Sequence record: NC_024125.2
DNA length: 64,000 nucleotides
From: Escherichia phage vB_EcoM_112
Reading direction: 5' to 3' (one strand)
The notes under the pieces: model-generated
Databases searched by the model: none
What the model was told of the DNA's origin: nothing
Seen by the model: the letters and a program-made list of their open reading frames with translations, nothing else
Program-made: the position numbers and the translations under genes
Shown: positions 1-64,000 of the stretch, in pieces
Layout of the letters: the number at the start of each line of letters is the position of its first letter
How positions within the stretch are numbered: the first letter of the stretch is position 1

Positions 1-1725
<1,725 letters not shown>

Positions 1726-1753
1726 TATTAAAGCATATTAAAGAGGATTAAAA

Positions 1754-3733
1754 ATGACTTTATTATCTCCGGGCATTGAGCTCAAAGAAACTACGGTTCA
1801 AAGCACCGTGGTTAATAACTCTACTGGTACAGCAGCTTTGGCCGGTAAATTCCAGTGGGGTCCTGCTTTTCAGATTAAACAGGTTACAAATGAAGTAGAT
1901 TTAGTTAATACTTTTGGTCAACCAACCGCTGAAACTGCTGACTATTTTATGTCTGCGATGAATTTCTTGCAGTACGGAAATGACTTACGAGTAGTTCGTG
2001 CTGTTGATAGAGATACCGCTAAAAACTCATCACCAATTGCTGGTAATATTGAATACACAATTTCTACCCCAGGTAGTAACTATGCGGTTGGAGATAAAAT
2101 CACGGTCAAATATGTTTCAGATGATATTGAAACTGAAGGTAAAATTACTGAAGTAGACGCAGATGGAAAAATTAAGAAAATTAATATTCCTACTGCAAAA
2201 ATTATCGCTAAAGCTAAAGAAGTCGGTGAATATCCAGAATTAGGTTCTAACTGGACTGCGGAAATTTCTTCGTCTTCCTCTGGTTTAGCTGCAGTAATAA
2301 CTCTTGGAAAAATTATTACTGATTCTGGTATTTTATTAGCTGAAATTGAAAATGCTGAAGCTGCTATGACAGCGGTTGACTTTCAAGCAAATCTCGAAAA
2401 ATACGGAATTCCAGGAGTAGTAGCTCTTTATCCAGGCGAATTAGGCGATAAAATTGAAATTGAAATCGTATCTAAAGCTGACTATGCAAAAGGAGCTTCT
2501 GCATTACTCCCAATTTATCCGGGCGGTGGTACTCGCGCATCTACTGCTAAAGCAGTGTTTGGATATGGACCACAAACTGATTCACAGTACGCTATTATAG
2601 TTCGTCGTAATGATGCTATTGTTCAAAGCGTTGTTCTTTCGACTAAGCGTGGTGAAAAAGATATTTACGATAGTAACATCTATATCGATGACTTTTTCGC
2701 AAAAGGCGGCTCAGAATATATTTTTGCAACTGCACAAAACTGGCCAGAAGGCTTCTCTGGAATTTTAACTCTGTCTGGTGGATTATCATCAAATGCTGAA
2801 GTAACAGCAGGAGATTTGATGGAAGCTTGGGACTTCTTTGCTGACCGTGAATCTGTTGACGTTCAACTGTTTATTGCGGGTTCTTGTGCCGGTGAATCTT
2901 TAGAAACAGCATCTACTGTCCAAAAACACGTCGTTTCAATTGGGGATGCTCGCCAAGATTGCTTAGTATTGTGCTCACCGCCGCGTGAAACTGTAGTTGG
3001 AATTCCTGTAACTCGTGCTGTTGATAACTTAGTCAATTGGAGAACTGCAGCAGGTTCATACACTGATAATAACTTTAATATCAGTTCAACCTATGCAGCA
3101 ATTGATGGTAACTATAAGTATCAGTATGACAAATATAATGATGTGAATCGTTGGGTTCCATTAGCAGCTGATATTGCTGGTTTATGCGCAAGAACTGATA
3201 ACGTATCTCAGACTTGGATGTCTCCAGCTGGTTATAATCGTGGTCAGATTCTTAACGTTATTAAACTGGCTATTGAAACTCGCCAGGCTCAGCGCGACCG
3301 TTTATACCAAGAAGCTATCAACCCAGTAACTGGTACAGGTGGTGATGGTTACGTATTGTATGGTGATAAAACAGCTACTTCTGTTCCTTCTCCATTTGAT
3401 CGTATTAACGTTCGTCGTCTGTTTAATATGTTGAAAACGAATATCGGACGTAGTTCAAAATATCGTTTGTTCGAATTAAACAACGCGTTTACTCGTTCAT
3501 CATTCCGCACAGAAACTGCCCAGTACTTACAGGGAATTAAAGCTCTCGGTGGAATTTATGAATATCGTGTAGTTTGCGATACAACAAATAACACTCCGTC
3601 AGTAATTGATAGAAATGAGTTTGTTGCAACATTCTACATCCAACCGGCGCGCAGTATAAATTATATCCAACTTAATTTCGTCGCAACTGCTACTGGTGCA
3701 GATTTCGATGAGTTAACTGGTCTTGCAGGTTAA
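1754..3733 (+). CDS. 18: Tail sheath protein gp18
   Basis: 659-aa ORF, ATG start with AAGAGGA SD; N-terminus MTLLSPGIELKETTVQ as in T4 gp18. Confidence 0.95.
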   Translation: MTLLSPGIELKETTVQSTVVNNSTGTAALAGKFQWGPAFQIKQVTNEVDLVNTFGQPTAETADYFMSAMNFLQYGNDLRVVRAVDRDTAKNSSPIAGNIEYTISTPGSNYAVGDKITVKYVSDDIETEGKITEVDADGKIKKINIPTAKIIAKAKEVGEYPELGSNWTAEISSSSSGLAAVITLGKIITDSGILLAEIENAEAAMTAVDFQANLEKYGIPGVVALYPGELGDKIEIEIVSKADYAKGASALLPIYPGGGTRASTAKAVFGYGPQTDSQYAIIVRRNDAIVQSVVLSTKRGEKDIYDSNIYIDDFFAKGGSEYIFATAQNWPEGFSGILTLSGGLSSNAEVTAGDLMEAWDFFADRESVDVQLFIAGSCAGESLETASTVQKHVVSIGDARQDCLVLCSPPRETVVGIPVTRAVDNLVNWRTAAGSYTDNNFNISSTYAAIDGNYKYQYDKYNDVNRWVPLAADIAGLCARTDNVSQTWMSPAGYNRGQILNVIKLAIETRQAQRDRLYQEAINPVTGTGGDGYVLYGDKTATSVPSPFDRINVRRLFNMLKTNIGRSSKYRLFELNNAFTRSSFRTETAQYLQGIKALGGIYEYRVVCDTTNNTPSVIDRNEFVATFYIQPARSINYIQLNFVATATGADFDELTGLAG

Positions 3734-3749
3734 TACGGTGCATTCTAAA

Positions 3750-3767
3750 GGCCTGTTTCGGCAGGCC
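3750..3767 (+). terminator. Intercistronic hairpin with UUCG loop after gene 18
   Basis: GGCCUGU-UUCG-GCAGGCC stem-loop directly after gp18 stop; no strong U-run, so may be an RNA-stability element rather than a terminator. Confidence 0.4.
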
Positions 3768-3768
3768 A

Positions 3769-3776
3769 TATAAATA
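3769..3776 (+). promoter_or_regulatory. T4-type late promoter (TATAAATA), distal copy upstream of gene 19
   Basis: Exact TATAAATA immediately after the hairpin. Confidence 0.5.
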
Positions 3777-3827
3777 CACTATATCCTTAATTCTTTAATT
3801 CTATATGCCCTAGGTTAAACATAGGGA

Positions 3828-3835
3828 TATAAATA
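3828..3835 (+). promoter_or_regulatory. T4-type late promoter (TATAAATA), proximal copy upstream of gene 19
   Basis: Exact TATAAATA 15 nt upstream of gp19 ATG, followed by GAGG SD. Confidence 0.6.
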
Positions 3836-3849
3836 CTACAGAGGCTAAT

Positions 3850-4341
3850 ATGTTTGTAGATGATGTAACACGAGCGTTTGAATCTGGTGATTTTGCTCGA
3901 CCTAACTTATTCCAAGTAGAAATTTCCTATCTTGGACAAAATTTTACGTTTCAATGTAAAGCCACTGCTTTACCAGCTGGTATTGTAGAAAAAATTCCAG
4001 TCGGATTTATGAACCGTAAAATTAACGTAGCAGGCGATCGTACATTCGATGACTGGACTGTTACAGTAATGAACGATGAAGCTCATGATGCTCGCCAGAA
4101 GTTTGTTGATTGGCAAAGCATTGCTGCGGGACAAGGAAACGAAATTACTGGTGGAAAACCTGCAGAGTATAAAAAGAGCGCTATCGTTCGTCAATATGCT
4201 CGTGACGCTAAAACAGTAACAAAAGAAATTGAAATTAAAGGTCTGTGGCCTACTAACGTGGGTGAACTTCAATTAGATTGGGATTCAAACAATGAAATCC
4301 AAACATTTGAAGTAACTCTTGCTCTCGATTATTGGGAATAA
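3850..4341 (+). CDS. 19: Tail tube protein gp19
   Basis: 163-aa ORF; size, position and sequence match T4 gp19. Confidence 0.95.
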   Translation: MFVDDVTRAFESGDFARPNLFQVEISYLGQNFTFQCKATALPAGIVEKIPVGFMNRKINVAGDRTFDDWTVTVMNDEAHDARQKFVDWQSIAAGQGNEITGGKPAEYKKSAIVRQYARDAKTVTKEIEIKGLWPTNVGELQLDWDSNNEIQTFEVTLALDYWE

Positions 4342-4348
4342 AATGAAT

Positions 4349-4362
4349 GGGGAGAAATCCCC
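4349..4362 (+). terminator. Intercistronic hairpin with GAAA loop after gene 19
   Basis: GGGGA-GAAA-UCCCC stem-loop directly downstream of gp19 stop. Confidence 0.4.
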
Positions 4363-4373
4363 ATCCTGCTTAA

Positions 4374-5998
<1,625 letters not shown>

Positions 5999-5999
<1 letters not shown>

Positions 6000-6214
6000 T
6001 GGAAGGTTTAATTGAAGCTATTAAATCAAACGACCTCGTAGCCGCTCGTAAATTATTTGCTGAAGCCATGGCTGCAAGAACGATTGATTTAATTAAAGAA
6101 GAAAAAATCGCTATCGCTCGTAATTTCTTAATCGAAGGTGAAGAACCTGAAGACGAGGATGATGACGAAGACGAAGACTCTGATGAAGATGACGAAGACG
6201 AGGATGATGAATAA
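5999..6214 (+). CDS. 67: Prohead core protein gp67 (acidic C-terminal tail)
   Basis: 71-aa ORF, start overlaps gp20 stop (TAATG); poly-Asp/Glu tail; position between 20 and 68 as in T4. Confidence 0.85.
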
Positions 6215-6639
6215 TGCTTCTGATCCCTGAAACTCATGAATTAGTTCTCGAGAATGTCGAAGCACTTATTCCTGAAGCACAGGGTCGCTTTGACGAATTG
6301 TCTTCTGCTTTAAATAAAGACGATATAAATACAATTGTCGAGAATATGCTTGATGATGAAACTGATTTAGCGGTTGCATTAGCTTCTATTAATGAAAACA
6401 TGCCGTTAAATGAATTCATTGTTAAGCACGTTTCAGCTCGTGGTGAAATTACTCGCACTAAAGACCGCAAAACGCGTGAACGAAATGCATTTCAAACCAC
6501 TGGGCTGTCTAAAGCAAAACGTAGACAAATTGCTCGTAAAGCTACCAAAACGAAGATTGCCAATCCAGCAGGTCAATCTCGTGCTCAGCGTAAGCGTAAA
6601 AAAGCTCTTAAACGCCGTAAAGCATTAGGATTAAGCTAA
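6214..6639 (+). CDS. 68: Prohead core protein gp68
   Basis: 141-aa ORF, basic C-terminus; position and size match T4 gp68. Confidence 0.85.
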
Positions 6640-7277
6640 TGAATGAACCCCAATTACTAATTGAAACTTGGGGTCAACCTGGCGAAATTATTGATGGCGT
6701 ACCAATGCTTGAATCTCATGATGGAAAAGACTTAGGTTTAAAACCGGGTTTATACATCGAAGGAATATTCATGCAAGCGGAAGTCGTCAATAGAAATAAA
6801 CGTCTTTATCCAAAACGTATATTAGAAAAAGCGGTAAAAGACTATATTAATGAGCAAGTTTTAACTAAACAAGCTCTCGGAGAATTAAATCATCCTCCAC
6901 GCGCTAATGTTGACCCGATGCAAGCCGCTATCATTATAGAAGATATGTGGTGGAAAGGAAATGACGTATACGGACGAGCTCGTGTTATTGAAGGTGACCA
7001 TGGTCCTGGAGATAAATTAGCAGCTAATATTCGTGCCGGATGGATTCCAGGAGTTTCTTCTCGTGGATTAGGTTCATTGACTGACACAAATAAAGGTTAT
7101 CGTATCGTAAACGAAGGATTCAAATTAACTGTAGGTGTTGATGCAGTATGGGGTCCAAGTGCTCCAGATGCATGGGTAACTCCTAAGGAAATTACCGAAT
7201 CACAGACGGCGGAAGCCGATACAAGTGCCGATGACGCCTATATGGCTCTCGCAGAGGCCATGAAAAAAGCGTTATAA
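6639..7277 (+). CDS. 21: Prohead core protease gp21
   Basis: 212-aa ORF; matches T4 gp21 in size and sequence. Confidence 0.93.
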   Translation: MNEPQLLIETWGQPGEIIDGVPMLESHDGKDLGLKPGLYIEGIFMQAEVVNRNKRLYPKRILEKAVKDYINEQVLTKQALGELNHPPRANVDPMQAAIIIEDMWWKGNDVYGRARVIEGDHGPGDKLAANIRAGWIPGVSSRGLGSLTDTNKGYRIVNEGFKLTVGVDAVWGPSAPDAWVTPKEITESQTAEADTSADDAYMALAEAMKKAL

Positions 7278-7280
7278 ATA
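7273..7280 (+). promoter_or_regulatory. T4-type late promoter (TATAAATA) upstream of gene 22
   Basis: Exact TATAAATA overlapping gp21 stop, 28 nt upstream of gp22 ATG. Confidence 0.6.
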
Positions 7281-7307
7281 TTATTATCTAAACAACAGGA
7301 CTACAAA

Positions 7308-8117
7308 ATGCTTAAAGAACAACTGATTGCCGAAGCGCAGAAAATTGATGCTTCCGTTGCTCTTGATAGTATTTTCGAATCAGTTAATATTTCTCCGGAA
7401 GCAAAAGAAACTTTCGGCACTGTATTCGAAGCTACCGTCAAGCAGCACGCCGTTAAATTAGCTGAATCTCATATCGCTAAAATTGCTGAAAAAGCAGAAG
7501 AAGAAGTAGAAAAAAATAAAGAAGAAGCCGAAGAAAAAGCTGAGAAGAAAATCGCTGAGCAAGCTTCTAAATTCATTGACCATCTTGCGAAAGAATGGCT
7601 CGCTGAAAATAAATTAGCAGTTGATAAAGGTATTAAAGCCGAACTGTTTGAATCCATGCTTGGTGGATTAAAAGAGCTCTTTGTTGAACACAACGTTGTT
7701 GTTCCAGAAGAATCAGTTGATGTTGTAGCTGAAATGGAAGAAGAGCTGCAAGAACATAAAGAAGAATCAGCTCGTCTGTTCGAAGAACTCAATAAGCGTG
7801 ACGCATATATCAATTATGTGCAGCGTGAAGTGGCATTGAGCGAAAGTACTAAAGATCTGACTGAGTCTCAAAAAGAAAAAGTCTCTGCTCTGGTCGAAGG
7901 TATGGATTATTCAGATGCATTCTCAAGTAAATTGAGTGCAATCGTAGAAATGGTGAAGAAATCTAATAAAGATGAAAGCACTATTACTGAGAGTATAAAT
8001 ACTCCTGATACTGAAGCAGCCGGACTGAATTTCGTCACTGAAGCTGTAGAAGATAAAGCTGCACAAGGTGCAGAAGATATTGTAAGTGTATATGCGAAAG
8101 TCGCATCTCGTTTCTAA
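7308..8117 (+). CDS. 22: Prohead scaffolding core protein gp22
   Basis: 269-aa acidic, coiled-coil-rich ORF; size and position as T4 gp22. Confidence 0.93.
   Translation: MLKEQLIAEAQKIDASVALDSIFESVNISPEAKETFGTVFEATVKQHAVKLAESHIAKIAEKAEEEVEKNKEEAEEKAEKKIAEQASKFIDHLAKEWLAENKLAVDKGIKAELFESMLGGLKELFVEHNVVVPEESVDVVAEMEEELQEHKEESARLFEELNKRDAYINYVQREVALSESTKDLTESQKEKVSALVEGMDYSDAFSSKLSAIVEMVKKSNKDESTITESINTPDTEAAGLNFVTEAVEDKAAQGAEDIVSVYAKVASRF
7994..8001 (+). promoter_or_regulatory. T4-type late promoter (TATAAATA) inside 3' end of gene 22, serving gene 23
   Basis: Exact TATAAATA about 135 nt upstream of gp23 ATG, within gp22 coding sequence. Confidence 0.55.
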
Positions 8118-8135
8118 TTTTAAAGGTTAACACAA

Positions 8136-9701
8136 ATGACTATCAAAACTAAAGCTGAACTTTTGAACAAATGGAAGCCATTACTGGAAGGTGAAGGTTT
8201 ACCGGAAATTGCTAATAGCAAACAAGCGATTATCGCTAAAATCTTTGAAAACCAGGAAAAAGATTTCCAGACAGCTCCGGAATATAAAGACGAAAAAATT
8301 GCTCAGGCATTTGGTTCTTTCTTAACAGAAGCTGAAATCGGCGGTGACCATGGTTACAATGCTACTAACATCGCTGCAGGTCAGACTTCTGGCGCAGTAA
8401 CCCAGATTGGCCCAGCTGTTATGGGTATGGTACGTCGTGCTATTCCTAACCTGATTGCTTTCGATATTTGTGGTGTTCAGCCGATGAACAGCCCGACTGG
8501 CCAGGTATTCGCACTGCGCGCAGTATATGGTAAAGACCCAATCGCTTCCGGCGCTAAAGAAGCATTCCACCCAATGTATGGTCCAGATGCAATGTTCTCT
8601 GGTCAGGGTGCTGCTAAGAAATTCCCAGCTCTGGCTGCTAGCACACAAACCACAGTAGGTGATATCTATACTCACTTCTTCCAGGAAACTGGTACTGTAT
8701 ATCTGCAAGCTTCTGCTCAAGTAACAATTAGTTCAAGTGCCGATGATGCAGCTAAATTAGATGCTGAAATTAAGAAACAAATGGAAGCTGGTGCACTGGT
8801 AGAAATCGCTGAAGGTATGGCTACTTCTATCGCTGAACTTCAGGAAGGTTTCAATGGTTCTACCGATAACCCATGGAATGAAATGGGCTTCCGTATCGAT
8901 AAGCAAGTTATCGAAGCTAAATCTCGTCAGCTGAAAGCTGCTTACTCTATTGAATTAGCACAAGACCTCCGCGCTGTTCACGGTATGGATGCTGATGCTG
9001 AACTGTCTGGCATTCTGGCTACAGAAATTATGCTGGAAATCAACCGTGAAGTTGTTGATTGGATTAACTACTCCGCACAGGTTGGTAAATCTGGTATGAC
9101 CCTGACTCCGGGTTCTAAAGCTGGTGTATTTGACTTCCAGGATCCGATTGATATTCGTGGTGCTCGCTGGGCAGGTGAATCCTTTAAAGCTCTGTTGTTC
9201 CAGATTGACAAAGAAGCAGTTGAAATTGCTCGTCAGACTGGTCGCGGCGAAGGTAACTTCATTATCGCTTCCCGTAACGTAGTTAACGTTCTGGCTTCAG
9301 TTGATACAGGCATTTCTTATGCTGCACAGGGTCTGGCTACTGGCTTTAACACTGATACTACCAAGTCAGTATTTGCTGGTGTTCTGGGTGGTAAATACCG
9401 CGTATATATCGACCAGTATGCTAAACAGGATTATTTCACTGTAGGTTATAAAGGTCCGAACGAAATGGATGCTGGTATTTACTATGCTCCATATGTAGCT
9501 CTGACTCCGCTGCGTGGTTCCGATCCGAAGAACTTCCAACCGGTAATGGGATTCAAAACTCGTTACGGTATCGGTATCAACCCATTTGCAGAATCCGCTG
9601 CTCAGGCTCCGGCTTCTCGCATCCAGAGCGGTATGCCTTCTATTCTGAATAGCCTTGGTAAAAACGCTTACTTCCGCCGTGTATATGTTAAAGGTATCTA
9701 A
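8136..9701 (+). CDS. 23: Major capsid protein gp23
   Basis: 521-aa ORF (MTIKTKAELLNKWKPLLEGEG...); matches T4 gp23. Confidence 0.96.
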   Translation: MTIKTKAELLNKWKPLLEGEGLPEIANSKQAIIAKIFENQEKDFQTAPEYKDEKIAQAFGSFLTEAEIGGDHGYNATNIAAGQTSGAVTQIGPAVMGMVRRAIPNLIAFDICGVQPMNSPTGQVFALRAVYGKDPIASGAKEAFHPMYGPDAMFSGQGAAKKFPALAASTQTTVGDIYTHFFQETGTVYLQASAQVTISSSADDAAKLDAEIKKQMEAGALVEIAEGMATSIAELQEGFNGSTDNPWNEMGFRIDKQVIEAKSRQLKAAYSIELAQDLRAVHGMDADAELSGILATEIMLEINREVVDWINYSAQVGKSGMTLTPGSKAGVFDFQDPIDIRGARWAGESFKALLFQIDKEAVEIARQTGRGEGNFIIASRNVVNVLASVDTGISYAAQGLATGFNTDTTKSVFAGVLGGKYRVYIDQYAKQDYFTVGYKGPNEMDAGIYYAPYVALTPLRGSDPKNFQPVMGFKTRYGIGINPFAESAAQAPASRIQSGMPSILNSLGKNAYFRRVYVKGI

Positions 9702-9716
9702 TCTTTGACGATTTAA

Positions 9717-9745
9717 GGGACCTTCGGGTCCCTTTAGTTGTTTTT
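9717..9745 (+). terminator. Rho-independent terminator after gene 23 (UUCG hairpin plus U-run)
   Basis: GGGACC-UUCG-GGUCCC stem-loop followed by UUUAGUUGUUUUU. Confidence 0.6.
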
Positions 9746-9749
9746 ATGG

Positions 9750-9757
9750 TATAAATA
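9750..9757 (+). promoter_or_regulatory. T4-type late promoter (TATAAATA) upstream of gene 24
   Basis: Exact TATAAATA about 28 nt upstream of gp24 ATG, followed by AGGAAAG SD. Confidence 0.6.
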
Positions 9758-9784
9758 AATCATATAAACTGAAAGGAAAGCGCA

Positions 9785-11068
9785 ATGGCTAAAATCAACG
9801 AACTTCTGCGCGAATCAACCACAACGAATAGCAACTCAATCGGTCGCCCAAATCTCGTTGCTTTGACTCGCGCTACCACTAAATTAATATATTCTGACAT
9901 TGTAGCAACGCAAAGAACTAATCAACCTGTTGCTGCTTTTTATGGTATCAAATACCTTAACCCAGACAATGAATTTACATTTAAAACTGGTGCTACTTAT
10001 GCTGGCGAAGCTGGATATGTAGACCGAGAACAAATCACAGAATTAACAGAAGAGTCTAAATTAACTCTCAATAAGGGCGATTTATTCAAATATAATAATA
10101 TCGTTTATAAAGTATTAGAAGATACACCATTTGCTGATATTGAAGAAAGCGACTTAGAGTTAGCTCTTCAGATTGCAATTGTTCTTTTAAAGGTTCGTCT
10201 ATTTTCTGACGCAGCGTCAACAAGCAAATTTGAAAGCTCTGATAGTGAAATCGCGGATGCTAGATTCCAGATTAATAAATGGCAAACCGCAGTTAAATCT
10301 CGCAAACTTAAAACTGGCATCACAGTTGAATTAGCACAAGATTTAGAAGCAAATGGATTCGATGCTCCTAATTTCTTGGAAGATTTGCTTGCAACTGAAA
10401 TGGCAGATGAAATCAATAAAGACATTCTGCAGTCTTTGATTACAGTGTCAAAACGCTATAAAGTTACAGGAATTACTGATAGTGGATTCATCGATTTGAG
10501 TTATGCATCTGCTCCTGAAGCTGGTCGTTCATTATACCGAATGGTATGTGAAATGGTTTCGCATATCCAAAAAGAATCAACTTATACAGCAACGTTCTGT
10601 GTTGCTTCAGCTCGTGCCGCTGCGATTCTTGCTGCATCAGGTTGGTTAAAACATAAACCAGAAGATGATAAATATCTTTCACAAAATGCCTATGGGTTCT
10701 TAGCTAATGGTTTACCGCTTTATTGCGATACTAACAGCCCATTAGATTATGTAATCGTTGGCGTAGTAGAAAATATCGGTGAAAAAGAAATTGTTGGATC
10801 AATTTTCTATGCTCCGTATACAGAAGGTCTCGACTTAGATGACCCTGAACATGTAGGTGCATTTAAAGTTGTTGTTGATCCAGAAAGCTTGCAACCGTCT
10901 ATCGGTTTATTAGTTAGATATGCTTTATCTGCAAATCCTTATACCGTAGCAAAAGATGAAAAAGAAGCAAGAGTAATTGATGGTGGAGACATGGATAAAA
11001 TGGCGGGCCGTTCAGATTTGTCTGTTTTATTAGGTGTTAAGCTACCAAAAATTATCATTGATGAATAA
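9785..11068 (+). CDS. 24: Capsid vertex protein gp24
   Basis: 427-aa ORF, paralogous to gp23 fold; size and position as T4 gp24. Confidence 0.93.
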   Translation: MAKINELLRESTTTNSNSIGRPNLVALTRATTKLIYSDIVATQRTNQPVAAFYGIKYLNPDNEFTFKTGATYAGEAGYVDREQITELTEESKLTLNKGDLFKYNNIVYKVLEDTPFADIEESDLELALQIAIVLLKVRLFSDAASTSKFESSDSEIADARFQINKWQTAVKSRKLKTGITVELAQDLEANGFDAPNFLEDLLATEMADEINKDILQSLITVSKRYKVTGITDSGFIDLSYASAPEAGRSLYRMVCEMVSHIQKESTYTATFCVASARAAAILAASGWLKHKPEDDKYLSQNAYGFLANGLPLYCDTNSPLDYVIVGVVENIGEKEIVGSIFYAPYTEGLDLDDPEHVGAFKVVVDPESLQPSIGLLVRYALSANPYTVAKDEKEARVIDGGDMDKMAGRSDLSVLLGVKLPKIIIDE

Positions 11069-11073
11069 AACAA

Positions 11074-11097
11074 AGGGACCGAAAGGTCCCTTTTTAT
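11074..11097. terminator. Bidirectional terminator between convergent genes 24 and rnlB
   Basis: AGGGACC-GAAA-GGUCCCU stem-loop flanked by A-run and U-run. Confidence 0.6.
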
Positions 11098-12102
11098 TTA
11101 GCTCACCAACTCAATCCAAGCTGGACGAAGTACATCTTGTACCATTTTAACTAATTCCTTTTTAATCAAAGAAGGATTATCTGCTTGAGTTAGAGTAATA
11201 CCTTCACGAGAAGTTTCTTCCAAAATATCTTGAACAGTTAGCCCCATCACCTTTCCAAAATCTTTAGGACCAATTTCGCCAATTTTAGAAATAACGTTAT
11301 TTACTCGGTTCAGTGTAACGTAACAAGCTAAAATTCCCACCAATTTGTTATTGGCTTCTGATAGCTCAACTTTAGCTTTAATAGGCTTATCAGACTTTTT
11401 CTTTTCACTAAATTTAGAATTCTTGCATTTGATAGCGACACGATTTCCATTACGAAGCCAAGAAGGATAACAAGGTTTCAATACATATCCTTCAGCGGTA
11501 AATACTTCGCCTTTTGCTTCGGCATTCCAGACGCATTTATTTGCATCAACTAATCCAGCATGGTCTACTGTAAAATTATAATCTTGGACGACAGAATCTA
11601 AATCATTTGGCAATTTAATAAGCTCTTCAAATTTACCGCGACCTAAAAGTGGAGCCATTTTAAATTTAAATGTATTGCAGAATGATTCCATCATATAATC
11701 GTCGACATAAGTCACATCACCACTTTCTGTAGTGACAATAATGTCAAATACATAAAAATCTTTATCGCCATAATCGACATTCTTCTGAATGCCAGGTCCA
11801 GCGAATTCGCCAAAGACTTGATAAGATACAACTGCTGAAGTTTCCATAATATCTTGTACTGCTTTAATGGAATCAGCGTAATTCTTTAAAATAATTTCAT
11901 ACCCAAAGAAATCTTCAGCAGGAAGAATTGGTCCAGTACGTTTAGCGCAAGTTACTTTATCACGCTCAATAATCAATGAGAAATTTGTACCATGAATCTT
12001 TTCACGAGCTACCCATTCGCCGCCAGTCAATCCCAAGCTATAAAGTTTTTCAATAAATTTAGAGTTGTAATGATTTTCAAGACTGCTATACTTTTTAAAC
12101 AT
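11098..12102 (-). CDS. rnlB: RNA ligase 2 (RnlB)
   Basis: 334-aa ORF; nucleotidyltransferase motif KIHGTN (lysine adenylation site); size as T4 Rnl2. Confidence 0.92.
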
Positions 12103-12111
12103 AATTAATCC

Positions 12112-12390
12112 TCAAAATGTAATTTCTAACCAATCACCATCACGCTGATCACTATTAACTTTAAAGCTGAATCCTTCTTTTCTCAGCCAATCACCAATTT
12201 CTTCAGTAATCAATTTATCACGAGCAATACAATAATAATTAAAATGTGTTTTACCTTGTTCAGCTGCTTTATTAGCAAGTTCTGAAAAATCTTTAATAAA
12301 ACACTCTAGCTTAAACTGTTTACTTTTAAGTGCTTTTTCGCGTAATTGATTAGCAAAAGATTCATTTTCATAAAGATCATACTGTTCCAT
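12112..12390 (-). CDS. Hypothetical protein (T4 24.2/24.3-region ORF)
   Basis: 92-aa ORF with ATG start, in the rnlB-hoc interval. Confidence 0.6.
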   Translation of the reverse strand: MEQYDLYENESFANQLREKALKSKQFKLECFIKDFSELANKAAEQGKTHFNYYCIARDKLITEEIGDWLRKEGFSFKVNSDQRDGDWLEITF

Positions 12391-12592
12391 TTTTCACCTT
12401 TTTATTAATATGTCTTTTTCTATAGACAACTTTTTCTCGAGTCTCAAATTTATTCTTAGCAGTCATAGCTCGAGCCCATAATACAGCCACTTCTTTCGCC
12501 TGTAAGTTCAATTCACGAGCAATTTCAATGAATGACTTTCCAGACTCATGGAGTGTAAACACCACAACCTCAGTTCTCATAATCAATCTCAT
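12377..12592 (-). CDS. Hypothetical small basic protein, possible helix-turn-helix
   Basis: 71-aa ORF; SGKSFIEIARELNLQAKEVAVLWARA resembles an HTH segment; an alternative internal ATG exists 4 codons in. Confidence 0.5.
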   Translation of the reverse strand: MRLIMRTEVVVFTLHESGKSFIEIARELNLQAKEVAVLWARAMTAKNKFETREKVVYRKRHINKKVKNGTV

Positions 12593-12649
12593 GTTATCGA
12601 GTTGGTGCCATTATATACATCATTTTCTGATTGTGTTTTGTGTGCTTTC

Positions 12650-12675
12650 AAAATGAAGAAAGGGGCCGAAGCCCC
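12650..12675 (-). terminator. Rho-independent terminator after hoc
   Basis: On the minus strand GGGGC-UUCG-GCCCC hairpin followed by UUUCUUCAUUUU. Confidence 0.55.
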
Positions 12676-12681
12676 TTATGA

Positions 12682-13812
12682 TTATGGATAGGTATAGATG
12701 ATACCAGTTTCTAAAGCAGTTTTATGAATGATGTATCCATTACGCGATTCTTGGACATCAACTTCTGGATAATCTTTCATCATCTTCTGAAGAGTGTAAC
12801 GATGCAGGTAGTATTTACTATCTGGATCTTCAGTTTTCCAATCTTTACCTTCTTCAGTCATTTTTTGGATTTCATCCATAACCCACCAACCGCACCAGAT
12901 GTAAGCTGAAGTACGATGTGGAAGAGGATGAACATAAGGTAATTCACCTTCTGGTTCCGGAGCAACTTTATCAGTTACCTGAACTTGACCTTCTGCCGTA
13001 ATAGTTTTGCTATCATAATCAGCAGCAGTAACAGTTGCAGTAACTTCAATAGTTTGACTTCCAATAGATGAGGTATCAACGGTATATACATTAGTTGACC
13101 CTTCTACAGGAGAAGAATCTTTCTTCCATGAATAAGCAATTTGCGCTTCTTCTGGAGCATTAGTGACATTAGCGGTAAATGTAGCCGAAGCATCTTGCTG
13201 CACGTTAATAGAAGGAGGAGTCAATGTAACCTGTGGATTCATTGTCTTCTTATTAACCGTTAATGACACTTCATTAGAAGTAACTTCCTTTGCATCATAA
13301 TCTGTCGCGGTTACTTGAGCCACACACTTAATTCTTTTTACCCCGCTTTCGGCAGGAGTATAATTGAATGTAGCAGAAGTTGCTTCGCCCACAGGAGAAC
13401 CGTCAACGTACCATTGATACGTAGCAGATGCACCTGATGGCTGTGAAGCTAAGGCAGCGGTAAATTCAACAGCTGTTCCGATTACTCCTTCCGGAGGACT
13501 ATTAGGAGTTACAGCTAAGGTAGTCGTTTGTGTCTTATTTTGAACTGTGATAGTTGTAGTAGCTTCTGCTGTTTCAGCTTCAGCTTCTGGAACTGTATTT
13601 GTTGCAACTACTTTAATAGTCTTTTGTCCAGCAGGTCCTTTTAATACATAATCAAAAGTTGCTTCAGCTCCATCTTGTGGAGCATCATCTACAGTCCAAG
13701 CATAGGTAATAGTTCCACTTCCAGTTTCACCACTGGGTGTAGCAGTAAACTGCTGAGTCTGATCTATAACTCCAGTAGGTGTTTTAGGAGTTATATCAAC
13801 TGTAAAAGCCAT
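12682..13812 (-). CDS. hoc: Highly immunogenic outer capsid protein Hoc
   Basis: 376-aa ORF with repeated Ig-like segments and T/S/A-rich composition; size and position as T4 Hoc. Confidence 0.9.
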   Translation of the reverse strand: MAFTVDITPKTPTGVIDQTQQFTATPSGETGSGTITYAWTVDDAPQDGAEATFDYVLKGPAGQKTIKVVATNTVPEAEAETAEATTTITVQNKTQTTTLAVTPNSPPEGVIGTAVEFTAALASQPSGASATYQWYVDGSPVGEATSATFNYTPAESGVKRIKCVAQVTATDYDAKEVTSNEVSLTVNKKTMNPQVTLTPPSINVQQDASATFTANVTNAPEEAQIAYSWKKDSSPVEGSTNVYTVDTSSIGSQTIEVTATVTAADYDSKTITAEGQVQVTDKVAPEPEGELPYVHPLPHRTSAYIWCGWWVMDEIQKMTEEGKDWKTEDPDSKYYLHRYTLQKMMKDYPEVDVQESRNGYIIHKTALETGIIYTYP

Positions 13813-13821
13813 AAGTTATCC

Positions 13822-14502
13822 TTATTTTAATGTTACGAAAGAAGAATTGCGTGTTTCACGAATTAAAACTGATCCATCACGATTAATGTAATAAATTAAG
13901 CTAAATAAAGTTTGGTGTGCTGACGCATGTTCAAAACTAGTTGGGTGAGATTTCCAATCCGGAGTTTCAGCAATCCATTGATAAATCCACCAAGGAACAG
14001 TACAGAATCCTGGATTTTTTCCAATCAGCTGAAGATTCGGACTAAAGTTTTCCGGAAGAGTAAATACAGACGGCTTTTCAGATTCAACAATCTCAGCTAC
14101 AGCCTGTTCGAATTTTTCTTCAACAAAAGGAGTATCTTCAATCAAAACTGAGGTATTTTCAGGAATTTTATCCGTTTCTACTACTTCAATTTTAATGTCA
14201 GATTTAACCGGAGAATCAATCAGAAGTGCTGCTTCTGGATTGACTTCTTCATCGTCATATTTTAATCCCTCTGCGGCATCAGCAGCATCAATTAGGTCTT
14301 TAATAGATAACCCATCAGTCTCAGGCATAGGTTCACTAGCGAGCTTCTGGAGGGCTTCTTCAATATCAATAACGATATTATCAAAAGATTTATTCTTTTT
14401 GACCTTTATACCAAACTGTTCAGCATATTCAGCTAATTTAGCCTTAGCTTCTTTATTATCATCAAGAGCCTTCAGCTCTGCAATATAATCTTTATCTATC
14501 AT
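13822..14502 (-). CDS. inh: Inhibitor of prohead protease Inh
   Basis: 226-aa ORF adjacent to hoc, as in T4. Confidence 0.85.
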   Translation of the reverse strand: MIDKDYIAELKALDDNKEAKAKLAEYAEQFGIKVKKNKSFDNIVIDIEEALQKLASEPMPETDGLSIKDLIDAADAAEGLKYDDEEVNPEAALLIDSPVKSDIKIEVVETDKIPENTSVLIEDTPFVEEKFEQAVAEIVESEKPSVFTLPENFSPNLQLIGKNPGFCTVPWWIYQWIAETPDWKSHPTSFEHASAHQTLFSLIYYINRDGSVLIRETRNSSFVTLK

Positions 14503-14515
14503 AATATTTCCTCAG

Positions 14516-14523
14516 TATAAATA
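14516..14523 (+). promoter_or_regulatory. T4-type late promoter (TATAAATA) upstream of uvsW
   Basis: Exact TATAAATA 30 nt upstream of uvsW ATG. Confidence 0.5.
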
Positions 14524-14552
14524 TAGATATATTTATTACATGGTATTTAGAC

Positions 14553-16064
14553 ATGACTGACATTAAAGTACATTTTTATGATTTTAGTCACGTGAGAATT
14601 GATTGTGAAGAAAGTACATTTCATGAACTCCGTGATTTCTTTAGCTTTGAAGCTGACGGGTATCGTTTTAATCCGAAATACAAATATGGCCACTGGGATG
14701 GACGAATCCGTCTTTTAGATTATAATCGTCTTCTTCCATTTGGCTTAGTCGGGCAAATTAAAAAGTTCTGTGATAACTTTGGCTATAAAGCCTGGATTGA
14801 CCCGCAAATTAATGAAAAAGAAGAATTATCAAGAAAAGATTTTGATGAATGGCTTTCTAAATTAGAAATCTATTCAGGAAATAAAAGAATTGAACCACAC
14901 TGGTATCAAAAAGATGCAGTGTTCGAAGGATTAGTTAATCGTCGTAGAATTCTTAATCTTCCAACATCCGCTGGTAAATCGTTAATTCAAGCTTTGCTTG
15001 CGCGATATTATTTGGAAAATTATGAAGGTAAAATTCTTATCATTGTTCCAACAACTGCTCTGACAACTCAGATGGCTGATGACTTTGTTGACTATCGTTT
15101 ATTCAGTCATGCAATGATAAAGAAAATTGGTGGCGGAGCATCAAAAGATGATAAATATAAAAATGATGCACCAGTCGTTGTTGGTACATGGCAAACTGTA
15201 GTTAAACAACCAAAAGAATGGTTCTCACAGTTTGGAATGATGATGAATGATGAATGCCATCTTGCTACAGGAAAAAGTATTTCATCTATCATATCAGGTT
15301 TAAATAACTGTATGTTTAAATTTGGTCTATCAGGTTCATTACGTGATGGCAAAGCTAATATCATGCAGTATGTTGGAATGTTTGGTGAAATATTTAAGCC
15401 AGTAACGACTTCTAAGTTAATGGAAGATGGGCAAGTAACTGAGTTAAAAATTAATAGTATTTTTCTTCGCTATCCCGATGAGTTCACTACTAAATTAAAG
15501 GGAAAAACTTACCAAGAAGAAATAAAAATTATTACTGGGCTCAGTAAAAGAAATAAATGGATCGCTAAATTAGCTATTAAGCTTGCACAAAAAGATGAAA
15601 ACGCTTTTGTCATGTTTAAACATGTATCACATGGTAAAGCTATTTTCGATTTAATTAAAAATGAATACGATAAAGTTTATTACGTATCAGGGGAAGTTGA
15701 TACCGAAACCCGCAATATAATGAAAACCTTAGCTGAAAATGGTAAAGGAATAATTATAGTAGCAAGTTATGGTGTATTTTCTACTGGTATTTCAGTTAAA
15801 AATCTGCATCATGTTGTTTTAGCGCACGGTGTTAAATCAAAAATCATTGTATTACAAACAATCGGTCGTGTATTACGTAAGCATGGTTCTAAGACAATAG
15901 CAACTGTCTGGGACCTCATAGATGATTGTGGTGTTAAGCCAAAATCTGCTAATACGAAAAAGAAATATGTTCATTTGAACTATCTTTTAAAACACGGCAT
16001 TGATCGTATTCAGCGCTACGCAGATGAAAAATTTAATTACGTAATGAAAACAGTTAATTTATAA
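14553..16064 (+). CDS. uvsW: DNA helicase UvsW (superfamily 2)
   Basis: 503-aa ORF; helicase motifs (PTSAGKS Walker A, DECH box); size as T4 UvsW. Confidence 0.93.
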   Translation: MTDIKVHFYDFSHVRIDCEESTFHELRDFFSFEADGYRFNPKYKYGHWDGRIRLLDYNRLLPFGLVGQIKKFCDNFGYKAWIDPQINEKEELSRKDFDEWLSKLEIYSGNKRIEPHWYQKDAVFEGLVNRRRILNLPTSAGKSLIQALLARYYLENYEGKILIIVPTTALTTQMADDFVDYRLFSHAMIKKIGGGASKDDKYKNDAPVVVGTWQTVVKQPKEWFSQFGMMMNDECHLATGKSISSIISGLNNCMFKFGLSGSLRDGKANIMQYVGMFGEIFKPVTTSKLMEDGQVTELKINSIFLRYPDEFTTKLKGKTYQEEIKIITGLSKRNKWIAKLAIKLAQKDENAFVMFKHVSHGKAIFDLIKNEYDKVYYVSGEVDTETRNIMKTLAENGKGIIIVASYGVFSTGISVKNLHHVVLAHGVKSKIIVLQTIGRVLRKHGSKTIATVWDLIDDCGVKPKSANTKKKYVHLNYLLKHGIDRIQRYADEKFNYVMKTVNL

Positions 16065-16076
16065 GGGCTTCGGCCC
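16065..16076 (+). other. UUCG-tetraloop hairpin between uvsW and uvsW.1
   Basis: GGGC-UUCG-GCCC immediately after uvsW stop, 13 nt before the uvsW.1 ATG. Confidence 0.4.
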
Positions 16077-16089
16077 TTTGGAGAAAAAG

Positions 16090-16320
16090 ATGTTACTAGA
16101 ATTTAAACAATTTCTTTATGAAGCTTCTATTGATGAATTTATGGGTAAAATTGCCTCCTGTCAAACATTAGAAGGTTTAGAAGAACTTGAAGCTTATTAT
16201 AAGAAAAGAGTTAAAGAAACTGAATTAAAAGATACTGATGACATCTCAGTCAGAGATGCTTTGGCAGGAAAAAGAGCTGAATTAGAAGATTCAGACGATG
16301 AAGTAGAAGAAAGCTTTTAA
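16090..16320 (+). CDS. uvsW.1: UvsW.1 small acidic protein
   Basis: ORF-track start 16078 is TTG inside the hairpin; ATG at 16090 with GGAG SD gives 76 aa. Confidence 0.8.
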   Translation: MLLEFKQFLYEASIDEFMGKIASCQTLEGLEELEAYYKKRVKETELKDTDDISVRDALAGKRAELEDSDDEVEESF

Positions 16321-16375
16321 ATTAAAAAAGGCCCAACCAAAAAGGAAGGGCCAAAACTATAGACTAAAGGTCACA

Positions 16376-16543
16376 CTATAGCAAAAGTTGTGTTTCATTT
16401 AATTGTTCTTCCGAACTTTCTGAAACTGGTAGTTCTTTAATGTAATTATAGCAAGGCCCAGGATGCACAGGACCTTTGTCTGTTTCAACAACCAATGCAG
16501 AATCGATTGGAGTTTTACAGACAACACAAATCTTATCTGACAT
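16376..16543 (-). CDS. Small zinc-ribbon-like protein (T4 uvsY.-2 position), below the ORF-track length cutoff
   Basis: 55-aa ORF MSDKICVVCKTPIDSALVVETDKGPVHPGPCYNY... with CxxC...PxxC; ATG start; fills the gap between uvsW.1 and the next minus-strand ORF. Confidence 0.5.
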   Translation of the reverse strand: MSDKICVVCKTPIDSALVVETDKGPVHPGPCYNYIKELPVSESSEEQLNETQLLL

Positions 16544-16568
16544 GATTGTCTCCTCTGAATTATATATC

Positions 16569-16576
16569 TATTTATA
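16569..16576 (-). promoter_or_regulatory. T4-type late promoter (TATAAATA on minus strand) upstream of the 55-aa ORF/uvsY operon
   Basis: Plus-strand TATTTATA about 26 nt upstream of the 55-aa ORF start. Confidence 0.45.
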
Positions 16577-16666
16577 ACCCCATCTTAAAACGCATTTCTT
16601 GTACACGCTTTAAACATGCTTCCATTTCTGCTAAAAGTCTAAATACTTCTTTATAATTTGTCATAT

Positions 16667-16894
16667 TTACCCCATATCTCTCATATGCATATCAATGCCC
16701 ATATCTTTAGAATAAAAATATTCATCAAGATATCCGGCAAATTTTCCTTTAATATAAAGGACATCTTCACCACACGGGTGGTCGGCCAGGATACGAATAT
16801 CCTGACGCTTAAGATTATGCTTTTTCATTAAGAATTGAATTTCCGTTTCAAATTCTTCTTCATAATTAAAAGCATCATCAATGCTATATCTCAT
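16667..16894 (-). CDS. Hypothetical protein (T4 uvsY.-1 position)
   Basis: 75-aa ORF with ATG start immediately downstream of uvsY. Confidence 0.7.
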   Translation of the reverse strand: MRYSIDDAFNYEEEFETEIQFLMKKHNLKRQDIRILADHPCGEDVLYIKGKFAGYLDEYFYSKDMGIDMHMRDMG

Positions 16895-17307
16895 TATTTT
16901 CCAGCCTCAAATGCCCGCATGTCTTGAATATGCTTAATAGCAAATCCGCGTGATTTAATAGCATCAAGAGCTCCGCTACAGAAATCTAATAAAATCCCCC
17001 AATACTGTAACGAGGTATCAACCTTTAAAACATCCTTATCAGCTGATAGAACTGTCTTCATTTCTGATTTCTCGTAACGATCCATACTAAATTCATCACC
17101 ATCTCCTCGTCCCGAGTAGTAGTCTAATTTAGCTTTAAGAGCAACTTTTTTCTGTGCTTCAATTCTAAGCATTTCCTTTTTAATACTTGAATGCTTATTA
17201 AGCCATTTACTATATAACATCACATTATTAGCTGCTTCATACTGTAATTTAGTCGAATCTATAAACACATCTTTCTTCAATTCTTCTTGAAGATCTTCTA
17301 ATCTCAT
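16894..17307 (-). CDS. uvsY: Recombination mediator protein UvsY
   Basis: 137-aa ORF MRLEDLQEELKKDVFIDSTKLQYEAANN...; matches T4 UvsY. Confidence 0.93.
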   Translation of the reverse strand: MRLEDLQEELKKDVFIDSTKLQYEAANNVMLYSKWLNKHSSIKKEMLRIEAQKKVALKAKLDYYSGRGDGDEFSMDRYEKSEMKTVLSADKDVLKVDTSLQYWGILLDFCSGALDAIKSRGFAIKHIQDMRAFEAGK

Positions 17308-17347
17308 ATTGTTCTCTATTCAATTGTTATTGGATGGACTTAGATTC

Positions 17348-17375
17348 ATTATACCACGTTTATACGTGAAGCATT
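17348..17375 (-). promoter_or_regulatory. MotA-dependent middle promoter upstream of uvsY
   Basis: Minus strand reads AATGCTTCA (MotA box) - 13 nt - TATAAT, ending about 40 nt upstream of uvsY ATG. Confidence 0.55.
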
Positions 17376-17772
17376 ATACTCTATTACTGGAAGCCAATTG
17401 CAGTTTTATCTGTTCAATGTCATCGGGGTTATCAATGACTGAAAAGCGTATTTCTACTATAAGAGTATAATCATCATAAACGGGTATCACATTAACTGCT
17501 AATTTATCAATACGTGGCTCATAGTTTCTTACTGCGCTTTCGATATTGCGCTCAACTGTGTCAGCAGTAAGAGGAGTCATATTTTCAAAAAGCTGGTCGG
17601 ACAAATCGCATCCAAATTCAGGGTCAAACGGTCTTGAACCTTTTCTTGTTGTAATAATTCCCAAAAGACTGTTTTTAATTGACCTTAATCCAAGTGATCT
17701 GGAAACGTCTTTGTTCCAATCCATTTTCATTTCCGGGTCAATGTCAGAATAAAGCTTATTAATATTTGCCAT
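17374..17772 (-). CDS. 25: Baseplate wedge protein gp25
   Basis: 132-aa ORF; size and sequence as T4 gp25. Confidence 0.92.
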   Translation of the reverse strand: MANINKLYSDIDPEMKMDWNKDVSRSLGLRSIKNSLLGIITTRKGSRPFDPEFGCDLSDQLFENMTPLTADTVERNIESAVRNYEPRIDKLAVNVIPVYDDYTLIVEIRFSVIDNPDDIEQIKLQLASSNRV

Positions 17773-18398
17773 TATAGTAACTCAAAGAACTCTTTGAGGC
17801 CTCTTATTACATGAGCATGGGTTTTTCCACACTCTGGACACTTAATTGGAACAGCCAAATAAACGGTAGGCTTTAAAAGCATATCTTTTATAGCTACAAT
17901 ATCTGACTCTGTGATGATAGAATATAAATCTTCTAGTTCCTTTTCATTTAAGTCTTCAACTGGAATGCTTTCCCCGTTAGCATGAATCGTTTCTATGCAT
18001 GATACTATCATGTGGGCTATATTTTTATCATCAAAAATTTTAGGGTATCGGAATTTAATTTTAATGTCACCCAGTGTATACCAGAGGTCTTCTGGTGCAT
18101 CTATTTGTGCATGTAATAGATTTATATGGGTTGGTATTTCAGTTCCACAGGTGCACTTCCAGGAGTTTTCGTGATTAACTTCGCCGAGAGAATGTGCCCA
18201 TAAATGAATCAGCAGTAGTTCTGATTCTTGGCGGTTTAAATCTTTTGCATTTGTGCAGTCTTTGATTAGCTTTTTAACAATTGCTTCTACAGAACCATTA
18301 TTTTTGGCAGTAATAAGTTCTAGATATTCTTTAAGCGTGAATGCGCGACAATTGATTATTTTAGAACCAACTCTCACATCAAATTTGTATTCATACAT
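17772..18398 (-). CDS. 26: Baseplate hub protein gp26
   Basis: 208-aa ORF, stop overlaps gp25 start; as T4 gp26. Confidence 0.9.
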
Positions 18399-18419
18399 AT
18401 TTAGCTCCTTTATTTATCA

Positions 18420-18431
18420 TATTTATAAATA
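18420..18431. promoter_or_regulatory. Overlapping divergent late promoters (palindromic TATTTATAAATA) between genes 26 and 51
   Basis: TATAAATA readable on both strands, about 20 nt from each start codon. Confidence 0.55.
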
Positions 18432-18448
18432 GAATAAAAGGAGCATCT

Positions 18449-19198
18449 ATGGCAAACATTATTCGTTGTAAATTACCAGATGGTGTTCATCGTTTTAAAC
18501 CATTTACGGTAGAAGATTATCGAGATTTTTTGTTAGTTCGAAACGATATAGAACATCGGTCACCACAAGAACAAAAAGAAATAATTACTGATTTAATTGA
18601 TGATTATTTTGGAGACTATCCGAAGACTTGGCAACCATTTATATTTTTGCAGGTATTTGTAGGGTCGATAGGTAAAACTAAAGTACCAGTCACATTCGTA
18701 TGTCCAAAATGTAAAAAAGAAAAGACAGTTCCATTTGAAATATACCAAAAAGAATTAAAGGAACCTGTTTTTGATGTAGCTAATGTTAAAATTAAATTAA
18801 AGTTTCCTTCTGAGTTTTATGAAAATAAAGCAAAGATGATTACTGAAAATATTCATTCTGTTCAAGTAGATGAAATTTGGTATGATTGGAAGGAAATTAG
18901 CGAGTCTAGTCAAATAGAACTCGTTGACGCCATCGAGATAGAAACATTAGAACAAATTCTCGATGCAATGAATCCTATTAATTTAACTCTACATATGTCA
19001 TGCTGTAATAAGTACATTAAAAAATACACTGATATAGTAGACGTGTTTAAGCTATTAGTTAACCCAGATGAGATATTTACTTTTTATCAAATTAATCACA
19101 CACTCGTAAAAAGTAATTATAGCTTAAATTCAATAATGAAAATGATTCCTGCTGAGCGCGGATTCGTATTAAAACTGATTGAGAAGGATAAACAATAA
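18449..19198 (+). CDS. 51: Baseplate hub assembly protein gp51
   Basis: 249-aa ORF with AAAGGAG SD; position and size as T4 gp51. Confidence 0.9.
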
Positions 19199-20373
19199 TG
19201 AGTATGTTGCAACGCCCCGGATATCCAAATCTCAGCGTTAAATTATTTGATAGCTACGACGCTTGGAGTAATAATAGATTTGTTGAATTAGCTGCTACTA
19301 TTACCACATTAACTATGCGGGATTCTCTTTATGGACGAAATGAAGGAATGCTGCAGTTTTATGATTCTAAAAATATCCACACAAAAATGGATGGAAATGA
19401 AATAATTCAAATTTCTGTAGCTAATGCAAACGATATTAATAATGTTAAAACACGAATTTATGGATGCAAGCATTTTTCCGTGTCAGTAGATTCAAAAGGT
19501 GATAACATCATTGCTATTGAATTGGGAACTATTCATTCTATAGAAAATCTTAAATTTGGTAGACCATTTTTCCCTGATGCAGGTGAATCTATAAAAGAAA
19601 TGCTTGGTGTCATTTATCAAGACCGCACATTATTAACTCCAGCAATAAATGCTATAAATGCTTATGTTCCTGATATTCCATGGACTAGTACATTTGAAAA
19701 TTATTTGTCCTATGTAAGAGAAGTTGCTCTAGCTGTAGGAAGTGACAAATTTGTATTTGTGTGGCAAGACATCATGGGAGTTAACATGATGGACTATGAT
19801 ATGATGATAAATCAAGAACCATATCCAATGATTGTCGGCGAGCCATCTTTAATAGGTCAATTCATCCAAGAATTAAAATATCCATTAGCATATGATTTCG
19901 TTTGGTTGACTAAATCGAATCCTCACAAACGTGACCCAATGAAAAACGCTACTATCTATGCGCATTCGTTTTTGGATTCTTCATTGCCAATGATTACTAC
20001 AGGAAAGGGCGAAAACTCTATTGTAGTGTCAAGGTCAGGTGCTTATTCTGAAATGACTTATAGGAATGGATATGAAGAAGCTATTCGTCTTCAAACTATG
20101 GCGCAATACGATGGCTATGCTAAATGTTCTACTGTCGGTAATTTTAACTTGACTCCTGGCGTTAAAATTATTTTTAATGATAGTAAAAATCAATTTAAAA
20201 CCGAATTTTACGTTGATGAAGTTATCCATGAATTATCAAATAATAATTCCGTAACTCATCTATATATGTTCACTAATGCAACGAAACTGGAAACAATAGA
20301 CCCAGTTAAGGTTAAAAATGAATTTAAATCTGATACTACCACTGAAGAAAGTAGTTCTTCCAATAAGCAATAA
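19198..20373 (+). CDS. 27: Baseplate hub protein gp27
   Basis: 391-aa ORF; matches T4 gp27. Confidence 0.93.
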
Positions 20374-20851
20374 AGAAGTTTCTATTCCTAAAATGGGTCT
20401 TAAACACTATAACATTTTAAAAGATGTTAAAGGTCCTGATGAAAATTTAAAACTTCTTATTGATTCTATTTGTCCGAATTTATCACCGGCAGAAGTTGAT
20501 TTCGTTTCTATTCATCTATTGGAATTTAATGGAAAGATTAAATCTCGTAAAGAAATAGATGGTTATACTTATGACATTAATGATGTTTATGTATGCCAAA
20601 GATTGGAATTTCAATACCAAGGAAATACATTTTATTTTAGACCTCCTGGAAAATTTGAACAATTTTTAACTGTAAGCGATATGTTATCCAAATGCTTGCT
20701 TAAGGTCAATGATGAAGTTAAAGAAATTAATTTTCTTGAGATGCCAGCATTCGTTTTAAAATGGGCAAATGATATTTTTACAACTTTAGCAATTCCTGGC
20801 CCTAATGGTCCAATAACTGGAATTGGCAATATTATTGGATTATTTGAATGA
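20318..20851 (+). CDS. 28: Baseplate hub distal protein gp28
   Basis: 177-aa ORF overlapping the gp27 3' end, as in T4. Confidence 0.9.
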
Positions 20852-22620
20852 AAAAGCCACAAGAAATGCAAACGATGCGTAGAAAAGTTATTTCAGATAA
20901 TAAACCAACACAGGAAGCGGCTAAATCCGCTTCCAATACTTTATCTGGACTTAATGATATATCTACGAAATTGGATGATGCTCAAGCTGCTTCTGAATTA
21001 ATAGCTCAAACTGTCGAAGAAAAATCGAATGAAATAGTTGGAGCAATTGGTAACGTAGAAAGCGCAGTGAGTGATACTACTGCCGGTTCTGAGTTAATTG
21101 CTGAAACTGTCGAAATTGGCAACAATATTAATAAAGAAATCGGTGAATCACTCGGAAGCAAATTAGATAAATTAACAAGTTTACTAGAGCAAAAAATTCA
21201 GACAGCTGGAATTCAACAGACTGGAACTAGTTTAGCCACGGTTGAAAGCGCTATTCCTGTTAAAGTTGTTGAGGATGATACTGCTGAATCTGTGGGTCCT
21301 TTATTACCGGCTCCCGAAGCAGTTAATAATGATCCTGATGCTGATTTTTTCCCGACTCCTCAGCCAGTTGAACCCAAACAAGAATCGCCAGAAGAAAAAC
21401 AGAAAAAAGAAGCATTTAACTTAAAATTATCTCAAGCTTTAGATAAATTAACAAAGACTGTTGATTTTGGATTTAAGAAATCCATTTCAATTAGTGATAA
21501 AATATCAAGCATGTTATTTAAGTACACCATAAGTGCTGCTATTGAAGCTGCTAAAATGACTGCAATGATATTGGCTGTTGTTGTTGGAATAGACCTGTTG
21601 ATGGTTCATTTTAAATACTGGTCAGATAAATTTTCAAAAGCCTGGGATTTATTTAATACTGACTTTACTAAATTCTCTAGCGAAACCGGAACATGGGGTC
21701 CTTTATTACAGAGCATCTTTAGTTCTATTGATAAAATTCAACAATTTTGGGAAAAGGGAGATTGGGGCGGATTGACGGCAGCTATCATAGAAGGACTCGG
21801 AAGTGTTCTTTTTAATTTAGGAGAGCTTATTCAATTAGGTATGGCTAAATTATCTGCTGCAATTCTTCGAGTCATTCCTGGCATGAAAGACACTGCTGAT
21901 GAAGTAGAAGGAAGAGCACTGGAAAATTTCCAAAATACTACTGGAGCATCTCTCAATAAAGAAGACCAGGAAAAAGTTGCAAATTATCAGTACAAAAGAA
22001 TGAATGGAGACCTTGGTCCGATAGCAAAAGGATTAGACAAAATTGCGAACTGGAAAACTCGTGCATCTAACTGGATTCGTGGTGTAGATAATAAAGAAGC
22101 ACTAACATCTGATGAAGAGAGAGCAGAGGAAGAAGAAAAATTAAAGCAGCTTTCTCCAGAGGAAGCTAAAATTGCTTTAATGAAAGCTAATGAAGCTCGT
22201 GCTGCTATGAATCGTTTTGAAAAATATGCTGATTCAGCTGATATGAGTAAAGACTCAACGGTTAAATCTGTTGAATCTGCCTATGAAGACCTTAAAAAAC
22301 GGATGGATGACCCGGATTTAAACAATTCACCGGCAGTTAAAAAAGAACTTGCTGCTAGATTTTCTAAAATTGATGCTACTTATCAAGAGCTCAAGAAAAA
22401 TCAGCCTAATGCCAAACCTGAAACTTCTGCTAAATCGCCAGAAGCGAAACAGGTCCAGGTTATTGAAAAGAACAAAGCACAGCAAGCTCCTGTTCAGCAA
22501 GCATCTCCTTCAATCAATAATACTAATAATGTTATTAAGAAAAATACTGTCGTTCATAATATGACACCTGTCACAAGCACAACTGCTCCTGGTGTATTTG
22601 ATGCGACTGGAGTTAATTAA
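20848..22620 (+). CDS. 29: Baseplate hub/tail length determinator gp29
   Basis: 590-aa ORF, coiled-coil and Ala/Ser-rich; as T4 gp29. Confidence 0.92.
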   Translation: MKKPQEMQTMRRKVISDNKPTQEAAKSASNTLSGLNDISTKLDDAQAASELIAQTVEEKSNEIVGAIGNVESAVSDTTAGSELIAETVEIGNNINKEIGESLGSKLDKLTSLLEQKIQTAGIQQTGTSLATVESAIPVKVVEDDTAESVGPLLPAPEAVNNDPDADFFPTPQPVEPKQESPEEKQKKEAFNLKLSQALDKLTKTVDFGFKKSISISDKISSMLFKYTISAAIEAAKMTAMILAVVVGIDLLMVHFKYWSDKFSKAWDLFNTDFTKFSSETGTWGPLLQSIFSSIDKIQQFWEKGDWGGLTAAIIEGLGSVLFNLGELIQLGMAKLSAAILRVIPGMKDTADEVEGRALENFQNTTGASLNKEDQEKVANYQYKRMNGDLGPIAKGLDKIANWKTRASNWIRGVDNKEALTSDEERAEEEEKLKQLSPEEAKIALMKANEARAAMNRFEKYADSADMSKDSTVKSVESAYEDLKKRMDDPDLNNSPAVKKELAARFSKIDATYQELKKNQPNAKPETSAKSPEAKQVQVIEKNKAQQAPVQQASPSINNTNNVIKKNTVVHNMTPVTSTTAPGVFDATGVN

Positions 22621-22628
22621 GGAATAAT

Positions 22629-23723
22629 ATGGCAATTGTTAAAGAAATAACTGCTGATTTAATTAAAAAGTCCGGTGAGAAAATTTCAGCCGGACAGAGT
22701 ACTAAATCAGAAGTAGGAACTAAAACATACACAGCCCAGTTTCCAACTGGGCGTGCTAGTGGTAATGACACTACAGGGGACTTCCAGGTAACAGATCTAT
22801 ATAAGAATGGATTATTATTTACTGCATACAATATGTCATCTAGGGATTCTGGAAGTCTTAGATCGATGAGATCTAACTACTCTTCTTCATCTTCGAGTAT
22901 TTTACGTACAGCCAGAAACACTATCAGTAATACAGTATCAAAACTATCAAATGGATTAATATCAAATAATAATTCAGGAACAATAAGTAAAGCTCCTATC
23001 GCAAACATTCTTTTACCGAGATCTAAATCTGATGTTGATACATCATCACATAGATTTAATGATGTTCAAGAAAGCCTTATCAGTAGAGGCGGAGGTACTG
23101 CTACTGGAGTGCTAAGTAATATTGCTTCAACCGCAGTATTTGGGGCACTGGAAAGTATAACACAAGGTATAATGGCTGATAATAATGAACAGATTTATAC
23201 GACAGCCAGAAGTATGTATGGTGGTGCTGAAAATAGAACTAAAGTGTTTACTTGGGATTTGACTCCACGTTCAACAGAAGATTTAATGGCTATTATTAAT
23301 ATCTATCAATATTTTAACTATTTTTCTTATGGTGAAACTGGTAAATCTCAATATGCTGCTGAAATAAAGGGGTATTTAGATGATTGGTATCGTTCTACGT
23401 TAATTGAACCTTTATCTCCGGAAGACGCAGCTAAAAATAAAACACTATTTGAGAAAATGACATCGAGTTTAACTAACGTTCTAGTAGTTTCAAACCCGAC
23501 AGTTTGGATGGTGAAAAACTTTGGTGCAACATCTAAGTTTGATGGAAAAACGGAAATATTTGGTCCATGCCAAATACAGAGCATTAGATTTGATAAAACA
23601 CCTAATGGTAACTTTAACGGATTAGCTATTGCTCCAAACCTCCCTAGTACATTTACTCTCGAGATTACTATGAGAGAAATTATCACGTTAAACCGTGCTT
23701 CTTTATATGCGGGGACTTTTTAA
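22629..23723 (+). CDS. 48: Baseplate-tail tube junction protein gp48
   Basis: 364-aa ORF; as T4 gp48. Confidence 0.92.
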   Translation: MAIVKEITADLIKKSGEKISAGQSTKSEVGTKTYTAQFPTGRASGNDTTGDFQVTDLYKNGLLFTAYNMSSRDSGSLRSMRSNYSSSSSSILRTARNTISNTVSKLSNGLISNNNSGTISKAPIANILLPRSKSDVDTSSHRFNDVQESLISRGGGTATGVLSNIASTAVFGALESITQGIMADNNEQIYTTARSMYGGAENRTKVFTWDLTPRSTEDLMAIINIYQYFNYFSYGETGKSQYAAEIKGYLDDWYRSTLIEPLSPEDAAKNKTLFEKMTSSLTNVLVVSNPTVWMVKNFGATSKFDGKTEIFGPCQIQSIRFDKTPNGNFNGLAIAPNLPSTFTLEITMREIITLNRASLYAGTF

Positions 23724-24646
23724 TGTATTCTTTAGAGGAATTTAATAATCAAGCAATAAACGCAGATTTCCAACGTAATAATATGTTTAGCTGCGTTTTT
23801 GCGACAACTCCATCAACTAAAAGCTCTTCGTTGATAAGTTCAATTAGCAACTTTTCTTATAATAACTTGGGCCTAAATTCAGATTGGTTAGGATTGACTC
23901 AAGGTGATATTAATCAGGGAATTACCACGCTAATTACTGCTGGCACACAAAAACTGATAAGAAAATCAGGGGTTAGTAAATATCTTATTGGTGCCATGAG
24001 TCAACGTACAGTTCAAAGTTTATTAGGCTCATTTACAGTTGGTACATATTTAATTGACTTCTTTAACATGGCATATAACTCATCTGGATTGATGATATAC
24101 TCTGTAAAAATGCCAGAGAATAGATTATCCTATGAAACTGACTGGAACTATAATTCTCCTAATATTCGTATAACTGGGAGAGAATTAGACCCTTTGGTTA
24201 TTTCATTTAGAATGGATTCAGAAGCTTGTAACTATCGTGCAATGCAAGACTGGGTTAACTCCGTTCAAGACCCAGTAACTGGACTGCGTGCTTTGCCACA
24301 GGATGTCGAGGCAGATATTCAGGTTAATCTTCATTCTCGTAATGGATTGCCTCATACTGCGGTGATGTTCACTGGATGCATTCCAATATCAGTGAGCGCT
24401 CCTGAGTTATCATATGATGGAGATAACCAAATAACTACATTTGATGTTACTTTTGCGTATAGAGTGATGCAGGCTGGAGCAGTTGATAGGCAAGCTGCGC
24501 TTGAATGGCTTGAATCTGCTGCTATAAATGGTATTCAAAGCGTTCTCGGAAATAGTGGAGGTGTTACTGAACTATCTAATTCGCTTTCACGACTCAGTAG
24601 ATTAGGTGGAACTGCAGGAAGCATTTCAAATATTAGTATACTATGA
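23723..24646 (+). CDS. 54: Baseplate-tail tube initiator gp54
   Basis: 307-aa ORF directly after gp48; paralogous to gp48/gp19 family by position. Confidence 0.88.
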   Translation: MYSLEEFNNQAINADFQRNNMFSCVFATTPSTKSSSLISSISNFSYNNLGLNSDWLGLTQGDINQGITTLITAGTQKLIRKSGVSKYLIGAMSQRTVQSLLGSFTVGTYLIDFFNMAYNSSGLMIYSVKMPENRLSYETDWNYNSPNIRITGRELDPLVISFRMDSEACNYRAMQDWVNSVQDPVTGLRALPQDVEADIQVNLHSRNGLPHTAVMFTGCIPISVSAPELSYDGDNQITTFDVTFAYRVMQAGAVDRQAALEWLESAAINGIQSVLGNSGGVTELSNSLSRLSRLGGTAGSISNISIL

Positions 24647-24694
24647 CAGGGATTGTCAATTCGCAGAGTAAAATATTAGGAGCAATATAACAAC

Positions 24695-24725
24695 GGGGAC
24701 CTTTCGGTCCCCATATTTTTATTTG
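24695..24725 (+). terminator. Rho-independent terminator after gene 54
   Basis: GGGGACC-UUUC-GGUCCCC hairpin followed by AUAUUUUUAUUU. Confidence 0.6.
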
Positions 24726-25009
24726 CGGAATGAAATGAAAGCAGAAACTGAAGCAACTAAACTGTCTTCAATATAAACTTCAATTTTTACCGGAGCTTCT
24801 GACTCAAATTTACCTGTTACTACACCCTGAAAAATACTTTCAGTCTGTTCTGGCTTTGAAAAATTTTCAGAAGGAAAAATTCCAAACTTTTTATCTGTTC
24901 CGAAAATTTTGATAAATTCATCATAAACTGCTTCATTAAAAGCATTATCAGCAGGAATAACGCCTTCAACTACAAGTTCTTGACCTAAAAAGCGTAAAGA
25001 AGATTTCAT
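24719..25009 (-). CDS. Hypothetical protein (T4 alt.-3 position)
   Basis: 96-aa ORF with ATG start and GAGGA SD, last ORF of the minus-strand block. Confidence 0.65.
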   Translation of the reverse strand: MKSSLRFLGQELVVEGVIPADNAFNEAVYDEFIKIFGTDKKFGIFPSENFSKPEQTESIFQGVVTGKFESEAPVKIEVYIEDSLVASVSAFISFRK

Positions 25010-25016
25010 TTTGTGT

Positions 25017-25070
25017 TCCTCATGTTATGTCAGTAAGACTACTATAACACAACACGAGGGACTTGTAAAC
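25017..25070 (-). promoter_or_regulatory. Early (sigma70-type) promoter plus leader, copy A of an exact 54-bp repeat
   Basis: Minus strand GTTTACA-N17-TATAGT then leader ending in GAGGA SD; identical to 38610..38663. Confidence 0.6.
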
Positions 25071-25245
25071 TACATTTTGAACTTTTTAGTACGCGTAATA
25101 GGCATGCGTCGATTTTATACTGTTTCATTGTTTGAAGAGCAGTATCAAAAACAGCATTAATGACACCAATTGGATTTCCACCCAAGTTTTTAAGCTTAAC
25201 TAATGATAGTTTCTCATTAACACCTATCATTACGATATGCATCAT
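25042..25245 (-). CDS. Alt N-terminal-domain paralog fragment (distal piece; T4 alt.-2-like)
   Basis: 67-aa ORF resembling Alt residues ~64-130 (MMHIV...QTM.QYKIDAC.LR.LKS). Confidence 0.55.
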   Translation of the reverse strand: MMHIVMIGVNEKLSLVKLKNLGGNPIGVINAVFDTALQTMKQYKIDACLLRVLKSSKCSLQVPRVVL

Positions 25246-25427
25246 TTTATCGCCCGGCTTAACGTTTTATTCGTATCACCGCCAGAGGTGTATGTACAAA
25301 ATCTAAATCCAGGAAGCACGCTTTCTTCGCCGGCTTGAATAGCAAAAATTTGTGGTATTTTATGCTTAGGATTTAAGTTAACAACCGGCGCCGAAGCGCC
25401 GTCAAATAATTCTGTAATAAGTTCCAT
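25242..25427 (-). CDS. Alt N-terminal-domain paralog fragment (proximal piece; T4 alt.-1-like)
   Basis: 61-aa ORF MELITELFD...NLNPK.KIPQIF...PGFR.CTYTSGGDTN resembling Alt residues 2-56; out of frame with the next piece. Confidence 0.55.
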   Translation of the reverse strand: MELITELFDGASAPVVNLNPKHKIPQIFAIQAGEESVLPGFRFCTYTSGGDTNKTLSRAIK

Positions 25428-25430
25428 GAT

Positions 25431-27479
25431 TTATCCTTGAACGAACTTGTAAGGCATGTTTGCAATATCTATGCAAGACGCAATAATTCCAAGAGATGAT
25501 TCTACTTTCTGTTTAACATTTGATGAAACAAATGATGCAAAGTCAACTCTATCTTCTATATCACCTGTCATTGTAACCAATTCACCAGTTTCCATTAAAC
25601 GGTCACCGTCATAAATTACCGATTCGGTGAGTTCTTCTGTGGTCATAACTTCAGCTTGAATAAGCTTGTTGTTAGTTCTAACTGTTCCATCGTTGTAAGA
25701 TGCATCGGTTATTTTATTAACTTTGACCATTAATCCACGTGGCAAAATGACTTCCATTTCATTTGAAGGCGCTAAACTTCCACCGGGTAAAACAACATTG
25801 ACCTTATCAGCCCCAGTAATAACCCATCCAATTCCAACTAAATTATCGCTAGAATTTACAAGTCCTTCATCAGTTTTATCAATAGAAACACTTAAACGCT
25901 TTTCGTCTGGTAAAACACCCACAGATGAATCAGTCATCCAAGTACCAAAAATATTTGGATATAATGATGTTGACACAAAGTTTCTAAAATAAAAAACTCG
26001 ATTTTTTACCATTGCTTCATATATTGAAGGTAACATTCGTTGTGAACGATACAAAGTAATACCTTTTGGTAATCGTTCACCATTTTTAAAGGCTGAATCT
26101 AAATTATCAATGGCTTGTTCTATTTCAGGTGCTGTTAAAATACTTGTACGCTCATCTGGATTATATAATCCCAAAAGAGCATTATTTATGTCTACATATC
26201 CTGAACCTACATATTCACGAATTCCGCGTTTTTGCGCTGGTGTGTATTTAGATGAATCTTTATTTTCGACTATAGGATGTAATGACCATCCAGCGGTAAG
26301 AGCATATCCACGTAATTCTCTTCGAATAATCTTTGTTTTTATTGCATTCCAAGAATTTTGTACTAACTCATTTGCAGCATCTTGGTTTAAATGCGAATGT
26401 CTGTTAATATTTCTTTCAAACCAAGCACCTTTATATTTTTCTAAAGTATCATCGACGATAGAAGCAATAGTTTCTAAAGTTTTTATTGAAGTAATAGATT
26501 CTTTTCGTAATTTTTCTAAAGCTTTATTTTTTATTTCTGCATTAATAATGGATTCTTTATCTTCAGGAATTATAGAAGCTTCTCTGAATGCCATCCCAGC
26601 TGTAACACTGCTAAGAGCATTCTCTAGTGCAAATCCTGAAGTAGAAATTACCGTTAATTCATTAGAATCAGAAATTAAAGGAGCGTCCGCTGGTTTATTT
26701 AATTCTGCCGCTGAAGCCTCAAATTTTTGAAACATCGGTGTTTCAAATCTAGAAGATTCCAATGACTGACTTTGTGCAATTGCTCTACGGGAAATTTTAA
26801 CTTTAACGATTACAGCTTGGTCAGAACGTTTATCATTTTCTTGTGCAATAGATGCTGCAATTGCCTCATTTTTAGTTACTTGAGCTCCAGTATCTTTATT
26901 GATATAAACATCACCGACCTTCGATTCAACTTTAGTAAAGAGCTCGGTACTAATTTCCGGAACCCCTGGAATGTCTTCTAGTGATACATTTTTGCGATGT
27001 ATAAGAATATATGCATACTTTTTATCATAATCCCAGAGTTCCTTAAGAAGGACGTATCTGCCACCTGAACGACTACGGATAAGTCTATCAGCAATAACTT
27101 GAATTTGTCGAGCTTGGCCAGCAGTTTTAGACTTAAGAATACGAAGCATACAAGCATCAATTTTATACTGACGCATTGTTTGCAATGCAACAGTAAAAAC
27201 CGAATTGATATAATTAATTGGGCTTGGACCAAGACCTTTCAATTTAGCAATTGAACCTTTAGCGGTTAATGTAAAAGGAACAATATGCATCATTTTATCG
27301 CCCATCTTTAAATCACGATTAGTATCACCTCCAGATGTATAGGTACATAAACGAAAGCCTGGTTGTTCAATTGCGTCATCAACATGAACTGAAAAAATTT
27401 GCGGTATTTTCTTCTTTGGATTTAAGTTTGTAATCGGAAGAGTAGTATCTTCGTCAAATAATTCTGTAATTAGTTCCAT
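25431..27479 (-). CDS. alt: ADP-ribosyltransferase Alt (packaged RNA-polymerase-modifying enzyme)
   Basis: 682/683-aa ORF (tandem ATGs; the second has better SD spacing); sequence and size as T4 Alt. Confidence 0.92.
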   Translation of the reverse strand: MELITELFDEDTTLPITNLNPKKKIPQIFSVHVDDAIEQPGFRLCTYTSGGDTNRDLKMGDKMMHIVPFTLTAKGSIAKLKGLGPSPINYINSVFTVALQTMRQYKIDACMLRILKSKTAGQARQIQVIADRLIRSRSGGRYVLLKELWDYDKKYAYILIHRKNVSLEDIPGVPEISTELFTKVESKVGDVYINKDTGAQVTKNEAIAASIAQENDKRSDQAVIVKVKISRRAIAQSQSLESSRFETPMFQKFEASAAELNKPADAPLISDSNELTVISTSGFALENALSSVTAGMAFREASIIPEDKESIINAEIKNKALEKLRKESITSIKTLETIASIVDDTLEKYKGAWFERNINRHSHLNQDAANELVQNSWNAIKTKIIRRELRGYALTAGWSLHPIVENKDSSKYTPAQKRGIREYVGSGYVDINNALLGLYNPDERTSILTAPEIEQAIDNLDSAFKNGERLPKGITLYRSQRMLPSIYEAMVKNRVFYFRNFVSTSLYPNIFGTWMTDSSVGVLPDEKRLSVSIDKTDEGLVNSSDNLVGIGWVITGADKVNVVLPGGSLAPSNEMEVILPRGLMVKVNKITDASYNDGTVRTNNKLIQAEVMTTEELTESVIYDGDRLMETGELVTMTGDIEDRVDFASFVSSNVKQKVESSLGIIASCIDIANMPYKFVQG

Positions 27480-27502
27480 CATATCCTCTCTAGTGTTTAT
27501 TC

Positions 27503-27510
27503 TATTTATA
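27503..27510 (-). promoter_or_regulatory. T4-type late promoter (TATAAATA on minus strand) upstream of alt
   Basis: Plus-strand TATTTATA about 21 nt upstream of alt start. Confidence 0.55.
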
Positions 27511-27515
27511 AAATT

Positions 27516-27533
27516 AAAGGCCCGAAGGCCTTT
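27516..27533 (-). terminator. UUCG-tetraloop hairpin downstream of the gene 30 operon
   Basis: Minus-strand AAAGGCC-UUCG-GGCCUUU overlapping the stop of the 62-aa ORF. Confidence 0.45.
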
Positions 27534-27720
27534 AGTAATCTAGTGGTAAGAGAGTACGATATATTTCAAACTTTGGTCCTTTTTCATAGGCATCAAATGT
27601 TTCTGTGAATTTATTATAAGCGTATGCATCTACAAATTCGAGAACGATTTGTGATACAGAAGTAGAAACATCTCCACCTTCTTTTTGAGCAATGACAATT
27701 GCTTCTAAGTAAGCTTTCAT
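27532..27720 (-). CDS. Hypothetical 62-aa protein translationally coupled to DNA ligase
   Basis: ATG overlaps gp30 stop (ATGA); no recognisable domain. Confidence 0.55.
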   Translation of the reverse strand: MKAYLEAIVIAQKEGGDVSTSVSQIVLEFVDAYAYNKFTETFDAYEKGPKFEIYRTLLPLDY

Positions 27721-29180
27721 AGACCAGTTACCTCATGAAAATCGCCAAATACATCTTCGAACGTATTAGCTTTAGTTTTATCTTCGCGTAAACGAATCGC
27801 AATCGGAAGAAATAATTTAACGTAATCAGTGCGGCCATCAGATTTTAACCAACCGTTGCATTCGCACTCTAGAATTTTTCCAATATAATAATTTTGGTTT
27901 TCCATAATGCGAGTACGGTCAAGTTCATGCGATTTTACACCGGCTTTATCTTTTAAGCCTGAACCAGCATTTACCTTAATTTTTCCACACTCTGACTCAA
28001 GAATAAATCCACCTGCTTTAGTAGGGTCTTTACGGTGAGGATAAATTCCTACAATTTTTAAATCAACATCAATTACTTCTTTAAATTTATAAAGATTTTT
28101 TGAACGGGCATTTTCCCATAACCCATCAACGTTTTTGAGAATAATACCTTCAAGACCTTGGTCAATATACTTTTTATAAATTACCTTGGCTTCGTCTAGG
28201 TTATTTACTACCTGGTTTTCAATTAAAATTACTTTATCATAGCCTGATGTCATTTGTTCTAGTTTAGAAAAACGTACATCATATTTCAAACGAAATGCAG
28301 GAAGACCGTATATTTCTACCAACGGTACATAATCCCAGACCTGAAACTTCATGCATTGAGCTTCTTTTTCAGAAATGGTTCCCTTTAAAGATTTATTAGC
28401 GATTCCATTAGAAGTAGTACGTGATTCAGCTACTTCGGCGAATTCTTTGGCTTTACTAATTTCAGGATAAGCATCAAAAAGAAAATCTAGGCCTTCTGGT
28501 TCCTTTTTAACTTGCTCATGGTATACCAATTCGCCATCAATTAACACACCTTCTGGATGAATCTGGCGGGCTTCAGCAGTCATTTTGATTAACTCTTCCT
28601 TAAGAAGATCTAATCCTAGATATTCATTACCAGCTCGTGATAAAAGACGAACATCATCTAATTCATCACCTCTGACTTCGGCAAAGCACCGAGCTCCATC
28701 AGCTTTTAATTGGGCAAAGGCTGGAAATTTGATATTCTTATTAATGCCTTTTTCATCATAAGAACTTGCCAGCATTTGAGGTTGTTCAGGAATTAAACCT
28801 GGCCAAACTTTGTTTGCAATAGATACTGAAGCACCGCATTCAAGGTCTCGCATCATCACCCGACGCAAAACTTCAACATCATCTTTTTTACCGTCAGTAA
28901 TATATCCAGTTAATTCCTCAATTGCTGCATTGCCAGTTAATTTCCGAGTAGCTAACGTGAATTCAATGAAGTCAAGCATATCGGTAATAGTCAGCATTCC
29001 AAAACTCTGGGTAGCAATACCAGGTTTAGGCCATTTCTTGATATAATACTGCAACCCACGAGAATAAGTTAAACGATATACTCGTTTAAGCAATTCATTA
29101 TCTTTATTCTTTTCAAGAATTGCTTGCTTCTGCTTAGTTGAACCAATAGATGCTATTTCGTTCAGAATTTTAAGAATCAT
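27717..29180 (-). CDS. 30: ATP-dependent DNA ligase gp30
   Basis: 487-aa ORF MILKILNEIASIGSTKQKQAILEKNKDNELLKRVYRLTYSRGLQYYIKKW...; active-site lysine motif KADGAR; matches T4 DNA ligase. Confidence 0.96.
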   Translation of the reverse strand: MILKILNEIASIGSTKQKQAILEKNKDNELLKRVYRLTYSRGLQYYIKKWPKPGIATQSFGMLTITDMLDFIEFTLATRKLTGNAAIEELTGYITDGKKDDVEVLRRVMMRDLECGASVSIANKVWPGLIPEQPQMLASSYDEKGINKNIKFPAFAQLKADGARCFAEVRGDELDDVRLLSRAGNEYLGLDLLKEELIKMTAEARQIHPEGVLIDGELVYHEQVKKEPEGLDFLFDAYPEISKAKEFAEVAESRTTSNGIANKSLKGTISEKEAQCMKFQVWDYVPLVEIYGLPAFRLKYDVRFSKLEQMTSGYDKVILIENQVVNNLDEAKVIYKKYIDQGLEGIILKNVDGLWENARSKNLYKFKEVIDVDLKIVGIYPHRKDPTKAGGFILESECGKIKVNAGSGLKDKAGVKSHELDRTRIMENQNYYIGKILECECNGWLKSDGRTDYVKLFLPIAIRLREDKTKANTFEDVFGDFHEVTGL

Positions 29181-29446
29181 TGTTCATCCTTTAGAGTTTG
29201 GTTTACAGCTCTATTATAAATCAATTCATCATTAAGCTCAGTCAAAGACCTATGATATGTAGTTCTAACTTTATTTCCTTGCATCCAGTGCTTGACGTAA
29301 ATGAAACCTTGTTCTACGCATTTTTTAAAAATTCGTTCGTCTTTTTGAGCACGGAATTCTGGATTGCATCTAAAAAATTGATTTACGTGACCGTAATCAC
29401 GTGTAGTATTACCTTCATTTTCATAAATAGTATGAACAACAAACAT
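29177..29446 (-). CDS. Hypothetical protein (T4 30.1 position)
   Basis: 89-aa ORF with ATG start, overlaps gp30 start. Confidence 0.65.
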   Translation of the reverse strand: MFVVHTIYENEGNTTRDYGHVNQFFRCNPEFRAQKDERIFKKCVEQGFIYVKHWMQGNKVRTTYHRSLTELNDELIYNRAVNQTLKDEQ

Positions 29447-30285
29447 TAGAATGCTCCTTGGAAAATATTATCACCACTAGTAGGTCTATTATACAAATAC
29501 TCTATACCGCCGGGTTTAATATAGTTCCATGTCTGAAACGGATGTGTCTGATATGGATGATATAGATGATTATAAGGATTAAATCCAGGAGTTCTCCAGG
29601 TAGTGTTCCAAGGAAAAGAATCGTTTTTAATCATCTTTTCAATTACATCTTTTATAGCTTTTTCACTATCAAAACTTTCTTTATTTTCCTTCGGTGAAAA
29701 AAGCTTATTCTCTACATCGTTCCATGTATAAACTCGCTGAGCAGTTTTTGGAATACTGTCACGTTCCCCTCGAGCCATCCAATAAACAGGAACATTTAAT
29801 ATTTCACTCGCGTGATCGCAGTGGTGAGCGAGATCGTCAATATAACAAATCACGTTATATTTCTCTTTTGCCTTTTTAAACAACTCTTCTTTTGAAGAAT
29901 CATGACCACACATCAGTACTTCTGAGAAGGCACCAGGAAAAAGAGCATTCAAATTAAATTGACGATTCAGCAGAGCGTCAATAGAATCACCCAATGCTGT
30001 AACAGCTACAAAATTATAATCTTCTTTTAATTTGTTAATTACACACAGGGCATCTTTATATGGAGACAAGTAACGAATAAAATCTGAACGATTGTATTTT
30101 TCAATTAACTTGACGCCAAGTTCTTCATCACAATTAAAAAGTTTACCAGGAGAAATAAATTTTTCATCTTGGATCATTTTTAAAATATGTTCCAATGGAA
30201 GATTATATTTCTGAGCAAAATAAGGAAGGCCTGATTGCCAGCTTAAACATACTCCATCAATATCAGTTAAAATAGTAGGCTTCAT
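29446..30285 (-). CDS. HAD-superfamily hydrolase-like protein (T4 30.2 position)
   Basis: 279-aa ORF; N-terminal LTDIDGV (DxDG HAD motif I). Confidence 0.7.
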   Translation of the reverse strand: MKPTILTDIDGVCLSWQSGLPYFAQKYNLPLEHILKMIQDEKFISPGKLFNCDEELGVKLIEKYNRSDFIRYLSPYKDALCVINKLKEDYNFVAVTALGDSIDALLNRQFNLNALFPGAFSEVLMCGHDSSKEELFKKAKEKYNVICYIDDLAHHCDHASEILNVPVYWMARGERDSIPKTAQRVYTWNDVENKLFSPKENKESFDSEKAIKDVIEKMIKNDSFPWNTTWRTPGFNPYNHLYHPYQTHPFQTWNYIKPGGIEYLYNRPTSGDNIFQGAF

Positions 30286-30740
30286 AGAGAGTCTCTTAAT
30301 AGGTTTAACACATCAATAAATTCAGCTTCGGTTAGTATTGTATCATCTTTTGTTAGACCACTAGCCATGCTGTGCTTCAAAACTTTTCCTTTCGAGGCTT
30401 GTAATGCATCACGAAAGCCCTTGTTTTGGATTGCTGCTTCAAAATATGCATTTGTGTATAATTCTTTCCACGCCGGGGAGTATCTTGAAAACGGAACTCC
30501 AAGCCAGAAGAGGGTCCCACGGTCCTGAGCTCTAGCATAAGACCTTCCAGCTTGTTGAGCGGCAAGCCCGGATAACCCAAATATACGACGTTGTTGTTCA
30601 ACATTTTTCACCTTGCATCCTTGGAGGAATCCTTCAAGACCTCCAAATTGAATACCATCCATAACGAAAGGCCATTGGGCGAAATTACTTAATGCACATG
30701 ATGGCCACCTAAAATTGCTTCTAATCTCTAACTCAGACAT
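30282..30740 (-). CDS. Hypothetical protein (T4 30.3 position)
   Basis: ORF-track start 30746 is TTG; first ATG at 30740 gives ~152 aa; possible YbiA/NADAR-like fold is only a guess. Confidence 0.6.
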   Translation of the reverse strand: MSELEIRSNFRWPSCALSNFAQWPFVMDGIQFGGLEGFLQGCKVKNVEQQRRIFGLSGLAAQQAGRSYARAQDRGTLFWLGVPFSRYSPAWKELYTNAYFEAAIQNKGFRDALQASKGKVLKHSMASGLTKDDTILTEAEFIDVLNLLRDSL

Positions 30741-30939
30741 TTTCAATGCTTATAATTTCAACATCAGCCCAATGACCATAGCAAGGAAGACGAAATTCAA
30801 CTGGCCAGTTAGGGTCCTTTTCTAATATAATAGACTCAACTCGTGGTTCTTCATGTTCATCAGTATATGGATTTTTATCTGTTACTTTATATGTGACCTT
30901 AATGTACTGAATTCCAAAAATCTTATTAATTATATTCAT
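30733..30939 (-). CDS. Hypothetical protein (T4 30.3' position)
   Basis: 68-aa ORF, ATG start. Confidence 0.55.
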   Translation of the reverse strand: MNIINKIFGIQYIKVTYKVTDKNPYTDEHEEPRVESIILEKDPNWPVEFRLPCYGHWADVEIISIENV

Positions 30940-31133
30940 ACTAATTCCTTTAATCCGTAGATAGGAGATAATTCATCGCCCATATGAAGGTCTTCATTTC
31001 CATCTACCCAAGAAACAATATAAGCCTCTTTTACTTGAACATCTCCCAATTTAAATGCGGGTAAAACCTTAGAAATTAATCCAGGTATACCAACTCCCTT
31101 TAATTCAACGGTTTGACCTAAAAAGAATTTCAT
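30936..31133 (-). CDS. Hypothetical protein (T4 30.4 position)
   Basis: 65-aa ORF, ATG start overlapping upstream stop. Confidence 0.55.
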   Translation of the reverse strand: MKFFLGQTVELKGVGIPGLISKVLPAFKLGDVQVKEAYIVSWVDGNEDLHMGDELSPIYGLKELV

Positions 31134-31420
31134 TAGAACCTCATCTGAAACCCATGTGATTTAACATTACCGCCATTAATATCAGAACTATTAATTTCGC
31201 GTGCAATTGAGGGATCAATGTCAATTTCACGATTGAGTTTAGCGATAGCTAGAGTATCACGCCCATTTACAGTACGAAACTCTAAAGGGCAGACTGCATT
31301 AACATAGTTTTTAATCGATTCACTGGTAGGTTGCAAATGAGCAGGAAGGTCTTTAGGCGCCTTAGAGAAAACCACTTCACAGAAATTTTTGCGGGTATCA
31401 AAATAAGTAGTCATAAACAT
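31133..31420 (-). CDS. Hypothetical protein (T4 30.5 position)
   Basis: ORF-track start 31471 lies upstream of a hairpin; ATG at 31420 (MFMTTYFDTRKN...) has a GAGGAAAA SD. Confidence 0.6.
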   Translation of the reverse strand: MFMTTYFDTRKNFCEVVFSKAPKDLPAHLQPTSESIKNYVNAVCPLEFRTVNGRDTLAIAKLNREIDIDPSIAREINSSDINGGNVKSHGFQMRF

Positions 31421-31437
31421 AGTATTTTCCTCAGTAA

Positions 31438-31451
31438 GGGGCCGAAGCCCC
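31438..31451 (-). other. UUCG-tetraloop hairpin between 30.6-like and 30.5-like ORFs
   Basis: Minus-strand GGGGC-UUCG-GCCCC. Confidence 0.4.
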
Positions 31452-31460
31452 TGTTTTATT

Positions 31461-31826
31461 TTAAATATCAAATTCGTTAAGAACTACATCAAAGATTGCT
31501 TCAAGATGCTCAGGTTTAGCTCTGTTACTCAGAATATGACGAATCCAAGTTTTAACCAGAAGCTTACGATTGACGCCATTCCAGCAAGGATGAGTCCCTA
31601 AATCACGTTGACGAAAATCATCATCTAATGCGATTTTAAAAGAAGAACCTTCTTTCGTGATTGAAACCGTGATGCCATTTTCAAATCGCATATAAACGTA
31701 GTTAGGAGTCATATACTGTTCAATTTCGCATACTGATCCATTTTGATGTTTCCAAAGGCAGATAGTATCAATAGAACCTGCAATACCGTTAGAAACATAT
31801 TTACGTTCAAAGTTGATGTAGTTCAT
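31461..31826 (-). CDS. Hypothetical protein (T4 30.6 position)
   Basis: 121-aa ORF, ATG start. Confidence 0.6.
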   Translation of the reverse strand: MNYINFERKYVSNGIAGSIDTICLWKHQNGSVCEIEQYMTPNYVYMRFENGITVSITKEGSSFKIALDDDFRQRDLGTHPCWNGVNRKLLVKTWIRHILSNRAKPEHLEAIFDVVLNEFDI

Positions 31827-31894
31827 TTTTATTCTCCGAGATGTTTAATTGCGGTACAGATATATAATATCATATCCTGTACCAAAGTAAACAA

Positions 31895-32227
31895 TTATTT
31901 TACTACTTTCCAATGCTTCATGTCAAGTTTACCAACTTTTTTCATCTTCTCAATTAAGCGTTCGGCACGTTGGCGAGCTGTAACATAATACCATTCACCT
32001 AATTCATTTTGTTCAATTTTTCCAACGATTACTGTATTCAATTCATAAATCCAACCAGTAAAGAAATTATGAACTTGGATTGTAAAGGTGAAATCTGTTC
32101 CCATACCTTCTGTTGTTTCTACTTCAATAATATCACCTTCAACTGCCATTAAGAACCACATAGTTTCATCATATTTACCATTGAAGCATTTAGTTTTAAC
32201 TGTAGCGTTCAGATTAATCGTTTTCAT
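31895..32227 (-). CDS. Hypothetical protein (T4 30.7 position)
   Basis: 110-aa ORF, ATG start with AAAGGAG SD. Confidence 0.65.
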   Translation of the reverse strand: MKTINLNATVKTKCFNGKYDETMWFLMAVEGDIIEVETTEGMGTDFTFTIQVHNFFTGWIYELNTVIVGKIEQNELGEWYYVTARQRAERLIEKMKKVGKLDMKHWKVVK

Positions 32228-32254
32228 TTTATTCTCCTTTGTTTGTGTAAGATA

Positions 32255-32284
32255 ATACTATCACAAAGGAACCGTACTGTAAAC
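32255..32284 (-). promoter_or_regulatory. Putative early (sigma70-type) promoter upstream of the 30.7-like ORF
   Basis: Minus strand GTTTAC-N18-TAGTAT. Confidence 0.4.
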
Positions 32285-32311
32285 AACTTTATGCAATCTT
32301 TGGAAAATAAA

Positions 32312-32331
32312 AAAGGACTCCCGAAGGAGTC
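32312..32331 (-). terminator. UUCG-hairpin terminator after the 30.8-like ORF
   Basis: Minus-strand GGACUCC-UUCG-GGAGUCC followed by UUUUUAUUUUCC. Confidence 0.5.
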
Positions 32332-32337
32332 CTCAAC

Positions 32338-32514
32338 TTATGCTTTCTGCTTACCAAAACGAGAAGCATCATCTCGAAGAACCGCACGTGCTCGGCGCAT
32401 GATCTTCTCAACAGTTTGATTGATACGAGAGTTCGACCCACGCTTGTAGCCAGCGCGTTTAGAATCACCAACTTTCTTTTCAACTGCTTTCTTTGCTTTA
32501 GCTTGTTTTGCCAT
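32338..32514 (-). CDS. Small basic protein (T4 30.8 position)
   Basis: ATG at 32514 (MAKQAKAKKAVEKKVGDSKRAGYKRG...) gives 58 aa; the track's longer ORF starts upstream. Confidence 0.5.
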   Translation of the reverse strand: MAKQAKAKKAVEKKVGDSKRAGYKRGSNSRINQTVEKIMRRARAVLRDDASRFGKQKA

Positions 32515-32527
32515 TATAAATTCTCTT

Positions 32528-32734
32528 TTAAATGAAAATGCAGGACTTATTGGCATTGCCTGCGCAAGCCCTCAAGGGGAACATAGGTTTTGAATATTTA
32601 CCGACAGGATAACCATAAACCTCGTCAACATACCACCAAGACTTACACAGATAACACTTTTCTGACGCATGATAGTAACATTCAAGAGGTACACCATAAA
32701 ACTGCCGGGGTCTTAAAACTATAATGATTCGCAA
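32528..32734 (-). CDS. Hypothetical Cys-rich ORF (T4 30.9 position), apparent TTG start
   Basis: 68-aa ORF with no in-frame ATG near the start; could be spurious. Confidence 0.35.
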   Translation of the reverse strand: MRIIIVLRPRQFYGVPLECYYHASEKCYLCKSWWYVDEVYGYPVGKYSKPMFPLRACAGNANKSCIFI

Positions 32735-32802
32735 ATCATTAATCAGACAGTTCGATGGCTCCTCGATTTTAGCTCACACTAAGGCAGTGAATCTCCAATA
32801 AA

Positions 32803-33051
32803 TTACTTCAGTGTTACCACAAAGTGACGAACTGCTTTTCGTGCAGCAGAAGCCAAAGGCTTAGCATACTTAAGTTCATCTTTTTCCTGGAGCTCAGCAG
32901 CTAATGCAGTTTGAGCAGGATTTAGATGTTTGAAATAACGCAGGATTTCAAGAGCTTCGGCTTCAACATCAATAGATGCGCCATAGTTTTCGTGACCATT
33001 ATTCCATGCGTTTCGTTGCAGTTCAAGAGCGTGTTGTAATTGTTTAATCAT
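32803..33051 (-). CDS. rIII: Lysis inhibition accessory protein RIII
   Basis: 82-aa ORF MIKQLQHALELQRNAWNNGHENY...; matches T4 RIII. Confidence 0.9.
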   Translation of the reverse strand: MIKQLQHALELQRNAWNNGHENYGASIDVEAEALEILRYFKHLNPAQTALAAELQEKDELKYAKPLASAARKAVRHFVVTLK

Positions 33052-33190
33052 TTAAAAATTCTCGTTAGAGATTAAAACTCGGTAGTCACGTTCTTCTGAA
33101 TTTCATCTTCTTTCGACAGATCTCTCAGTTGTAGACTACCACATAGAATTGTTCGGTTAACTTATTATTCCGACACCCAATTCATATTAT

Positions 33191-33198
33191 TATTTATA
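33191..33198 (-). promoter_or_regulatory. T4-type late promoter (TATAAATA on minus strand) between gene 31 and rIII
   Basis: Plus-strand TATTTATA directly after the gp31 stop, about 140 nt upstream of rIII. Confidence 0.4.
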
Positions 33199-33534
33199 TC
33201 ACTTATAAAGACATGGAATAGCTTTATAGTGACAAGTAACGAATTTTTGTTTAATTTCTTTTGGCTGCTTAAGACCCAGAGCTACAAAAGGATGCGGAAC
33301 ATTTCGAATTTGACCAACTGGAAGAGAAGTCAAATCACCAACTTCGCAGAAACCTTCAGGAACATCAGGACCAACAGAGTGAACTACACACAATTCAGGA
33401 ACTTCACCTTGAACACGTTTACCGATAATAAGCCCTGATTCTGTGACTTCTTCATCGCCAGCTTGTGCAGGTTCAGAAACTAAAATAACATATTCACCGA
33501 CAGCACGAATTGGTAGCTGTTGTACTTCAGACAT
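33199..33534 (-). CDS. 31: Head assembly co-chaperonin gp31 (GroES-like)
   Basis: 111-aa [33 protein letters not shown]...; matches T4 gp31. Confidence 0.93.
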
Positions 33535-33590
33535 CGTTTTTCCTTTTTGTTAACAGATGAATTAATAATAACAAATAATTCTTAAAGCAT

Positions 33591-33899
33591 TTATTTACCA
33601 ATAAATTGGAGCAAATGCTCAACTTTCATACCATTAACGGAAATCAATTTGTCAATAGAAAAACCTCGCCATGCGCCAAGTTCAACATCAAATACTGGAA
33701 TCATGTCAGTAGATTCTTTCCGAGTAGATTCAGTCAATTTACCAGTTTGCATGGTTGGCATAAAGTCTGCATCACGAGTACCTTTCATAGTACGAATAGT
33801 ACCATCAGACTTTTCAAAAACTACGTTTGAAACACCCATGGACAATTTAGTTTTCAAAATTTCGCGAATTGCTACTTTCTGCTCAGTTGTCAGTTTCAT
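33591..33899 (-). CDS. Hypothetical protein (T4 31.1 position)
   Basis: 102-aa ORF, ATG start. Confidence 0.65.
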   Translation of the reverse strand: MKLTTEQKVAIREILKTKLSMGVSNVVFEKSDGTIRTMKGTRDADFMPTMQTGKLTESTRKESTDMIPVFDVELGAWRGFSIDKLISVNGMKVEHLLQFIGK

Positions 33900-34139
33900 T
33901 TATTTACCTATTACAGTTTTAATATGAGTTGTTCCACGTTCTTTAAGGGTGGAAAGTAATTTTTGGCATTTTTCTAAATCAGATTTCCAACTATATGGTT
34001 TATCAATACAAACCCAATTTGTCTTATAATACTGTTTCCATTTAGAGAAAAAATATTTCTTATACTCTACAGCAAATGAGATGTTCTCATTAGAATAAGA
34101 ACTAATTGCTGTGAGCTTTACCAAACGAAATTTCATCAT
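33900..34139 (-). CDS. Hypothetical protein (T4 31.2 position)
   Basis: 79-aa ORF, tandem ATG start. Confidence 0.6.
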   Translation of the reverse strand: MMKFRLVKLTAISSYSNENISFAVEYKKYFFSKWKQYYKTNWVCIDKPYSWKSDLEKCQKLLSTLKERGTTHIKTVIGK

Positions 34140-34717
34140 TCACCACAGAATTCGTTGATATTTTCCCAGTTTAACTTATTCAAGTTTTTCTTAGGAACAT
34201 TAAACACTTCAATACCTGCATTTCGCAAAATATCATCCCAACCAGGTTTATTTTTATCATATGTTTCGCAATAAACCAGCTTTTTAATACCAGATTGAGC
34301 TATCGCTTTTGCACAATCTGGACAAGGAGAAAGTGTTACATACATAGTAGCACCTTCAATAGAAGAACCATTTCGTGCAGCAAACAAAATTGCATTTAAT
34401 TCAGCATGAATTTCATTTTTAGATGACCATTCCGAGTGAGCGCTGCGGTGTTCTTTCGCCAAGACAAAACGATCAGTTGAACCAAATGATACACATTCAG
34501 GCTTATGACCTTGAATGATAGTATGTTTAGGCTTATTCAATAACCAACCTTGCTCAGCAGCATAATCACAACAGTTCACACCCCCTGCGGGTGAACCATT
34601 ATACCCAGTAGAAATAATACGTCCATTCTTTTCAATTACTGCTCCTACCTTCCAGGAGCAACATTTTGATTCTTGTGATACTAAATATGCAATTTGAAGT
34701 ACTGTACTCGCTTTCAT
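34136..34717 (-). CDS. cd: dCMP deaminase
   Basis: 193-aa ORF with cytidine/deoxycytidylate deaminase zinc motifs (HAE...PCxxC); as T4 Cd. Confidence 0.93.
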   Translation of the reverse strand: MKASTVLQIAYLVSQESKCCSWKVGAVIEKNGRIISTGYNGSPAGGVNCCDYAAEQGWLLNKPKHTIIQGHKPECVSFGSTDRFVLAKEHRSAHSEWSSKNEIHAELNAILFAARNGSSIEGATMYVTLSPCPDCAKAIAQSGIKKLVYCETYDKNKPGWDDILRNAGIEVFNVPKKNLNKLNWENINEFCGE

Positions 34718-35052
34718 TTCATAATCACCAGATAAGCAGATTTAGCAGTTTCAACACGATAAATTTCGTGACGAAGTTTAGTTATACTTTTAATAACAGA
34801 ACTAATTATATTCTGCCCATCTTTAAAGCGGTTTTTCTTATCAATAAAAACTGCGCCAGTCATCTTTTTGTGAAGCTCAACTGGATACTTCGTCACAATA
34901 ATAGCATCATATACAGAAGGATGAATACTATTTACTAGAGTGTCATTCATTAAAGTTATTCTAATGAACTGTGCCGTTTCAGAGTCAAGCGCTCTATGAT
35001 CGCCAGTATCATTTTCAAGACAATTATCAATTATATCAGTTAAATTCATCAT
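34714..35052 (-). CDS. Hypothetical protein (T4 cd.1 position)
   Basis: 112-aa ORF, ATG start. Confidence 0.6.
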   Translation of the reverse strand: MMNLTDIIDNCLENDTGDHRALDSETAQFIRITLMNDTLVNSIHPSVYDAIIVTKYPVELHKKMTGAVFIDKKNRFKDGQNIISSVIKSITKLRHEIYRVETAKSAYLVIMK

Positions 35053-35288
35053 AGTACGCCATACACCCTTTGTGCTTCAACTAATCCATCAAAATCTAAT
35101 TTAAGATGCGATATTTGATCGCCATCACCTGGATTCACAATTACTAATACTGAGCGAGGAGTTTCGGTAATAACACGAACCGATGTTTCAGGAAATCGTT
35201 CAGAAACCTTATTTACCAATTCCTGTGCAAATAGCTTAACTTTTTCTTGGAATTCTTTAACAGTAATCGGTTTTTCACTTAACAGCAT
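35049..35288 (-). CDS. Hypothetical protein (T4 cd.2 position)
   Basis: 79-aa ORF, ATG start with GAGGAAAAC SD. Confidence 0.6.
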   Translation of the reverse strand: MLLSEKPITVKEFQEKVKLFAQELVNKVSERFPETSVRVITETPRSVLVIVNPGDGDQISHLKLDFDGLVEAQRVYGVL

Positions 35289-35317
35289 TTTGTTTTCCTC
35301 ATTTGTTTGGTAGAGCT

Positions 35318-35347
35318 ATAATATCACAACTCTACCGTAAAGTAAAC
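35318..35347 (-). promoter_or_regulatory. Putative early (sigma70-type) promoter upstream of the cd.2-like ORF
   Basis: Minus strand GTTTAC-N18-TATTAT. Confidence 0.4.
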
Positions 35348-35349
35348 TA

Positions 35350-35625
35350 TTAAATTGCTTTGAATTCTGCTGTCTGCGATTCAAAACGAATATCGCCTTG
35401 GATAACTAGCTCAGCATCAAGACCGAATACAACAATGATATGTGCAGAACCTGGATACAGCGTAATTGCAATAGAATCCACCTGGTCTGGAAGCAAAGTG
35501 TTCAATACATGAGTCACTTGAGCATGGATTCGAAGTTCGGCTGCGTTATCAAGCTTTTCAAACATATTATTAGCGATAATTTGACTAAACACTACTTCTA
35601 CGATTTTAGAATAAGTCGGAAACAT
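35350..35625 (-). CDS. Hypothetical protein (T4 cd.3 position)
   Basis: ORF-track start is TTG; ATG at 35625 with GAGG SD gives ~91 aa. Confidence 0.55.
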   Translation of the reverse strand: MFPTYSKIVEVVFSQIIANNMFEKLDNAAELRIHAQVTHVLNTLLPDQVDSIAITLYPGSAHIIVVFGLDAELVIQGDIRFESQTAEFKAI

Positions 35626-35627
35626 AT

Positions 35628-35828
35628 TTACCTCACATAATTTTCTTCGAGCCAATCAATAACATCCAACGCATTATCAAAAGTTGAACCATCTACTTTG
35701 TCTTCTGTTTCATAATCAAGAACATCTAAACCTACTCTTCCATCAACAATAGGCCATAAACAAAACAGGTATTTCTTTTCTTTTTCAATTTTATCGCAAA
35801 GACGATAAATCTTTTCTATGTTATTCAT
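35628..35828 (-). CDS. Hypothetical protein (T4 cd.4 position)
   Basis: 66-aa ORF, ATG start. Confidence 0.55.
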   Translation of the reverse strand: MNNIEKIYRLCDKIEKEKKYLFCLWPIVDGRVGLDVLDYETEDKVDGSTFDNALDVIDWLEENYVR

Positions 35829-36017
35829 AAGTTTTCCATGGTAAAGGCAGTTTAGTTTTCTTTACTGTTAGTTCAACATCAGGATTCTTTTCTCTTAATT
35901 TAAGGCATTCCTCCCAAGCTCTGATTTCACTAGTGAATACACAAAATTGCCCATTACTAGTACCGACTAAACCACTATTTACAATAATAATAGCCCAAGT
36001 TTCATGGTGCAAAGCCA

Positions 36018-36018
<1 letters not shown>
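35821..36018 (-). CDS. Hypothetical protein (T4 cd.5 position)
   Basis: Internal ATG at 36018 overlaps pseT stop (TAATG), giving 65 aa; the track's longer start overlaps pseT by 31 nt. Confidence 0.5.
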
Positions 36019-37234
<1,216 letters not shown>

Positions 37235-37462
37235 TTATTTTTTCTCAACCAGTGATTGAATATAATCATGCAGGTCTTTAGATGCTTTGCCCCACTTATT
37301 TTGATATTCATTTTTGAGATTAGCACGTGATTGAGCTAATAAAACATCATTAGTTGGAGGTAAAGATTCTAACCGCTGAATTTGGCGTCCATAAATCATT
37401 GCTGCCATCTCGGATTCATAAATCAATCCTTTGAGATGTTCAAATTGATGCCATGAAATCAT
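37235..37462 (-). CDS. Hypothetical protein
   Basis: 75-aa ORF, ATG start. Confidence 0.55.
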   Translation of the reverse strand: MISWHQFEHLKGLIYESEMAAMIYGRQIQRLESLPPTNDVLLAQSRANLKNEYQNKWGKASKDLHDYIQSLVEKK

Positions 37463-37758
37463 TTACATTTATCCTCTTTTAACTCTTGACGATAATAACA
37501 TATCATAGTTTTCTGGTCATGTACATATCGTTTTACATCATTAAGCCAAATACGGAATTCCTGAGAATCTTCAAATGGCATACCGACCCAAGCTTTACCA
37601 TCGATAACTTTAACTTGCCAAGATAGTTTAGCTTCGTCATATGACTTTATTTGTACAGGCCAATTAGGATGAACTGTTTCTTTCTTTACTTCTAGAGGCT
37701 TTGTCGAACAACCAACTAGAAGACCAATAGATAATATTACTGCTGATAGTTTAATCAT
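37459..37758 (-). CDS. Outer-membrane spanin lipoprotein (o-spanin, Rz1 equivalent; T4 PseT.2-like)
   Basis: 99-aa ORF with lipoprotein signal MIKLSAVILSIGLLVGC (lipobox LVGC); lies directly downstream of the i-spanin-like ORF. Confidence 0.7.
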   Translation of the reverse strand: MIKLSAVILSIGLLVGCSTKPLEVKKETVHPNWPVQIKSYDEAKLSWQVKVIDGKAWVGMPFEDSQEFRIWLNDVKRYVHDQKTMICYYRQELKEDKCK

Positions 37759-38108
37759 TTAGAAAGGTCCTGGATGTCTTCTGCGAACTTGTTGAAGGAG
37801 TTGTTGATTTGTTTTTCAACCAATCCTGGCTTATGAGCCACCACATCCGCCTTCTTTGCGGCTTTGCGCAGTGTTTCATTTTCACGCTCAATAGCAGCAA
37901 TTGCCTCACGATTTTTATTATTCATCGCATCAATATAATTATACTGAATTCGCAAATTATTTAATGCTAAAGCGTTTTCATTGGCTGTTTTTGTAATTTC
38001 AGTAACTGATGTTTCTAATCTTTCTACCTTATTTTTTAAAATAATAGATGTTCCGCCAAATGCTATTACAAGTAATAGCAATCCAGCTGTAAAATTACTT
38101 ACATGCAT
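37755..38108 (-). CDS. Inner-membrane spanin (i-spanin, Rz equivalent; T4 PseT.3-like)
   Basis: 117-aa ORF with N-terminal transmembrane segment (TAGLLLLVIAFGGTSIIL) and coiled-coil periplasmic region. Confidence 0.7.
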   Translation of the reverse strand: MHVSNFTAGLLLLVIAFGGTSIILKNKVERLETSVTEITKTANENALALNNLRIQYNYIDAMNNKNREAIAAIERENETLRKAAKKADVVAHKPGLVEKQINNSFNKFAEDIQDLSK

Positions 38109-38605
38109 AAAGTTTTAATAACCTCTATAATATCGTCTTGAGAAAGACCGTTAATTAAAATATGATGTTCAGCTGGAGATTTAGAAATTTTAAAGCATGC
38201 CTCAACATCTTCTGCCATATCCGATGCACTACGATTTGGATTACTAATCCCAAGGCGGTGTTTTCCCGTCAAAGGATTAACAATAATGTAGCATTTACAA
38301 CTATTGATATGAACATTAGGCTGAGTCTGATTAATGAACACTTCACAATCATACTTAGCGAGTTGATTTTCTAAAAAGACTTTCATCTCTTCAACCGCAT
38401 CAGGAAGCATATCACGGGCTTGCTCAAGACGACGATTTCGATATTCTTTAATGGTCGTTTTCCGCTTGACTTGCTTAGCTAAATCTTTCTTAAGATCAGT
38501 GATATATCCAACTCGACGATTTCCTTTGAATACCGAAATCCCATCTGTAGTATCACCGTATGCTTCAACGACCATTTCAGTAGTAATAAGCTGCAAATCC
38601 ATCAT
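38099..38605 (-). CDS. alc: Alc, inhibitor of host transcription elongation
   Basis: 168-aa ORF matching T4 Alc in size and position. Confidence 0.85.
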   Translation of the reverse strand: MMDLQLITTEMVVEAYGDTTDGISVFKGNRRVGYITDLKKDLAKQVKRKTTIKEYRNRRLEQARDMLPDAVEEMKVFLENQLAKYDCEVFINQTQPNVHINSCKCYIIVNPLTGKHRLGISNPNRSASDMAEDVEACFKISKSPAEHHILINGLSQDDIIEVIKTLCM

Positions 38606-38609
38606 AAAG

Positions 38610-38663
38610 TCCTCATGTTATGTCAGTAAGACTACTATAACACAACACGAGGGACTTGTAAAC
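38610..38663 (-). promoter_or_regulatory. Early (sigma70-type) promoter plus leader, copy B of the exact 54-bp repeat
   Basis: Identical to 25017..25070; ends 4 nt upstream of the alc ATG. Confidence 0.6.
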
Positions 38664-38666
38664 AGC

Positions 38667-40254
<1,588 letters not shown>

Positions 40255-40261
40255 AATAAAA

Positions 40262-40275
40262 TGGGCCTTACGGCC
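40262..40275 (-). other. GNRA-tetraloop hairpin between nrdB and denA
   Basis: Minus-strand GGGCC-GUAA-GGCCC between the nrdB stop and the denA start. Confidence 0.4.
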
Positions 40276-40281
40276 CACTCC

Positions 40282-40784
40282 TTAAAAATATTTTTTAAAA
40301 CTCATCATAACTTTATCATCAACATCATTATCAATCTGTGCAACAAGGTAAGATGACAGTTCTACTTCTTGTGGCGCGGATTGAACATTATCAGAATTAA
40401 GATATTCACGAATCCAAGGATACGGATGTTTAACCGGAGCATCGGTAATTGGGCATGGAAGACCACACTGTTTCATACGAGATACAGTTAAGTAATCAAT
40501 AAAGCTCCACATGCTATTTGTATTTAATCCAGGAACATCGCCATCTTTAAATAAATGAACTGCCCAATCTTTTTCTTGGCGGTTAACTTCCATGAAAATA
40601 TCAACTGCTTCTTGTTCACACTCTTGAGCAATTTTAACCCATTCATCGCCATCAGTGCCAAGTTGAAGTTGACGAATAATATATTGAGTGCCTTTAAGGT
40701 GAAGCTGCTCATCACGTGCAATGAACTTCATAATCTTGGCATTACCTTCCATGATTTCCATGTTCTTATGGAAGTTGAAAGTAC
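40282..40784 (-). CDS. nrdB: Ribonucleotide reductase small subunit NrdB, exon 2
   Basis: Continues ...SFA|C-TFNFHKNMEIMEGNAKIMKFIARDEQLHL... (compare E. coli SFACSFAFAERELMEGNAK); junction codon TGT is split 1/2 across the intron. Confidence 0.85.
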
Positions 40785-40920
40785 CGTTATGTTCGATTGA
40801 GCTCGCTAATTCTCAACCCGTTCTCTTATGAACTGCTACATATTACTATGCAGACCAGACTATATCACAATCCCAGAGGGATTCTCCCCATTTCGAGTCG
40901 CTTGACCCTACGTCCGAAGA

Positions 40921-41730
40921 CTAGTCGTTGAACCTTGCTTTGCAATTGTCGCCGTGCCATCGTTTATATGTTGATGGTGATAAATCTTTCTTATCACAAT
41001 ATGGACAATTCAATTGAATTCTATTTGGATTTAATTTACATCTGTCATTATGTTTTAGATAAAATCCAGGACCTTTACCAATGTGACCGCAGAAATCACA
41101 TGTGATTTCTTTTTGTGCAGGATGGGTCCCGTTCTTAACCATTTCTAATGTTTTTGCTGATGTTCTTTTCTTATGGTCTTCTGACAAGAAATGATGTGAA
41201 CCGTCATTTACCCGTTTTGATTGAGTTTCTGACTGCATTTTACCACCGCAAAATACATGAGTACCTTCTTTTATAGCTGCAATATTGCGTTCTTTAACTT
41301 TTGCAATATGCTCAGCTTGTTGAAAATTATGTATACCTAATGCAACTCTATTTAAATTAGATTTACGCTGTATTTCACCATCTAAAAGATGAAATGTACC
41401 ATTTTCTATCTTAGATTTAATAGAGGCAATATTTTTAGCTCGTACTTCAGGGATATTAAAAATCTGGATTTCTCTAGATTTTGCGGCTTTAGAAGCTAAT
41501 TCAGAAATTTCTTCAGGAGAATATTTCATTCTAAGCTTTATAGCATGACAAGCCTGGTAATCTTTTTGAGCTAAATGTATATCATAATGTTCCTGTATAG
41601 AAAGGCACATCAAATTATCTAAATCATTATTTTCACGGTTACCGTCTTTATGATGGATTTCGTATGTTCTTCCATCAGAATCTTTAGGTATAGGTCCGTT
41701 AGCATCTATCCAAATTTTTCTATAGTTCAA
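40921..41730 (-). CDS. Intron-encoded HNH homing endonuclease (I-TevIII-like, full length)
   Basis: 269-aa ORF; HNH motif EIHHKDGNRENNDLDNLMCLSIQEHYDIH, C-terminal Cys clusters; apparent TTG start 7 nt after AAGAGGA. Confidence 0.8.
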   Translation of the reverse strand: MNYRKIWIDANGPIPKDSDGRTYEIHHKDGNRENNDLDNLMCLSIQEHYDIHLAQKDYQACHAIKLRMKYSPEEISELASKAAKSREIQIFNIPEVRAKNIASIKSKIENGTFHLLDGEIQRKSNLNRVALGIHNFQQAEHIAKVKERNIAAIKEGTHVFCGGKMQSETQSKRVNDGSHHFLSEDHKKRTSAKTLEMVKNGTHPAQKEITCDFCGHIGKGPGFYLKHNDRCKLNPNRIQLNCPYCDKKDLSPSTYKRWHGDNCKARFND

Positions 41731-41757
41731 TTGTGCATCCTCTTAAAAGTATAATCA

Positions 41758-41765
41758 TATTTATA
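41758..41765 (-). promoter_or_regulatory. T4-type late promoter (TATAAATA on minus strand) inside the nrdB intron
   Basis: Plus-strand TATTTATA about 28 nt upstream of the endonuclease start. Confidence 0.5.
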
Positions 41766-41875
41766 TTATACTAATTAAAGGTGCAAGCAAAACCTTGGCT
41801 GCTAGTTTTCCTATAAAGGACTTTCCAGCAATTAAAGGAGTTTTCGATAAACGTTACCGTTTAAAGGCGCATTTT

Positions 41876-42551
41876 ACGCAAAAGATACATAAAAACGAAT
41901 AGCTTCTAAGGCATTAATAACGTGCAAACAGAGGTAAAGAGATTTCATTAAAGCACGTTTAGCTTCGGCTTCTTGCTTAATAGCTCGGTTTAAACGAAAG
42001 TCGGCATCAGGAGATTCTTTAGCTAGTTCTACAAATTCTTTAGCATTTTCCCATTCACGGGTTTTAACCAAGACATCATCATAATAGCGACCAATAGATT
42101 CAGCACGTTTCATGATAGCTTCATCTAATACAATCTCATCAAATACCTTTGACGGATCAGTATAAAGATTTCGCATGATATGTGTATATGAACGGCTGTG
42201 AATAGTTTCACTAAAAGTCCACGTAGCAATCCATGTATCAAGGCTTGGGTCTGAAATTAATGACATAAGTACAGCAGATGGCGCACGACCCTGAATGCTA
42301 TCCAAAAGTGATTGATACTTCAGATTATTAGTAAAAATATTTTGCTGATACTGAGGAAGCTTATTAAACTGTGCAGCATCCATCATCAAGTTTACTTCTT
42401 CAGGACGCCAGAAAAATGACAACTGCTTTTCGGTCAAATCTTCAAAAACTTTATGACGTTGAATATCATAACGCGCAATACCAAGACCTGAACCAAAAAA
42501 CATGGGTTCTTTTAAAACATCAACTGGATTTGTATTAAAAACTGTGCTCAT
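41876..42551 (-). CDS. nrdB: Ribonucleotide reductase small subunit NrdB, exon 1
   Basis: MSTVFNTNPVDVLKEPMFFG...LEAIRFYVSFA; diiron/tyrosyl-radical R2 fold; frame closes at intron UAA. Confidence 0.9.
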
Positions 42552-42602
42552 AAATTTTCCGCTTAGTTAATAGTTGGTGACTCGTCCGTGAGTCAAATTA
42601 TA

Positions 42603-43592
42603 TCATAATTTACAGGATGAACAATCTTCAGCTTTTGGAGTTTCTATTTCATAATCATCAGTACCAGAACCATCACGGGTATTATGATAATAGAAATTTT
42701 TTCCGCCAAAATACCAGAAATACAAAAGGTCATCAATCATTATTGACATTGGAACCTTTCCTTTAGGGAAGATTTGGGGGTCATAGTATGTATTCGCTGA
42801 AGCTGATTGACATACCCATTTCAGCATAATAGCTACCTGCGTAAGATAAGGTTTATTACCTTTCTTAGCTAATTTCCATGTATAATCATAGAGGTCTATG
42901 TTATGCTCAATATTGGGCACGACTTGATTAAAGGAGCCCTCTTTTGATTCTTTAACAGAGACTGGTCCACGTGGAGGCTCGATACCGTTTGTACTGTTAG
43001 AAACTTGGGAAGATGACTCACATGGCATAAGTGCTGATAATGTGCTATTACGGATGCCAAAGAGCTTAAGGTCTTCCCGCAGCGACGACCAGTCACAAAC
43101 GTATTTTGGAGCTGCGATTTGGTCAATCTTTTTATTGTACCAGTCGATAGGTAGTTCGCCTCGAGACCAACGAGTGTCTGAATAATATTCGCAAGGTCCT
43201 TTTTCTTTGGCGAGCTTAATGGATGCTTTAATGAGTCCATACTGTAATCTCTCAAATAGTTCATGTGTTAAATCGTTAGCATCTTCATAAGAAGCAAAGT
43301 TACTTGCCAGCCAAGCTGCATAGTTAGTAACACCTACACCAAGGTTTCGACGCTTTTTAGCTTTTTCTGCTTCAGGAACTGGATATCCTTGGTAATCCAA
43401 AAGATTATCAAGAGCACGAACTTGAACTTCTGCCAATTCATTAATTTTATCTTGGTCTTGCCAGTCAAAATTATCTAGTACGAATGCAGAGAGAGTACAA
43501 AGCCCCACTTCTCCCTTGTTTTCAATAACTTTTATTGTAGTATACTCATCATCTTCGTAAAATTCATCTACAAATTCATAATCAATATTCAT
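42603..43592 (-). CDS. nrdA: Ribonucleotide reductase large subunit, C-terminal piece (nrdA-b-like), separately initiated
   Basis: 329-aa ORF: 23-aa acidic leader MNIDYEFVDEFYEDDEYTTIKVI then conserved ENKGEVGLCTLSAF... through the C-terminal CSSCKL; ATG overlaps the stop of the HNH ORF. Confidence 0.8.
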   Translation of the reverse strand: MNIDYEFVDEFYEDDEYTTIKVIENKGEVGLCTLSAFVLDNFDWQDQDKINELAEVQVRALDNLLDYQGYPVPEAEKAKKRRNLGVGVTNYAAWLASNFASYEDANDLTHELFERLQYGLIKASIKLAKEKGPCEYYSDTRWSRGELPIDWYNKKIDQIAAPKYVCDWSSLREDLKLFGIRNSTLSALMPCESSSQVSNSTNGIEPPRGPVSVKESKEGSFNQVVPNIEHNIDLYDYTWKLAKKGNKPYLTQVAIMLKWVCQSASANTYYDPQIFPKGKVPMSIMIDDLLYFWYFGGKNFYYHNTRDGSGTDDYEIETPKAEDCSSCKL

Positions 43593-44292
43593 TTAATTCT
43601 TTTACCTTTTTTCTAGTAATTCCTAAAGCTTTAGATGCTCGATGTATTGATTGATATTCTATACCGTTTATTTTTACAGCAATTAAGTTATGGGGTTTTA
43701 ATCCCTTTGGATGAGGTTTACTGACGAAAACTAAATTATCAAGTTCTGAAATCTTATCCAATTTCTTACACTTAAATCCTTTGTGATGCGACCGTTTACC
43801 TTTACAAACGGCTGACATTGCAGATGGATTTAAATTATGCTCTTTACAAAATTCGTTAAGACCTCGATGAATTTCCTCATGACCATCCGGAAATGTAAAC
43901 ACCCAAGATGTTTGAAGTCGAGATTTAACTTCTGGAGACATAGGAATACCTTTGTTCCAAGCTGGTTTGCCTTTATTATTTTCAGATACAGAAATAGCCA
44001 ATTTTCTTCTAAGCCACCCATGGCGTTTATTGGTGTTCTTTCGTTCAATATTATCTTCAGAATAAACACACATCATATTAGCGGCAAATATCAATTTATG
44101 ATTATTTGGATATATCTTTACTAATAATTGATGAGCTATGTAATGCTCTTCTGGTGTCAAATCTACCAGGTTTTCCTTTGTATCAGAACCACCAATACAC
44201 AGAGGTATAATATGGTGTGATTCGGTATAGCAATCTAATTTTCTATTCTTAGCTTTAGAAATAAGGTTATTGTAAATTTTAAAATAATCCAT
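43582..44292 (-). CDS. Free-standing HNH homing endonuclease (MobE-like) inserted within nrdA
   Basis: 236-aa ORF; HNH motif CYTESHHIIPLCIGGSDTKENLVDLTPEEHYIAH; own AGAGGAAAAG SD; lies between the two nrdA pieces. Confidence 0.8.
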   Translation of the reverse strand: MDYFKIYNNLISKAKNRKLDCYTESHHIIPLCIGGSDTKENLVDLTPEEHYIAHQLLVKIYPNNHKLIFAANMMCVYSEDNIERKNTNKRHGWLRRKLAISVSENNKGKPAWNKGIPMSPEVKSRLQTSWVFTFPDGHEEIHRGLNEFCKEHNLNPSAMSAVCKGKRSHHKGFKCKKLDKISELDNLVFVSKPHPKGLKPHNLIAVKINGIEYQSIHRASKALGITRKKVKELNEY

Positions 44293-44337
44293 AACTTTTC
44301 CTCTTGTTATGGATTATTTATTAACGGTCTGTGTACT

Positions 44338-45771
44338 TTATTTGCTTTGAATTATACCGCCAGGATTAGCTTCATAAAACTTAGCTACATCCGACTTCTT
44401 AATTTTGATTAAACGGGTTTGTTGGCTATTCACATCATTTGTTGGAATAGCAATTTCACAGCACAAGTTACTCTGACGAATAGGTGCCTTTTCACGAATA
44501 AATGGAGTATAGTTATTCGTATTATCAATGAACTGCACATAAATCCTTGCTGTTCCTGAACGTTCAGTCATGAGCAATTCAAATAGTTCACGGGCTTTAA
44601 TACGCTTTTTACGAATATTAGGGTCTTTTTCTGCTGCTTCGTATAATTCACGGAAACGGTCTTGGTCTTTAAAATAAGAATAATAAAGCTCGCCACCCAT
44701 TTCATGCGGACTGAACAAAGTAATGTAATCGTTCTTTCCGAATCGTTCCATCATCAAATCATTCAGTTGAACACCATAATCCATATGACGAATGCGGTTT
44801 TCTTCTACGCCTTTGTTATTTTTCAAAACGAGAAGATTTTCAACTTCCAAATGCCAAATAGGATAATAAGCAGTAGCAGCGCCGCCACGAATTCCACCCT
44901 GTGAACATGATTTAACAGCAGTCTGAAAATGTTTCCAAAAAGGAATAACACCAGTATGGCGTACTTCACCCATGCCAATCTTAGAACCTTCAGCACGAAT
45001 CATACCAACGTTAATACCAATTCCAGCGCGTTTAGAGATATATTCAACAATTGAAGCGGAAGCCTTATTGATAGACTTCAATGAATCTCCTGCCTCAATA
45101 ACAACACATGAACTAAACTGTCGAGTCGGAGTACGGCAACCAGCCATAATAGGAGTTGGCAATGAAATCTGTCGAGTAGATACTGCTTCATAAAAACGAA
45201 TAACATGTTTTAATCTATCAACAGGTTCATCTTGATGCAATGCCATTCCAATAGTCATAAATGCAAACTGTGGAGTTTCATAAATTTGACCAGTGGTTTT
45301 ATCTTTAACTAGATATTTTTCTTTTAATTGCATCGCCCCGGAATAAGTAAATTCCATATCCCGTTCGTGCTTAATTTTTGATTCTAAAAATGTAATTTCT
45401 TCTGCTGAATATTTTGACAATAATTCAGGGTCATATTTACCTTCATTTACACAGTAAGAAATATGGTCAATAAATGAACGTGGTTCATACTGCCCATAAA
45501 CATGCTTACGAAGAGCAAACATTAAACAGCGTGCAGCTACATATTGATAATCAGGTTCTTCAACCGAAATAGAATTCGCAGCAGCCTTAATGACAATAGT
45601 CTGAATGTCATCAGTTGTCATTCCATCACGGAGATATGATTTAATATTTTCATATAATTCATAAGGATCTACTGATGTTCCCTCAGCTGCCCAAGATAAA
45701 ACTTTAATAATTTTTTGTGGGTCAAAGCTCTGAGAAACACCACTACTTTTGATAACATTAATTAATTGCAT
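44338..45771 (-). CDS. nrdA: Ribonucleotide reductase large subunit, N-terminal piece (nrdA-a-like)
   Basis: 477-aa [28 protein letters not shown]...; includes ATP-cone, FSSC and SNLCCEIAIPT active-site stretch, then 26 unrelated codons and stop. Confidence 0.85.
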   Translation of the reverse strand: MQLINVIKSSGVSQSFDPQKIIKVLSWAAEGTSVDPYELYENIKSYLRDGMTTDDIQTIVIKAAANSISVEEPDYQYVAARCLMFALRKHVYGQYEPRSFIDHISYCVNEGKYDPELLSKYSAEEITFLESKIKHERDMEFTYSGAMQLKEKYLVKDKTTGQIYETPQFAFMTIGMALHQDEPVDRLKHVIRFYEAVSTRQISLPTPIMAGCRTPTRQFSSCVVIEAGDSLKSINKASASIVEYISKRAGIGINVGMIRAEGSKIGMGEVRHTGVIPFWKHFQTAVKSCSQGGIRGGAATAYYPIWHLEVENLLVLKNNKGVEENRIRHMDYGVQLNDLMMERFGKNDYITLFSPHEMGGELYYSYFKDQDRFRELYEAAEKDPNIRKKRIKARELFELLMTERSGTARIYVQFIDNTNNYTPFIREKAPIRQSNLCCEIAIPTNDVNSQQTRLIKIKKSDVAKFYEANPGGIIQSK

Positions 45772-46088
45772 AAGTCCTCAACTTGAAAATCGTCTTTAAA
45801 CAATCGGTTAACTATATGAGCTATTATATCACCATGACACGGCTTTGGTTTACATGTGCATCCTAGCCTCATTCCACGTAAAGGCTCTAAATGTGCTTTA
45901 GTTATTTCTCCGGATTTAATTCGACGTATAAAATCTTTTTTGAATAATTCAATGGCAGCCTCTCGGCTGCCAGCATCTTTACCGACGTAATTTCCCCAAA
46001 ATGTACCACGGTGAATATTAACATCAAAGTCGGATTTATATTTATTCACTACCCGGCATAAACGGTCCGCGCGGTGATAATTCGGCAT
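45762..46088 (-). CDS. Hypothetical protein, DUF4326-like (T4 nrdA.1 position)
   Basis: 108-aa ORF with ...[10 protein letters not shown]...[13 protein letters not shown]... pattern that I associate with DUF4326 from memory. Confidence 0.6.
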
Positions 46089-46305
46089 ATTGTTTTTCCG
46101 TTAAAACAGTAATATCGTAGTAACAGTCAGAAGAAGTTTTAACTGTGGAAATTTTATTATCAAAATACTCACGAGTCATTTTATGAGTATAATATTTTTT
46201 GCCATAAATGATAATAGGCTGATTTGGTCCTGGAACTTCTAACTCGCTTGGGTTAGGAAGTGTAAAAAGAACTACACCAGAAGTGTCTTTAAATCGTAAA
46301 ATCAT
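46042..46305 (-). CDS. Hypothetical protein (T4 nrdA.2 position)
   Basis: 87-aa ORF; start abuts td stop; 3' end overlaps the next ORF by 47 nt. Confidence 0.55.
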
Positions 46306-46613
46306 ATTGCCATTTTCCCTTTAATTGCTGGATGCGATTCATAATTTTCAAGGATAAAATCTTTCGGTTTCATGTATTCAGTTAACCAGTAAAGCTGTGT
46401 TTCGGTGTCACAATTTCCAAACTCTATAGGCCAATCAATTTTAAGTTCACACAGTTCTTTAGGCTCACGACGTAAAATTTCTTTACATTGCTCAGTATGA
46501 TTCATATAGATGTGAGTATTACCACCAGAAAATATCAAATCTCCTGGGATAAGATTACACATCTTAGCCACAATATGTGTCAAGGCAGCGTACGAGGCAA
46601 TGTTAAACGGTAG
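46302..46613 (-). CDS. td: Thymidylate synthase, exon 2
   Basis: Resumes [25 protein letters not shown]...; intron ends on the G of an AUG immediately before CUA. Confidence 0.9.
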
Positions 46614-47058
46614 CATTATGTTCAGATAAGGTCGTTAATCTTACCCCGGAATTATATCCAGCTGCATGTCACCATGCAGATCAGACTATATCTCCATCTT
46701 GATAAAGCAAGATGTCTATCGTTTCGAGTCACTTGACTCTACTCCCTAAAGGGATAGTCGTTAGGCATTTATGTAGAACCAATTCCAGTTATCAGATTTT
46801 ACACGATAAGTAACTAATCCAGACGAAATTTTAAAATGCCTCTTCCATCTCTTTTCAAAATCTTTAGCACTTCCTACATATACTTTATTGTTTAAAGTAT
46901 TTTTAATCTGATAAATTCCGCTTTTCATAAATACCTCTTTAAATATAGAAGTATTATTAAAGGGCAGTCCTACAATTTAGCACGGGATTGTCTACTAGAG
47001 AGGTTCCCCGTTTAGATAGATTACAAGTATAAGTCACCTTATACTCAGGCCTCAATTA
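46614..47058 (-). mobile_element. Group I intron in td (~445 nt) with an internally deleted endonuclease ORF
   Basis: Exon 1 ends ...UUGGGU, intron begins UAAUUGAGGCCUGAGUAUAAGGUG as recalled for the T4 td intron; length is ~570 nt shorter than the 1016-nt T4 intron. Confidence 0.88.
46761..46928 (-). pseudogene. In-frame deletion remnant of the I-TevI GIY-YIG endonuclease gene
   Basis: 55-aa ORF MKSGIYQIKNTLNNKVYVGSAKDFEKRWKRHFK|ISSGLVTYRVKSDNWNWFYINA = I-TevI residues 1-33 fused to the last 22; below the ORF-track cutoff. Confidence 0.8.
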
Positions 47059-48430
<1,372 letters not shown>

Positions 48431-48440
48431 ATTATTTTCC

Positions 48441-48683
48441 TTAAACAGACTTTTTCACAATTTTCCAATCAGCTTTAAACTGATTAACATCAGAATGATA
48501 AATCCAGAATCCTGCGCTTTCTCCGTCTTCATAAAGAGGACACCCATCGCATTCATCTTCCCATCCCATATCACGTAAAAGATGTTCAGCTTTTTCAACG
48601 AGCTCAGAATCTTTACCGATGATATTAAAATACCATTTACCTCTAACTTCTGAATCTTTGATGCTTTGGCGTTGTAATCTCAT
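48441..48683 (-). CDS. Hypothetical protein (T4 frd.2 position)
   Basis: ORF-track start is GTG; ATG at 48683 with GAGGAGAATAAA SD gives 80 aa. Confidence 0.55.
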   Translation of the reverse strand: MRLQRQSIKDSEVRGKWYFNIIGKDSELVEKAEHLLRDMGWEDECDGCPLYEDGESAGFWIYHSDVNQFKADWKIVKKSV

Positions 48684-48741
48684 TTTATTCTCCTCATGTA
48701 GTTGATAGGGTAATAGTATCACACTACTACCCTACTGTAAA

Positions 48742-49128
48742 CTACTTTTTGAAAGTTTTTCGCAAAAGTTCAATGATTTCATCTACATTGTTTTCGTCTA
48801 CAATGCAGTGAATTTTTGTTACACCAGAAACTATACCTTCATTAGCGGATTGAGGCTTTTCTAAAGTTACCTCAGTAAAGTATTTGAATTCTTCAGAGTA
48901 AATCTCAAAATACGTCTCAAGTGGGCCACCCGCCATGTATTCAGTGCCATCTTCCATAGTTACACGTACCACACATTCACCAGCACAATCATCACTTTCC
49001 ATTTCATCTACAACAAAACTAGGTCCGTGCTTCTCTATTAAATTTAGCATCATTACATTGCAACGGCACTCGTTAGCAAAGTCATTTTTAAATAAAGGGT
49101 TAATGATATAAGTTTTTCCAACTTCCAT
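48742..49128 (-). CDS. Hypothetical acidic protein (T4 frd.3 position)
   Basis: 128-aa ORF, ATG start with GAGGAAATCAAA SD. Confidence 0.6.
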   Translation of the reverse strand: MEVGKTYIINPLFKNDFANECRCNVMMLNLIEKHGPSFVVDEMESDDCAGECVVRVTMEDGTEYMAGGPLETYFEIYSEEFKYFTEVTLEKPQSANEGIVSGVTKIHCIVDENNVDEIIELLRKTFKK

Positions 49129-49174
49129 TTTGATTTCCTCATTTTAACGGGGCTATCAAATAGCCCCTTGATAA

Positions 49175-49402
49175 TTATTGTTCAATCAGTCCCATGTAAA
49201 ATTCTGCGTCTTCAGAACCCATGTCATCACAATATTCATTAGCCATAAAGAGGGTGAGGTCTTCAAGAGGACCTTTAATAACGATTTGAATACTCCAAAA
49301 CTTAGAATCTTGCACGCTTGTGATACTAAGTTCAGGATAACGATTACGAATAATTTCTTCGATATATTCAAAATCAACGATGTCAATATCAACTTTAGCC
49401 AT
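49175..49402 (-). CDS. Hypothetical acidic protein downstream of gene 32
   Basis: ATG at 49402 ([16 protein letters not shown]...) with AGAGGAAAA SD gives 75 aa. Confidence 0.5.
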
Positions 49403-49489
49403 ATTATTTTCCTCTTTAATCATCAGCAGTATTGCCGATAGTTGTATAGTACCATGGAAGGACAAGGATGTAAACAGTTTTGTGAAAAA

Positions 49490-49525
49490 ATTTTTGAAAT
49501 AAAAAAGGGGACCTCTAGGGTCCCC
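49490..49525 (-). terminator. Rho-independent terminator after gene 32
   Basis: Minus-strand GGGGACC-CUAGA-GGUCCCC hairpin followed by UUUUUUAUUUC. Confidence 0.65.
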
Positions 49526-49547
49526 AATTAATTAGTAATATAATCTA

Positions 49548-50453
49548 TTAAAGGTCATTCAAAAGGTCATCCAGGTCCGTGTCATCAGCACTAGATGAAC
49601 TGCCAGAGCTTGAGCTCATAAAATCATCTTCAGTTTTTGTATTGAAGTCATCAACATTGAATGCATCCAAATCATCAGCAACTTTATCAGCTTTCTTAGC
49701 AGCAGTTGCAGCGGCACCGCCCATCACAGCAGTTCCCATGACTTGACCGAATTTAGTATTCAGTTCTTCAAATGATTTGAATTTATCTTTAGAAGTCATT
49801 TCAGAAAGGTCAACCATTTGTTCGAACAGTTCTTTCTGGAAAGATTCATCGTCAATGTTTGGAATCGCAGATTGATTCAGGAATTTAGATTCATCGTAGT
49901 TACTAAATCCAGAAACCTGTTTAACTTTCAGTACAAAGTTAGCACCTTCCCACGGACAAGTTACATCAACTGGAGTTTCACCCATTTCAACATCAACTGC
50001 AATCATTGCATTGATTTTATCCCAGATTTTCTTACCGAAACGGTATTTAAATACTTTACCTTCATTTTCTGGAGCAGCTGGGTCTTTTACAACAAGAATG
50101 TTAGCCCAGTAAGAAGTTTTACGTTTAACAAGACCATACTCTTTATTGTCAGTGTTGTACAGATCATTTTTACTGATGTATTGACATACTGGGCAAGAAT
50201 CGTAATCACCATGGGTAGATGAACATGTTTCAATATACCATTTACCATTTTTCTTGAAACCGTGATTTACAAGAATTGCGAATGGTGCTTGTTCATCATT
50301 TTTAGACGGAAGAAAACGAATTACTGCTTGACCGTTACCCGCATTATCGAGTTTCAGTTTCCACTCGCCTTTATCTTCAGAAGAAAAACCTTTATTGCCA
50401 TTCAGTTTAGCCATTTGTGCAGCAAGTTCAGCAGTAGATTTACGTTTAAACAT
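49548..50453 (-). CDS. 32: Single-stranded DNA-binding protein gp32
   Basis: 301-aa [26 protein letters not shown]...; acidic Ser/Asp-rich C-terminus; matches T4 gp32. Confidence 0.96.
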
Positions 50454-50505
50454 TTTATTTCCTTTTTAATTTAATTTAATTTAATTAACAGTTGGTGCTA
50501 TGACA
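50454..50505 (-). promoter_or_regulatory. Gene 32 translational operator (autoregulatory leader)
   Basis: mRNA leader reads ...GUUAAUUAAAUUAAAUUAAAUUAAAAAGGAAAUAAAAUG: repeated UUAAA units upstream of the SD, as described for T4 gene 32. Confidence 0.7.
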
Positions 50506-50512
50506 CTTTACC

Positions 50513-51145
50513 TCATAGCTGGCATAATTCGCAATACTCTGGGTCTTCGAGAGGTATCCAACCTGAGTTGAAATACTTTACCATCGATTTAGCAGTTGTA
50601 TCAGTTATATTTATATTACCTTTAACTCTTCGCCATCCAGGAGTTTTACCGTACAGATTAGAGGATAATAATAACACATAATTCTCGTAAGCAATATGAG
50701 ATAATTTCCAAGACTCTATATTAGCTCGTGATGTTTTCCAAGGTCTAAAATCGTCACGGTTCATATAATTAGCCAATCTCATATGCTCTCTAACTTCCGG
50801 GTCTTTGGCTGGATGAGTTTCACCACTCACACCAAATCCACCACCAGCATATACCAGATTAAAATAGTCTGGATTATCTCTGGCATTTACTTCAAGTTGG
50901 TATTTTCGTTCTGCTTCAATAACATCCAAGTCATCATCAATTTGAATTATTTTAACGCTCGGTTTTTGAAGCATTAGCGCATTCAAAAATCTTTTTTGTT
51001 TACATGAGCTCCAGTATTCCTTTCCGGAAGAGTCATATATTATTCCGTTCTCAAATGAGCAATTTAATTTACTACCGATATAGTAGTATGGCGGAGTCTT
51101 ATTTTTGACACGGTCTTCAAATGTAAACCAATATACTATATTCAT
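50513..51145 (-). CDS. Putative GIY-YIG homing endonuclease (SegG-like, by position between genes 32 and 59)
   Basis: 210-aa ORF; N-terminal IVYWFTF...YYIGSK resembles GIY...YIG, later ...VIEAERKYQLEVNARDNPDYFNL; assignment partly positional. Confidence 0.5.
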   Translation of the reverse strand: MNIVYWFTFEDRVKNKTPPYYYIGSKLNCSFENGIIYDSSGKEYWSSCKQKRFLNALMLQKPSVKIIQIDDDLDVIEAERKYQLEVNARDNPDYFNLVYAGGGFGVSGETHPAKDPEVREHMRLANYMNRDDFRPWKTSRANIESWKLSHIAYENYVLLLSSNLYGKTPGWRRVKGNINITDTTAKSMVKYFNSGWIPLEDPEYCELCQL

Positions 51146-51146
51146 A

Positions 51147-51800
51147 TCAATACTTACAAGATTTCACAGTTTCAATGAAAACATTTTTAGCTTTCTGTGA
51201 ATCAATATTTAAAATTTTTCTATAAGCCTTTAACTTTATAGAATAATTATTCCAGACTAAATTATCAGTCTGTTCATCATGTTTATCAATTATATTTAAA
51301 AACGAATCAAGCAAGATAAACGTCTCAAACGAAATTATATTCGATTGTAGAAGTTTAAAAATATAACTTGACTGAACCTTTGGATTATATTCAAAGATTT
51401 CTTTAAAAGCAGAAACTTCAACTTTTTTACTAAAATAATAAATGTTGCGAATATCTTCTTCAAACTTAAATTTAATTTGCTTTAAGCGTCCGATATATTC
51501 ACGATAAAACACAAGTGCATCAGCGTCAGAGATGTCACCAATCCAAGCATCTTGGTTAGCAACCAAATTACTTATAAAAATTAAAGCAAGTTCCTTTAAT
51601 TTATATTTTTCTGATAACTTCTGGAAAAAATACTTATCCCTTCGCTTTTGATAAGCGGCATCAGACACCCGCATGCACCAATTATACTTAATTACATCAT
51701 ACTTTCCATTCATATGCTGTTTTATCATTAAGTATAATTTATAAACTGATTTACCATCAATGTATCTTTCACCACCAGCAGGCATGCGGAGTTTAATCAT
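51147..51800 (-). CDS. 59: Helicase loader gp59
   Basis: 217-aa ORF MIKLRMPAGGERYIDGKSVYKLYLMIKQH...; matches T4 gp59. Confidence 0.93.
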   Translation of the reverse strand: MIKLRMPAGGERYIDGKSVYKLYLMIKQHMNGKYDVIKYNWCMRVSDAAYQKRRDKYFFQKLSEKYKLKELALIFISNLVANQDAWIGDISDADALVFYREYIGRLKQIKFKFEEDIRNIYYFSKKVEVSAFKEIFEYNPKVQSSYIFKLLQSNIISFETFILLDSFLNIIDKHDEQTDNLVWNNYSIKLKAYRKILNIDSQKAKNVFIETVKSCKY

Positions 51801-52135
51801 AGCAGAAAATCTAATGTATTAGTTTTTTCACAACGAACAACAGAAGGACGTAAAAGATTTTCGTCAATAGCTTCTGACTGAATTTTTTCAATTATACCCG
51901 AAGGAATAAATTTAGCAAATTGAGTTTCAGGAATAGAATTTTCTTCCAAGAATGCTGTCGTAGCTTCAAGATAACTCATTCCAAACTCTTCTACCATTTT
52001 TTCAATAATAAATCCATTTTCTTGACGATCAAGAAGCTTTGCTATTTCATCCTTTTCTTTCTTAATTGAAAGTTCTTTTTCTGAAAGACCGGTCTCATCG
52101 ACCGGACGAATATCATTTAGAGAAAACTGTGTCAT
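51797..52135 (-). CDS. 33: Late transcription co-activator gp33
   Basis: ATG at 52135 (MTQFSLNDIRPVDETG...) gives 112 aa as T4 gp33; the track start is 3 codons upstream. Confidence 0.88.
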   Translation of the reverse strand: MTQFSLNDIRPVDETGLSEKELSIKKEKDEIAKLLDRQENGFIIEKMVEEFGMSYLEATTAFLEENSIPETQFAKFIPSGIIEKIQSEAIDENLLRPSVVRCEKTNTLDFLL

Positions 52136-52382
52136 AAAGTTCAACTACCTCTTCAGTTTCAGCTTCAAACACATCACGGTTATCTTTATGATACAAAGCT
52201 AATAGACGATTAAACATCTTACCATCAACGCCAAGTTCATCTTTGGCACGAATTCGAATATCTTTAATCAGTTCATTATAACCGGAAATTTTCAGTTTAT
52301 GATCAGATGCTTCTTTAATAAATTTAGCCAAGTCTTCGCCATGGATAGCTTCATCAAATTCAACCATTTCTTTTTTAGCCAT
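52113..52382 (-). CDS. dsbA: Double-stranded DNA-binding protein DsbA
   Basis: 89-aa ORF in the 33-rnh interval, as T4 DsbA. Confidence 0.85.
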   Translation of the reverse strand: MAKKEMVEFDEAIHGEDLAKFIKEASDHKLKISGYNELIKDIRIRAKDELGVDGKMFNRLLALYHKDNRDVFEAETEEVVELYDTVFSK

Positions 52383-52390
52383 TATTCACC

Positions 52391-53308
52391 TCAAAATTCA
52401 TTAATGCTATTAGTTAATTTAGAAAGACCCGCTTTTACAAAATATGAATAAATTTTGCCACGCGGTGGTAATTTATATGAATTATAGTAATTCACAATGT
52501 TTGAAGCAATATTATCAGGAATATAATCAAAATCAATTAGAACTAAATTTTCTTTATAACGATTATATTCAGATTCTGTGAGAAGCACCTTAGCTTGCTC
52601 ACGGTCATTAGCAATAGCTTCAACGATTGAAGTTTTCATTGAAGGAGTTCGTTCACCTTCAACTTTGGTAAACCAAAAGTCAGATCGTACTTTAACTGAA
52701 GCAACGTTATCCTTTTTATCGCCTTTAAGGATTTTAGTCATACAGTCAATTTCAGCAGAACCGCTTTTAATTTTAACCCATTTCTTGTGCATCGGTGACC
52801 ATTGCTTAACATTTGGATATTTGTGAAGTTGAGTAAAGTCACCATCCGACGAAATGATTAAAATCTTATGTCCTTCTAAAGAGAACTTTTTAACAAGAAC
52901 AGCAATGTGGTCATCCGCTTCATACTTATCAATATCCATAACAATGTATGGCATATAAGCTTTCAATTCATCTATAACTTTATGGCTGGATTCAAAATAA
53001 CCTTCCCAGTCCCAAGTAGATTCTTCTCGTGCTTTTCCACGGTTTTTCTTATAATAATACGCGAAATCACGACGCCAGTATCCAGATTTCGCATTATCAA
53101 TACACAGTACAATTTTAGTGTATCCAAGAGTTTTTGCTTTTTTGACATTAAACTTAATTGAGTTCAATATCAAATGACGAACCATTGATAAATTAATTTT
53201 TTCTTTATCTGGGAAGTTTACCAAAGCAGTTGAAAGAGCAATTTGACTAAAGTCAATTAAGCAGATTCCTTCTTTGTAATCTTCATCCAGCATCATTTCT
53301 AAATCCAT
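52391..53308 (-). CDS. rnh: RNase H (5'-3' flap exonuclease)
   Basis: ATG at 53308 (MDLEMMLDEDYKEGICLIDF...) gives 305 aa as T4 RNase H; the track start is a TTG 5 codons upstream. Confidence 0.92.
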   Translation of the reverse strand: MDLEMMLDEDYKEGICLIDFSQIALSTALVNFPDKEKINLSMVRHLILNSIKFNVKKAKTLGYTKIVLCIDNAKSGYWRRDFAYYYKKNRGKAREESTWDWEGYFESSHKVIDELKAYMPYIVMDIDKYEADDHIAVLVKKFSLEGHKILIISSDGDFTQLHKYPNVKQWSPMHKKWVKIKSGSAEIDCMTKILKGDKKDNVASVKVRSDFWFTKVEGERTPSMKTSIVEAIANDREQAKVLLTESEYNRYKENLVLIDFDYIPDNIASNIVNYYNSYKLPPRGKIYSYFVKAGLSKLTNSINEF

Positions 53309-53370
53309 ATGAACCTCGTTCAATTAGTGAGATTTCTATTATATACCATCCAAATCTTAAAGTAAACAAG

Positions 53371-53378
53371 TATAAATA
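53371..53378 (+). promoter_or_regulatory. T4-type late promoter (TATAAATA) upstream of gene 34
   Basis: Exact TATAAATA about 35 nt upstream of gp34 ATG. Confidence 0.6.
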
Positions 53379-53412
53379 CTTATTATTGAAAACACAATAG
53401 GAGCCCGGGAGA

Positions 53413-56400
53413 ATGGCCGAGATTAAAAGAAAGTTCAGAGCAGAAGATGGTCTGGACGCAGGTGGTGATAAAATAATCAACGTAGCTTTAGCTGATCGTA
53501 CCGTAGGAACTGACGGTGTTAACGTTGATTACTTAATTCAAGAAAACACAGTTCAACAATATGATCCAACTCGTGGATATTTAAAAGATTTTGTAATCAT
53601 TTATGATAACCGCTTTTGGGCTGCTATAAATGATATTCCAAAACCAGCAGGAGCTTTTAATAGCGTACGATGGAGAGCGTTACGTACCGATGCAAACTGG
53701 ACAACTGTTTCATCAGGACCTTATCAATTAAAGTCAGGTGAATCAATTTCAGTTAATACTGCAGCAGGAAATGATATCACATTTACTTTACCATCTTCTC
53801 CAATTGATGGTGATACTATCGTTCTCCAAGATATTGGAGGAAAACCTGGAGTTAACCAAGTTTTAATTGTAGCTCCAGTGCAAAGTATTGTAAACTTTAG
53901 AGGTGAACAGGTACGTTCAGTACTAATGACTCATCCAAAGTCACAGCTAGTTTTAATTTTTAGTAATCGTCTGTGGCAAATGTACGTTGCTGATTATAGC
54001 AGAGAAGCTGTAGTTGTAACACCGGCAAGTCTCTATCAGGCGCAATCTAACGATTTTATCGTGCGTAGATTTACTTCTGCTGCACCAATTAATGTTAAAC
54101 TTCCAAGATTTGCTAATCATGGCGATATTATTAATTTCGTCGATTTAGATAAACTAAATCCGCTTTATCATACAATTGTTACTACATACGATGAAACGAC
54201 TTCAATACAAGAAGTTGGAACTCATTCCATTGAAGGCCGTACAACGATTGACGGTTTCTTGATGTTTGATGATAATGAGAAATTGTGGAGATTGTTTGAC
54301 GGGGATAGTAAAGCGCGTTTACGTATTATAACAACTAATTCTAATATTCGTCCAAATGAAGAAGTTATGGTATTTGGTGCGAATAACGGAACAGCTCAGA
54401 CAATTGAGCTTAAGCTTCCGACTGATATTTCTGTTGGTGATACTGTTAAAATTTCCATGAATTACATGAGAAAAGGACAAACAGTTAAAATCAAAGCTGC
54501 CGGTGAAGATAAAATTGCTTCTTCAGTTCAATTGCTGCAATTCCCAAAACGCTCAGAATATCCGCCTGAAGCTGAATGGGTTACAGTCCAAGAATTAGTT
54601 TTTAATGGTGAAACTAATTATGTTCCGGTTTTACAACTTGCTTATATAGAAGATTCTGACGGAAAATACTGGGTAGTACAGCAAAACGTTCCAACTGTAG
54701 AAAGAGTAGATTCTTTAAATGATTCTACTAGAGCAAGATTAGGCGTAATTGCTTTAGCTACACAAGCTCAAGCAAATGCTGATTTAGAAAATTCTCCACA
54801 AAAAGAATTGGCAATTACTCCAGAAACGTTAGCTAATCGTACTGCTACAGAAACTCGTAGAGGTATCGCAAGAATAGCAACTACTGCTCAAGTTAACCAG
54901 GATACTACATTCTCTTTTGCAGATGACCTTATCATTACTCCTAAAAAGCTGAATGAAAGAACAGCTACTGAAACTCGCAGAGGTGTTGCTGAAATTGCTA
55001 CGCAGCAAGAAACTAATGCAGGAACCGATGATACTACAATCATCACTCCTAAAAAGCTTCAAGCTCGCCAAGGTTCTGAATCATTATCTGGTATTGTAAC
55101 TTTTGTATCTACTGCAGGAGCTACTCCAGCTTCTAGTCGTGAATTAAATGGTACGAATGTTTATGATAAAAACACTAATAATTTAGTTGTTTCACCTAAA
55201 GCTTTGGATCAGTATAAAGCTACTCCAACGCAACAAGGCGCAGTAATTTTAGCAGTTGAAAGTGAAGTAATTGCTGGACAAAGCCAAGAAGGATGGGCAA
55301 ATGCGGTTGTAACGCCAGAAACGTTACATAAAAAGACATCAACTGATGCAAGAATTGGTTTAATTGAAATTGCTACGCAAAGTGAAGTTAACACAGGAAC
55401 TGACTATACTCGTGCAGTCACTCCTAAAACTTTAAATGACCGTAGAGCAACTGAAAGTTTAAGTGGTATAGCTGAAATTGCTACGCAAGTTGAATTCGAC
55501 ACAGGCGTCGACGATACTCGTATCTCTACACCATTAAAAATTAAAACCAGATTTAATAGTACTGATCGTACTTCTGTTGTTGCTCTATCTGGATTAGTTG
55601 AATCAGGAACTCTCTGGGACCATTATACCCTCAATATTCTTGAAGCAAATGAGACACAACGTGGTACACTTCGTGTAGCTACACAAGTTGAAGCTGCTGC
55701 AGGAACATTAGATAATGTTTTAATAACTCCTAAAAAGCTTTTAGGTACTAAATCTACTGAAGCGCAAGAAGGTGTTATTAAAGTTGCAACTCAGTCTGAA
55801 ACTGTGACTGGAACATCAGCAAATACTGCTGTATCTCCAAAAAATTTAAAATGGATTGTGCAGAGTGAACCTACTTGGGCAGCAACTACTCTGATAAGAG
55901 GTTTTGTTAAAACTTCATCTGGTTCAATTACGTTTGTTGGTAATGATACAGTCGGTTCTACCCAAGATTTAGAACTGTACGAGAAAAATAGTTATGCAGT
56001 ATCACCATATGAATTAAATCGCGTATTAGCAAATTATTTGCCGTTAAAAGCAAAAGCGGTAGATAGTAATTTATTAGATGGTCTAGATTCACTCCAGTTC
56101 ATTCGTAGGGATATTGCGCAGACAGTTAATGGATCATTAACCTTAACCCAACAAACGAATCTGAGTGCCCCTCTTGTATCATCTAGTACTGCTACGTTTG
56201 GTGGTTCAGTTTCGGCAAATAGTGTACTAACTATTTCTAATACTGGAACAGAAACTCATCTGATTTTTGAGAAAGGACCTCAAACTGGAACTAACCAAGC
56301 GCAGACGGTGACTATTAGAGTGTGGGGTAATCAATTTAGTGGGGAATCAGACACAACACGTTCTACTGTATTTGAAGTTGGTGATGAAACGTCTAATCAT

Positions 56401-57282
56401 TTTTATTCTCAGCGCAATAAAGCTGGAAATATAACATTTAATATCAACGGTACAGTAACACCTATAAATGTTAATGCTTCAGGAACATTGAATGCAAATG
56501 GTGTAGCAACATTTGGTAATTCAGTCACTGCAACTGGTGAAATTATTTCTCGAAGCGCAAATGCTTTCCGTGCTATTAACGGAAATTATGGTTTCATTGT
56601 TCGCAATGATGGATCAGTAACGAATTTTATGCTTACTGCATCGGGTGATCAGACTGGCGGATTTAATGGATTGCGTCCTTTAGCTATCAATAATGCATCT
56701 GGTCAAGTAACGATTGGCGAAAGCTTAATCATTGCCAAAGGTGCTACTATAAATTCAGGCGGTTTGACTGTTAACTCGAGAATTCGTTCTCAGGGTACTA
56801 AAACATCTGACTTATATACCCGTGCGCCAACATCTGATACTGTAGGATTCTGGTCAATCGATATTAACGATTCAGCCACTTATAACCAGTTCCCGGGTTA
56901 TTTTAAAATGGTTGAAAAAACTAATGAAGTGACTGGACTTCCATACTTAGAACGTGGTGAAGAGGTTAAATCTCCTGGTACACTGACTCAGTTTGGTAAC
57001 ACACTTGATTCGCTTTACCAAGATTGGATTACTTATCCAACAACACCAGAAGCGCGTACCACTCGTTGGACGCGCACATGGCAGAAAACCAAAAACTCTT
57101 GGTCAAGTTTTGTTCAGGTATTTGACGGAGGTAACCCTCCTCAACCATCTGACATCGGTGCTTTACCATCTGATAATGCTATAATGGGTAATCTTACTAT
57201 TCGTGATTTCTTACGAATTGGTAATGTTCGCATTGTTCCTGACCCAGTGAATAAAACGGTTAAATTTGAATGGGTTGAATAA
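53413..57282 (+). CDS. 34: Long tail fiber proximal subunit gp34
   Basis: 1289-aa ORF MAEIKRKFRAEDGLDAGGDKIINVALADRTVG...; internal ~40-aa repeats; matches T4 gp34. Confidence 0.95.
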   Translation: MAEIKRKFRAEDGLDAGGDKIINVALADRTVGTDGVNVDYLIQENTVQQYDPTRGYLKDFVIIYDNRFWAAINDIPKPAGAFNSVRWRALRTDANWTTVSSGPYQLKSGESISVNTAAGNDITFTLPSSPIDGDTIVLQDIGGKPGVNQVLIVAPVQSIVNFRGEQVRSVLMTHPKSQLVLIFSNRLWQMYVADYSREAVVVTPASLYQAQSNDFIVRRFTSAAPINVKLPRFANHGDIINFVDLDKLNPLYHTIVTTYDETTSIQEVGTHSIEGRTTIDGFLMFDDNEKLWRLFDGDSKARLRIITTNSNIRPNEEVMVFGANNGTAQTIELKLPTDISVGDTVKISMNYMRKGQTVKIKAAGEDKIASSVQLLQFPKRSEYPPEAEWVTVQELVFNGETNYVPVLQLAYIEDSDGKYWVVQQNVPTVERVDSLNDSTRARLGVIALATQAQANADLENSPQKELAITPETLANRTATETRRGIARIATTAQVNQDTTFSFADDLIITPKKLNERTATETRRGVAEIATQQETNAGTDDTTIITPKKLQARQGSESLSGIVTFVSTAGATPASSRELNGTNVYDKNTNNLVVSPKALDQYKATPTQQGAVILAVESEVIAGQSQEGWANAVVTPETLHKKTSTDARIGLIEIATQSEVNTGTDYTRAVTPKTLNDRRATESLSGIAEIATQVEFDTGVDDTRISTPLKIKTRFNSTDRTSVVALSGLVESGTLWDHYTLNILEANETQRGTLRVATQVEAAAGTLDNVLITPKKLLGTKSTEAQEGVIKVATQSETVTGTSANTAVSPKNLKWIVQSEPTWAATTLIRGFVKTSSGSITFVGNDTVGSTQDLELYEKNSYAVSPYELNRVLANYLPLKAKAVDSNLLDGLDSLQFIRRDIAQTVNGSLTLTQQTNLSAPLVSSSTATFGGSVSANSVLTISNTGTETHLIFEKGPQTGTNQAQTVTIRVWGNQFSGESDTTRSTVFEVGDETSNHFYSQRNKAGNITFNINGTVTPINVNASGTLNANGVATFGNSVTATGEIISRSANAFRAINGNYGFIVRNDGSVTNFMLTASGDQTGGFNGLRPLAINNASGQVTIGESLIIAKGATINSGGLTVNSRIRSQGTKTSDLYTRAPTSDTVGFWSIDINDSATYNQFPGYFKMVEKTNEVTGLPYLERGEEVKSPGTLTQFGNTLDSLYQDWITYPTTPEARTTRWTRTWQKTKNSWSSFVQVFDGGNPPQPSDIGALPSDNAIMGNLTIRDFLRIGNVRIVPDPVNKTVKFEWVE

Positions 57283-57290
57283 GAGGTATT

Positions 57291-58409
57291 ATGGAAAAAT
57301 TTATGGCAGAGTTTGGACAAGGATATGTCCAAACGCCATTTTTATCGGAAAGCAATTCAGTAAGATACAAAATAAGTATAGCGGGTTCTTGTCCGCTTTC
57401 TACTGCAGGACCACCATATGTTAAATTTCAGGATAATCCTGTAGGAAGTCAAACATTTAGCGCAGGCCTTCATTTAAGAGTTTTTGACCCTTCCACCGGA
57501 GCATTAGTTGATAGTAAGTCATATGCTTTTTCGACTTCAAATGATACTACATCAGCTGCTTTTGTTAGTTTCATGAATTCTTTTTCAAACAACAGACTTG
57601 TTGCTATATTAACAAGTGGAAAGGTTAATTTTCCTCCTGAGGTAGTATCTTGGCTAAGAGCCGCGGGAACGTCTGCTTTTCCATCTGATTCTATATTGTC
57701 AAGATTTGACGTATCATATGCTGCCTTTTATACTTCTTCTAAAAGAGCTATTGCATTAGAACATGTTAAACTAAGTAATAGAAAAAGCACAGACGATTAT
57801 CAAACTATTTTAGATGTTGTATTTGATAGTTTAGAAGACGTTGGAGCTACAGGATTTCCTAAAAGAACATACGAAAGCGTTGAGCAATTTATGTCAGCGG
57901 TTGGTGGAACTAATAACGAAATTGCACGTTTACCAACTTCATCCGCGATAAGTAAACTCTCTGATTATAATTTAATTCCTGGCGATGTTCTTTATCTTAA
58001 AGCACAGCTATATGCTGATGCCGATTTACTTGCGCTTGGAACTACAAATATATCTATCCGTTTTTATGATGAATCGAATGGATATATTTCTTCAACACAT
58101 GCTGAGTTTACTGGACAAGCTGGGTCATGGGAATTAAAGGAAGATTATGTAGTTATTCCAGAAAATGCAGTAGGATTTACGATATATGCACAAAGAACTG
58201 CCCAAGCAGGTCAAGGAGGCATGAGAAATTTAAGCTTTTCTGAAGTATCAAGAAATGGCGGCATTTCAAAACCTGCTGAATTTGGCGTCAACGGTATTCG
58301 CGTTAATTATGTCTGTGAATCCGCTTCGCCTCCAGATATAATGGTACTTCCTACACAAGCATCGTCTAAAACTGGTAAAGTGTTTGGGCAAGAATTTAGA
58401 GAAGTTTAA
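57291..58409 (+). CDS. 35: Long tail fiber hinge protein gp35
   Basis: 372-aa ORF with AAGAGG SD; size and position as T4 gp35. Confidence 0.9.
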   Translation: MEKFMAEFGQGYVQTPFLSESNSVRYKISIAGSCPLSTAGPPYVKFQDNPVGSQTFSAGLHLRVFDPSTGALVDSKSYAFSTSNDTTSAAFVSFMNSFSNNRLVAILTSGKVNFPPEVVSWLRAAGTSAFPSDSILSRFDVSYAAFYTSSKRAIALEHVKLSNRKSTDDYQTILDVVFDSLEDVGATGFPKRTYESVEQFMSAVGGTNNEIARLPTSSAISKLSDYNLIPGDVLYLKAQLYADADLLALGTTNISIRFYDESNGYISSTHAEFTGQAGSWELKEDYVVIPENAVGFTIYAQRTAQAGQGGMRNLSFSEVSRNGGISKPAEFGVNGIRVNYVCESASPPDIMVLPTQASSKTGKVFGQEFREV

Positions 58410-58414
58410 ATTGA

Positions 58415-58440
58415 GGGAGCCTTCGGGTTCCCTTTTTCTT
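58415..58440 (+). terminator. UUCG-hairpin terminator after gene 35
   Basis: GGGAGCC-UUCG-GGUUCCC followed by UUUUUCUUU. Confidence 0.55.
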
Positions 58441-58448
58441 TATAAATA
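58441..58448 (+). promoter_or_regulatory. T4-type late promoter (TATAAATA) upstream of gene 36
   Basis: Exact TATAAATA about 24 nt upstream of gp36 ATG. Confidence 0.6.
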
Positions 58449-58471
58449 CTATTAAAATAAAGGGGCATACA

Positions 58472-59128
58472 ATGGCTGATTTAAAAGTAGGTTCAACAAC
58501 CGGAGGCTCTGTCATTTGGCATCAAGGAAATTTTCCATTGAATCCAGCCGGTGACGATGTACTCTATAAATCATTTAAAATATATTCAGAATATAATAAA
58601 CCACAAGCTGCTGATAACGATTTCGTTTCTAAAGCTAATGGCGGTACTTATTTAAATAAAGTAATTTTTAATAAAGGAATGACTGTTCCTGGCGCAGGGT
58701 CAGGTGATAATGGTATTTTTGCTGGTCCTGGTGATAGTGCCACGTATGATACTACAAATATGGATATTGTTTCGTGGTATGGTATTGGTTTTAAATCATC
58801 ACAAGGAACAGCAGGTAGAACTGTAGTAATTAACACACGAAATGGAGATATTAGCTCAAAGGGCGTAATTGAAGCATCACAAATCCGTGTAACTTCGTTA
58901 TCACCAGTAAATAATTATGACCTTACGCGGAAAGATTATGTTGATGGAGCAATAAATATTGTTACAGCAAACGCAAACTCTAGGGTATTACGCTCTGGAG
59001 ACACTATGACAGGAAATTTAACTGCGCCAAACCTTTTTTCACAGAATCCTGCATCTCAACCCTCGCATGTTCCACGATTTGACCAAATTGTTATTAAGGA
59101 TTCTGTTCAAGATTTCGGCTATTATTAA
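58472..59128 (+). CDS. 36: Long tail fiber distal connector gp36
   Basis: 218-aa ORF; position and size as T4 gp36. Confidence 0.9.
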   Translation: MADLKVGSTTGGSVIWHQGNFPLNPAGDDVLYKSFKIYSEYNKPQAADNDFVSKANGGTYLNKVIFNKGMTVPGAGSGDNGIFAGPGDSATYDTTNMDIVSWYGIGFKSSQGTAGRTVVINTRNGDISSKGVIEASQIRVTSLSPVNNYDLTRKDYVDGAINIVTANANSRVLRSGDTMTGNLTAPNLFSQNPASQPSHVPRFDQIVIKDSVQDFGYY

Positions 59129-59136
59129 GAGGACTT

Positions 59137-63289
<4,153 letters not shown>

Positions 63290-63319
63290 TTTGAATAAAT
63301 ATCCTTAAAAGGAGGGTCT

Positions 63320-63976
63320 ATGTCAGCACCTAGAATATCATTTTCGCCCTCTGATATTCTATTTGGTGTTCTAGATCGCTTGTTCAAAGATAACGCTACC
63401 GGGAAAGTTCTTGCTTCCCGGGTAGCTGTCGTAATTCTTTTGTTTATGATGGCGATTGTTTGGTATAGGGGAGATAGTTTCTTTGAGTACTATAAGCAAT
63501 CAAAGTATGAAACATACAGTGAAATTATTGAAAAGGAAAGAACTGCACGCTTTGAATCTGTCGCCCTGGAACAACTCCAGATAGTTCATATATCATCTGA
63601 GGCAGACTTTAGTGCGGTGTATTCTTTCCGCCCTAAAAACTTAAACTATTTTGTTGATATTATAGCATATGAAGGAAAATTACCTTCAACAATAAGCGAA
63701 AAATCACTTGGAGGATATCCTGTTGATAAAACTATGGATGAATATACAGTTCATTTAAATGGACGTCATTATTATTCCAACTCAAAATTTGCTTTTTTAC
63801 CAACTAAAAAGCCTACTCCCGAAATAAACTACATGTACAGTTGTCCATATTTTAATTTGGATAATATCTATGCTGGAACGATAACCATGTACTGGTATAG
63901 AAATGATCATATAAGTAATGACCGCCTTGAATCAATATGTGCTCAGGCGGCCAGAATATTAGGAAGGGCTAAATAA
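63320..63976 (+). CDS. t: Holin T
   Basis: 218-aa ORF MSAPRISFSPSDILFGVLDRLFKDNATGKVLASRVAVVILLF... with one transmembrane segment; matches T4 T holin. Confidence 0.95.
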   Translation: MSAPRISFSPSDILFGVLDRLFKDNATGKVLASRVAVVILLFMMAIVWYRGDSFFEYYKQSKYETYSEIIEKERTARFESVALEQLQIVHISSEADFSAVYSFRPKNLNYFVDIIAYEGKLPSTISEKSLGGYPVDKTMDEYTVHLNGRHYYSNSKFAFLPTKKPTPEINYMYSCPYFNLDNIYAGTITMYWYRNDHISNDRLESICAQAARILGRAK

Positions 63977-64000
63977 TTATTTGTTTGTATACATCTCTAG

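Follow-up and report, generated by a model that had tools for sequence, protein, structure and literature searches.

Within the 64,000-nt window of Escherichia phage vB_EcoM_112 (NC_024125.2) analysed here, the same 54-bp sequence stands in front of two distant genes, alt.-3 and alc, which raises the question of what this sequence does and why its two copies are alike. The initial annotation described it as an early promoter with its leader, repeated exactly, and put forward a recent duplication or gene conversion as the cause.

A 54-bp repeat fills the spacers in front of alt.-3 and alc

Read on the minus strand, the copy at alt.-3 (copy A) and the copy at alc (copy B) both give GTTTACAAGTCCCTCGTGTTGTGTTATAGTAGTCTTACTGACATAACATGAGGA (Table 1), and are identical at 54/54 positions with 0 mismatches, just as first described. 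With up to three mismatches allowed, a search of the window gave no match beyond these 2, and 100 shuffles gave 0. Comparison of the window with itself revealed that the pair is its longest exact repeat and the only one above 21 nt; the next-longest exact repeats (21, 19 and 19 nt) come from the paralogy of alt with alt.-1/alt.-2. Together with a promoter scan, this comparison also upheld the view that the identity of the pair exceeds that among the other early promoters in the window. The two copies are in direct orientation and separated by 13,593 bp, and their identity is lost at once on both sides: copy A lies between ..aaaatgta and acacaaaATG, and copy B between ..ctaagct and ctttatgATG.

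The window belongs to a Tequatrovirus (T4-like phage), and its alt.-3 locus is 99.9% identical to that of phage vB_EcoM_G8; about 500 phage records matched each of the two loci. As in T4, the genes between the copies are alt.-2/-1, alt, DNA ligase (gene 30), 30.1-30.9, rIII, gene 31 (GroES-like/Cpn10-like), cd, pseT and alc. The gene alt.-3 is non-essential and of unknown function, and C-terminal extension mutants of it escape the CmdTAC defence system (PMC11618068). The gene alc opens with ATGATG in the window (38600-38605) and with ATAATG in phage ZCEC15 (L009); because the first ATG is ATA in the latter, the conserved start of alc is probably the second ATG (38600-38602), which gives an SD-ATG spacing of 8 nt, as at alt.-3. 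Bounded by the upstream stop codon on one side and by the SD/ATG on the other, the repeat is essentially the whole intergenic spacer, and in other phages with a full-length alt.-2 the TAG stop of that gene ends on G1 of the cassette.

Table 1. Positions of the two cassette copies, their promoter and hairpin elements, and the neighbouring genes. Positions refer to the window.
Feature	Position	Strand	Remarks
Copy A of the 54-bp cassette	25017..25070	-	Upstream of alt.-3; cassette position p = 25071-p
Copy B of the 54-bp cassette	38610..38663	-	Between rnlA (gene 63) and alc; cassette position p = 38664-p
Copy A -35 TTTACA	25064..25069	-	A preceding G completes the T4 early motif GTTTAC
Copy A extended -10 TGT+TATAGT	25041..25049	-	Promoter scan
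Copy B -35 TTTACA	38657..38662	-	Promoter scan
Copy B extended -10 TGT+TATAGT	38634..38642	-	Promoter scan
Copy A hairpin	25018..25059	-	SD GAGG 25018-25021; predicted start near A37 (25034)
Copy B hairpin	38611..38652	-	Same fold; SD GAGG 38611-38614; predicted start near 38627
alt.-3	24719..25009	-	96 aa, DUF5498; copy A in front; ATG 8 nt past GAGG
alc	38099..38605	-	PF17527, host-transcription inhibitor; copy B in front
rnlA (gene 63, RNA ligase 1)	38667..39827	-	Upstream at copy B; TAA stop 3 nt before the cassette
alt.-1 and alt.-2	25042..25427	-	Upstream of copy A; what is left of a second alt paralog

The neighbourhood of copy A has its own history. Here alt.-1/alt.-2 are the leftover of a full-length second alt paralog (RB32-type alt.-2, 2058 nt), which lost 1,690 bp internally between two 9-bp CTAAAAAGT direct repeats, a deletion that used this microhomology and not the cassette. 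Its 3' junction lies 11 nt upstream of copy A, and the truncated alt.-2 ORF runs into the copy, with its TAG stop (25042-25044) inside the -10. On the other side of alt.-3, a G+C-rich hairpin at 24693-24714, called terminator-like on both strands, sits between the convergent alt.-3 and gene 54 and is likely a bidirectional terminator. Two further sequence features were seen elsewhere in the window: a perfect 18-nt palindrome, AGAAATCACATGTGATTT, at 41091-41108, and overlapping GAA/GAT/GAC-rich repeats (acidic codons) at 6139-6210, inside a presumed coding region.

Both copies occur widely in Tequatrovirus

The T4 reference genome also carries both copies, matching the 54-mer at 54/54 positions at alc and 53/54 at alt.-3, and the cassette was present at each locus in 20/20 genomes from which both loci were fetched. 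A megablast search located the 54-mer at 738 places in 447 phage records; counts of places per record undercount second copies (e.g. in G8), because an SNP at position 27 interrupts every exact word of 28 nt, and they were not taken as evidence of absence. In IMG/VR, the first 23 nt matched only 7 loci, too few for a survey, which was therefore made on GenBank phage records. Since T4 and most sequenced Tequatroviruses have the pair, the recent duplication proposed at first does not hold for this genome. In addition, the haplotype found at both loci in the window is the commonest allele at each of them, and the exact identity seen here thus needs no special event. As judged from these sequences, both copies occur across the genus Tequatrovirus, T4 included, and the repeat is an old feature of T4-like phages.

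The cassette contains a sigma70-type early promoter

The top promoter-like match in each of the two regions consists of TTTACA, a 17-nt spacer and TATAGT (cassette positions 25-30) with TG before the -10, amounting to 10/12 consensus matches; the promoter scan thereby recovered, at both copies, the sigma70-type -35/-10 pair with 17-nt spacing that had been reported. The -10 departs at one base from the TAYWAT of the PST/T4 early-promoter consensus in the PeSL papers, TTTACW-N17-TAYWAT (PMC2839356; PMC4122927), and natural G29A variants give TATAAT. AT-rich tracts precede the -35, gaaaaattataaaaaattta in copy B and ctaaaaagttcaaaatgta in copy A, which lie outside the repeat and within coding DNA. 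The cassette ends at its 3' side in the SD GAGGA (GAGG at positions 50-53), and the leader does reach the SD of alt.-3 and of alc, as the initial annotation stated. By its sequence, the cassette is a strong sigma70-type T4 early promoter of the form GTTTACA-17-TGnTATAGT. It resembles the T4 early promoters (Hinton 2010, PMC2988021) in the GTTTAC -35, the 17-nt spacer, the TGn plus -10 hexamer, the UP-type AT-rich upstream DNA and the early genes downstream; however, typical T4 early promoters share the consensus alone, whereas this pair shares all 54 nt, including the spacer, leader and SD.

Dual RNA-seq and proteomics of T4 placed alt.-3 and alc among the genes with early RNA and early protein (PMC9697503, supplementary files 4 and 6). 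Upstream of them, alt.-1 and alt.-2 have middle RNA and no protein, alt is late, and rnlA has early RNA but late protein (PMC9697503). A dedicated early promoter fits early genes that stand right behind middle and late genes, and the same arrangement means that read-through RNA exists on which a hairpin could act. No mapped transcription start at either site was found in the literature searched, and a literature search with the exact cassette sequence returned no match.

The promoter is nested in a predicted hairpin that pairs the SD

RNA folding showed that cassette positions 12-53 form an 18-bp hairpin in the predicted structure, with a free energy of -22 kcal/mol and a z-score of -5.39 (0/200 shuffles as good). 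Its lower stem comprises 14 bp (pairs 12-53 to 25-40), among them 3 G.U pairs, and is followed by an AU bulge (26-27) and a 4-bp upper stem (pairs 28-39 to 31-36) capped by a GUCU loop. The 5' arm is made up of the promoter spacer and the -10, and the 3' arm of the leader and the SD, with CCUC (12-15) pairing to the SD GAGG (50-53). The part of the identity that exceeds promoter needs is thus the 3' arm of the predicted hairpin and no idle leader. In read-through contexts of 131-136 nt the hairpin is kept in both the MFE and the centroid structures, and 4/4 SD nucleotides are paired. The sense RNA folds at -22.0 kcal/mol and the antisense RNA at -12.8 kcal/mol, the latter weaker because of the three G.U pairs, and this asymmetry points to a constraint on the mRNA strand; outside Tequatrovirus, the fold has no such strand asymmetry.

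The position of the promoter within the hairpin suggests how the SD might be gated. Judged from the -10 geometry, transcription from the cassette would begin about 7 nt after the -10, near position 37 in the 3' half, and yield an mRNA that has no 5' arm and whose SD would be open. RNA reading through from rnlA (early RNA, late protein), alt (late) or alt.-1/-2 (middle) would hold the whole hairpin, and its SD would be sequestered. By calculation, opening the SD in read-through RNA takes 11.6 kcal/mol at alt.-3 and 7.0 kcal/mol at alc, compared with 2.0 (alt.-3) and 1.7 (alc) kcal/mol in the own-promoter RNA. From the fold models and the promoter sequence we infer that the cassette gates the SD, such that alt.-3 and alc would be translated essentially from their own early transcript alone.

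An Rfam search found no family for the cassette; the lone match was a miRNA precursor by chance (E 0.78, 16.8 bits against a gathering score of 135). Cleavage by RegB, whose motif is GGAG, was set aside, as the T4-type SD GAGGA has no GGAG.

Further early-promoter candidates on the minus strand of the window have -35 starts at 35346 (before cd.2), 32283 (before 30.8), 31891 (before 30.7), 48741 and 49474. Those at 35346, 31891 and 48741 have a stem-loop over the -10 (z -2.4 to -4.8) that does not touch the SD. The candidate at 32283 also has a stem-loop over the -10, and its spacer CCUUUGUG pairs in addition with the SD CAAAGGAG; that at 49474 folds weakly (z -1.36). These candidates suggest that a stem-loop combined with an early promoter is a general architecture.

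Natural variants spare the hairpin

Natural variation was analysed in 25 genomes or contigs comprising 17 haplotypes, with 22 alc copies, 23 alt.-3 copies and 20 genomes that contribute both; PD112 contributes an alt.-3 copy alone. The most variable sites are in the loop (32-34) and the bulge (27). Among the remaining variants, G16A, G40A and A41G swap wobble and Watson-Crick pairs and C11T adds a pair; only G18A, G29A and G40T cost one. The SD stays paired in 17/17 haplotypes, and ddG averages +0.40 over the 12 observed variants but +1.85 over the 162 single mutants (p = 0.006). The modelled hairpin therefore appears to be spared by natural variants, which points to selection on the fold.

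With the bulge variant T27C, the -10 reads TACAGT instead of TATAGT and the hairpin becomes slightly more stable (-23.3 kcal/mol). C27 was found in 7/22 alc copies (e.g. G8 L005, Shfl2 L017 and RB18 L018) and in 0/23 alt.-3 copies, and it is possible that T27C represents a locus-specific tuning of promoter strength.

Spacer-SD complementarity recurs at alc in other genera

In five other Tevenvirinae genera, the rnlA-alc spacer measures 59-64 nt, with (G)TTTAC at or overlapping the stop codon. Different sequences again pair the spacer with the SD of alc in 4/5 of these genera (Gelderlandvirus, Jiaodavirus, Dhakavirus and Kanagawavirus; z -2.9 to -4.5): UCUCCGUUU with AAACGGAGA in STP4-a, AUCCUCAUCAG with CUGAUGAGGAU in KP182, UCUCCUCAU with AUGAGGAGA in KIT01, and a 15-bp stem in CIP9. 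At Mosigvirus alc no SD pairing was found; the hairpin there is within the spacer and the SD is free. RNAalifold applied to a MAFFT alignment of the six genera returned a meaningless 5-pair structure with the helices out of register. Folds of the single sequences differ in register as well, with i+j = 65 in T4 and 61-62 in CIP9, so that counting covariation pair by pair was dropped; the evidence thus consists in the repeated upkeep of spacer-SD complementarity, not in compensatory change at homologous pairs. On these folds, an SD-sequestering hairpin with a nested early promoter would be conserved at alc in 5/6 genera.

The alt.-3 locus of Dhakavirus KIT01 differs from its alc locus. Its cassette begins at the TAG stop, TAGTTTAC, and is no copy of the KIT01 alc cassette; it resembles the alc and alt.-3 cassettes of Mosigvirus, with 49-50/64 aligned columns and a common spacer palindrome (loci compared: L030/L032 of KIT01, L029 of O157tp6 and L033 of PhAPEC2). 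Since the two KIT01 loci are unlike, near-identity of both loci is a state at the level of Tequatrovirus. The comparison hints that cassette types were swapped between the two loci in the course of Tevenvirinae evolution, on the basis of few sequences that also share the early-promoter consensus.

A different role for the stem-loop would be that of a transcriptional insulator, a terminator or attenuator that isolates alt.-3 and alc, with the SD pairing incidental. One PeSL stem-loop of RB49 cut lacZ expression to terminator level, and its authors read all such stem-loops in this way (PMC2839356); the cassettes at 35346, 31891 and 48741, whose stem-loops leave the SD untouched, and the Mosigvirus alc hairpin confined to the spacer speak for the same role. 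However, at neither locus is the stem followed by a U-run, and neither hairpin was called in the terminator scan, for which reasons an intrinsic terminator was dropped as a reading, and what is conserved at alc in 5/6 genera is complementarity to the SD, achieved by different sequences. We consider it rather unlikely that insulation is the main role, and the two roles are not mutually exclusive.

The two copies appear to draw on one pool of alleles

Polymorphism within Tequatrovirus bears on how the copies have stayed alike. Across the 20 genomes with both loci, there are 0 fixed differences between the alc and alt.-3 copies, and 6/7 sites polymorphic at alc are polymorphic at alt.-3 too, with the same base (hypergeometric p 5e-5; p = 7e-4 if 31 sites alone are free). 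The haplotypes T11+A16, A32+T34, A29+A32, A33 and A32 are found at alc or at alt.-3 in different genomes, and the cross-locus distance of 2.24 is about that between genomes at the same locus (1.79 and 2.36). Genomes whose two copies are identical are enriched (5/20, permutation p 0.008), and on average the distance within genomes does not fall significantly below that across genomes (p 0.15). Homologous recombination between co-infecting phages cannot shift an allele from one locus to the other, which leaves ectopic conversion or recurrent mutation. The six shared sites with the same base suggest exchange between the loci, and in this sample of sequences the two copies appear to draw on one allele pool; the sample of 20 genomes is small, partly picked for SNPs and phylogenetically non-independent. 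This agrees with the gene conversion that had been offered as a possible cause of the identity.

It is also conceivable that there is no exchange, the likeness following from near-total constraint on each position and the shared polymorphisms from recurrent mutation at the few free sites. Variation does gather in the loop and bulge, and sites 32-34 show all four gametes within 3 nt, which at unconstrained loop sites such as 32 and 34 means that recurrent mutation explains part of the sharing. C27, private to alc in the sample, indicates that any exchange is too infrequent to homogenise the loci, and the non-significant reduction of the within-genome distance is in line with this alternative. 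Moreover, the 54-mer has about the same nucleotide diversity (0.028 at alc and 0.041 at alt.-3) as the coding DNA beside it (0.024-0.038), and thus shows no hyper-conservation from genome to genome. On the other hand, the hairpin arms of other genera differ in sequence and yet stay complementary, so that constraint alone cannot fix this particular sequence, and the two Dhakavirus loci bear clearly different cassettes. The coincidence of 6/7 sites, the enrichment of identical within-genome pairs, and the presence at both loci of A29+A32 and of T11+A16, a two-site haplotype in the spacer, all run counter to independent mutation. Constraint without exchange is accordingly unlikely in our judgement.

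With exchange as the preferred reading, the ancestor of Tequatrovirus would have come to bear the same cassette at both loci, and their likeness would since have been maintained by constraints that overlap (on the promoter, on the two hairpin arms and on the SD) in addition to occasional ectopic gene conversion across the 54-bp homology. The pattern is similar to concerted evolution of short dispersed repeats in its shared polymorphisms, its lack of fixed differences and a cross-locus divergence no greater than the allelic one; it differs in that the tract is 54 bp only and that exchange is deduced from 20 genomes. The length of the tract is close to the minimum homology for T4 recombination of <50 bp quoted in PMC2839356 (citing Singer et al. 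1982).

Relation to PeSL cassettes and to T4 inhibitory hairpins

A PeSL unit consists of an upstream stop codon, an AT-rich tract, -35 and -10 elements, a stem-loop with G.T pairs that can take five positions, one of them over the -10, an SD and an ATG (PMC2839356, PMC4122927). Compared to the PeSL cassettes (Arbiol et al. 2010, PMC2839356; Comeau et al. 2014, PMC4122927), the 54-bp cassette likewise has a sigma70-like early promoter, is repeated in the genome and carries a stable stem-loop with G.T/G.U pairs overlapping the -10, as in one of the five positional subclasses of phi1/RB49; recombination via short homology was also proposed by the PeSL authors. There are differences in the stem-loop, which those authors put just upstream of the promoter in PST/T4 phages, as a terminator, whereas the present stem extends from the spacer over the -10 and the predicted start to the SD and has no U-tail. 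In addition, with copies 13.6 kb apart that flank essential genes, the pair is no shuffling module, unlike PeSLs. The published text of the PeSL papers makes no mention of the alc/alt.-3 pair, of SD sequestration or of gene conversion.

The nested arrangement resembles the hairpins of T4 e, soc, 49 and I-TevI (reviewed by Uzan and Miller 2010, PMC3014915). There, too, the SD is part of a helix, and an internal promoter is overlapped by the 5' strand of that helix or follows it. Long transcripts of these genes are translationally silent, and transcripts from the internal promoter, without the 5' strand, are translated (PMC3014915). Their nested promoters are late and delay translation, whereas the cassette promoter is of the sigma70 early type and, by analogy, would confine translation to its own period of activity. 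On its predicted fold the cassette would work like this family, but it falls outside the described late-gene set. The cassette is thus a member of the known T4-type early promoter/PeSL class, to which it would add an early promoter nested in an SD-sequestering hairpin and two copies that form a single allele pool.

Could the repeat instead act as DNA, as a cruciform or recombination site for a dedicated recombinase or as a transposing promoter cassette? Inverse PCR revealed mini-circles of PeSLs in RB49 and phi1, with speculation about a helper protein (PMC2839356), and the alc cassette of one genus is related in type to the alt.-3 cassette of another. Yet the three G.U pairs would be mismatches in DNA, with the opposite strand folding at -12.8 against -22.0, only two copies occur in 64 kb, with neither target-site duplications nor an associated recombinase gene, and the homology stops exactly at the coding sequences. 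Such an element is highly improbable. An event private to this genome, whether a recent duplication or a very recent conversion, could be argued from the 54/54 identity of the copies here but is scarcely credible with the pair at the same loci in T4 and in 20/20 other genomes fetched for both, 738 places in 447 records, and the commonest allele at both loci.

As to the consequences of the repeat, the initial annotation predicted that recombination between the copies would delete or invert the intervening DNA. Deletion is indeed possible, but inversion is excluded by the direct orientation of the copies: between direct repeats, recombination could delete the 13.6 kb and release it as a circle, or duplicate it. 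Genes 30 and 31 are essential in T4, and the deletion, which removes DNA ligase (gene 30) and gene 31, should be inviable. A duplication of 13.6 kb exceeds the terminal redundancy of T4. With the one product expected to be inviable and the other oversized, the persistence of the pair is unsurprising.

Significance of the cassette pair

Altogether, the repeat probably represents two copies of a compact PeSL-type cassette, in which an early promoter, a stem-loop and an SD are combined to gate the SD of early genes, and which occasionally exchange sequence. More tentatively, the Tevenvirinae might employ a wider "promoter-gated translation", at alc in at least 5 genera and at alt.-3, that keeps delayed-early, middle and late read-through RNA silent, with the Tequatrovirus pair, 54 bp long and 13.6 kb apart, serving as a natural reporter of ectopic conversion.

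For annotation, the repeat is to be treated as a regulatory cassette, present in the T4 reference genome too, and not as a recent rearrangement or a misassembly. The pair offers a simple natural system in which to measure short-homology ectopic conversion in a highly recombinogenic phage, and would add to the PeSL picture a case of cassettes exchanged across loci without movement of genes. If SD gating is true, the textbook T4 mechanism of a promoter within an inhibitory hairpin would reach early genes, and it would account for Alc and Alt.-3 being early proteins although transcripts from upstream cover their genes later.

Follow-up and report, generated by a model that had tools for sequence, protein, structure and literature searches.

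The interval directly downstream of the alt gene in Escherichia phage vB_EcoM_112 (positions 25042-25427) is very probably a pseudogene remnant, namely what is left of a second full-length alt gene after a deletion and a frameshift had broken it. In the 64,000-nucleotide stretch of sequence record NC_024125.2 analysed here (the window), the interval shows approximately 99% identity with two parts of the gene for an Alt paralog of 685 amino acids: its first 117 codons and its last 81 bases. The intact form of this paralog is the majority state in Tequatrovirus, the T4-type deletion being a minority allele.

Two short ORFs lie between alt and alt.-3

The genes surrounding the interval are laid out as follows.

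27717-29180, minus strand: DNA ligase.
27532-27720, minus strand: alt.1.
25431-27482, minus strand: alt, packaged ADP-ribosyltransferase, 683 amino acids from the first ATG (ORF list; alt in the T4T annotation).
25242-25427, minus strand: alt.-1 ORF, 61 amino acids (ORF list).
25042-25245, minus strand: alt.-2 ORF, 67 amino acids (ORF list).
24719-25009, minus strand: alt.-3, 96 amino acids, DUF5498 (Pfam PF17602, E 5.4e-64).
Plus strand, convergent with the alt-side genes: baseplate genes 48 and 54.

The minus-strand order is DNA ligase, alt.1, alt, alt.-1, alt.-2, alt.-3. Identity between positions 24600 and 27600 amounts to 99.3% with Escherichia phage vB_EcoM_G8 and to 97.5% with T4; the source phage is T4-like, a member of Tequatrovirus, and G8-like rather than T4 itself. 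The T4T record names the three small ORFs alt.-1, alt.-2 and alt.-3, and the ORFs at 25242-25427 and 25042-25245 are the alt.-1 and alt.-2 of T4. An earlier note on this DNA, made from the letters alone, had described both ORFs as following the alt stop; they are found, on the minus strand, at the coordinates it gave, the peptide strings that it quoted are correct, and the comparison with the T4 alt.-1/alt.-2 region that it proposed shows the ORFs to correspond. The T4 pair (UniProt P39495 and P39494) has the same position, junction, A4 frameshift and ORF lengths (61 and 67 amino acids) as the window pair and presents no substantive difference from it. The alt.-2 protein is identical in T4T and the window, while the alt.-1 proteins differ at two amino acids. 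In every genome examined, alt.-3 is intact and lies downstream of either the remnant or the intact paralog.

The Alt protein of the window matches Pfam family PF03496 (ADPrib_exo_Tox) over residues 375-615 (E 1.4e-34), and alt is the intact upstream paralog that the alt.-1 and alt.-2 fragments resemble. The gene begins with two adjacent ATG codons (27477-27482, minus strand; MMELITE…); the T4 annotation uses the second, which would be at 27479, and the choice affects the numbering of the ITE-6 protease site. The length of the alt coding sequence varies, being 2049 nt in T4, G8, G4498 and the window and 2094 nt in JEP6, FJ1, ELT1, Shfl2, PE37, RB6, ime09 and NBG2. On the other side of the locus, gp54 (23723-24646, plus strand) has 307 amino acids in the window and in vB_EcoM_G8, as compared to 321 in T4T; the window and T4T proteins are 99% identical up to residue 304, after which the window protein ends early (…ISNISIL* vs …ISNINTM…).

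The two ORFs resemble the N-terminal portion of Alt

BLASTP aligned alt.-1 with residues 2-58 of the window's Alt (36/57 identical, E 6e-24) and alt.-2 with residues 64-118 (35/55 identical, E 1e-21). These matches, at 63-64% amino-acid identity, bear out the homology to the Alt N-terminus on which the earlier note was built. That note had the fragments recapitulating Alt residues ~2-130; the similarity does start at residue 2 but stops at about residue 118. Alignment with the 5' end of alt at the DNA level, which the note had suggested as a check, gave 68% identity over 350 nt and a local score of 110, far above the scores of 300 shuffles (11.5 +/- 1.4, maximum 16). In profile searches, alt.-1 matched PHROG 23015 over positions 1-61 of 61 (E 1.7e-46) and alt.-2 matched PHROG 15247 over positions 1-67 of 67 (E 8.8e-50). 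Both fragments also matched the Alt-like PHROG 802, at profile positions 2-59 and 64-120 (E 7.7e-19 for alt.-1).

A Pfam search found no domain in either fragment. In particular, the ADP-ribosyltransferase catalytic domain is absent from both, and the paralog's domain sits inside the 1699-bp deletion described below. T4 Alt (NAD+--arginine ADP-ribosyltransferase) is intact, catalytic and processed at both ends, whereas the window fragments have neither the catalytic domain nor the C-terminal LTE site; the MELITE start of T4 Alt, with its gp21 ITE-6 motif, is also present in Alt.-1. A sequence search of the PDB with Alt matched the C-terminal ART domain only (CdtA-type toxins) and returned no structure over the N-terminal region. 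AlphaFold2, run on the single sequence of Alt residues 1-250 to see whether residues 1-117 form a complete domain, gave a model of too low confidence to be informative (mean pLDDT 43.6, with residues 1-113 below 50).

Relatives carry a full-length second alt gene at the same site

When the 3-kb window segment was used as a query, several relatives matched it as two pieces spanning 4.7 kb. Phage vB_EcoM_G10400 carries, between alt and alt.-3, a 2058-nt gene (685 amino acids) annotated as an ADP-ribosyltransferase. The remnant aligns with the G10400 sequence at positions 1-158 (1 mismatch), 160-338 (3 mismatches) and 2038-2118 (0 mismatches), that is, with 4 mismatches and one 1-base gap in 337 aligned bases, followed by a further 81 identical bases that include the old stop codon. 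The 685-amino-acid paralog is 41% identical to Alt overall; inspection of the alignment shows the first ~235 residues to be markedly better conserved. Its ADP-ribosyltransferase domain (Pfam PF03496) spans residues 413-620. The full-length T-even paralog and the window remnant share their flanking genes, the UUCG hairpin and the promoter-like site downstream (see below); the paralog differs in its 685 amino acids, in its ADP-ribosyltransferase domain and in the purifying selection to which it appears subject, the window having lost 1699 bp including the domain.

A scan of IMG/VR with Alt.-3 yielded 5 loci, and GenBank phage records were therefore sampled. The 1.67-kb segment missing from the window is present in 402 records of the GenBank phage collection (records containing at least 80% of the segment), and the 3' end of the paralog is annotated as Alt-like in T2. 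Within the first 116 codons of 11 intact paralogs, 35 variants are synonymous and 2 non-synonymous, suggesting that the intact gene is under strong purifying selection in the portion examined. The intact paralog keeps two motifs similar to the gp21 sites of Alt, MELITE at the N-terminal end and QLEE at the C-terminal end.

The names given to this gene are inconsistent. In RB6, ime09, Shfl2, G10400, T2 and others it is annotated as 'alt.-2', 'alt_1/alt_2' or 'Alt-like RNA polymerase ADP-ribosyltransferase', with the result that 'alt.-2' denotes the 685-amino-acid paralog in RB-type phages (Shfl2, RB6, ime09) and a 67-amino-acid fragment in T4. In several records the 67-amino-acid fragment is itself labelled 'RNA polymerase-ADP-ribosyltransferase', despite having no catalytic domain.

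A deletion and a one-base loss distinguish the remnant from the intact gene

The alignments locate the following features in the interval.

25265-25268, minus strand: A4 run, site of the frameshift (alignment to intact paralogs).
25081-25089, minus strand: deletion junction, with a single copy of the 9-mer CTAAAAAGT (alignment to the G10400 paralog).
25042-25080, minus strand: former 3' end of the paralog, comprising its last codons, the stop codon TAG (25070-25072) and 3' untranslated bases.

An A5 run, AATAAAAACG, is present in 11/11 intact paralogs examined, whereas the window reads AATAAAACG at positions 25263-25271. The loss of one base in this run shifts the frame at codon 54. Codons 1-54 of alt.-1 are those of the lost Alt paralog, with the MELITE start retained, and residues 55-61 (TLSRAIK) are frameshifted, being the out-of-frame translation of ancestral NVKPGDK. 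The earlier note had placed the frameshift at ...GDKMMHIV; the boundary between the ORFs is indeed there, but the mutation lies 21-24 nt upstream, in the A-run at 25265-25268. The ATG of alt.-2 overlaps the alt.-1 stop (ATGA), and the ORF returns to paralog sequence, its residues 1-56 corresponding to paralog codons 62-117; residues 57-67 form an out-of-frame tail.

In the intact paralog, CTAAAAAGT occurs twice, at codons 114-116 and four codons ahead of the stop. The 1699 bp between the start of one copy and the start of the other are missing in the window. Since 1699 is not a multiple of three, alt.-2 leaves the ancestral frame at the junction; it then passes the old TAG stop and ends 28 nt later, with the tail SKCSLQVPRVVL*. 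A short direct repeat of which one copy is kept, together with a base lost from an A-run, is characteristic of pseudogenes made by microhomology deletion and homopolymer frameshift, of which the window is a textbook example.

The distribution of these lesions was analysed in a deletion-type set of 13 sequences (the window, T4T, G8, two IMG/VR contigs, FL12, HY03, PD112, pSe_SNUABM_01, BYEP01, JEP6, FJ1 and ELT1) and a comparison set of 11 intact paralogs, 24 sequences in all. The junction is common to all 13 deletion-type sequences, and the A4 run is found in 12/13. In the GenBank phage collection, 88 records contain the deletion junction, as judged by coverage of 80% or more of a 71-nt junction-centred query. 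Among 60 rows taken as an evenly spaced sample of the matches to the whole remnant, 11 were of the deletion type and 47 of the intact type; apart from the A5 base, no net length change was found in these 47 intact-type rows.

Signs of continuing decay among relatives

Codon 6 of alt.-1 is changed from GAA to TAA (E6*) in 8/13 deletion-type genomes. This stop kills the ORF and would also abolish translational coupling to alt.-2. It replaces exactly the Glu codon of ITE-6, the motif at which gp21 cuts. In alt.-2, HY03 has a 7-bp tandem duplication and PD112 a 1-bp deletion within a T-run; both indels could be sequencing errors. In phage FL12 the deletion and the codon-6 stop occur together with an A5 run and with a stretch of alleles of the intact type; this phage looks like a recombinant of deletion-type and intact-type phages, not an intermediate.

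The variants private to deletion-type genomes comprise 7 non-synonymous or nonsense changes and 4 synonymous ones. The contrast between this 7:4 ratio and the 2:35 ratio of the intact copies (Fisher p = 1.3e-4, from 24 related, recombining sequences whose variants are not independent events) is the pattern that relaxed constraint after inactivation would be expected to leave. Across the 13 deletion-type genomes, alt.-1 and alt.-2 were not found to maintain an open frame under purifying selection. In the window, in T4 and in G8-like phages, neither ORF is interrupted.

Transcription signals and RNA elements

Three candidate elements bear on the expression of the locus.

27503-27510, minus strand: late-promoter motif TATAAATA, upstream of alt.
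25041-25070, minus strand: early-promoter-like site, GTTTAC-N-TATAGT with TG extension (10 of 12 positions in a sigma-70-like match).
25387-25400, minus strand: GC-rich hairpin GGCGC-UUCG-GCGCC, alt.-1 codons 10-14 (MFE -12.8 kcal/mol).

A terminator scan found none between the alt late promoter and the remnant, the only minus-strand terminators being at 27515-27534 and 24693-24714; the latter hairpin sits after alt.-3. Because no terminator intervenes, transcription from the late promoter would be expected to continue across alt.-1 and alt.-2. The ribosome-binding site of the paralog (AAGGA, 7 nt upstream) is kept by alt.-1. A search for MotA-box middle promoters (TGCTT-N13-17-TANNNT) gave no match on the minus strand from alt.-3 as far as mid-alt, and the RNA of alt.-1 and alt.-2 is hence most simply explained as read-through. 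In published time-resolved data on T4 infection, which bear on the proteomic check proposed in the earlier note, the alt.-1 and alt.-2 RNAs were found, as middle-class transcripts, and neither protein was (Class_P = NA; Wolfram-Schauerte et al. 2022, Table S2). In the same dataset Alt.-3 was detected and is of the early class both as RNA and as protein, and many T4 proteins of 40-70 amino acids were found (Wolfram-Schauerte et al. 2022). That shotgun proteomics missed two small proteins is weak negative evidence, and the data are from T4, not vB_EcoM_112.

The early-promoter-like site is the best sigma-70-like match in the 24600-27750 segment. In the intact arrangement it starts at the last base of the paralog stop codon and lies 32 nt upstream of alt.-3; in the window it falls within the out-of-frame tail of alt.-2. 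The predicted site probably drives alt.-3, in agreement with the early class of that gene in T4. Within the remnant interval it is likely to be the sole element with a current function, and this part of alt.-2 would appear to be conserved as a promoter and not as coding sequence.

The UUCG hairpin is perfect, is extended by a flanking C-G pair and lies 28 nt into both alt.-1 and the paralog. The paralog is its source; alt lacks it and has unrelated, AT-rich sequence in place of the GASAP codons. The hairpin is unique in the 64-kb window and kept in all 24 aligned sequences; it could act as an RNA-stability or 3'-end element of the alt message.

Alternative explanations

The earlier note took the interval for a partial copy of alt, confined to the 5' end and made by tandem duplication. 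A duplication limited to that end and frameshifted later would agree with the restriction of the similarity to the first ~118 residues of Alt and with the position of the fragments directly downstream of alt. This is nonetheless a very improbable origin, and alignment to the intact paralog refutes it: the remnant is only ~68% identical to alt DNA, as opposed to ~99% to a separate full-length gene found at the same site in ~400 records; its last 81 bases are the 3' end of that gene, old stop included; and 9-bp direct repeats border the gap. One might also suppose that a sequencing or assembly artefact hides an intact second alt gene, given that sequencing errors are common in homopolymers and that the frameshift is in one. 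The likelihood of this is negligible, however, as the same A4 run and 1699-bp deletion recur in T4T, G8, IMG/VR contigs and others, all independently sequenced, and the junction is shared by 88 records.

A further idea is that alt.-1, alt.-2 or both are small functional genes under selection, for example as decoys entering the prohead core by means of the Alt N-terminus or as modulators of the packaging of Alt or its paralog. The gp21 prohead protease cuts Alt after ITE-6 and LTE-619, as established by published mass spectrometry whose authors leave it open whether the propeptides serve to target, tether or regulate the protein; the prohead core contains Alt, at ~40 copies per head. Alt.-1 keeps the MELITE start, and its N-terminus thereby has the (L/I)-x-E motif for gp21 cleavage that in Alt is the known ITE-6 site, though as a motif only. 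Both frames being open in the window, T4 and G8, with ribosome-binding site and ATGA coupling intact and an alt.-2 protein unchanged between the window and T4T, could be taken in the same sense. We nevertheless regard selected function as improbable in view of the codon-6 stop in 8/13 genomes and the alt.-2 frameshifts in 2/13, the 7:4 ratio of private variants against 2:35 in intact copies, and the failure to detect the proteins in T4. Moreover, the conserved N-terminal region of the Alt paralogs, judged by inspection of the alignment, reaches to about residue 235, so residues 1-117 are probably an incomplete module. Competition of the fragments with Alt for packaging, as put forward earlier, has no support, given the decay seen in relatives, the apparent relaxation of constraint and the T4 protein data. 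A narrower version, co-option in the T4/G8 sublineage alone, has a slightly smaller chance still: Alt.-1, by itself or fused to Alt.-2 through slippage, might enter the prohead core or titrate a partner of the Alt N-terminus. Co-opted Alt.-1 would come late from the alt transcript and tune the amount of Alt packaged.

Slippage could also be envisaged as programmed. A -1 ribosomal frameshift at AUA-AAA-UGA (25245-25253) would fuse alt.-1 and alt.-2 into an N-terminal Alt-like protein of 128 amino acids. The tRNA-Lys on AAA would re-pair perfectly one base back (A AAA), the A site being occupied by a stop codon, and reading in the -1 frame leads on into the ATG ATG CAT... of alt.-2. Against this, GATAAAATGATG also occurs, as normal coding sequence, in both alt and the intact paralog, and on that account has been inherited and did not evolve for shifting; a stimulatory element was not identified; most relatives stop upstream at codon 6 (8/13), and the ORFs are not conserved as a unit; and no protein was detected in T4. 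Programmed fusion accordingly ranks as very unlikely, on a par with duplication of the 5' end alone.

Discussion

The pseudogene reading can be stated as a sequence of events. Two tandem full-length alt genes, alt and the 685-amino-acid paralog, would be ancestral in Tequatrovirus. In the lineage of T4, vB_EcoM_G8 and the window, the paralog would have been broken by two changes, in either order. Slipped-strand or illegitimate recombination between the 9-bp direct repeats CTAAAAAGT presumably removed the 1699 bp, so that the ADP-ribosyltransferase domain and all of the middle region were lost and the junction was left out of frame. The loss of one base in the A5 homopolymer at codon 54 would have split the rest into the overlapping alt.-1 and alt.-2. 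The remnant is likely to be transcribed by read-through from alt, its sequence drifting and its products, if any, presumably dispensable; what role remains to the DNA would probably be that of an early promoter for alt.-3 at its 3' end. Small peptides could still be made in the T4/G8 sublineage, where the open ORFs, AAGGA, the ATGA overlap and the ITE-6 motif persist.

The duplication of alt thus appears to have been full-length and old, and the truncation to be a recent deletion. That the duplication is old is suggested by the 41% identity of the paralogs and by the alt duplicates reported even in phage 44RR (Nolan et al. 2006). The T4 alt.-1 and alt.-2 were listed as paralogous duplications of alt by Nolan et al. 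(2006), and a note in the T4T GenBank record ascribes alt.-1 and alt.-2 to a deletion and a further frameshift in a second alt copy. The literature found on alt.-1/alt.-2 consists of Nolan et al. (2006) and the supplement of Wolfram-Schauerte et al. (2022) only. The origin of these ORFs is already known, and what they display is ordinary gene decay; the present analysis adds the exact lesions, their frequencies (~88 deletion-type vs ~402 intact records) and the evidence of continuing decay.

For annotation, the point to retain is that 'alt.-2' covers both a 67-amino-acid fragment and a 685-amino-acid enzyme, and that the fragments are sometimes labelled 'ADP-ribosyltransferase'. No functional study of the intact second Alt paralog was found in the literature searched. 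This intact, uncharacterised paralog, lost by T4 and kept by most of its relatives, is biologically the more interesting object.

Follow-up and report, generated by a model that had tools for sequence, protein, structure and literature searches.

The nrdB gene of Escherichia phage vB_EcoM_112 is interrupted by what is almost certainly a mobile, full-length group I intron of the RB3 type, the form found in the nrdB gene of the T4 family, with an intact I-TevIII gene for an HNH homing endonuclease. The evidence lies in the anatomy of the sequence, its identity to RB3 and T4, its conservation among related phages and the predicted structures of the RNA. Every aspect of the element that could be checked is already known, and its TTG start and internal promoter are standard for it in public phage genomes. 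In the following, the window is the whole stretch of 64,000 nt that was analysed, and all features described lie on its minus strand.

The nrdB gene is split by a 1091-nt insert (41875..40785) into exon 1 (41876..42551) and exon 2 (40282..40784, with the stop codon). Exon 1 ends with ...TTT GCG T at 41876, which encodes ...RFYVSFA and supplies the first base of a Cys codon, and exon 2 begins with GT ACT TTC at 40784; the intron itself starts with AAAATGCGCC and ends with ...CATAACG. In the ORF list the frame of exon 1 extends from 42551 to 41874, its apparent stop codon TAA being made up of T 41876 and the two first bases of the intron. When the exons were joined, T|GT rebuilt the Cys codon (...RFYVSFA-C-TFNFHKNMEIMEGNAK) and a stop-free NrdB of 392 amino acids was obtained. 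The gene is thus divided exactly where an earlier sequence-only reading of this DNA had placed the split. The insertion point and both intron ends are the same as in RB3 and T4, and the assignment of 40785..41875 to an RB3-type group I intron is further based on the identity to RB3, a match of Rfam Intron_gpI to the 3' half and helix counts. Annotators should join nrdB across 40785..41875 and name the 269-codon ORF with the TTG start I-TevIII. Many phage records label these pieces as "hypothetical protein" or as two separate nrdB genes.

Over 1261 nt around the intron, the sequence is 99.5% identical to RB3, RB5, RB6, RB7, RB9 and RB10; for dozens of further Tequatrovirus genomes the figure is 98.7-99.4%. 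The nrdB intron of RB3 and its I-TevIII were reportedly the subject of a study by Eddy & Gold in 1991. RB3 (KM606994, AY262130) has the same host gene, insertion point, intron length (1091 nt), 269-codon ORF starting with TTG, Shine-Dalgarno (SD) sequence, TATAAATA box, hairpin, HNH residues and two zinc fingers, and nrdB is annotated there as a two-piece join. Only 6 of the 1261 nt differ, two in the ORF and four in the flanking exon 2, with none in the non-coding part of the intron. In contrast, the neighbourhood is not that of RB3: here mobE is absent between nrdA and nrdB, and nrdA is split. When the whole window was compared, the closest relative over 24 kb was Yersinia phage fPS-2 (96.9%), not RB3. 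The T4 nrdB intron shares the insertion site, the ribozyme core (differing at about 8 positions, all in loops or pair-preserving) and an identical control region. However, it is only 598 nt long, with 493 nt of the ORF missing and 22 open codons left from the TTG. The ORF annotated in T4 as a 97-aa defective I-TevIII has its ATG in a different frame, and its reading passes into that of I-TevIII at the deletion. By itself, the T4 intron is immobile (PMC1865063). The sequence-only reading had put the T4 intron at about 0.6 kb with a truncated ORF and the RB3 version at full length, and had likened the present intron to the latter; the lengths of 598 and 1091 nt agree with this.

The I-TevIII ORF (40921..41730) consists of 269 codons plus TAG and was assigned from the ORF list, Pfam, the RB3 annotation and the residue numbering. 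Its product matches Pfam HNH_3 (E 6e-13), with the HNH catalytic domain at residues 4-48 (41587..41721). A regular-expression search located two C-terminal zinc fingers, CX2CX12HX3C at C211-C231 (41038..41100) and CX2CX13HX3C at C242-C263 (40942..41007). The HNH motif and the C-terminal Cys clusters noticed before in this 269-aa ORF are therefore real, and so is its kinship to I-TevIII: 268 of 269 residues are identical to the RB3 enzyme, the sole change being at residue 23 (Y here and in the other translated full-length copies, D in RB3). The protein is identical to the copy of Shigella phage ESh24. RB3 I-TevIII was purified by Robbins et al. in 2007; H26A, H27A, N39A and H48A each abolish its cleavage, C211A/C214A and C242A/C245A impair its binding, residues 194-269 form a protease-stable fragment, and both its activity and intron mobility have been demonstrated (PMC1865063). 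All four catalytic residues and both pairs of cysteines (C211/C214 and C242/C245) are present here at the published numbers, counted from the TTG. Cleavage and homing as in RB3 I-TevIII may thus be expected from the enzyme of this phage, judging from its sequence. I-HmuI of phage SPO1 (PDB 1U3E) is likewise encoded by a phage intron and likewise has an HNH module followed by an extended DNA-binding region (PMC1865063), but it is a monomer and nicks DNA, whereas I-TevIII is a dimer with zinc fingers and makes a double-strand break. A search of solved structures with the I-TevIII sequence found no relative. Reverse-strand ORFs of 44-56 aa within the intron were set aside because they are short and overlap the conserved coding frame.

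The RNA is predicted to fold as a group I intron with a core of P3-P9, in which P7 would be formed from the R and S elements. The ORF was taken out in silico, 12 helices (P1-P6, P7, P7.1, P7.2, P8, P9 and P9.1) were drawn by hand, and their pairs were counted on 8 natural variants. In the 5' half of the core (41787..41875) these are the P1 guide (41870..41867), P2 (41863..41848), the 5' strand of P3 (41840..41835), P4/P5 (41829..41801) and the 5' strand of P6 (41793..41787). The 3' half (40785..40943), which is indicated by the partial Rfam match, by similarity to phage group I introns and by the pair counts, contains the 3' strand of P6 (40943..40937), the R element or P7 5' strand GTTCAACGACTAG (40933..40921), P7.1, P7.2, the 3' strand of P3 (40889..40884), P8, the S element or P7 3' strand GATATAGTC (40866..40858), P9 (40853..40836), P9.1 and the terminal G. 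U41876, the last base of exon 1, is paired with G41870 in a P1 of 4 bp, and the last base of the intron (40785) is G. All 63 pairs of the 12 helices were paired in the 8 variants (100%), compared with 33-44% when the partners were slid, a control biased toward the drawn helices because these were drawn from the window sequence. All substitutions within helices keep the pairing, and 4 pairs carry compensatory changes (two in P2, one in P5 and one in P9), a covariation that rests on few events because the 8 variants are 98% identical. At the gathering threshold, Rfam gave no match in the 38-46 kb region or in the whole window. A permissive scan found the 3' half only (Intron_gpI, RF00028; 40836..41076, 33.9 bits, E 1.4e-6, gathering score 50), the score being below gathering because the ORF splits the core into halves. 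DNA similar to that of the 3' core is also present in group I introns from many further phages, including one annotated as intron_gpI. Guanosine-dependent self-splicing is known for the T4 nrdB intron. Likewise, the present intron RNA would form a group I ribozyme and excise itself from the nrdB pre-mRNA, so that NrdB is restored. The I-TevIII ORF and its control region fill the loop of P6 (41786..40944), and the last 8 codons of the ORF plus TAG overlap the P6 3' strand, J6/7 and the P7 5' strand (R element). Owing to this overlap, a ribosome completing the ORF would be expected to unfold the catalytic core.

The start codon of I-TevIII is TTG (41730..41728). The SD sequence AAGAGGA (41738..41744) ends 7 nt before it, an in-frame TAA stands 4 codons 5' of it with neither ATG nor GTG in between, and the next in-frame ATG is codon 41, past the catalytic residues H26, H27 and N39. 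Translation from codon 41 was rejected, as these residues would be lost. Another ATG (41738..41736), whose A is the last base of the SD sequence, opens an out-of-frame minicistron ATG CAC AAT TGA (41727..41738), the TGA of which overlaps the TTG; initiation at this ATG was rejected because of its zero SD spacing and its only 3 open codons. The accepted protein begins at the TTG, because the published H26, H27, N39, H48, C211, C214, C242 and C245, together with the end at residue 269, fit only when TTG is codon 1. In the RB3 record I-TevIII is annotated with the same TTG at the corresponding coordinates. The sequence, this annotation and the residue numbering hence bear out what the sequence-only reading had said of the start, namely a TTG 7 nt after AAGAGGA with no in-frame ATG nearby and an ATG in another frame directly at the SD sequence. 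Nor would a corrected sequence be expected to reveal an in-frame ATG: the control region (81 nt) is held by 125 phage records, and sequencing error is excluded because 84 independent ones are at least 99% identical over it.

Intron variants were also sampled one by one from the phage collection. In the resulting sample of 11 introns, from records filed under Tequatrovirus, Mosigvirus, Dhakavirus and Gelderlandvirus plus a Klebsiella phage record under Marfavirus, the TTG is invariant (11/11; at least four Tevenvirinae genera), while codon 2 varies synonymously (AAC/AAT). The minicistron is also kept in 11/11, yet it lies within or adjoining the 3' arm of the hairpin described below. In E. coli, translation generally starts less efficiently at UUG than at AUG, and the UUG here may lower the yield of I-TevIII through intrinsically weak initiation. 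In a review, all three T4 intron endonucleases are given an SD sequence about 8 nt before the 'AUG initiation codon' (PMC2988022). As read from the sequence, the start codon of I-TevIII is UUG, contrary to that statement, which is a small correction. No statement of a UUG start of I-TevIII was found in the open-access texts consulted, including a full-text search for I-TevIII and UUG, and no N-terminal sequence of native I-TevIII was found in the literature.

A late-promoter box TATAAATA, identical in T4, is located at 41758..41765 with 27 nt between it and the TTG, practically at the distance of about 28 nt that had been read from the sequence before. From a T4 late promoter, a transcript 5' end that depends on gp55 and gp33 would be expected. 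The window contains 19 copies of TATAAATA on both strands, against 8.6 +/- 3.2 expected, and from this copy number the chance of a correct-strand copy at most 100 nt from a given start is below 1%. The late box is overlapped by a candidate middle promoter, consisting of the MotA-box-like TTTTGCTTGC, a 12-bp spacer and a putative -10 element TATAAT (41765..41770); the consensus of the MotA box and the 12-bp spacing are those of PMC2988021, and a predicted middle promoter is annotated at the corresponding place in the record of Yersinia phage fPS-2. Because of this overlap, expression may not be confined to late times but may include middle ones as well. A hairpin (41734..41785) that would sequester the ribosome-binding site encloses both promoter boxes between its arms, the 5' arm being UGCACCUUU (41785..41777) and the 3' arm AAGAGGAUGCA (41744..41734). 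RNA 41800..41700 has a predicted folding energy of -19.1 kcal/mol (z -2.1) with the SD sequence paired, whereas for RNA beginning after the late box only -1.4 kcal/mol and no stable structure were predicted.

The same arrangement has been described for T4, where the intron promoters were mapped by primer extension (PMC2988022) and where promoters and the hairpin at the ribosome-binding site were reported (PMC2988022, PMC3014915). Up to the TTG and beyond, T4 and the window share an identical control region, and therefore the primer-extension mapping should apply here as well. In the scheme described for T4 in 1988, long transcripts are not translated, whereas those that start at the intron's own promoter are open (PMC2988022, PMC3014915). 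Splicing as well as cleavage and homing by RB3 I-TevIII are, like the T4 promoters, known from the literature and probably the same in the present phage. Long transcripts that start at the upstream nrdA/nrdB promoters would have the SD sequence locked in the hairpin (41785..41734), and the ORF would be silent on them. Since the late TATAAATA and the MotA-type middle promoter are both situated between the arms, the intron's own transcripts would lack the 5' arm and the SD sequence would be exposed. UUG 41730 would then serve for initiation; no other start codon is suitably spaced from the SD sequence. Low and delayed translation may protect splicing, because the ORF ends inside P6 and P7; the same logic has been shown for I-TevI (PMC2988022). 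The late and possibly restrained expression put forward in the sequence-only reading is thus supported, with two refinements: expression is possibly middle as well as late, and the main known restraint is the hairpin that buries the SD sequence, not the TTG.

A further element may contribute to the control. The sequence TTTTGCTTGCACCTTTAATT (41773..41792), which is MotA-box-like and a putative I-TevIII operator, resembles the homing site at the exon junction, TTTTGCGT|GTACTTTCAACT, with 15 of 20 positions matching (5 of 500 shuffles equal that). The idea of a putative operator for I-TevIII was proposed in PMC2988022, and such a site may permit autorepression by I-TevIII. A comparable design is found in the T4 td intron with I-TevI (Gott et al. 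1988, as reported in PMC2988022; Gibb & Edgell 2010). There, too, the ORF of the endonuclease forms a loop on P6 and extends at its 3' end into the core, a late promoter is located inside the intron, the ribosome-binding site is hidden by a hairpin in long transcripts only, and the promoter is accompanied by an operator-like copy of the homing site. I-TevI differs in being a GIY-YIG enzyme with an AUG start, and autorepression has been demonstrated for I-TevI but only proposed for I-TevIII. The td intron in the window is short, about 440 nt, and is without I-TevI. Among the sampled variants, the hairpin loop with the promoter boxes is a hot spot of insertions and deletions. Phages ESh24 and G8 have lost TATAAATA by a deletion of 6 nt, in Klebsiella phage EI 1 nt of the loop is deleted and a frameshift directly follows the TTG, AV116 has a rearranged TATAAATA box, and UTK0003 and HY03 have insertions in the loop with TATAAATA kept. 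As some relatives with an intact ORF, e.g. ESh24, lack TATAAATA, either the late box is not indispensable or those copies are decaying.

This variation bears on the question of which promoter matters most. It is possible, though rather doubtful, that I-TevIII is expressed mainly from the MotA-dependent middle promoter (TTTTGCTTGC, 12 bp, TATAAT) and hence at middle times. The sequence fits the published consensus and spacing (PMC2988021), the annotators of fPS-2 predicted a promoter at this place, 'middle and late promoters' are mentioned for the intron endonucleases in PMC2988022, ESh24 has TATAAT and an intact ORF without TATAAATA, and the 5' arm of the hairpin would be missing from transcripts of this promoter too. 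However, the last two bases of the MotA box are off consensus, UTK0003 and HY03 keep TATAAATA despite insertions that change the sequence just after TATAAT, and all three intron endonucleases are stated to be limited to late times (PMC2790892). It is improbable, to a greater degree, that the UUG and the SD-abutting AUG-CAC-AAU-UGA minicistron form a selected attenuator, which would be a third layer of control beyond the hairpin and any autorepression. By decoy initiation or by termination-reinitiation it would keep the endonuclease at a very low level and so protect the folding of P6/P7 and hence nrdB splicing. The weakness of UUG as an initiator, its invariance and the overlap of the minicistron TGA with it would suit such a device, and low translation would be advantageous, since reading the end of the ORF would unfold P6/P7, as shown for I-TevI (PMC2988022). 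Yet almost the whole control region is invariant, so that the conservation of UUG and minicistron says little; the AUG lies in the 3' arm of the hairpin, where pairing with UGCACC suffices to explain its presence; and with zero spacing to the SD sequence, initiation at this AUG is unlikely.

There is very little likelihood that the ORF is a remnant in decay or already silent, or that its true start is downstream, at the ATT of codon 6 or the ATG of codon 41. It is true that homing endonuclease genes commonly decay after fixation, and about 40 phage records encode only the C-terminal third of I-TevIII, the deleted versions including T4, G8 and AV116. But the present ORF is intact and nearly identical to the biochemically active RB3 enzyme (PMC1865063), and the pN/pS of 0.156 against an 89%-identical Gelderlandvirus copy speaks against decay. 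A start at M41 would drop H26, H27 and N39, none of which is dispensable for cleavage, and the SD sequence lies 7 nt from the TTG.

The neighbouring nrdA gene is in two pieces with a mobE-like HNH gene between them, and this split makes it a more interesting neighbour than the nrdB intron. The new C-terminal tail of the split nrdA is basic and the new N-terminal tail acidic; the split nrdA of Aeromonas phage Aeh1 has the same tail design, which was shown there to be needed for reassembly of the enzyme.

The intron, endonuclease, promoters and hairpin at the ribosome-binding site were studied between 1986 and 2007, and dozens of deposited genomes contain the same sequence, so the element carries little weight as a discovery. 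In the phage collection, a query extended into the exon flanks matches 707 records, of which 83 have a full-length intron, and 86 public records from several Tevenvirinae genera encode at least 80% of I-TevIII. A scan of IMG/VR with the I-TevIII protein gave a single locus, a deleted variant. In a phage survey of 1991, RB3 is said to have been the one carrier. The full-length, presumably mobile form of the intron is common in the present phage collection, as these 86 records indicate.

The start codon of I-TevIII, the HNH homing endonuclease encoded within the nrdB intron, was UUG in all 11 introns checked, and in six of these the CDS is annotated from the UUG. This differs from the section on translational regulation of a review of the T4 intron endonucleases (PMC2988022), which gives an AUG initiation codon for all three. 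Comparison of variants showed that the introns are elsewhere near-identical and that the RBS hairpin has a hot spot of insertion and deletion in its loop, where both the TATAAT box and the TATAAATA box are located. For this comparison, the stretch aligned to window positions 41772..41750 was taken from the nrdB introns of phages ESh24 (L009), G8 (L005), AV116 (L011), EI of Klebsiella (L012), HY03 (L010) and UTK0003 (L006). In ESh24 the TATAAATA box is lost and the I-TevIII ORF is still intact.

The ORF itself has undergone at least three independent internal deletions, found in T4 (L004), G8 and AV116, where the deleted introns are 598, 592 and 592 nt long, respectively. It can be seen in AV116 that the deletion kept the TTG frame and removed the HNH domain, so that a 101-codon ORF with the zinc-finger part remains. 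In the intact protein, the HNH domain on one side and the zinc fingers on the other flank a tandem array of five degenerate repeats, whose units are about 21-25 aa long (41122..41440, minus strand; residues about 97-205). All five repeats share the core G-[TSI]-(x)-H-x-F (NGTFHLL, LGIHNF, EGTHVF, DGSHHF and NGTHPA). A match of residues 74-114 to Pfam FlgM, an anti-sigma-28 factor, was barely over the cutoff (26.2 bits against 25) and is probably a compositional artefact.

The neighbouring nrdA was also found to be interrupted. Its ORFs lie in two pieces with an HNH gene between them (42603..45771, minus strand), the N-part of 477 aa at 44338..45771 and the C-part of 329 aa at 42603..43592. The HNH gene (43582..44292, minus strand; 236 aa) has a Pfam I-HmuI_NUMOD-like match, its product shares 49% identity with RB3 MobE over its N-terminal 99 aa, and its stop overlaps the ATG of the C-part that follows. 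Where T4 NrdA has PDAEI, the split NrdA of the window has two new tails, a basic one at the C-terminus of the N-part (QQTRLIKIKKSDVAKFYEANPGGIIQSK) and an acidic one at the N-terminus of the C-part (MNIDYEFVDEFYEDDEYTTIKVIENKGEV). No group I intron signal was detected at the split at E<=0.1. The design corresponds to the 'genes in pieces' arrangement nrdA-a/mobE/nrdA-b of Aeh1 (PMC3045599), and the split arrangement is present in 33 phage records. Between nrdA and nrdB, where T4 and RB3 carry a free-standing mobE, the window lacks mobE and has a gap of only 51 nt (42552..42602).

In T4, the td intron has a length of about 1 kb and carries I-TevI. In the window, td contains an insert of about 440 nt (about 46617..47055, minus strand) with an Rfam Intron_gpI match at 46662..47068 (40 bits, E 6e-8, a score below the cutoff). 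It appears to be a td intron that lacks an intact ORF for an endonuclease.

Finally, NrdB of the window was compared with that of T4 position by position only, ungapped. The two are nearly identical except for a block in exon 1 (about 41950..42040, minus strand; residues about 172-200), which diverges strongly, with a net length difference of 4 residues. This block, upstream of the I-TevIII cleavage site, could represent a boundary of recombination or co-conversion.

Follow-up and report, generated by a model that had tools for sequence, protein, structure and literature searches.

Does the HNH endonuclease gene lying within nrdA of Escherichia phage vB_EcoM_112 mark an intron, an intein, a broken gene or a gene carried in two working pieces? 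The locus was examined in a stretch of 64,000 nucleotides of record NC_024125.2, hereafter the window. The original prediction, made from the letters of the window, preferred a split gene of the Aeromonas phage Aeh1 mobE type to an intron or an intein, and this preference held, since no intron or intein match was found and both the cassette and its tails are homologous to those of Aeh1. We put at roughly 0.87 the probability that a free-standing HNH cassette of the MobE family (MobE_split type), which Aeh1 also carries, homed into the nrdA loop between C439/E441 and C462. The anatomy of the locus and its homology to Aeh1 are directly established, as is the fact that the element lacks intron and intein signatures and has spread horizontally.

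Anatomy of the divided nrdA gene

Three minus-strand open reading frames were confirmed, namely nrdA-a at 44338..45771 (477 aa), an HNH ORF at 43582..44292 (236 aa) and nrdA-b at 42603..43592 (329 aa). Their positions agree with the original prediction, as do the 45-bp spacer between nrdA-a and the HNH ORF and the overlap of the HNH stop with the nrdA-b start, which amounts to 11 nt (AATGAATATTGA). The start of nrdB follows nrdA-b after 51 bp (~ 50 bp had been given), and this gap holds neither an ORF nor an intergenic mobE. On Pfam, the Ribonuc_red_lgC profile is divided between the two pieces, with profile positions 1-221 on NrdA-a and 219-523 on NrdA-b, and the middle ORF displays an HNH and an I-HmuI NUMOD-like domain.

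The boundaries were set by alignment with the intact nrdA of the Tequatrovirus Pu-Krd-SF6, to which the flanks are 99.3% (nrdA-a) and 97.9% (nrdA-b) identical. The insertion, earlier estimated at ~ 910 bp, is present and measures exactly 924 bp (43500..44423), in place of 20 bp encoding PDAEIGL; at the displaced site intact nrdA reads CTGATGCTGAAATTGGATTG between AATAGCC and TGTACT. Without the HNH ORF 213 bp of insertion are left, close to the ~ 200 bp first counted. Local homology to native NrdA picks up again at the Cys codon of CTLSAF. The same kind of alignment corrects the unrelated codons at the end of NrdA-a from 26 to 28, while the acidic leader of NrdA-b, given as 23 aa, stands as a leader with another length: 22 unique residues, followed by a foreign nine-residue form of the native loop (IENKGEVGL). 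The features are, in transcription order:

44424..45771, minus strand: native part of nrdA-a, residues 1-449 (ATP-cone, all-alpha domain, first barrel half); aligns to E. coli NrdA 6-455 and is 99.3% identical to Pu-Krd-SF6 nrdA
43500..44423, minus strand: whole mobile cassette, 924 bp, delimited by alignment with intact nrdA
44338..44424, minus strand: C-terminal tail of NrdA-a (QQTRLIKIKKSDVAKFYEANPGGIIQSK, 28 aa, pI 10.0) and stop codon; homologous to the tails of Aeh1 and of metagenomic contig L097
44315..44322, minus strand: candidate late-promoter box AATAAATA, a 7/8 match to the T4 box TATAAATA, overlapping the 5' arm of the hairpin
44282..44319, minus strand: predicted RNA hairpin with a 14-bp stem pairing the HNH start codon and a 10-nt loop holding the GAGGA Shine-Dalgarno (folding, -14.5 kcal/mol, z -4.4)
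43582..44292, minus strand: MobE-type HNH homing endonuclease gene, 236 aa, with the HNH motif at residues 23-54 and a NUMOD-like DNA-binding domain at 135-173; 45% identity to Aeh1 MobE
43527..43592, minus strand: acidic N-terminal leader of NrdA-b (MNIDYEFVDEFYEDDEYTTIKV, pI 4.05, charge -7.5), the unique 22 residues, its first 11 nt shared with the end of the HNH ORF; homologous to its Aeh1 counterpart
43500..43526, minus strand: cassette-borne loop replacement, IENKGEVGL for PDAEIGL, resembling the native loop IENKREIGL of Yersinia phage TG1 NrdA
42603..43499, minus strand: native remainder of nrdA within nrdA-b, beginning at C32 (E. coli C462) and running through the C-terminal CxxC tail; matches E. 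coli NrdA 454-751 in alignment, with 97.9% identity to intact nrdA
41874..42551, minus strand: nrdB exon 1, 51 bp after nrdA-b

Base 44424 is common to the native sequence and to the first tail codon, of which it is the first base. Alignment of both halves places the split point at residues 454/455 of E. coli NrdA, within the loop that separates the strand bearing C439/E441 from the one bearing C462 (E. coli numbering). Active-site cysteines are found on both ORFs, as the original prediction had claimed: in alignment with E. coli NrdA they are C222 (E. coli C225) and C437 on NrdA-a, the latter together with E439 corresponding to C439/E441, and C32 on NrdA-b.

Intron and intein signatures

The endonuclease gene could belong to a group I (or II) intron, the nrdA mRNA being spliced. 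Indeed, td and nrdB in the same window are each interrupted by a group I intron, and one of the two introns encodes an HNH endonuclease; the authors of the UFV-AREG1 genome paper guessed that the homing endonuclease coding sequence of that phage might indicate introns. Yet in the covariance-model scan that the original prediction had proposed, zero Rfam intron models, including the RF00028 catalytic core, match 43400..44520 at E<=10, although the same scan detects the td intron (1.4e-7) and the nrdB intron (8.6e-6) of this window. Moreover, only 213 nt lie beyond the endonuclease ORF and, apart from the 45-nt spacer, they code in frame for amino acids that are conserved between cassettes whose synonymous sites are near-saturated. 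An intron is hence extremely improbable.

The tails could alternatively be the halves of a working or degenerate split intein in a fractured gene, with trans-splicing or an intein-derived association joining the NrdA pieces, a possibility raised by Crona et al. (PMC3045599). Fractured nrdA genes (Dassa 2009, PMC2677866), such as that of TG1, also consist of two ORFs with an HNH endonuclease between them that overlaps the downstream piece. In TG1 and in IMG/VR contigs L026 and L031, split inteins with a free-standing endonuclease cut nrdA 12 codons upstream (SNL/C), and the TG1 endonuclease shares its HNH domain with the one described here (36% identity, E 7e-12). The TG1 type differs in its site and in its flanks, which are genuine N- and C-inteins expected to restore one polypeptide, whereas here two would persist. 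Furthermore, tails of 28 and 22-31 aa are too short for a Hint fold and have neither an N-terminal Cys/Ser nor a C-terminal His-Asn: the tail opens with Gln, and the leader ends with Gly-Leu before Cys. Pfam Intein_splicing gives no match at E<=10 for the tails of this phage or of Aeh1, in contrast to 2e-8 and 1.6e-4 for the TG1 halves used as positive control, and against N- and C-inteins the tails align no better than shuffled sequences (z<1.3). In L097 a complete intein at SNL/C and the tail cassette are present in one gene, and because both coexist there the tails are not a remnant of the SNL/C intein. Altogether, we hold the intein explanation to be highly improbable.

An origin of the tails as intein remnants was considered as well and finds no support in the Pfam and shuffled-alignment results. 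A looser form of descent is a speculative proposal that we think unlikely, namely that the tail-endonuclease-leader cassette derives from a split-intein fractured-gene cassette which lost its splicing chemistry and kept fragment association. If true, it would give a third, protein-level route, besides introns and inteins, to neutralise an endonuclease insertion. Split inteins interrupt the same gene at a distance of 12 codons, their endonucleases share this HNH domain, and in tails this short sequence tests could miss an ancient relationship.

Likeness to Aeh1 and spread among phages

The original prediction stated, correctly, that nrdA of Aeh1 is in pieces (PMC3045599) and that mobE of T4 lies between nrdA and nrdB (PMC2790892), and proposed a comparison of the 236-aa ORF with MobE. 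The HNH protein shows 45% identity to Aeh1 MobE over 227 aa, with an E of 3e-57 (3e-46 in the phage-record search), and in 50,697 phage records no protein outside the coliphage clade matches better. By local alignment against 2000 shuffles, the tail resembles the Aeh1 tail KEKMLFKVKKSEVDKF at z=6.2 and the leader its Aeh1 counterpart at z=9.1. The pI values are alike too, 10.0 for the tail and 4.05 for the leader compared to the 10.4 and 3.8 reported for Aeh1 (PMC3045599).

The genes-in-pieces class Ia ribonucleotide reductase (RNR) of Aeh1 (nrdA-a/mobE/nrdA-b; Friedrich 2007; Crona 2010, PMC3045599) is divided in the same C439-C462 loop. Its gene order is the same, its spacer is 46 bp instead of 45 bp, the endonuclease stop overlaps the nrdA-b start in both phages, and the homologous endonuclease, the basic tail and the acidic leader are all found as in this phage. 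Aeh1 likewise has a hairpin over the endonuclease translation start (z -4.2), in which the stem pairs the Shine-Dalgarno instead of the AUG. The differences lie in the host backgrounds, the native nrdA of this T4-like coliphage being only 49-58% identical to that of Aeh1, in the tail ends (…FYEANPGGIIQSK here, …FKLMVATDQYKSLRY in Aeh1) and in the genomic location, the nrd genes being here in the T4-like td-nrdA-nrdB position and in Aeh1 elsewhere in the genome. The comparison thus indicates that the cassette is the same element as Aeh1 nrdA-a/mobE/nrdA-b.

The split arrangement recurs in 33 GenBank records, which represent 27 phages of two genera, Tequatrovirus and Mosigvirus. Since these 33 records are independent, an assembly artefact is excluded. 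All three ORFs are intact in 33/33 records, with no frameshift and no premature stop, and the tails are identical or nearly so among Tequatrovirus and Mosigvirus carriers. The cassette is 91-93% identical to those of F2 and AV111 where the native nrdA flanks are only 78-79% identical, and the element hence moves horizontally; dS is 0.30-0.33 for the cassette versus 1.7-2.4 for the flanks. The proportions of nonsynonymous and synonymous differences are 0.29/0.70 and 0.16/0.56 for the two tails and 0.22/0.71 for native NrdA-b, a pattern indicating that the tails evolve under constraint at the protein level. For the native halves, a large share of the low dN/dS predates the insertion.

Beyond these genera, a third and intermediate cassette is carried by L097, with an HNH protein 63% identical and with LIKIKKSDV..FY and DEFYEDDEYTT kept. 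A DNA pattern for YED[DE]EYTT recovered only Aeh1 in IMG/VR and, in metagenomes, one true new case (L097) among 16 matches. When IMG/VR was scanned with the endonuclease alignment, Aeh1 was the only split case; at each of the other 18 loci linked to nrdA, the endonuclease lies downstream of the gene or split inteins are present. An NrdA-b search of 1.84 billion representatives returned many pieces that open with a C-intein; the leaders of three non-intein pieces opening at the same loop (P0065, P0101 and P0095) are not significantly similar to the leader described here. A tblastn search with only the leader was uninformative on its acidic portion, residues 1-17 having been masked as low-complexity, and brought up the split-intein nrdA of TG1.

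Whether the arrangement was known in a T4-like coliphage, which the original prediction could not tell, is answered by the 27 sequenced phages and by a 2022 preprint (10.1101/2022.08.31.505936). There, Aeh1 "and several others" are said to have a variant MobE inside nrdA, with tails that are conserved, the coliphage case is given as an unpublished observation, and the supplement lists MobE_split from HY01, F2 and ZQ3. The cassette of these phages and of the GenBank records is the one seen here, with endonucleases 88-99.6% identical, tails identical or one residue apart and no difference of substance. UoN_LDJ77_1 is 98.7% identical across the locus and differs in the td intron, present here and absent there. 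The split of nrdA is real and was rightly interpreted, and the arrangement was already known.

The insertion could nevertheless have inactivated nrdA, the ORFs being decaying remnants and dNTPs coming from the host RNR and phage NrdD. According to a table citing Miller 2003 in PMC5931544, T4 nrdA is dispensable or auxiliary on nrd+ hosts, and to the extent of that entry nrdA function is not strictly required. Against decay, both halves and the endonuclease are unbroken throughout the two genera, the catalytic residues are kept in both halves, the near-identity of the tails among the coliphage carriers extends to protein-level conservation in L097 and Aeh1, and the homologous Aeh1 enzyme is fully active (PMC3045599). 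Inactivation is thus quite unlikely.

Proposed expression and assembly, and significance

The preferred reading is that of a homed MobE_split cassette. It brings with it 28 in-frame codons for the basic tail, ended by a stop codon that closes nrdA-a, a 45-bp spacer with the hairpin over the endonuclease start site, the endonuclease gene, a new ATG that overlaps the endonuclease stop and opens the 22-residue acidic leader, and a diverged copy of the displaced 20 bp. From the biochemistry of Aeh1 (PMC3045599), NrdA-a (54.5 kDa) and NrdA-b (37.7 kDa) would be translated separately from one mRNA, where nrdA-b has a weak Shine-Dalgarno far from its start (AAGG, 12 nt upstream), and would form a heterodimer with a composite active site, the oppositely charged tails leading to an (NrdA-a/NrdA-b)2 NrdB2 holoenzyme. 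In Aeh1 the N-terminus of the NrdA-b leader was verified by mass spectrometry and the tails are essential for enzyme activity, which drops ~ 2000-fold in their absence, and Aeh1 is the only case where two-polypeptide, tail-dependent assembly was demonstrated (PMC3045599). From this homology and from the constrained tails, we infer that here two unprocessed polypeptides assemble with NrdB into an active, tail-dependent enzyme. If the two halves form a working holoenzyme as in Aeh1, the insertion would therefore be phenotypically neutral.

Regulation in T4 and Aeh1 (PMC2988022) suggests that the hairpin would block translation of the endonuclease from nrd transcripts of the early and middle periods, and that a late transcript begun inside the hairpin 5' arm would expose the start site. 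The hairpin is also found in L097, where an A-U pair is replaced by G-C, a compensatory change, and Aeh1 has an analogous one (PMC2988022). No exact TATAAATA late promoter was found upstream of the endonuclease gene; the L097 position aligned to AATAAATA is an exact TATAAATA, which overlaps the hairpin 5' arm. As expected from homing-endonuclease biology, the endonuclease would nick or cut intact nrdA of co-infecting phages near the site, repair would copy in the whole cassette, and the diverged copy of the displaced 20 bp would shield the carrier from self-cleavage.

Among related elements, T4 MobA, a Mob-family HNH endonuclease, divides an essential enzyme gene, that of the topoisomerase (genes 39 and 60), and likewise adds C-terminal and N-terminal extensions and a copy of the displaced target region. 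It differs in its target gene, in its unrelated tails and in a 50-nt translational bypass cassette that is absent here. T4-type mobE (PMC2790892) has a homologous HNH domain and lies in the same operon, but it is intergenic, nicks nrdB instead of nrdA, splits no gene and is absent from the window; the intergenic MobE-like protein of IME537, a phage that carries both intergenic and splitting MobE types, is 33% identical.

For annotation, this means that the two coliphage nrdA coding sequences are not pseudogenes and that the endonuclease is no sign of an intron, contrary to one genome paper's guess. The coliphage version also brings the "molecular lego" question of Aeh1, how a pair of small charged peptides can make a radical enzyme with a divided active site work again, into the tractable T4/E. 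coli system. Homologous tails accompany the endonuclease in three lineages (coliphage, L097 and Aeh1) whose nrdA backgrounds are unrelated, and the antidote therefore moves together with it as a single mobile unit. This supports an idea already published, that the addition of tails offers a general alternative to introns and inteins.

Boundaries of the split nrdA gene

Rechecking of the coordinates placed three minus-strand ORFs in 42603..45771, as the original prediction had done:

44338..45771, minus strand: nrdA-a, 477 aa
43582..44292, minus strand: HNH endonuclease ORF, 236 aa, with GAGGA upstream
42603..43592, minus strand: nrdA-b, 329 aa; its ATG lies 11 nt within the 3' end of the HNH ORF

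The nrdB gene starts 51 bp past nrdA-b. On Pfam, the RNR barrel is divided between the two pieces: positions 1-221 fall in NrdA-a, together with the ATP-cone and the all-alpha domain, and positions 219-523 in NrdA-b. The middle ORF displays an HNH motif and an I-HmuI NUMOD-like DNA-binding domain. By alignment, NrdA-a covers residues 6-455 of E. coli NrdA and NrdA-b residues 454-751; hence C225 and C439/E441 are found on one polypeptide, and C462 and the C-terminal cysteines on the other.

The closest phages with an uninterrupted nrdA, such as Pu-Krd-SF6, served as boundary reference. Intact nrdA is 99.3% identical to the window up to 44424 and 97.9% identical from 43499 onward, and between these points a PDAEIGL-encoding stretch of 20 bp in the intact gene gives way to 924 bp in the window. 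The unrelated tail of NrdA-a, first counted as 26 codons, comprises 28 residues in this alignment, QQTRLIKIKKSDVAKFYEANPGGIIQSK. The predicted NrdA-b leader is present, its unique part, MNIDYEFVDEFYEDDEYTTIKV, being corrected from 23 to 22 residues. Next comes a non-native variant of the lost loop, IENKGEVGL, similar to the loop that NrdA of Yersinia phage TG1 has natively, IENKREIGL.

Intron, intein and the Aeh1-type cassette

The insertion could be read as an intron. At E<=10, a cmscan over 40000..48500 recovered two group I introns, one in td (46662..47068, E 1.4e-7) and one in nrdB (E 8.6e-6), and matched nothing inside the nrdA insertion; the intron reading was rejected on these grounds. 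A dedicated scan of 43400..44520 returned chance snoRNA-like matches only. Furthermore, 213 nt of the insertion lie outside the endonuclease ORF; apart from the 45-nt spacer, all of these are coding, in frame and conserved at the protein level.

The tails could also be read as intein sequence. They gave no Pfam Intein_splicing match at E<=10, while the two nrdA pieces of TG1, used as positive control, matched at 2e-8 and 1.6e-4. Moreover, local alignments of the tails with three N-inteins and three C-inteins were not above shuffled sequences (z<1.3), and this reading was rejected as well. In TG1 the split intein sits at SNL/C, 12 codons upstream, with an HNH endonuclease gene separating the halves. 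This endonuclease has 316 aa (vB_YenM_TG1, NC_028820: 137532..141179; our locus L091), and the annotation in the record is limited to a homing endonuclease and two fragments of RNR. The same 'fractured gene' layout is seen in the IMG/VR contigs L026 (HNH) and L031 (GIY-YIG).

The Aeromonas phage Aeh1 has nrdA-A (473 aa), mobE (237 aa) and nrdA-B (323 aa), with a 46-bp spacer and a stop/start overlap. Among 50,697 phage records, the best match of the window endonuclease outside the coliphage clade is Aeh1 MobE (45% identity across 227 residues). In local alignments against shuffles, the basic tails QQTRLIKIKKSDVAKF (window) and KEKMLFKVKKSEVDKF (Aeh1) reach z 6.2, and the acidic leaders DEFYEDDEYTTIKV (window) and YEVYEDEEYTTVEI (Aeh1) z 9.1. 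Their charges are alike, with pI 10.0 and 4.05 in the window and a reported 10.4 and 3.8 in Aeh1. Judged by these alignments, the tails of both phages are homologous and the window insertion is the Aeh1 cassette. With neither intron nor intein match and a homologous cassette, the original choice of an Aeh1-type split gene proved right.

In Aeh1, peptides of both tail regions were present in proteins purified from infected cells, hence the tails are not processed away (Crona et al., PMC3045599). The NrdA-a/NrdA-b heterodimer forms without them, but dATP-driven dimerisation of heterodimers and tight NrdB binding require them, and their deletion lowers activity ~2000-fold (PMC3045599). Given the strong homology, the same mechanism is proposed for the coliphage.

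Distribution and mobility of the cassette

The endonuclease is carried at 88-99.6% identity by 33 phage records representing 27 phages (among them HY01, PEC04, UFV-AREG1, F2, ZQ3, IME537, fPS-2, fPS-90 and AV111), every time inside a split nrdA, usually annotated as two RNR alpha-subunit CDS either side of a homing endonuclease. PHROGs holds separate families for the two NrdA fragments. The genome papers on carriers that were examined did not recognise the split arrangement, and one speculated on introns. File S4 of the preprint 10.1101/2022.08.31.505936 lists MobE_split from Aeh1, F2, ZQ3 and HY01, together with a protein of this type wrongly labelled "B. cereus", which most likely reflects T4-like phage contamination of that assembly. 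The arrangement is hence not new: its kind has been known since 2007, and coliphage cases exist in databases and were noted in passing.

Two carriers differ in the neighbouring interval. IME537 (locus L007, 4248..4979) has, besides the split-type MobE in nrdA, a second, T4-type MobE-like gene of 243 aa between nrdA-b and nrdB; in 236Ecol005PP (locus L008, 4292..5083) the gene at this place is annotated as a DNA adenine methylase.

Identity between the window, a Tequatrovirus, and the Mosigvirus carriers F2 and AV111 is 78-79% in the native parts of nrdA (dS 1.7-2.4) but 91-93% over the 924-bp cassette and 98-100% in its tail and spacer; the endonuclease has a dS of 0.30-0.33. It follows that the cassette is far younger than its host genomes and has passed from one to another, in keeping with homing. 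Purifying selection acts on the endonuclease ORF (omega 0.16-0.22), which keeps its HNH residues. Within the 3' half of this ORF, at 43830..43990, identity of the window type to the HY01/F2/AV111 type drops to 71-83% (95-100% in the remaining cassette), and there the HY01 type looks nearer to the metagenomic contig L097, a pattern that suggests that alleles of the endonuclease have recombined in the DNA-binding region.

L097 (OEQO01000002.1) was the one genuine new case from a metagenome search with a DNA pattern for YED[DE]EYTT. Its endonuclease is 63% identical to that of the window, its tail is KKNVLIKIKKSDVLDFYKKHPDGVIRT and its leader MSINYEIVDEFYEDDEYTTLQVIDSKEEIGL. Between the window and L097, synonymous sites are near saturation (pS ~0.7), yet nonsynonymous/synonymous proportions of the tails (0.29/0.70 and 0.16/0.56) are comparable to the 0.22/0.71 of native NrdA-b and the 0.27/0.67 of the endonuclease, hence the tails are constrained as peptides. 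Furthermore, L097 nrdA-a contains two complete, contiguous mini-inteins, at KSC/SQGG and at SNL/C, the latter homologous to the TG1 split intein. Since this intein and the tail cassette coexist 12 codons apart, the tails are not its remnant. In all, L097 3770..7782 holds a T4-like nrdA with three mobile insertions, two mini-inteins and then the MobE_split cassette.

Three metagenomic NrdA C-terminal fragments (P0065, P0101 and P0095) start at the same loop, before (E/I)(V/I)SLC, without intein; their leaders, two of the three acidic, are unrelated to that of the window. They may be independent splits at the same nrdA site.

Proposed endonuclease control and neighbouring mobile elements

A hairpin is predicted at the start of the endonuclease gene:

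44282..44319, minus strand: predicted hairpin, 14-bp stem, -14.5 kcal/mol, z -4.4

The endonuclease AUG is paired in the stem, and GAGGA falls in the loop of 10 nt. This hairpin recurs in L097 (z -4.6), where one pair shows a compensatory change, A-U to G-C, and an exact late box, TATAAATA, overlaps the 5' arm. The Aeh1 hairpin is analogous but of different sequence, and covers the Shine-Dalgarno. For Aeh1 mobE and the T4 intron endonucleases, translation is blocked when transcripts are early/middle read-through products and allowed when they are late and start inside the hairpin (PMC2988022); by analogy, the window hairpin would match this regulation. No exact late box is present upstream of the window endonuclease gene, where the candidate, AATAAATA, fits 7/8 positions, so that for the window we infer the late-promoter step.

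Within a 7.3-kb part of the window, three different mobile elements interrupt three nucleotide-metabolism genes. The group I intron of td (46614..47058, minus strand) is short, ~445 nt compared with ~1 kb in T4, and what is left of its I-TevI is an N-terminal remnant ORF of 55 aa (46761..46928). In UoN_LDJ77_1, the phage nearest to the window at the nrdA locus, td has no intron; hence the region is mosaic. Inside the nrdB intron (40783..41873, minus strand, ~1090 nt) lies an HNH endonuclease ORF of full length, 269 aa (40921..41730, TTG start as listed), which looks like the full-length I-TevIII form and not the truncated form of T4; an exact TATAAATA lies immediately upstream (41758..41765).

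The additions to what was known are modest, namely exact insertion boundaries, statistics in favour of homologous tails, evidence that the cassette has spread horizontally, a hairpin conserved with covariation and a contig where intein and tail cassette coexist. The main value lies in a correct annotation and in an E. coli-tractable model for how the tails work.

Follow-up and report, generated by a model that had tools for sequence, protein, structure and literature searches.

A td group I intron of Escherichia phage vB_EcoM_112 with I-TevI reduced to 55 codons by a 570-nt deletion between direct repeats, a probable recurrent deletion hotspot

The window (the whole stretch of DNA analysed, 64 kb in length) is a segment of a T4-like (Tequatrovirus-type) phage genome, and over 22 kb is about 96% identical to the nearest records. 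The minus strand of the window carries frd, td, nrdA.2, nrdA.1, nrdA and nrdB. The thymidylate synthase gene, td, is interrupted. Exon 1 (47059..47607, minus strand; 549 nt, 183 codons) ends at its 3′ end in UUGGGU, as placed by the open reading frame (ORF) list and by a junction identical to that of T4 and U5, and exon 2, including the stop codon (46302..46613, minus strand), begins with CUACCG. Between them lies a group I intron of 445 nt (46614..47058, minus strand), equivalent to the T4/U5-type td intron minus 570 nt of the I-TevI ORF. The end of exon 1 (...TTCTTGGGT) is followed by the intron start TAATTGAGGCC (in its longer form, UAAUUGAGGCC), and the intron closes with ...AACATAATG (AAUG), after which CTACCG of exon 2 follows.

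A reading made earlier from the sequence alone (the sequence-only reading) held that td is interrupted at the T4 td intron site by an intron of about 445 nt, compared with 1016 nt in T4. Alignment bears out both points, as the junction is identical to T4 and U5 and the length is exactly 445 nt. Full-length T4-type td introns (U5, G8) are 1016 nt, and that of the T4 RefSeq is 1017 nt because of one extra T. This extra T (GGACTTGCC, at intron position ~93 of L001, T4 RefSeq NC_000866.4/AF158101.6) is present in no other td intron compared, other T4 isolates included, and may be a reference-specific variant or an error.

The insertion site, between VFLG and LPFNIAS, is identical to that of T4, and the reading frame is restored after removal of the intron: joining the exons in silico gives a full-length Td of 286 aa with 85% identity to T4 Td. 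The exon sequence UUGGGU, which is the published td P1 substrate (PMC2729099), pairs with the internal guide GCCUGA to form P1, the last pair being U.G at the 5′ splice site. A G to A change in this exon sequence in a second, divergent phage (L013, described below) is matched by changes in its guide sequence. In the closest full-genome relatives (G8, Lutter, PTE-Eco15 and the Pu-Krd-SF series), the td region is ~2389 nt long compared with 1401 nt in the query, that is, ~418 nt beyond the 570-nt I-TevI segment, and this excess is a further insertion or a divergent segment somewhere in frd-td-nrdA.2.

Inside the intron is a 55-aa ORF (46761..46928, minus strand; MKSGIYQIKNTLNNKVYVGSAKDFEKRWKRHFKISSGLVTYRVKSDNWNWFYINA), the product of which is identical to YP_009030844.1 of vB_EcoM_112. 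It consists of I-TevI residues 1–33 joined to residues 224–245, as seen in the ORF list, by tblastn, and by partial PDB and Pfam matches. Searching the window by tblastn with T4 I-TevI returned two pieces only, residues 1–33 (46928..46830, 100% identity) and residues 220–245 (46841..46764), which overlap by the 12 nt coding for RHFK; no further I-TevI-like sequence was found by this search in the whole 64-kb window. The retained segments show 96–100% identity to T4 I-TevI in protein, and ~99% in DNA, and the protein identity of both indicates homology rather than chance. The proposal that the ORF fuses the first 33 to the last 22 residues of I-TevI is therefore upheld by the tblastn pieces and the ORF coordinates, and the remnant retains its start, frame, Shine-Dalgarno sequence and stop, as had been suggested.

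Alignment of the intron with those of T4 (L001) and U5 (L004), made by splitting the short and long sequences at the repeat, shows one contiguous gap of exactly 570 nt (190 codons). In T4/U5 its endpoints are two copies of CATTTTAAA, starting at I-TevI codons 31 and 221. The left copy is preceded by AGG and the right by AGA, and the two encode R30-H31-F32-K33 and R220-H221-F222-K223; the repeat is 9 nt, or 11/12 nt when the preceding AGG/AGA is counted. One of the RHFK copies is in the GIY-YIG domain and the other in the C-terminal helix-turn-helix. A single CATTTTAAA (His-Phe-Lys; 46830..46838, minus strand) survives in the window, with the AGG of the left copy upstream and the ATTTCG of the right copy downstream, placing the crossover inside the 9-nt repeat. 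A single deletion between RHFK-coding repeats had been proposed, with an alignment to the T4 td intron as its check, and the alignment and tblastn results agree with it in every respect: one gap, with both ends in the mapped repeats.

In the T4/U5 ORF, the 9-mer ties for the longest direct repeat, its copies being 570 nt apart. The only longer repeat in the T4/U5 intron is 12 nt, and a deletion there would abolish splicing because one copy is inside the ribozyme core. Both RHFK repeats code for the same residues in the same frame, so that in-frame fusion is automatic, and retention of the frame is no evidence for selection.

Little of the endonuclease is left. The N-terminal part matches residues 1–33 only of the 97-residue catalytic-domain construct (1MK0/1LN0), and the C-terminal part matches only the last 26 residues of the DNA-binding domain (1I3J); this match is 26 rather than 22 residues because RHFK is common to both repeats. 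Pfam detects partial GIY-YIG and partial I-TevI_DNA-bd domains in the remnant, with no match to I-TevI_ZnF. Of the complete GIY-YIG catalytic domain (approximately residues 1–92), only residues 1–33 are present, and E75 and N90, which are invariant in 12 diverse I-TevI homologues, are both deleted. Of the zinc-finger linker and DNA-binding domain (130–245), only 224–245 is left. The losses thus include about two-thirds of the GIY-YIG domain, the linker, the zinc finger and most of the DNA-binding domain, and the remnant therefore cannot be an endonuclease. Judged from its sequence, it is a decaying pseudo-ORF predicted to be without nuclease or DNA-binding capacity. The working endonuclease, encoded or linked, that marks a mobile intron is not found here. 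The sequence-only reading had also called the intron naturally endonuclease-less and homing-incompetent. The former is confirmed, with only residues 1–33 and 224–245 kept and no other I-TevI in 64 kb, while the latter stands in cis but not in trans, copying into a cut td being possible with the I-TevI of a co-infecting phage.

Two neighbouring genes are also interrupted. The nrdA gene (42603..45771, minus strand) is in two ORFs, an N-terminal part of 477 aa (44338..45771, minus strand) with the ATP-cone, all-alpha domains and barrel profile positions 1–221, and a C-terminal part of 329 aa (42603..43592, minus strand) with barrel positions 219–523. An HNH/NUMOD-like endonuclease ORF of 236 aa (43582..44292, minus strand) lies between them. 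The annotation of several related phages lists two nrdA genes, and the split arrangement resembles the 'gene in pieces' nrdA of Aeromonas phage Aeh1. Interrupted nrdB (40282..42551, minus strand) has exon ORFs at 41874..42551 and 40282..40761, with an HNH_3 ORF of 269 aa (40921..41730, minus strand) between them. The latter is about the size of a complete HNH enzyme, such as that of RB3, as opposed to the short relic of T4. With a whole-sized nrdB HNH ORF and a deleted I-TevI, the window would therefore hold the reverse of the T4 combination, I-TevIII being apparently whole.

The ribozyme appears to have come through the deletion unharmed. Outside the gap the intron is ~98–99% identical to the T4/U5 td intron, and each of its nucleotides has an identical counterpart in a full-length intron of T4 or U5 type, leaving zero private changes. 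The 3′ half of the intron belongs to the rare U5 type; one of its hairpins has a compensatory A-U to U-A exchange, and a second has A-U in place of G.U. The full Rfam group I model (RF00028, Intron_gpI; positions 1–253) aligns at 46662..47068 (minus strand) with 40 bits and an E-value of 8.8e-9, below the gathering score of 50; at the gathering threshold there was no Rfam match in 40000..52000, and the group I model surfaces only by an E-value threshold. In this whole-model alignment, for all that its score is below 50, the core helices P3–P9 are in canonical order and the remnant ORF sits in a P6 loop insertion. The intron is assigned to group I mainly by its near-identity in sequence to the characterised T4 intron, the lineage of which we take from the literature to be subgroup IA2. 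The MFE z-score of the intron is −4.0. A consensus fold of six deleted introns, including the divergent one, contains eight pairs with compensatory changes, located in P2-like, hairpin, P7.x-like and P9.x-like helices, and the covarying helices are seen relative to the divergent L013 intron. The absence of private changes, the end-to-end Rfam match and the full-length spliced Td all support the earlier suggestion that the ribozyme core is intact.

The consensus fold also accounts for the part of the ORF that was spared. The last ORF codons (W-F-Y-I; GGUUCUACA, 46772..46780, minus strand) form the 3′ strand of a P6-type helix, pairing with the partner strand UGUAGGACU (46966..46974, minus strand) at columns 91–99 with 286–294. 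The 3′ end of the I-TevI ORF is known to contribute essential intron structure (PMC2988022). As the tail forms this strand, it would have to be kept in any viable deletion. Laboratory td introns of 246–341 nt self-splice (PMC2729099), and the ORF-deleted td-delta1-3 is the standard homing-negative donor control in crosses (PMC1865063). Given the sequence and these laboratory introns, it is well grounded to expect that the 445-nt intron should self-splice.

Upstream of the remnant, a hairpin (AAUACUUCU/AGAGGUAUU; 46930..46955, minus strand), found in both the MFE and consensus folds, buries the Shine-Dalgarno sequence of the ORF. It is intact, with two compensatory pairs relative to the L013 lineage (columns 117/130 and 118/129). 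A late-promoter-like box (46952..46958, minus strand) carries a 1-nt deletion (delA), reading AATAAATA in full-length alleles and AATAATA here; its identification as a promoter presumes the T4 late-promoter consensus. The assignment of the hairpin as the I-TevI translational-control hairpin follows PMC2988022, which also places a late promoter and I-TevI operator directly upstream of the ORF. Most T4-type deleted alleles, that of the window included, carry delA, which was found in deleted alleles only. Within the phage collection, its exact version is confined to two phages with the 570-nt deletion (delta570), G28 and FL18, and the intact 41-mer around the box is exact in 139 of 160 matching phage records. 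From this distribution, we infer that delA probably reflects decay or silencing of expression signals after the death of the ORF.

A survey of related phages for the same deletion had been recommended, and the deletion was found in several. The 41-nt junction is present in the complete genomes of vB_EcoM_F1/FN, FL18 (classified as Mosigvirus) and G28, in which the 55-aa ORF bears the label 'homing endonuclease' or 'hypothetical protein'; the former is a mis-annotation carried by several deposited genomes. The deleted allele was read in at least 20 metagenome contigs (sewage, pig gut and others). Seven variants make up the remnant protein cluster, with roughly 60 contigs listed for them; the commonest variant (P0011, S20N) is on 37. 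I-TevI sequence is carried by ~212 phage records, making the deleted form a minority allele of a few percent. The exact junction pattern gave 0 matches in IMG/VR and JGI metagenome contigs; IMG/VR is a poor denominator, with one contig only having the full-length left junction, and protein-identity look-ups were far more productive than junction pattern scans.

The td records of LZ2, U5 and T6 (1877 nt), which we attribute to Sandegren and Sjoberg 2004, are full length and none matches the junction. The abstract of that study reportedly describes inactivating deletions in several HEGs of T-even introns. The genome announcement of vB_EcoM_112 makes no mention of a truncated I-TevI. According to two reviews (PMC2993671, PMC2988022), each of the three T-even introns encodes an HEG of its own, nrdB alone holding a relic; neither review mentions an ORF-deleted td intron. 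The deleted td allele is already deposited, yet apparently undiscussed.

Other decayed forms of I-TevI were seen in metagenomes (P0003–P0006, P0024, P0026, P0030 and P0032). They include 56–73-aa forms that diverge or stop after approximately residue 55–60, and N- or C-terminal fragments of 151–184 aa. In Escherichia phage ph0021, an 83-aa product (P0007) begins as a DUF5417-type ORF and switches, at a common Cys-Asp-Gly, to the C-terminal 37 residues of I-TevI, corresponding to window positions 48441..48722 and 46761..~46870 (both minus strand). A DUF5417-type ORF lies upstream of frd, and the fusion looks like the product of a ~2-kb microhomology deletion, in which frd, the first td exon and the intron's 5′ half would have been lost. 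Two contigs with a deleted intron (L022:1758-1968 and L024:1782-1968, minus strand in the locus) have a GIY-YIG ORF of 243 aa immediately downstream of nrdA.2 and on the other strand, a candidate free-standing endonuclease close to td.

The same loss is found in a second intron lineage, that of the divergent phage. The Logan contig L013 derives from a different T4-like phage, with td exons 68–80% identical to those of the window and with other genes as neighbours. The td intron of L013, 440 nt long, encodes a 55-aa remnant (P0002) that is 89% identical to that of the window and has the same kind of junction. Over the parts that it retains, P0002 shows 100% identity to P0016, a divergent full-length I-TevI that is 78% identical to that of T4 and is carried on a second contig, L014. 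In L014, AGACATTTTAA (11 nt, the longest direct repeat of that ORF) occurs twice, 570 nt apart, and when the stretch between the two copies is taken out in silico, what is left matches the L013 intron over 398 nt with 0 mismatches. Between T4-type deleted and T4-type full-length alleles, identity is ~99%. Together, these matches indicate at least two independent deletions at the same repeat pair. The deleted allele is therefore not peculiar to the vB_EcoM_112 genome and has arisen more than once, and the compared sequences point to the RHFK repeat pair as a recurrent deletion hotspot. The JM10-type I-TevI has a 9-nt repeat at the same places, and no deleted form of it was found in a small sampling. 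Repeat length is accordingly not supported as a predictor of the lineages that bear deletions.

The history of the T4-type deleted introns is more tangled. They fall into at least seven haplotypes, U5-type and T4-type 3′ halves are each found with and without delA, and sites on either side of the junction show all four gametes. The introns are at least 98% alike, whereas divergence of the td exons around them reaches 16% in exon 1 and 28% in exon 2. The four gametes, and like introns in unlike exons, require recombination. The haplotype pattern is compatible with repeated deletion after homing, or with the spread of an already deleted intron, and for the T4-type alleles, one origin plus recombination and several origins are both compatible with the data. 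Spread after the deletion is mildly favoured, as different backgrounds have delA plus delta570 in common.

Taken further, the deleted intron could be a non-autonomous mobile element that serves as the repair template when an endonuclease from a co-infecting phage or a neighbouring gene cuts an intronless td, in which case it would owe its persistence to more than passive decay. The delA plus delta570 double haplotype, which was seen in no full-length allele, and its presence between strongly differing td exons would both fit this proposal, as would the recombination around the junction. Defunct or ORF-less phage introns are known to be mobilised by free-standing endonucleases, in collaborative or trans homing (PMC3984707, PMC2790892), and the td intron resembles them in having no working HEG and, by conjecture, in being open to mobilisation by an endonuclease made elsewhere. 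However, delA is slippage within three consecutive A's and may have happened more than once, the more so if it is advantageous in an allele with a dead ORF; exon mosaicism could also result from homing of the full-length intron first, followed by repeated deletion at the hotspot; and T-even phages recombine freely, such that ordinary crossover would suffice without an endonuclease. The window shows no evident free-standing endonuclease dedicated to the td insertion site; the HNH ORF inside nrdA is ~2.3 kb away and is absent from G28. Non-autonomous mobility is possible but, in our estimation, rather less likely than not. A bolder version, in which one delA plus delta570 haplotype, far from being a dead end, has spread through divergent td alleles of several phage genera since its loss of I-TevI, by means of foreign I-TevI or recombination in mixed infections, with the conserved RHFK repeat acting as a recurrent self-destruct site for the endonuclease gene, can be advanced only tentatively.

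It is very unlikely that the 55-aa ORF has been kept as a functional small protein, for example as an inhibitor of I-TevI or as a regulator. All of the deleted alleles read have an intact ORF, the hairpin sequestering its Shine-Dalgarno sequence is conserved and both Pfam domains still score, but intactness carries little meaning where the RHFK repeat pair retains the frame automatically and the ORF tail is constrained as RNA (the P6 3′ strand). What is kept amounts to one third of a nuclease fold and half of a helix-turn-helix, and the presumed late promoter is damaged in most alleles. The deleted alleles carry T11I, S20N, K33T and V43I against one synonymous change, so that substitutions are mostly non-synonymous, and they fall at otherwise invariant residues (S20 and V233 are invariant in the 12 diverse homologues). 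Small as these numbers are, the pattern looks like relaxed constraint. An artefact of assembly or laboratory passage is barely credible, for while repeat deletions can in general arise in culture, the identical junction is present in independently sequenced isolates and in many uncultured metagenome assemblies from different studies, and a 9-nt repeat is far shorter than an assembler k-mer, which excludes an assembly artefact.

The reading that best explains the observations, to which we assign a probability of about 0.88, is that of a T4/U5-type td group I intron in which the HEG has been gutted by a 570-nt deletion between direct repeats, at a hotspot that recurs across lineages. To judge from the repeats, the deletion would have occurred by replication slippage or by microhomology-mediated illegitimate recombination between the 9-nt copies. 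It takes out only dispensable P6-loop sequence and leaves in place the 5′ core, the regulatory hairpin and those closing codons of the ORF that form a core helix, so that the intron would still self-splice and give full-length thymidylate synthase. Autonomous homing would be lost by the 445-nt intron. It would still split the I-TevI homing site, and so should shield td from the I-TevI of co-infecting phages, and it may spread by ordinary recombination or with I-TevI acting in trans. At least two intron lineages underwent this deletion independently of each other, and the deleted allele of T4 type now appears on many haplotypes and in divergent td backgrounds.

The closest precedent is I-TevIII of the T4 nrdB intron, which is a natural internal-deletion derivative of the RB3 version (Eddy and Gold 1991, as cited in PMC2790892 and PMC1865063). 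Both cases involve a T-even group I intron in a gene of nucleotide metabolism, loss of the catalytic part of the HEG by internal deletion, and a full-length sister allele in related phages; the nrdB ribozyme works, and that of td is predicted to. Unlike I-TevIII, an H-N-H enzyme of nrdB, the td case concerns a GIY-YIG endonuclease, the remnant retains both ends of the ORF, the endpoints are a defined direct repeat, and the deletion is recurrent. The laboratory ORF-deleted td introns (the 246–341-nt variants of Galloway Salvo et al. 1990, as cited in PMC2729099) are likewise the same intron minus most of the L6 ORF, and these constructs self-splice and are homing-negative. They are engineered and have other endpoints, whereas the present allele is natural and keeps the promoter/hairpin region and 168 nt of the ORF.

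In the HEG life cycle of invasion, fixation, degeneration and loss (the yeast omega model, discussed for phages in PMC2988022), the deleted td allele fits the predicted stage of a degenerate HEG in a functional intron, and other decayed I-TevI alleles coexist with it. The model predicts no preferred path of deletion, whereas here a conserved intragenic repeat appears to channel decay. For the best-studied phage intron-endonuclease pair, the deleted td/I-TevI is the equivalent of I-TevIII, and represents an expected stage of decay. What is new is the exact repeat endpoints, the recurrence seen through the sister pair L013/L014, and a natural population of deleted alleles on many haplotypes. These open to testing the rate of HEG loss, whether loss is channelled by gene architecture, and whether the deleted intron may persist by cleavage immunity or by homing in trans.
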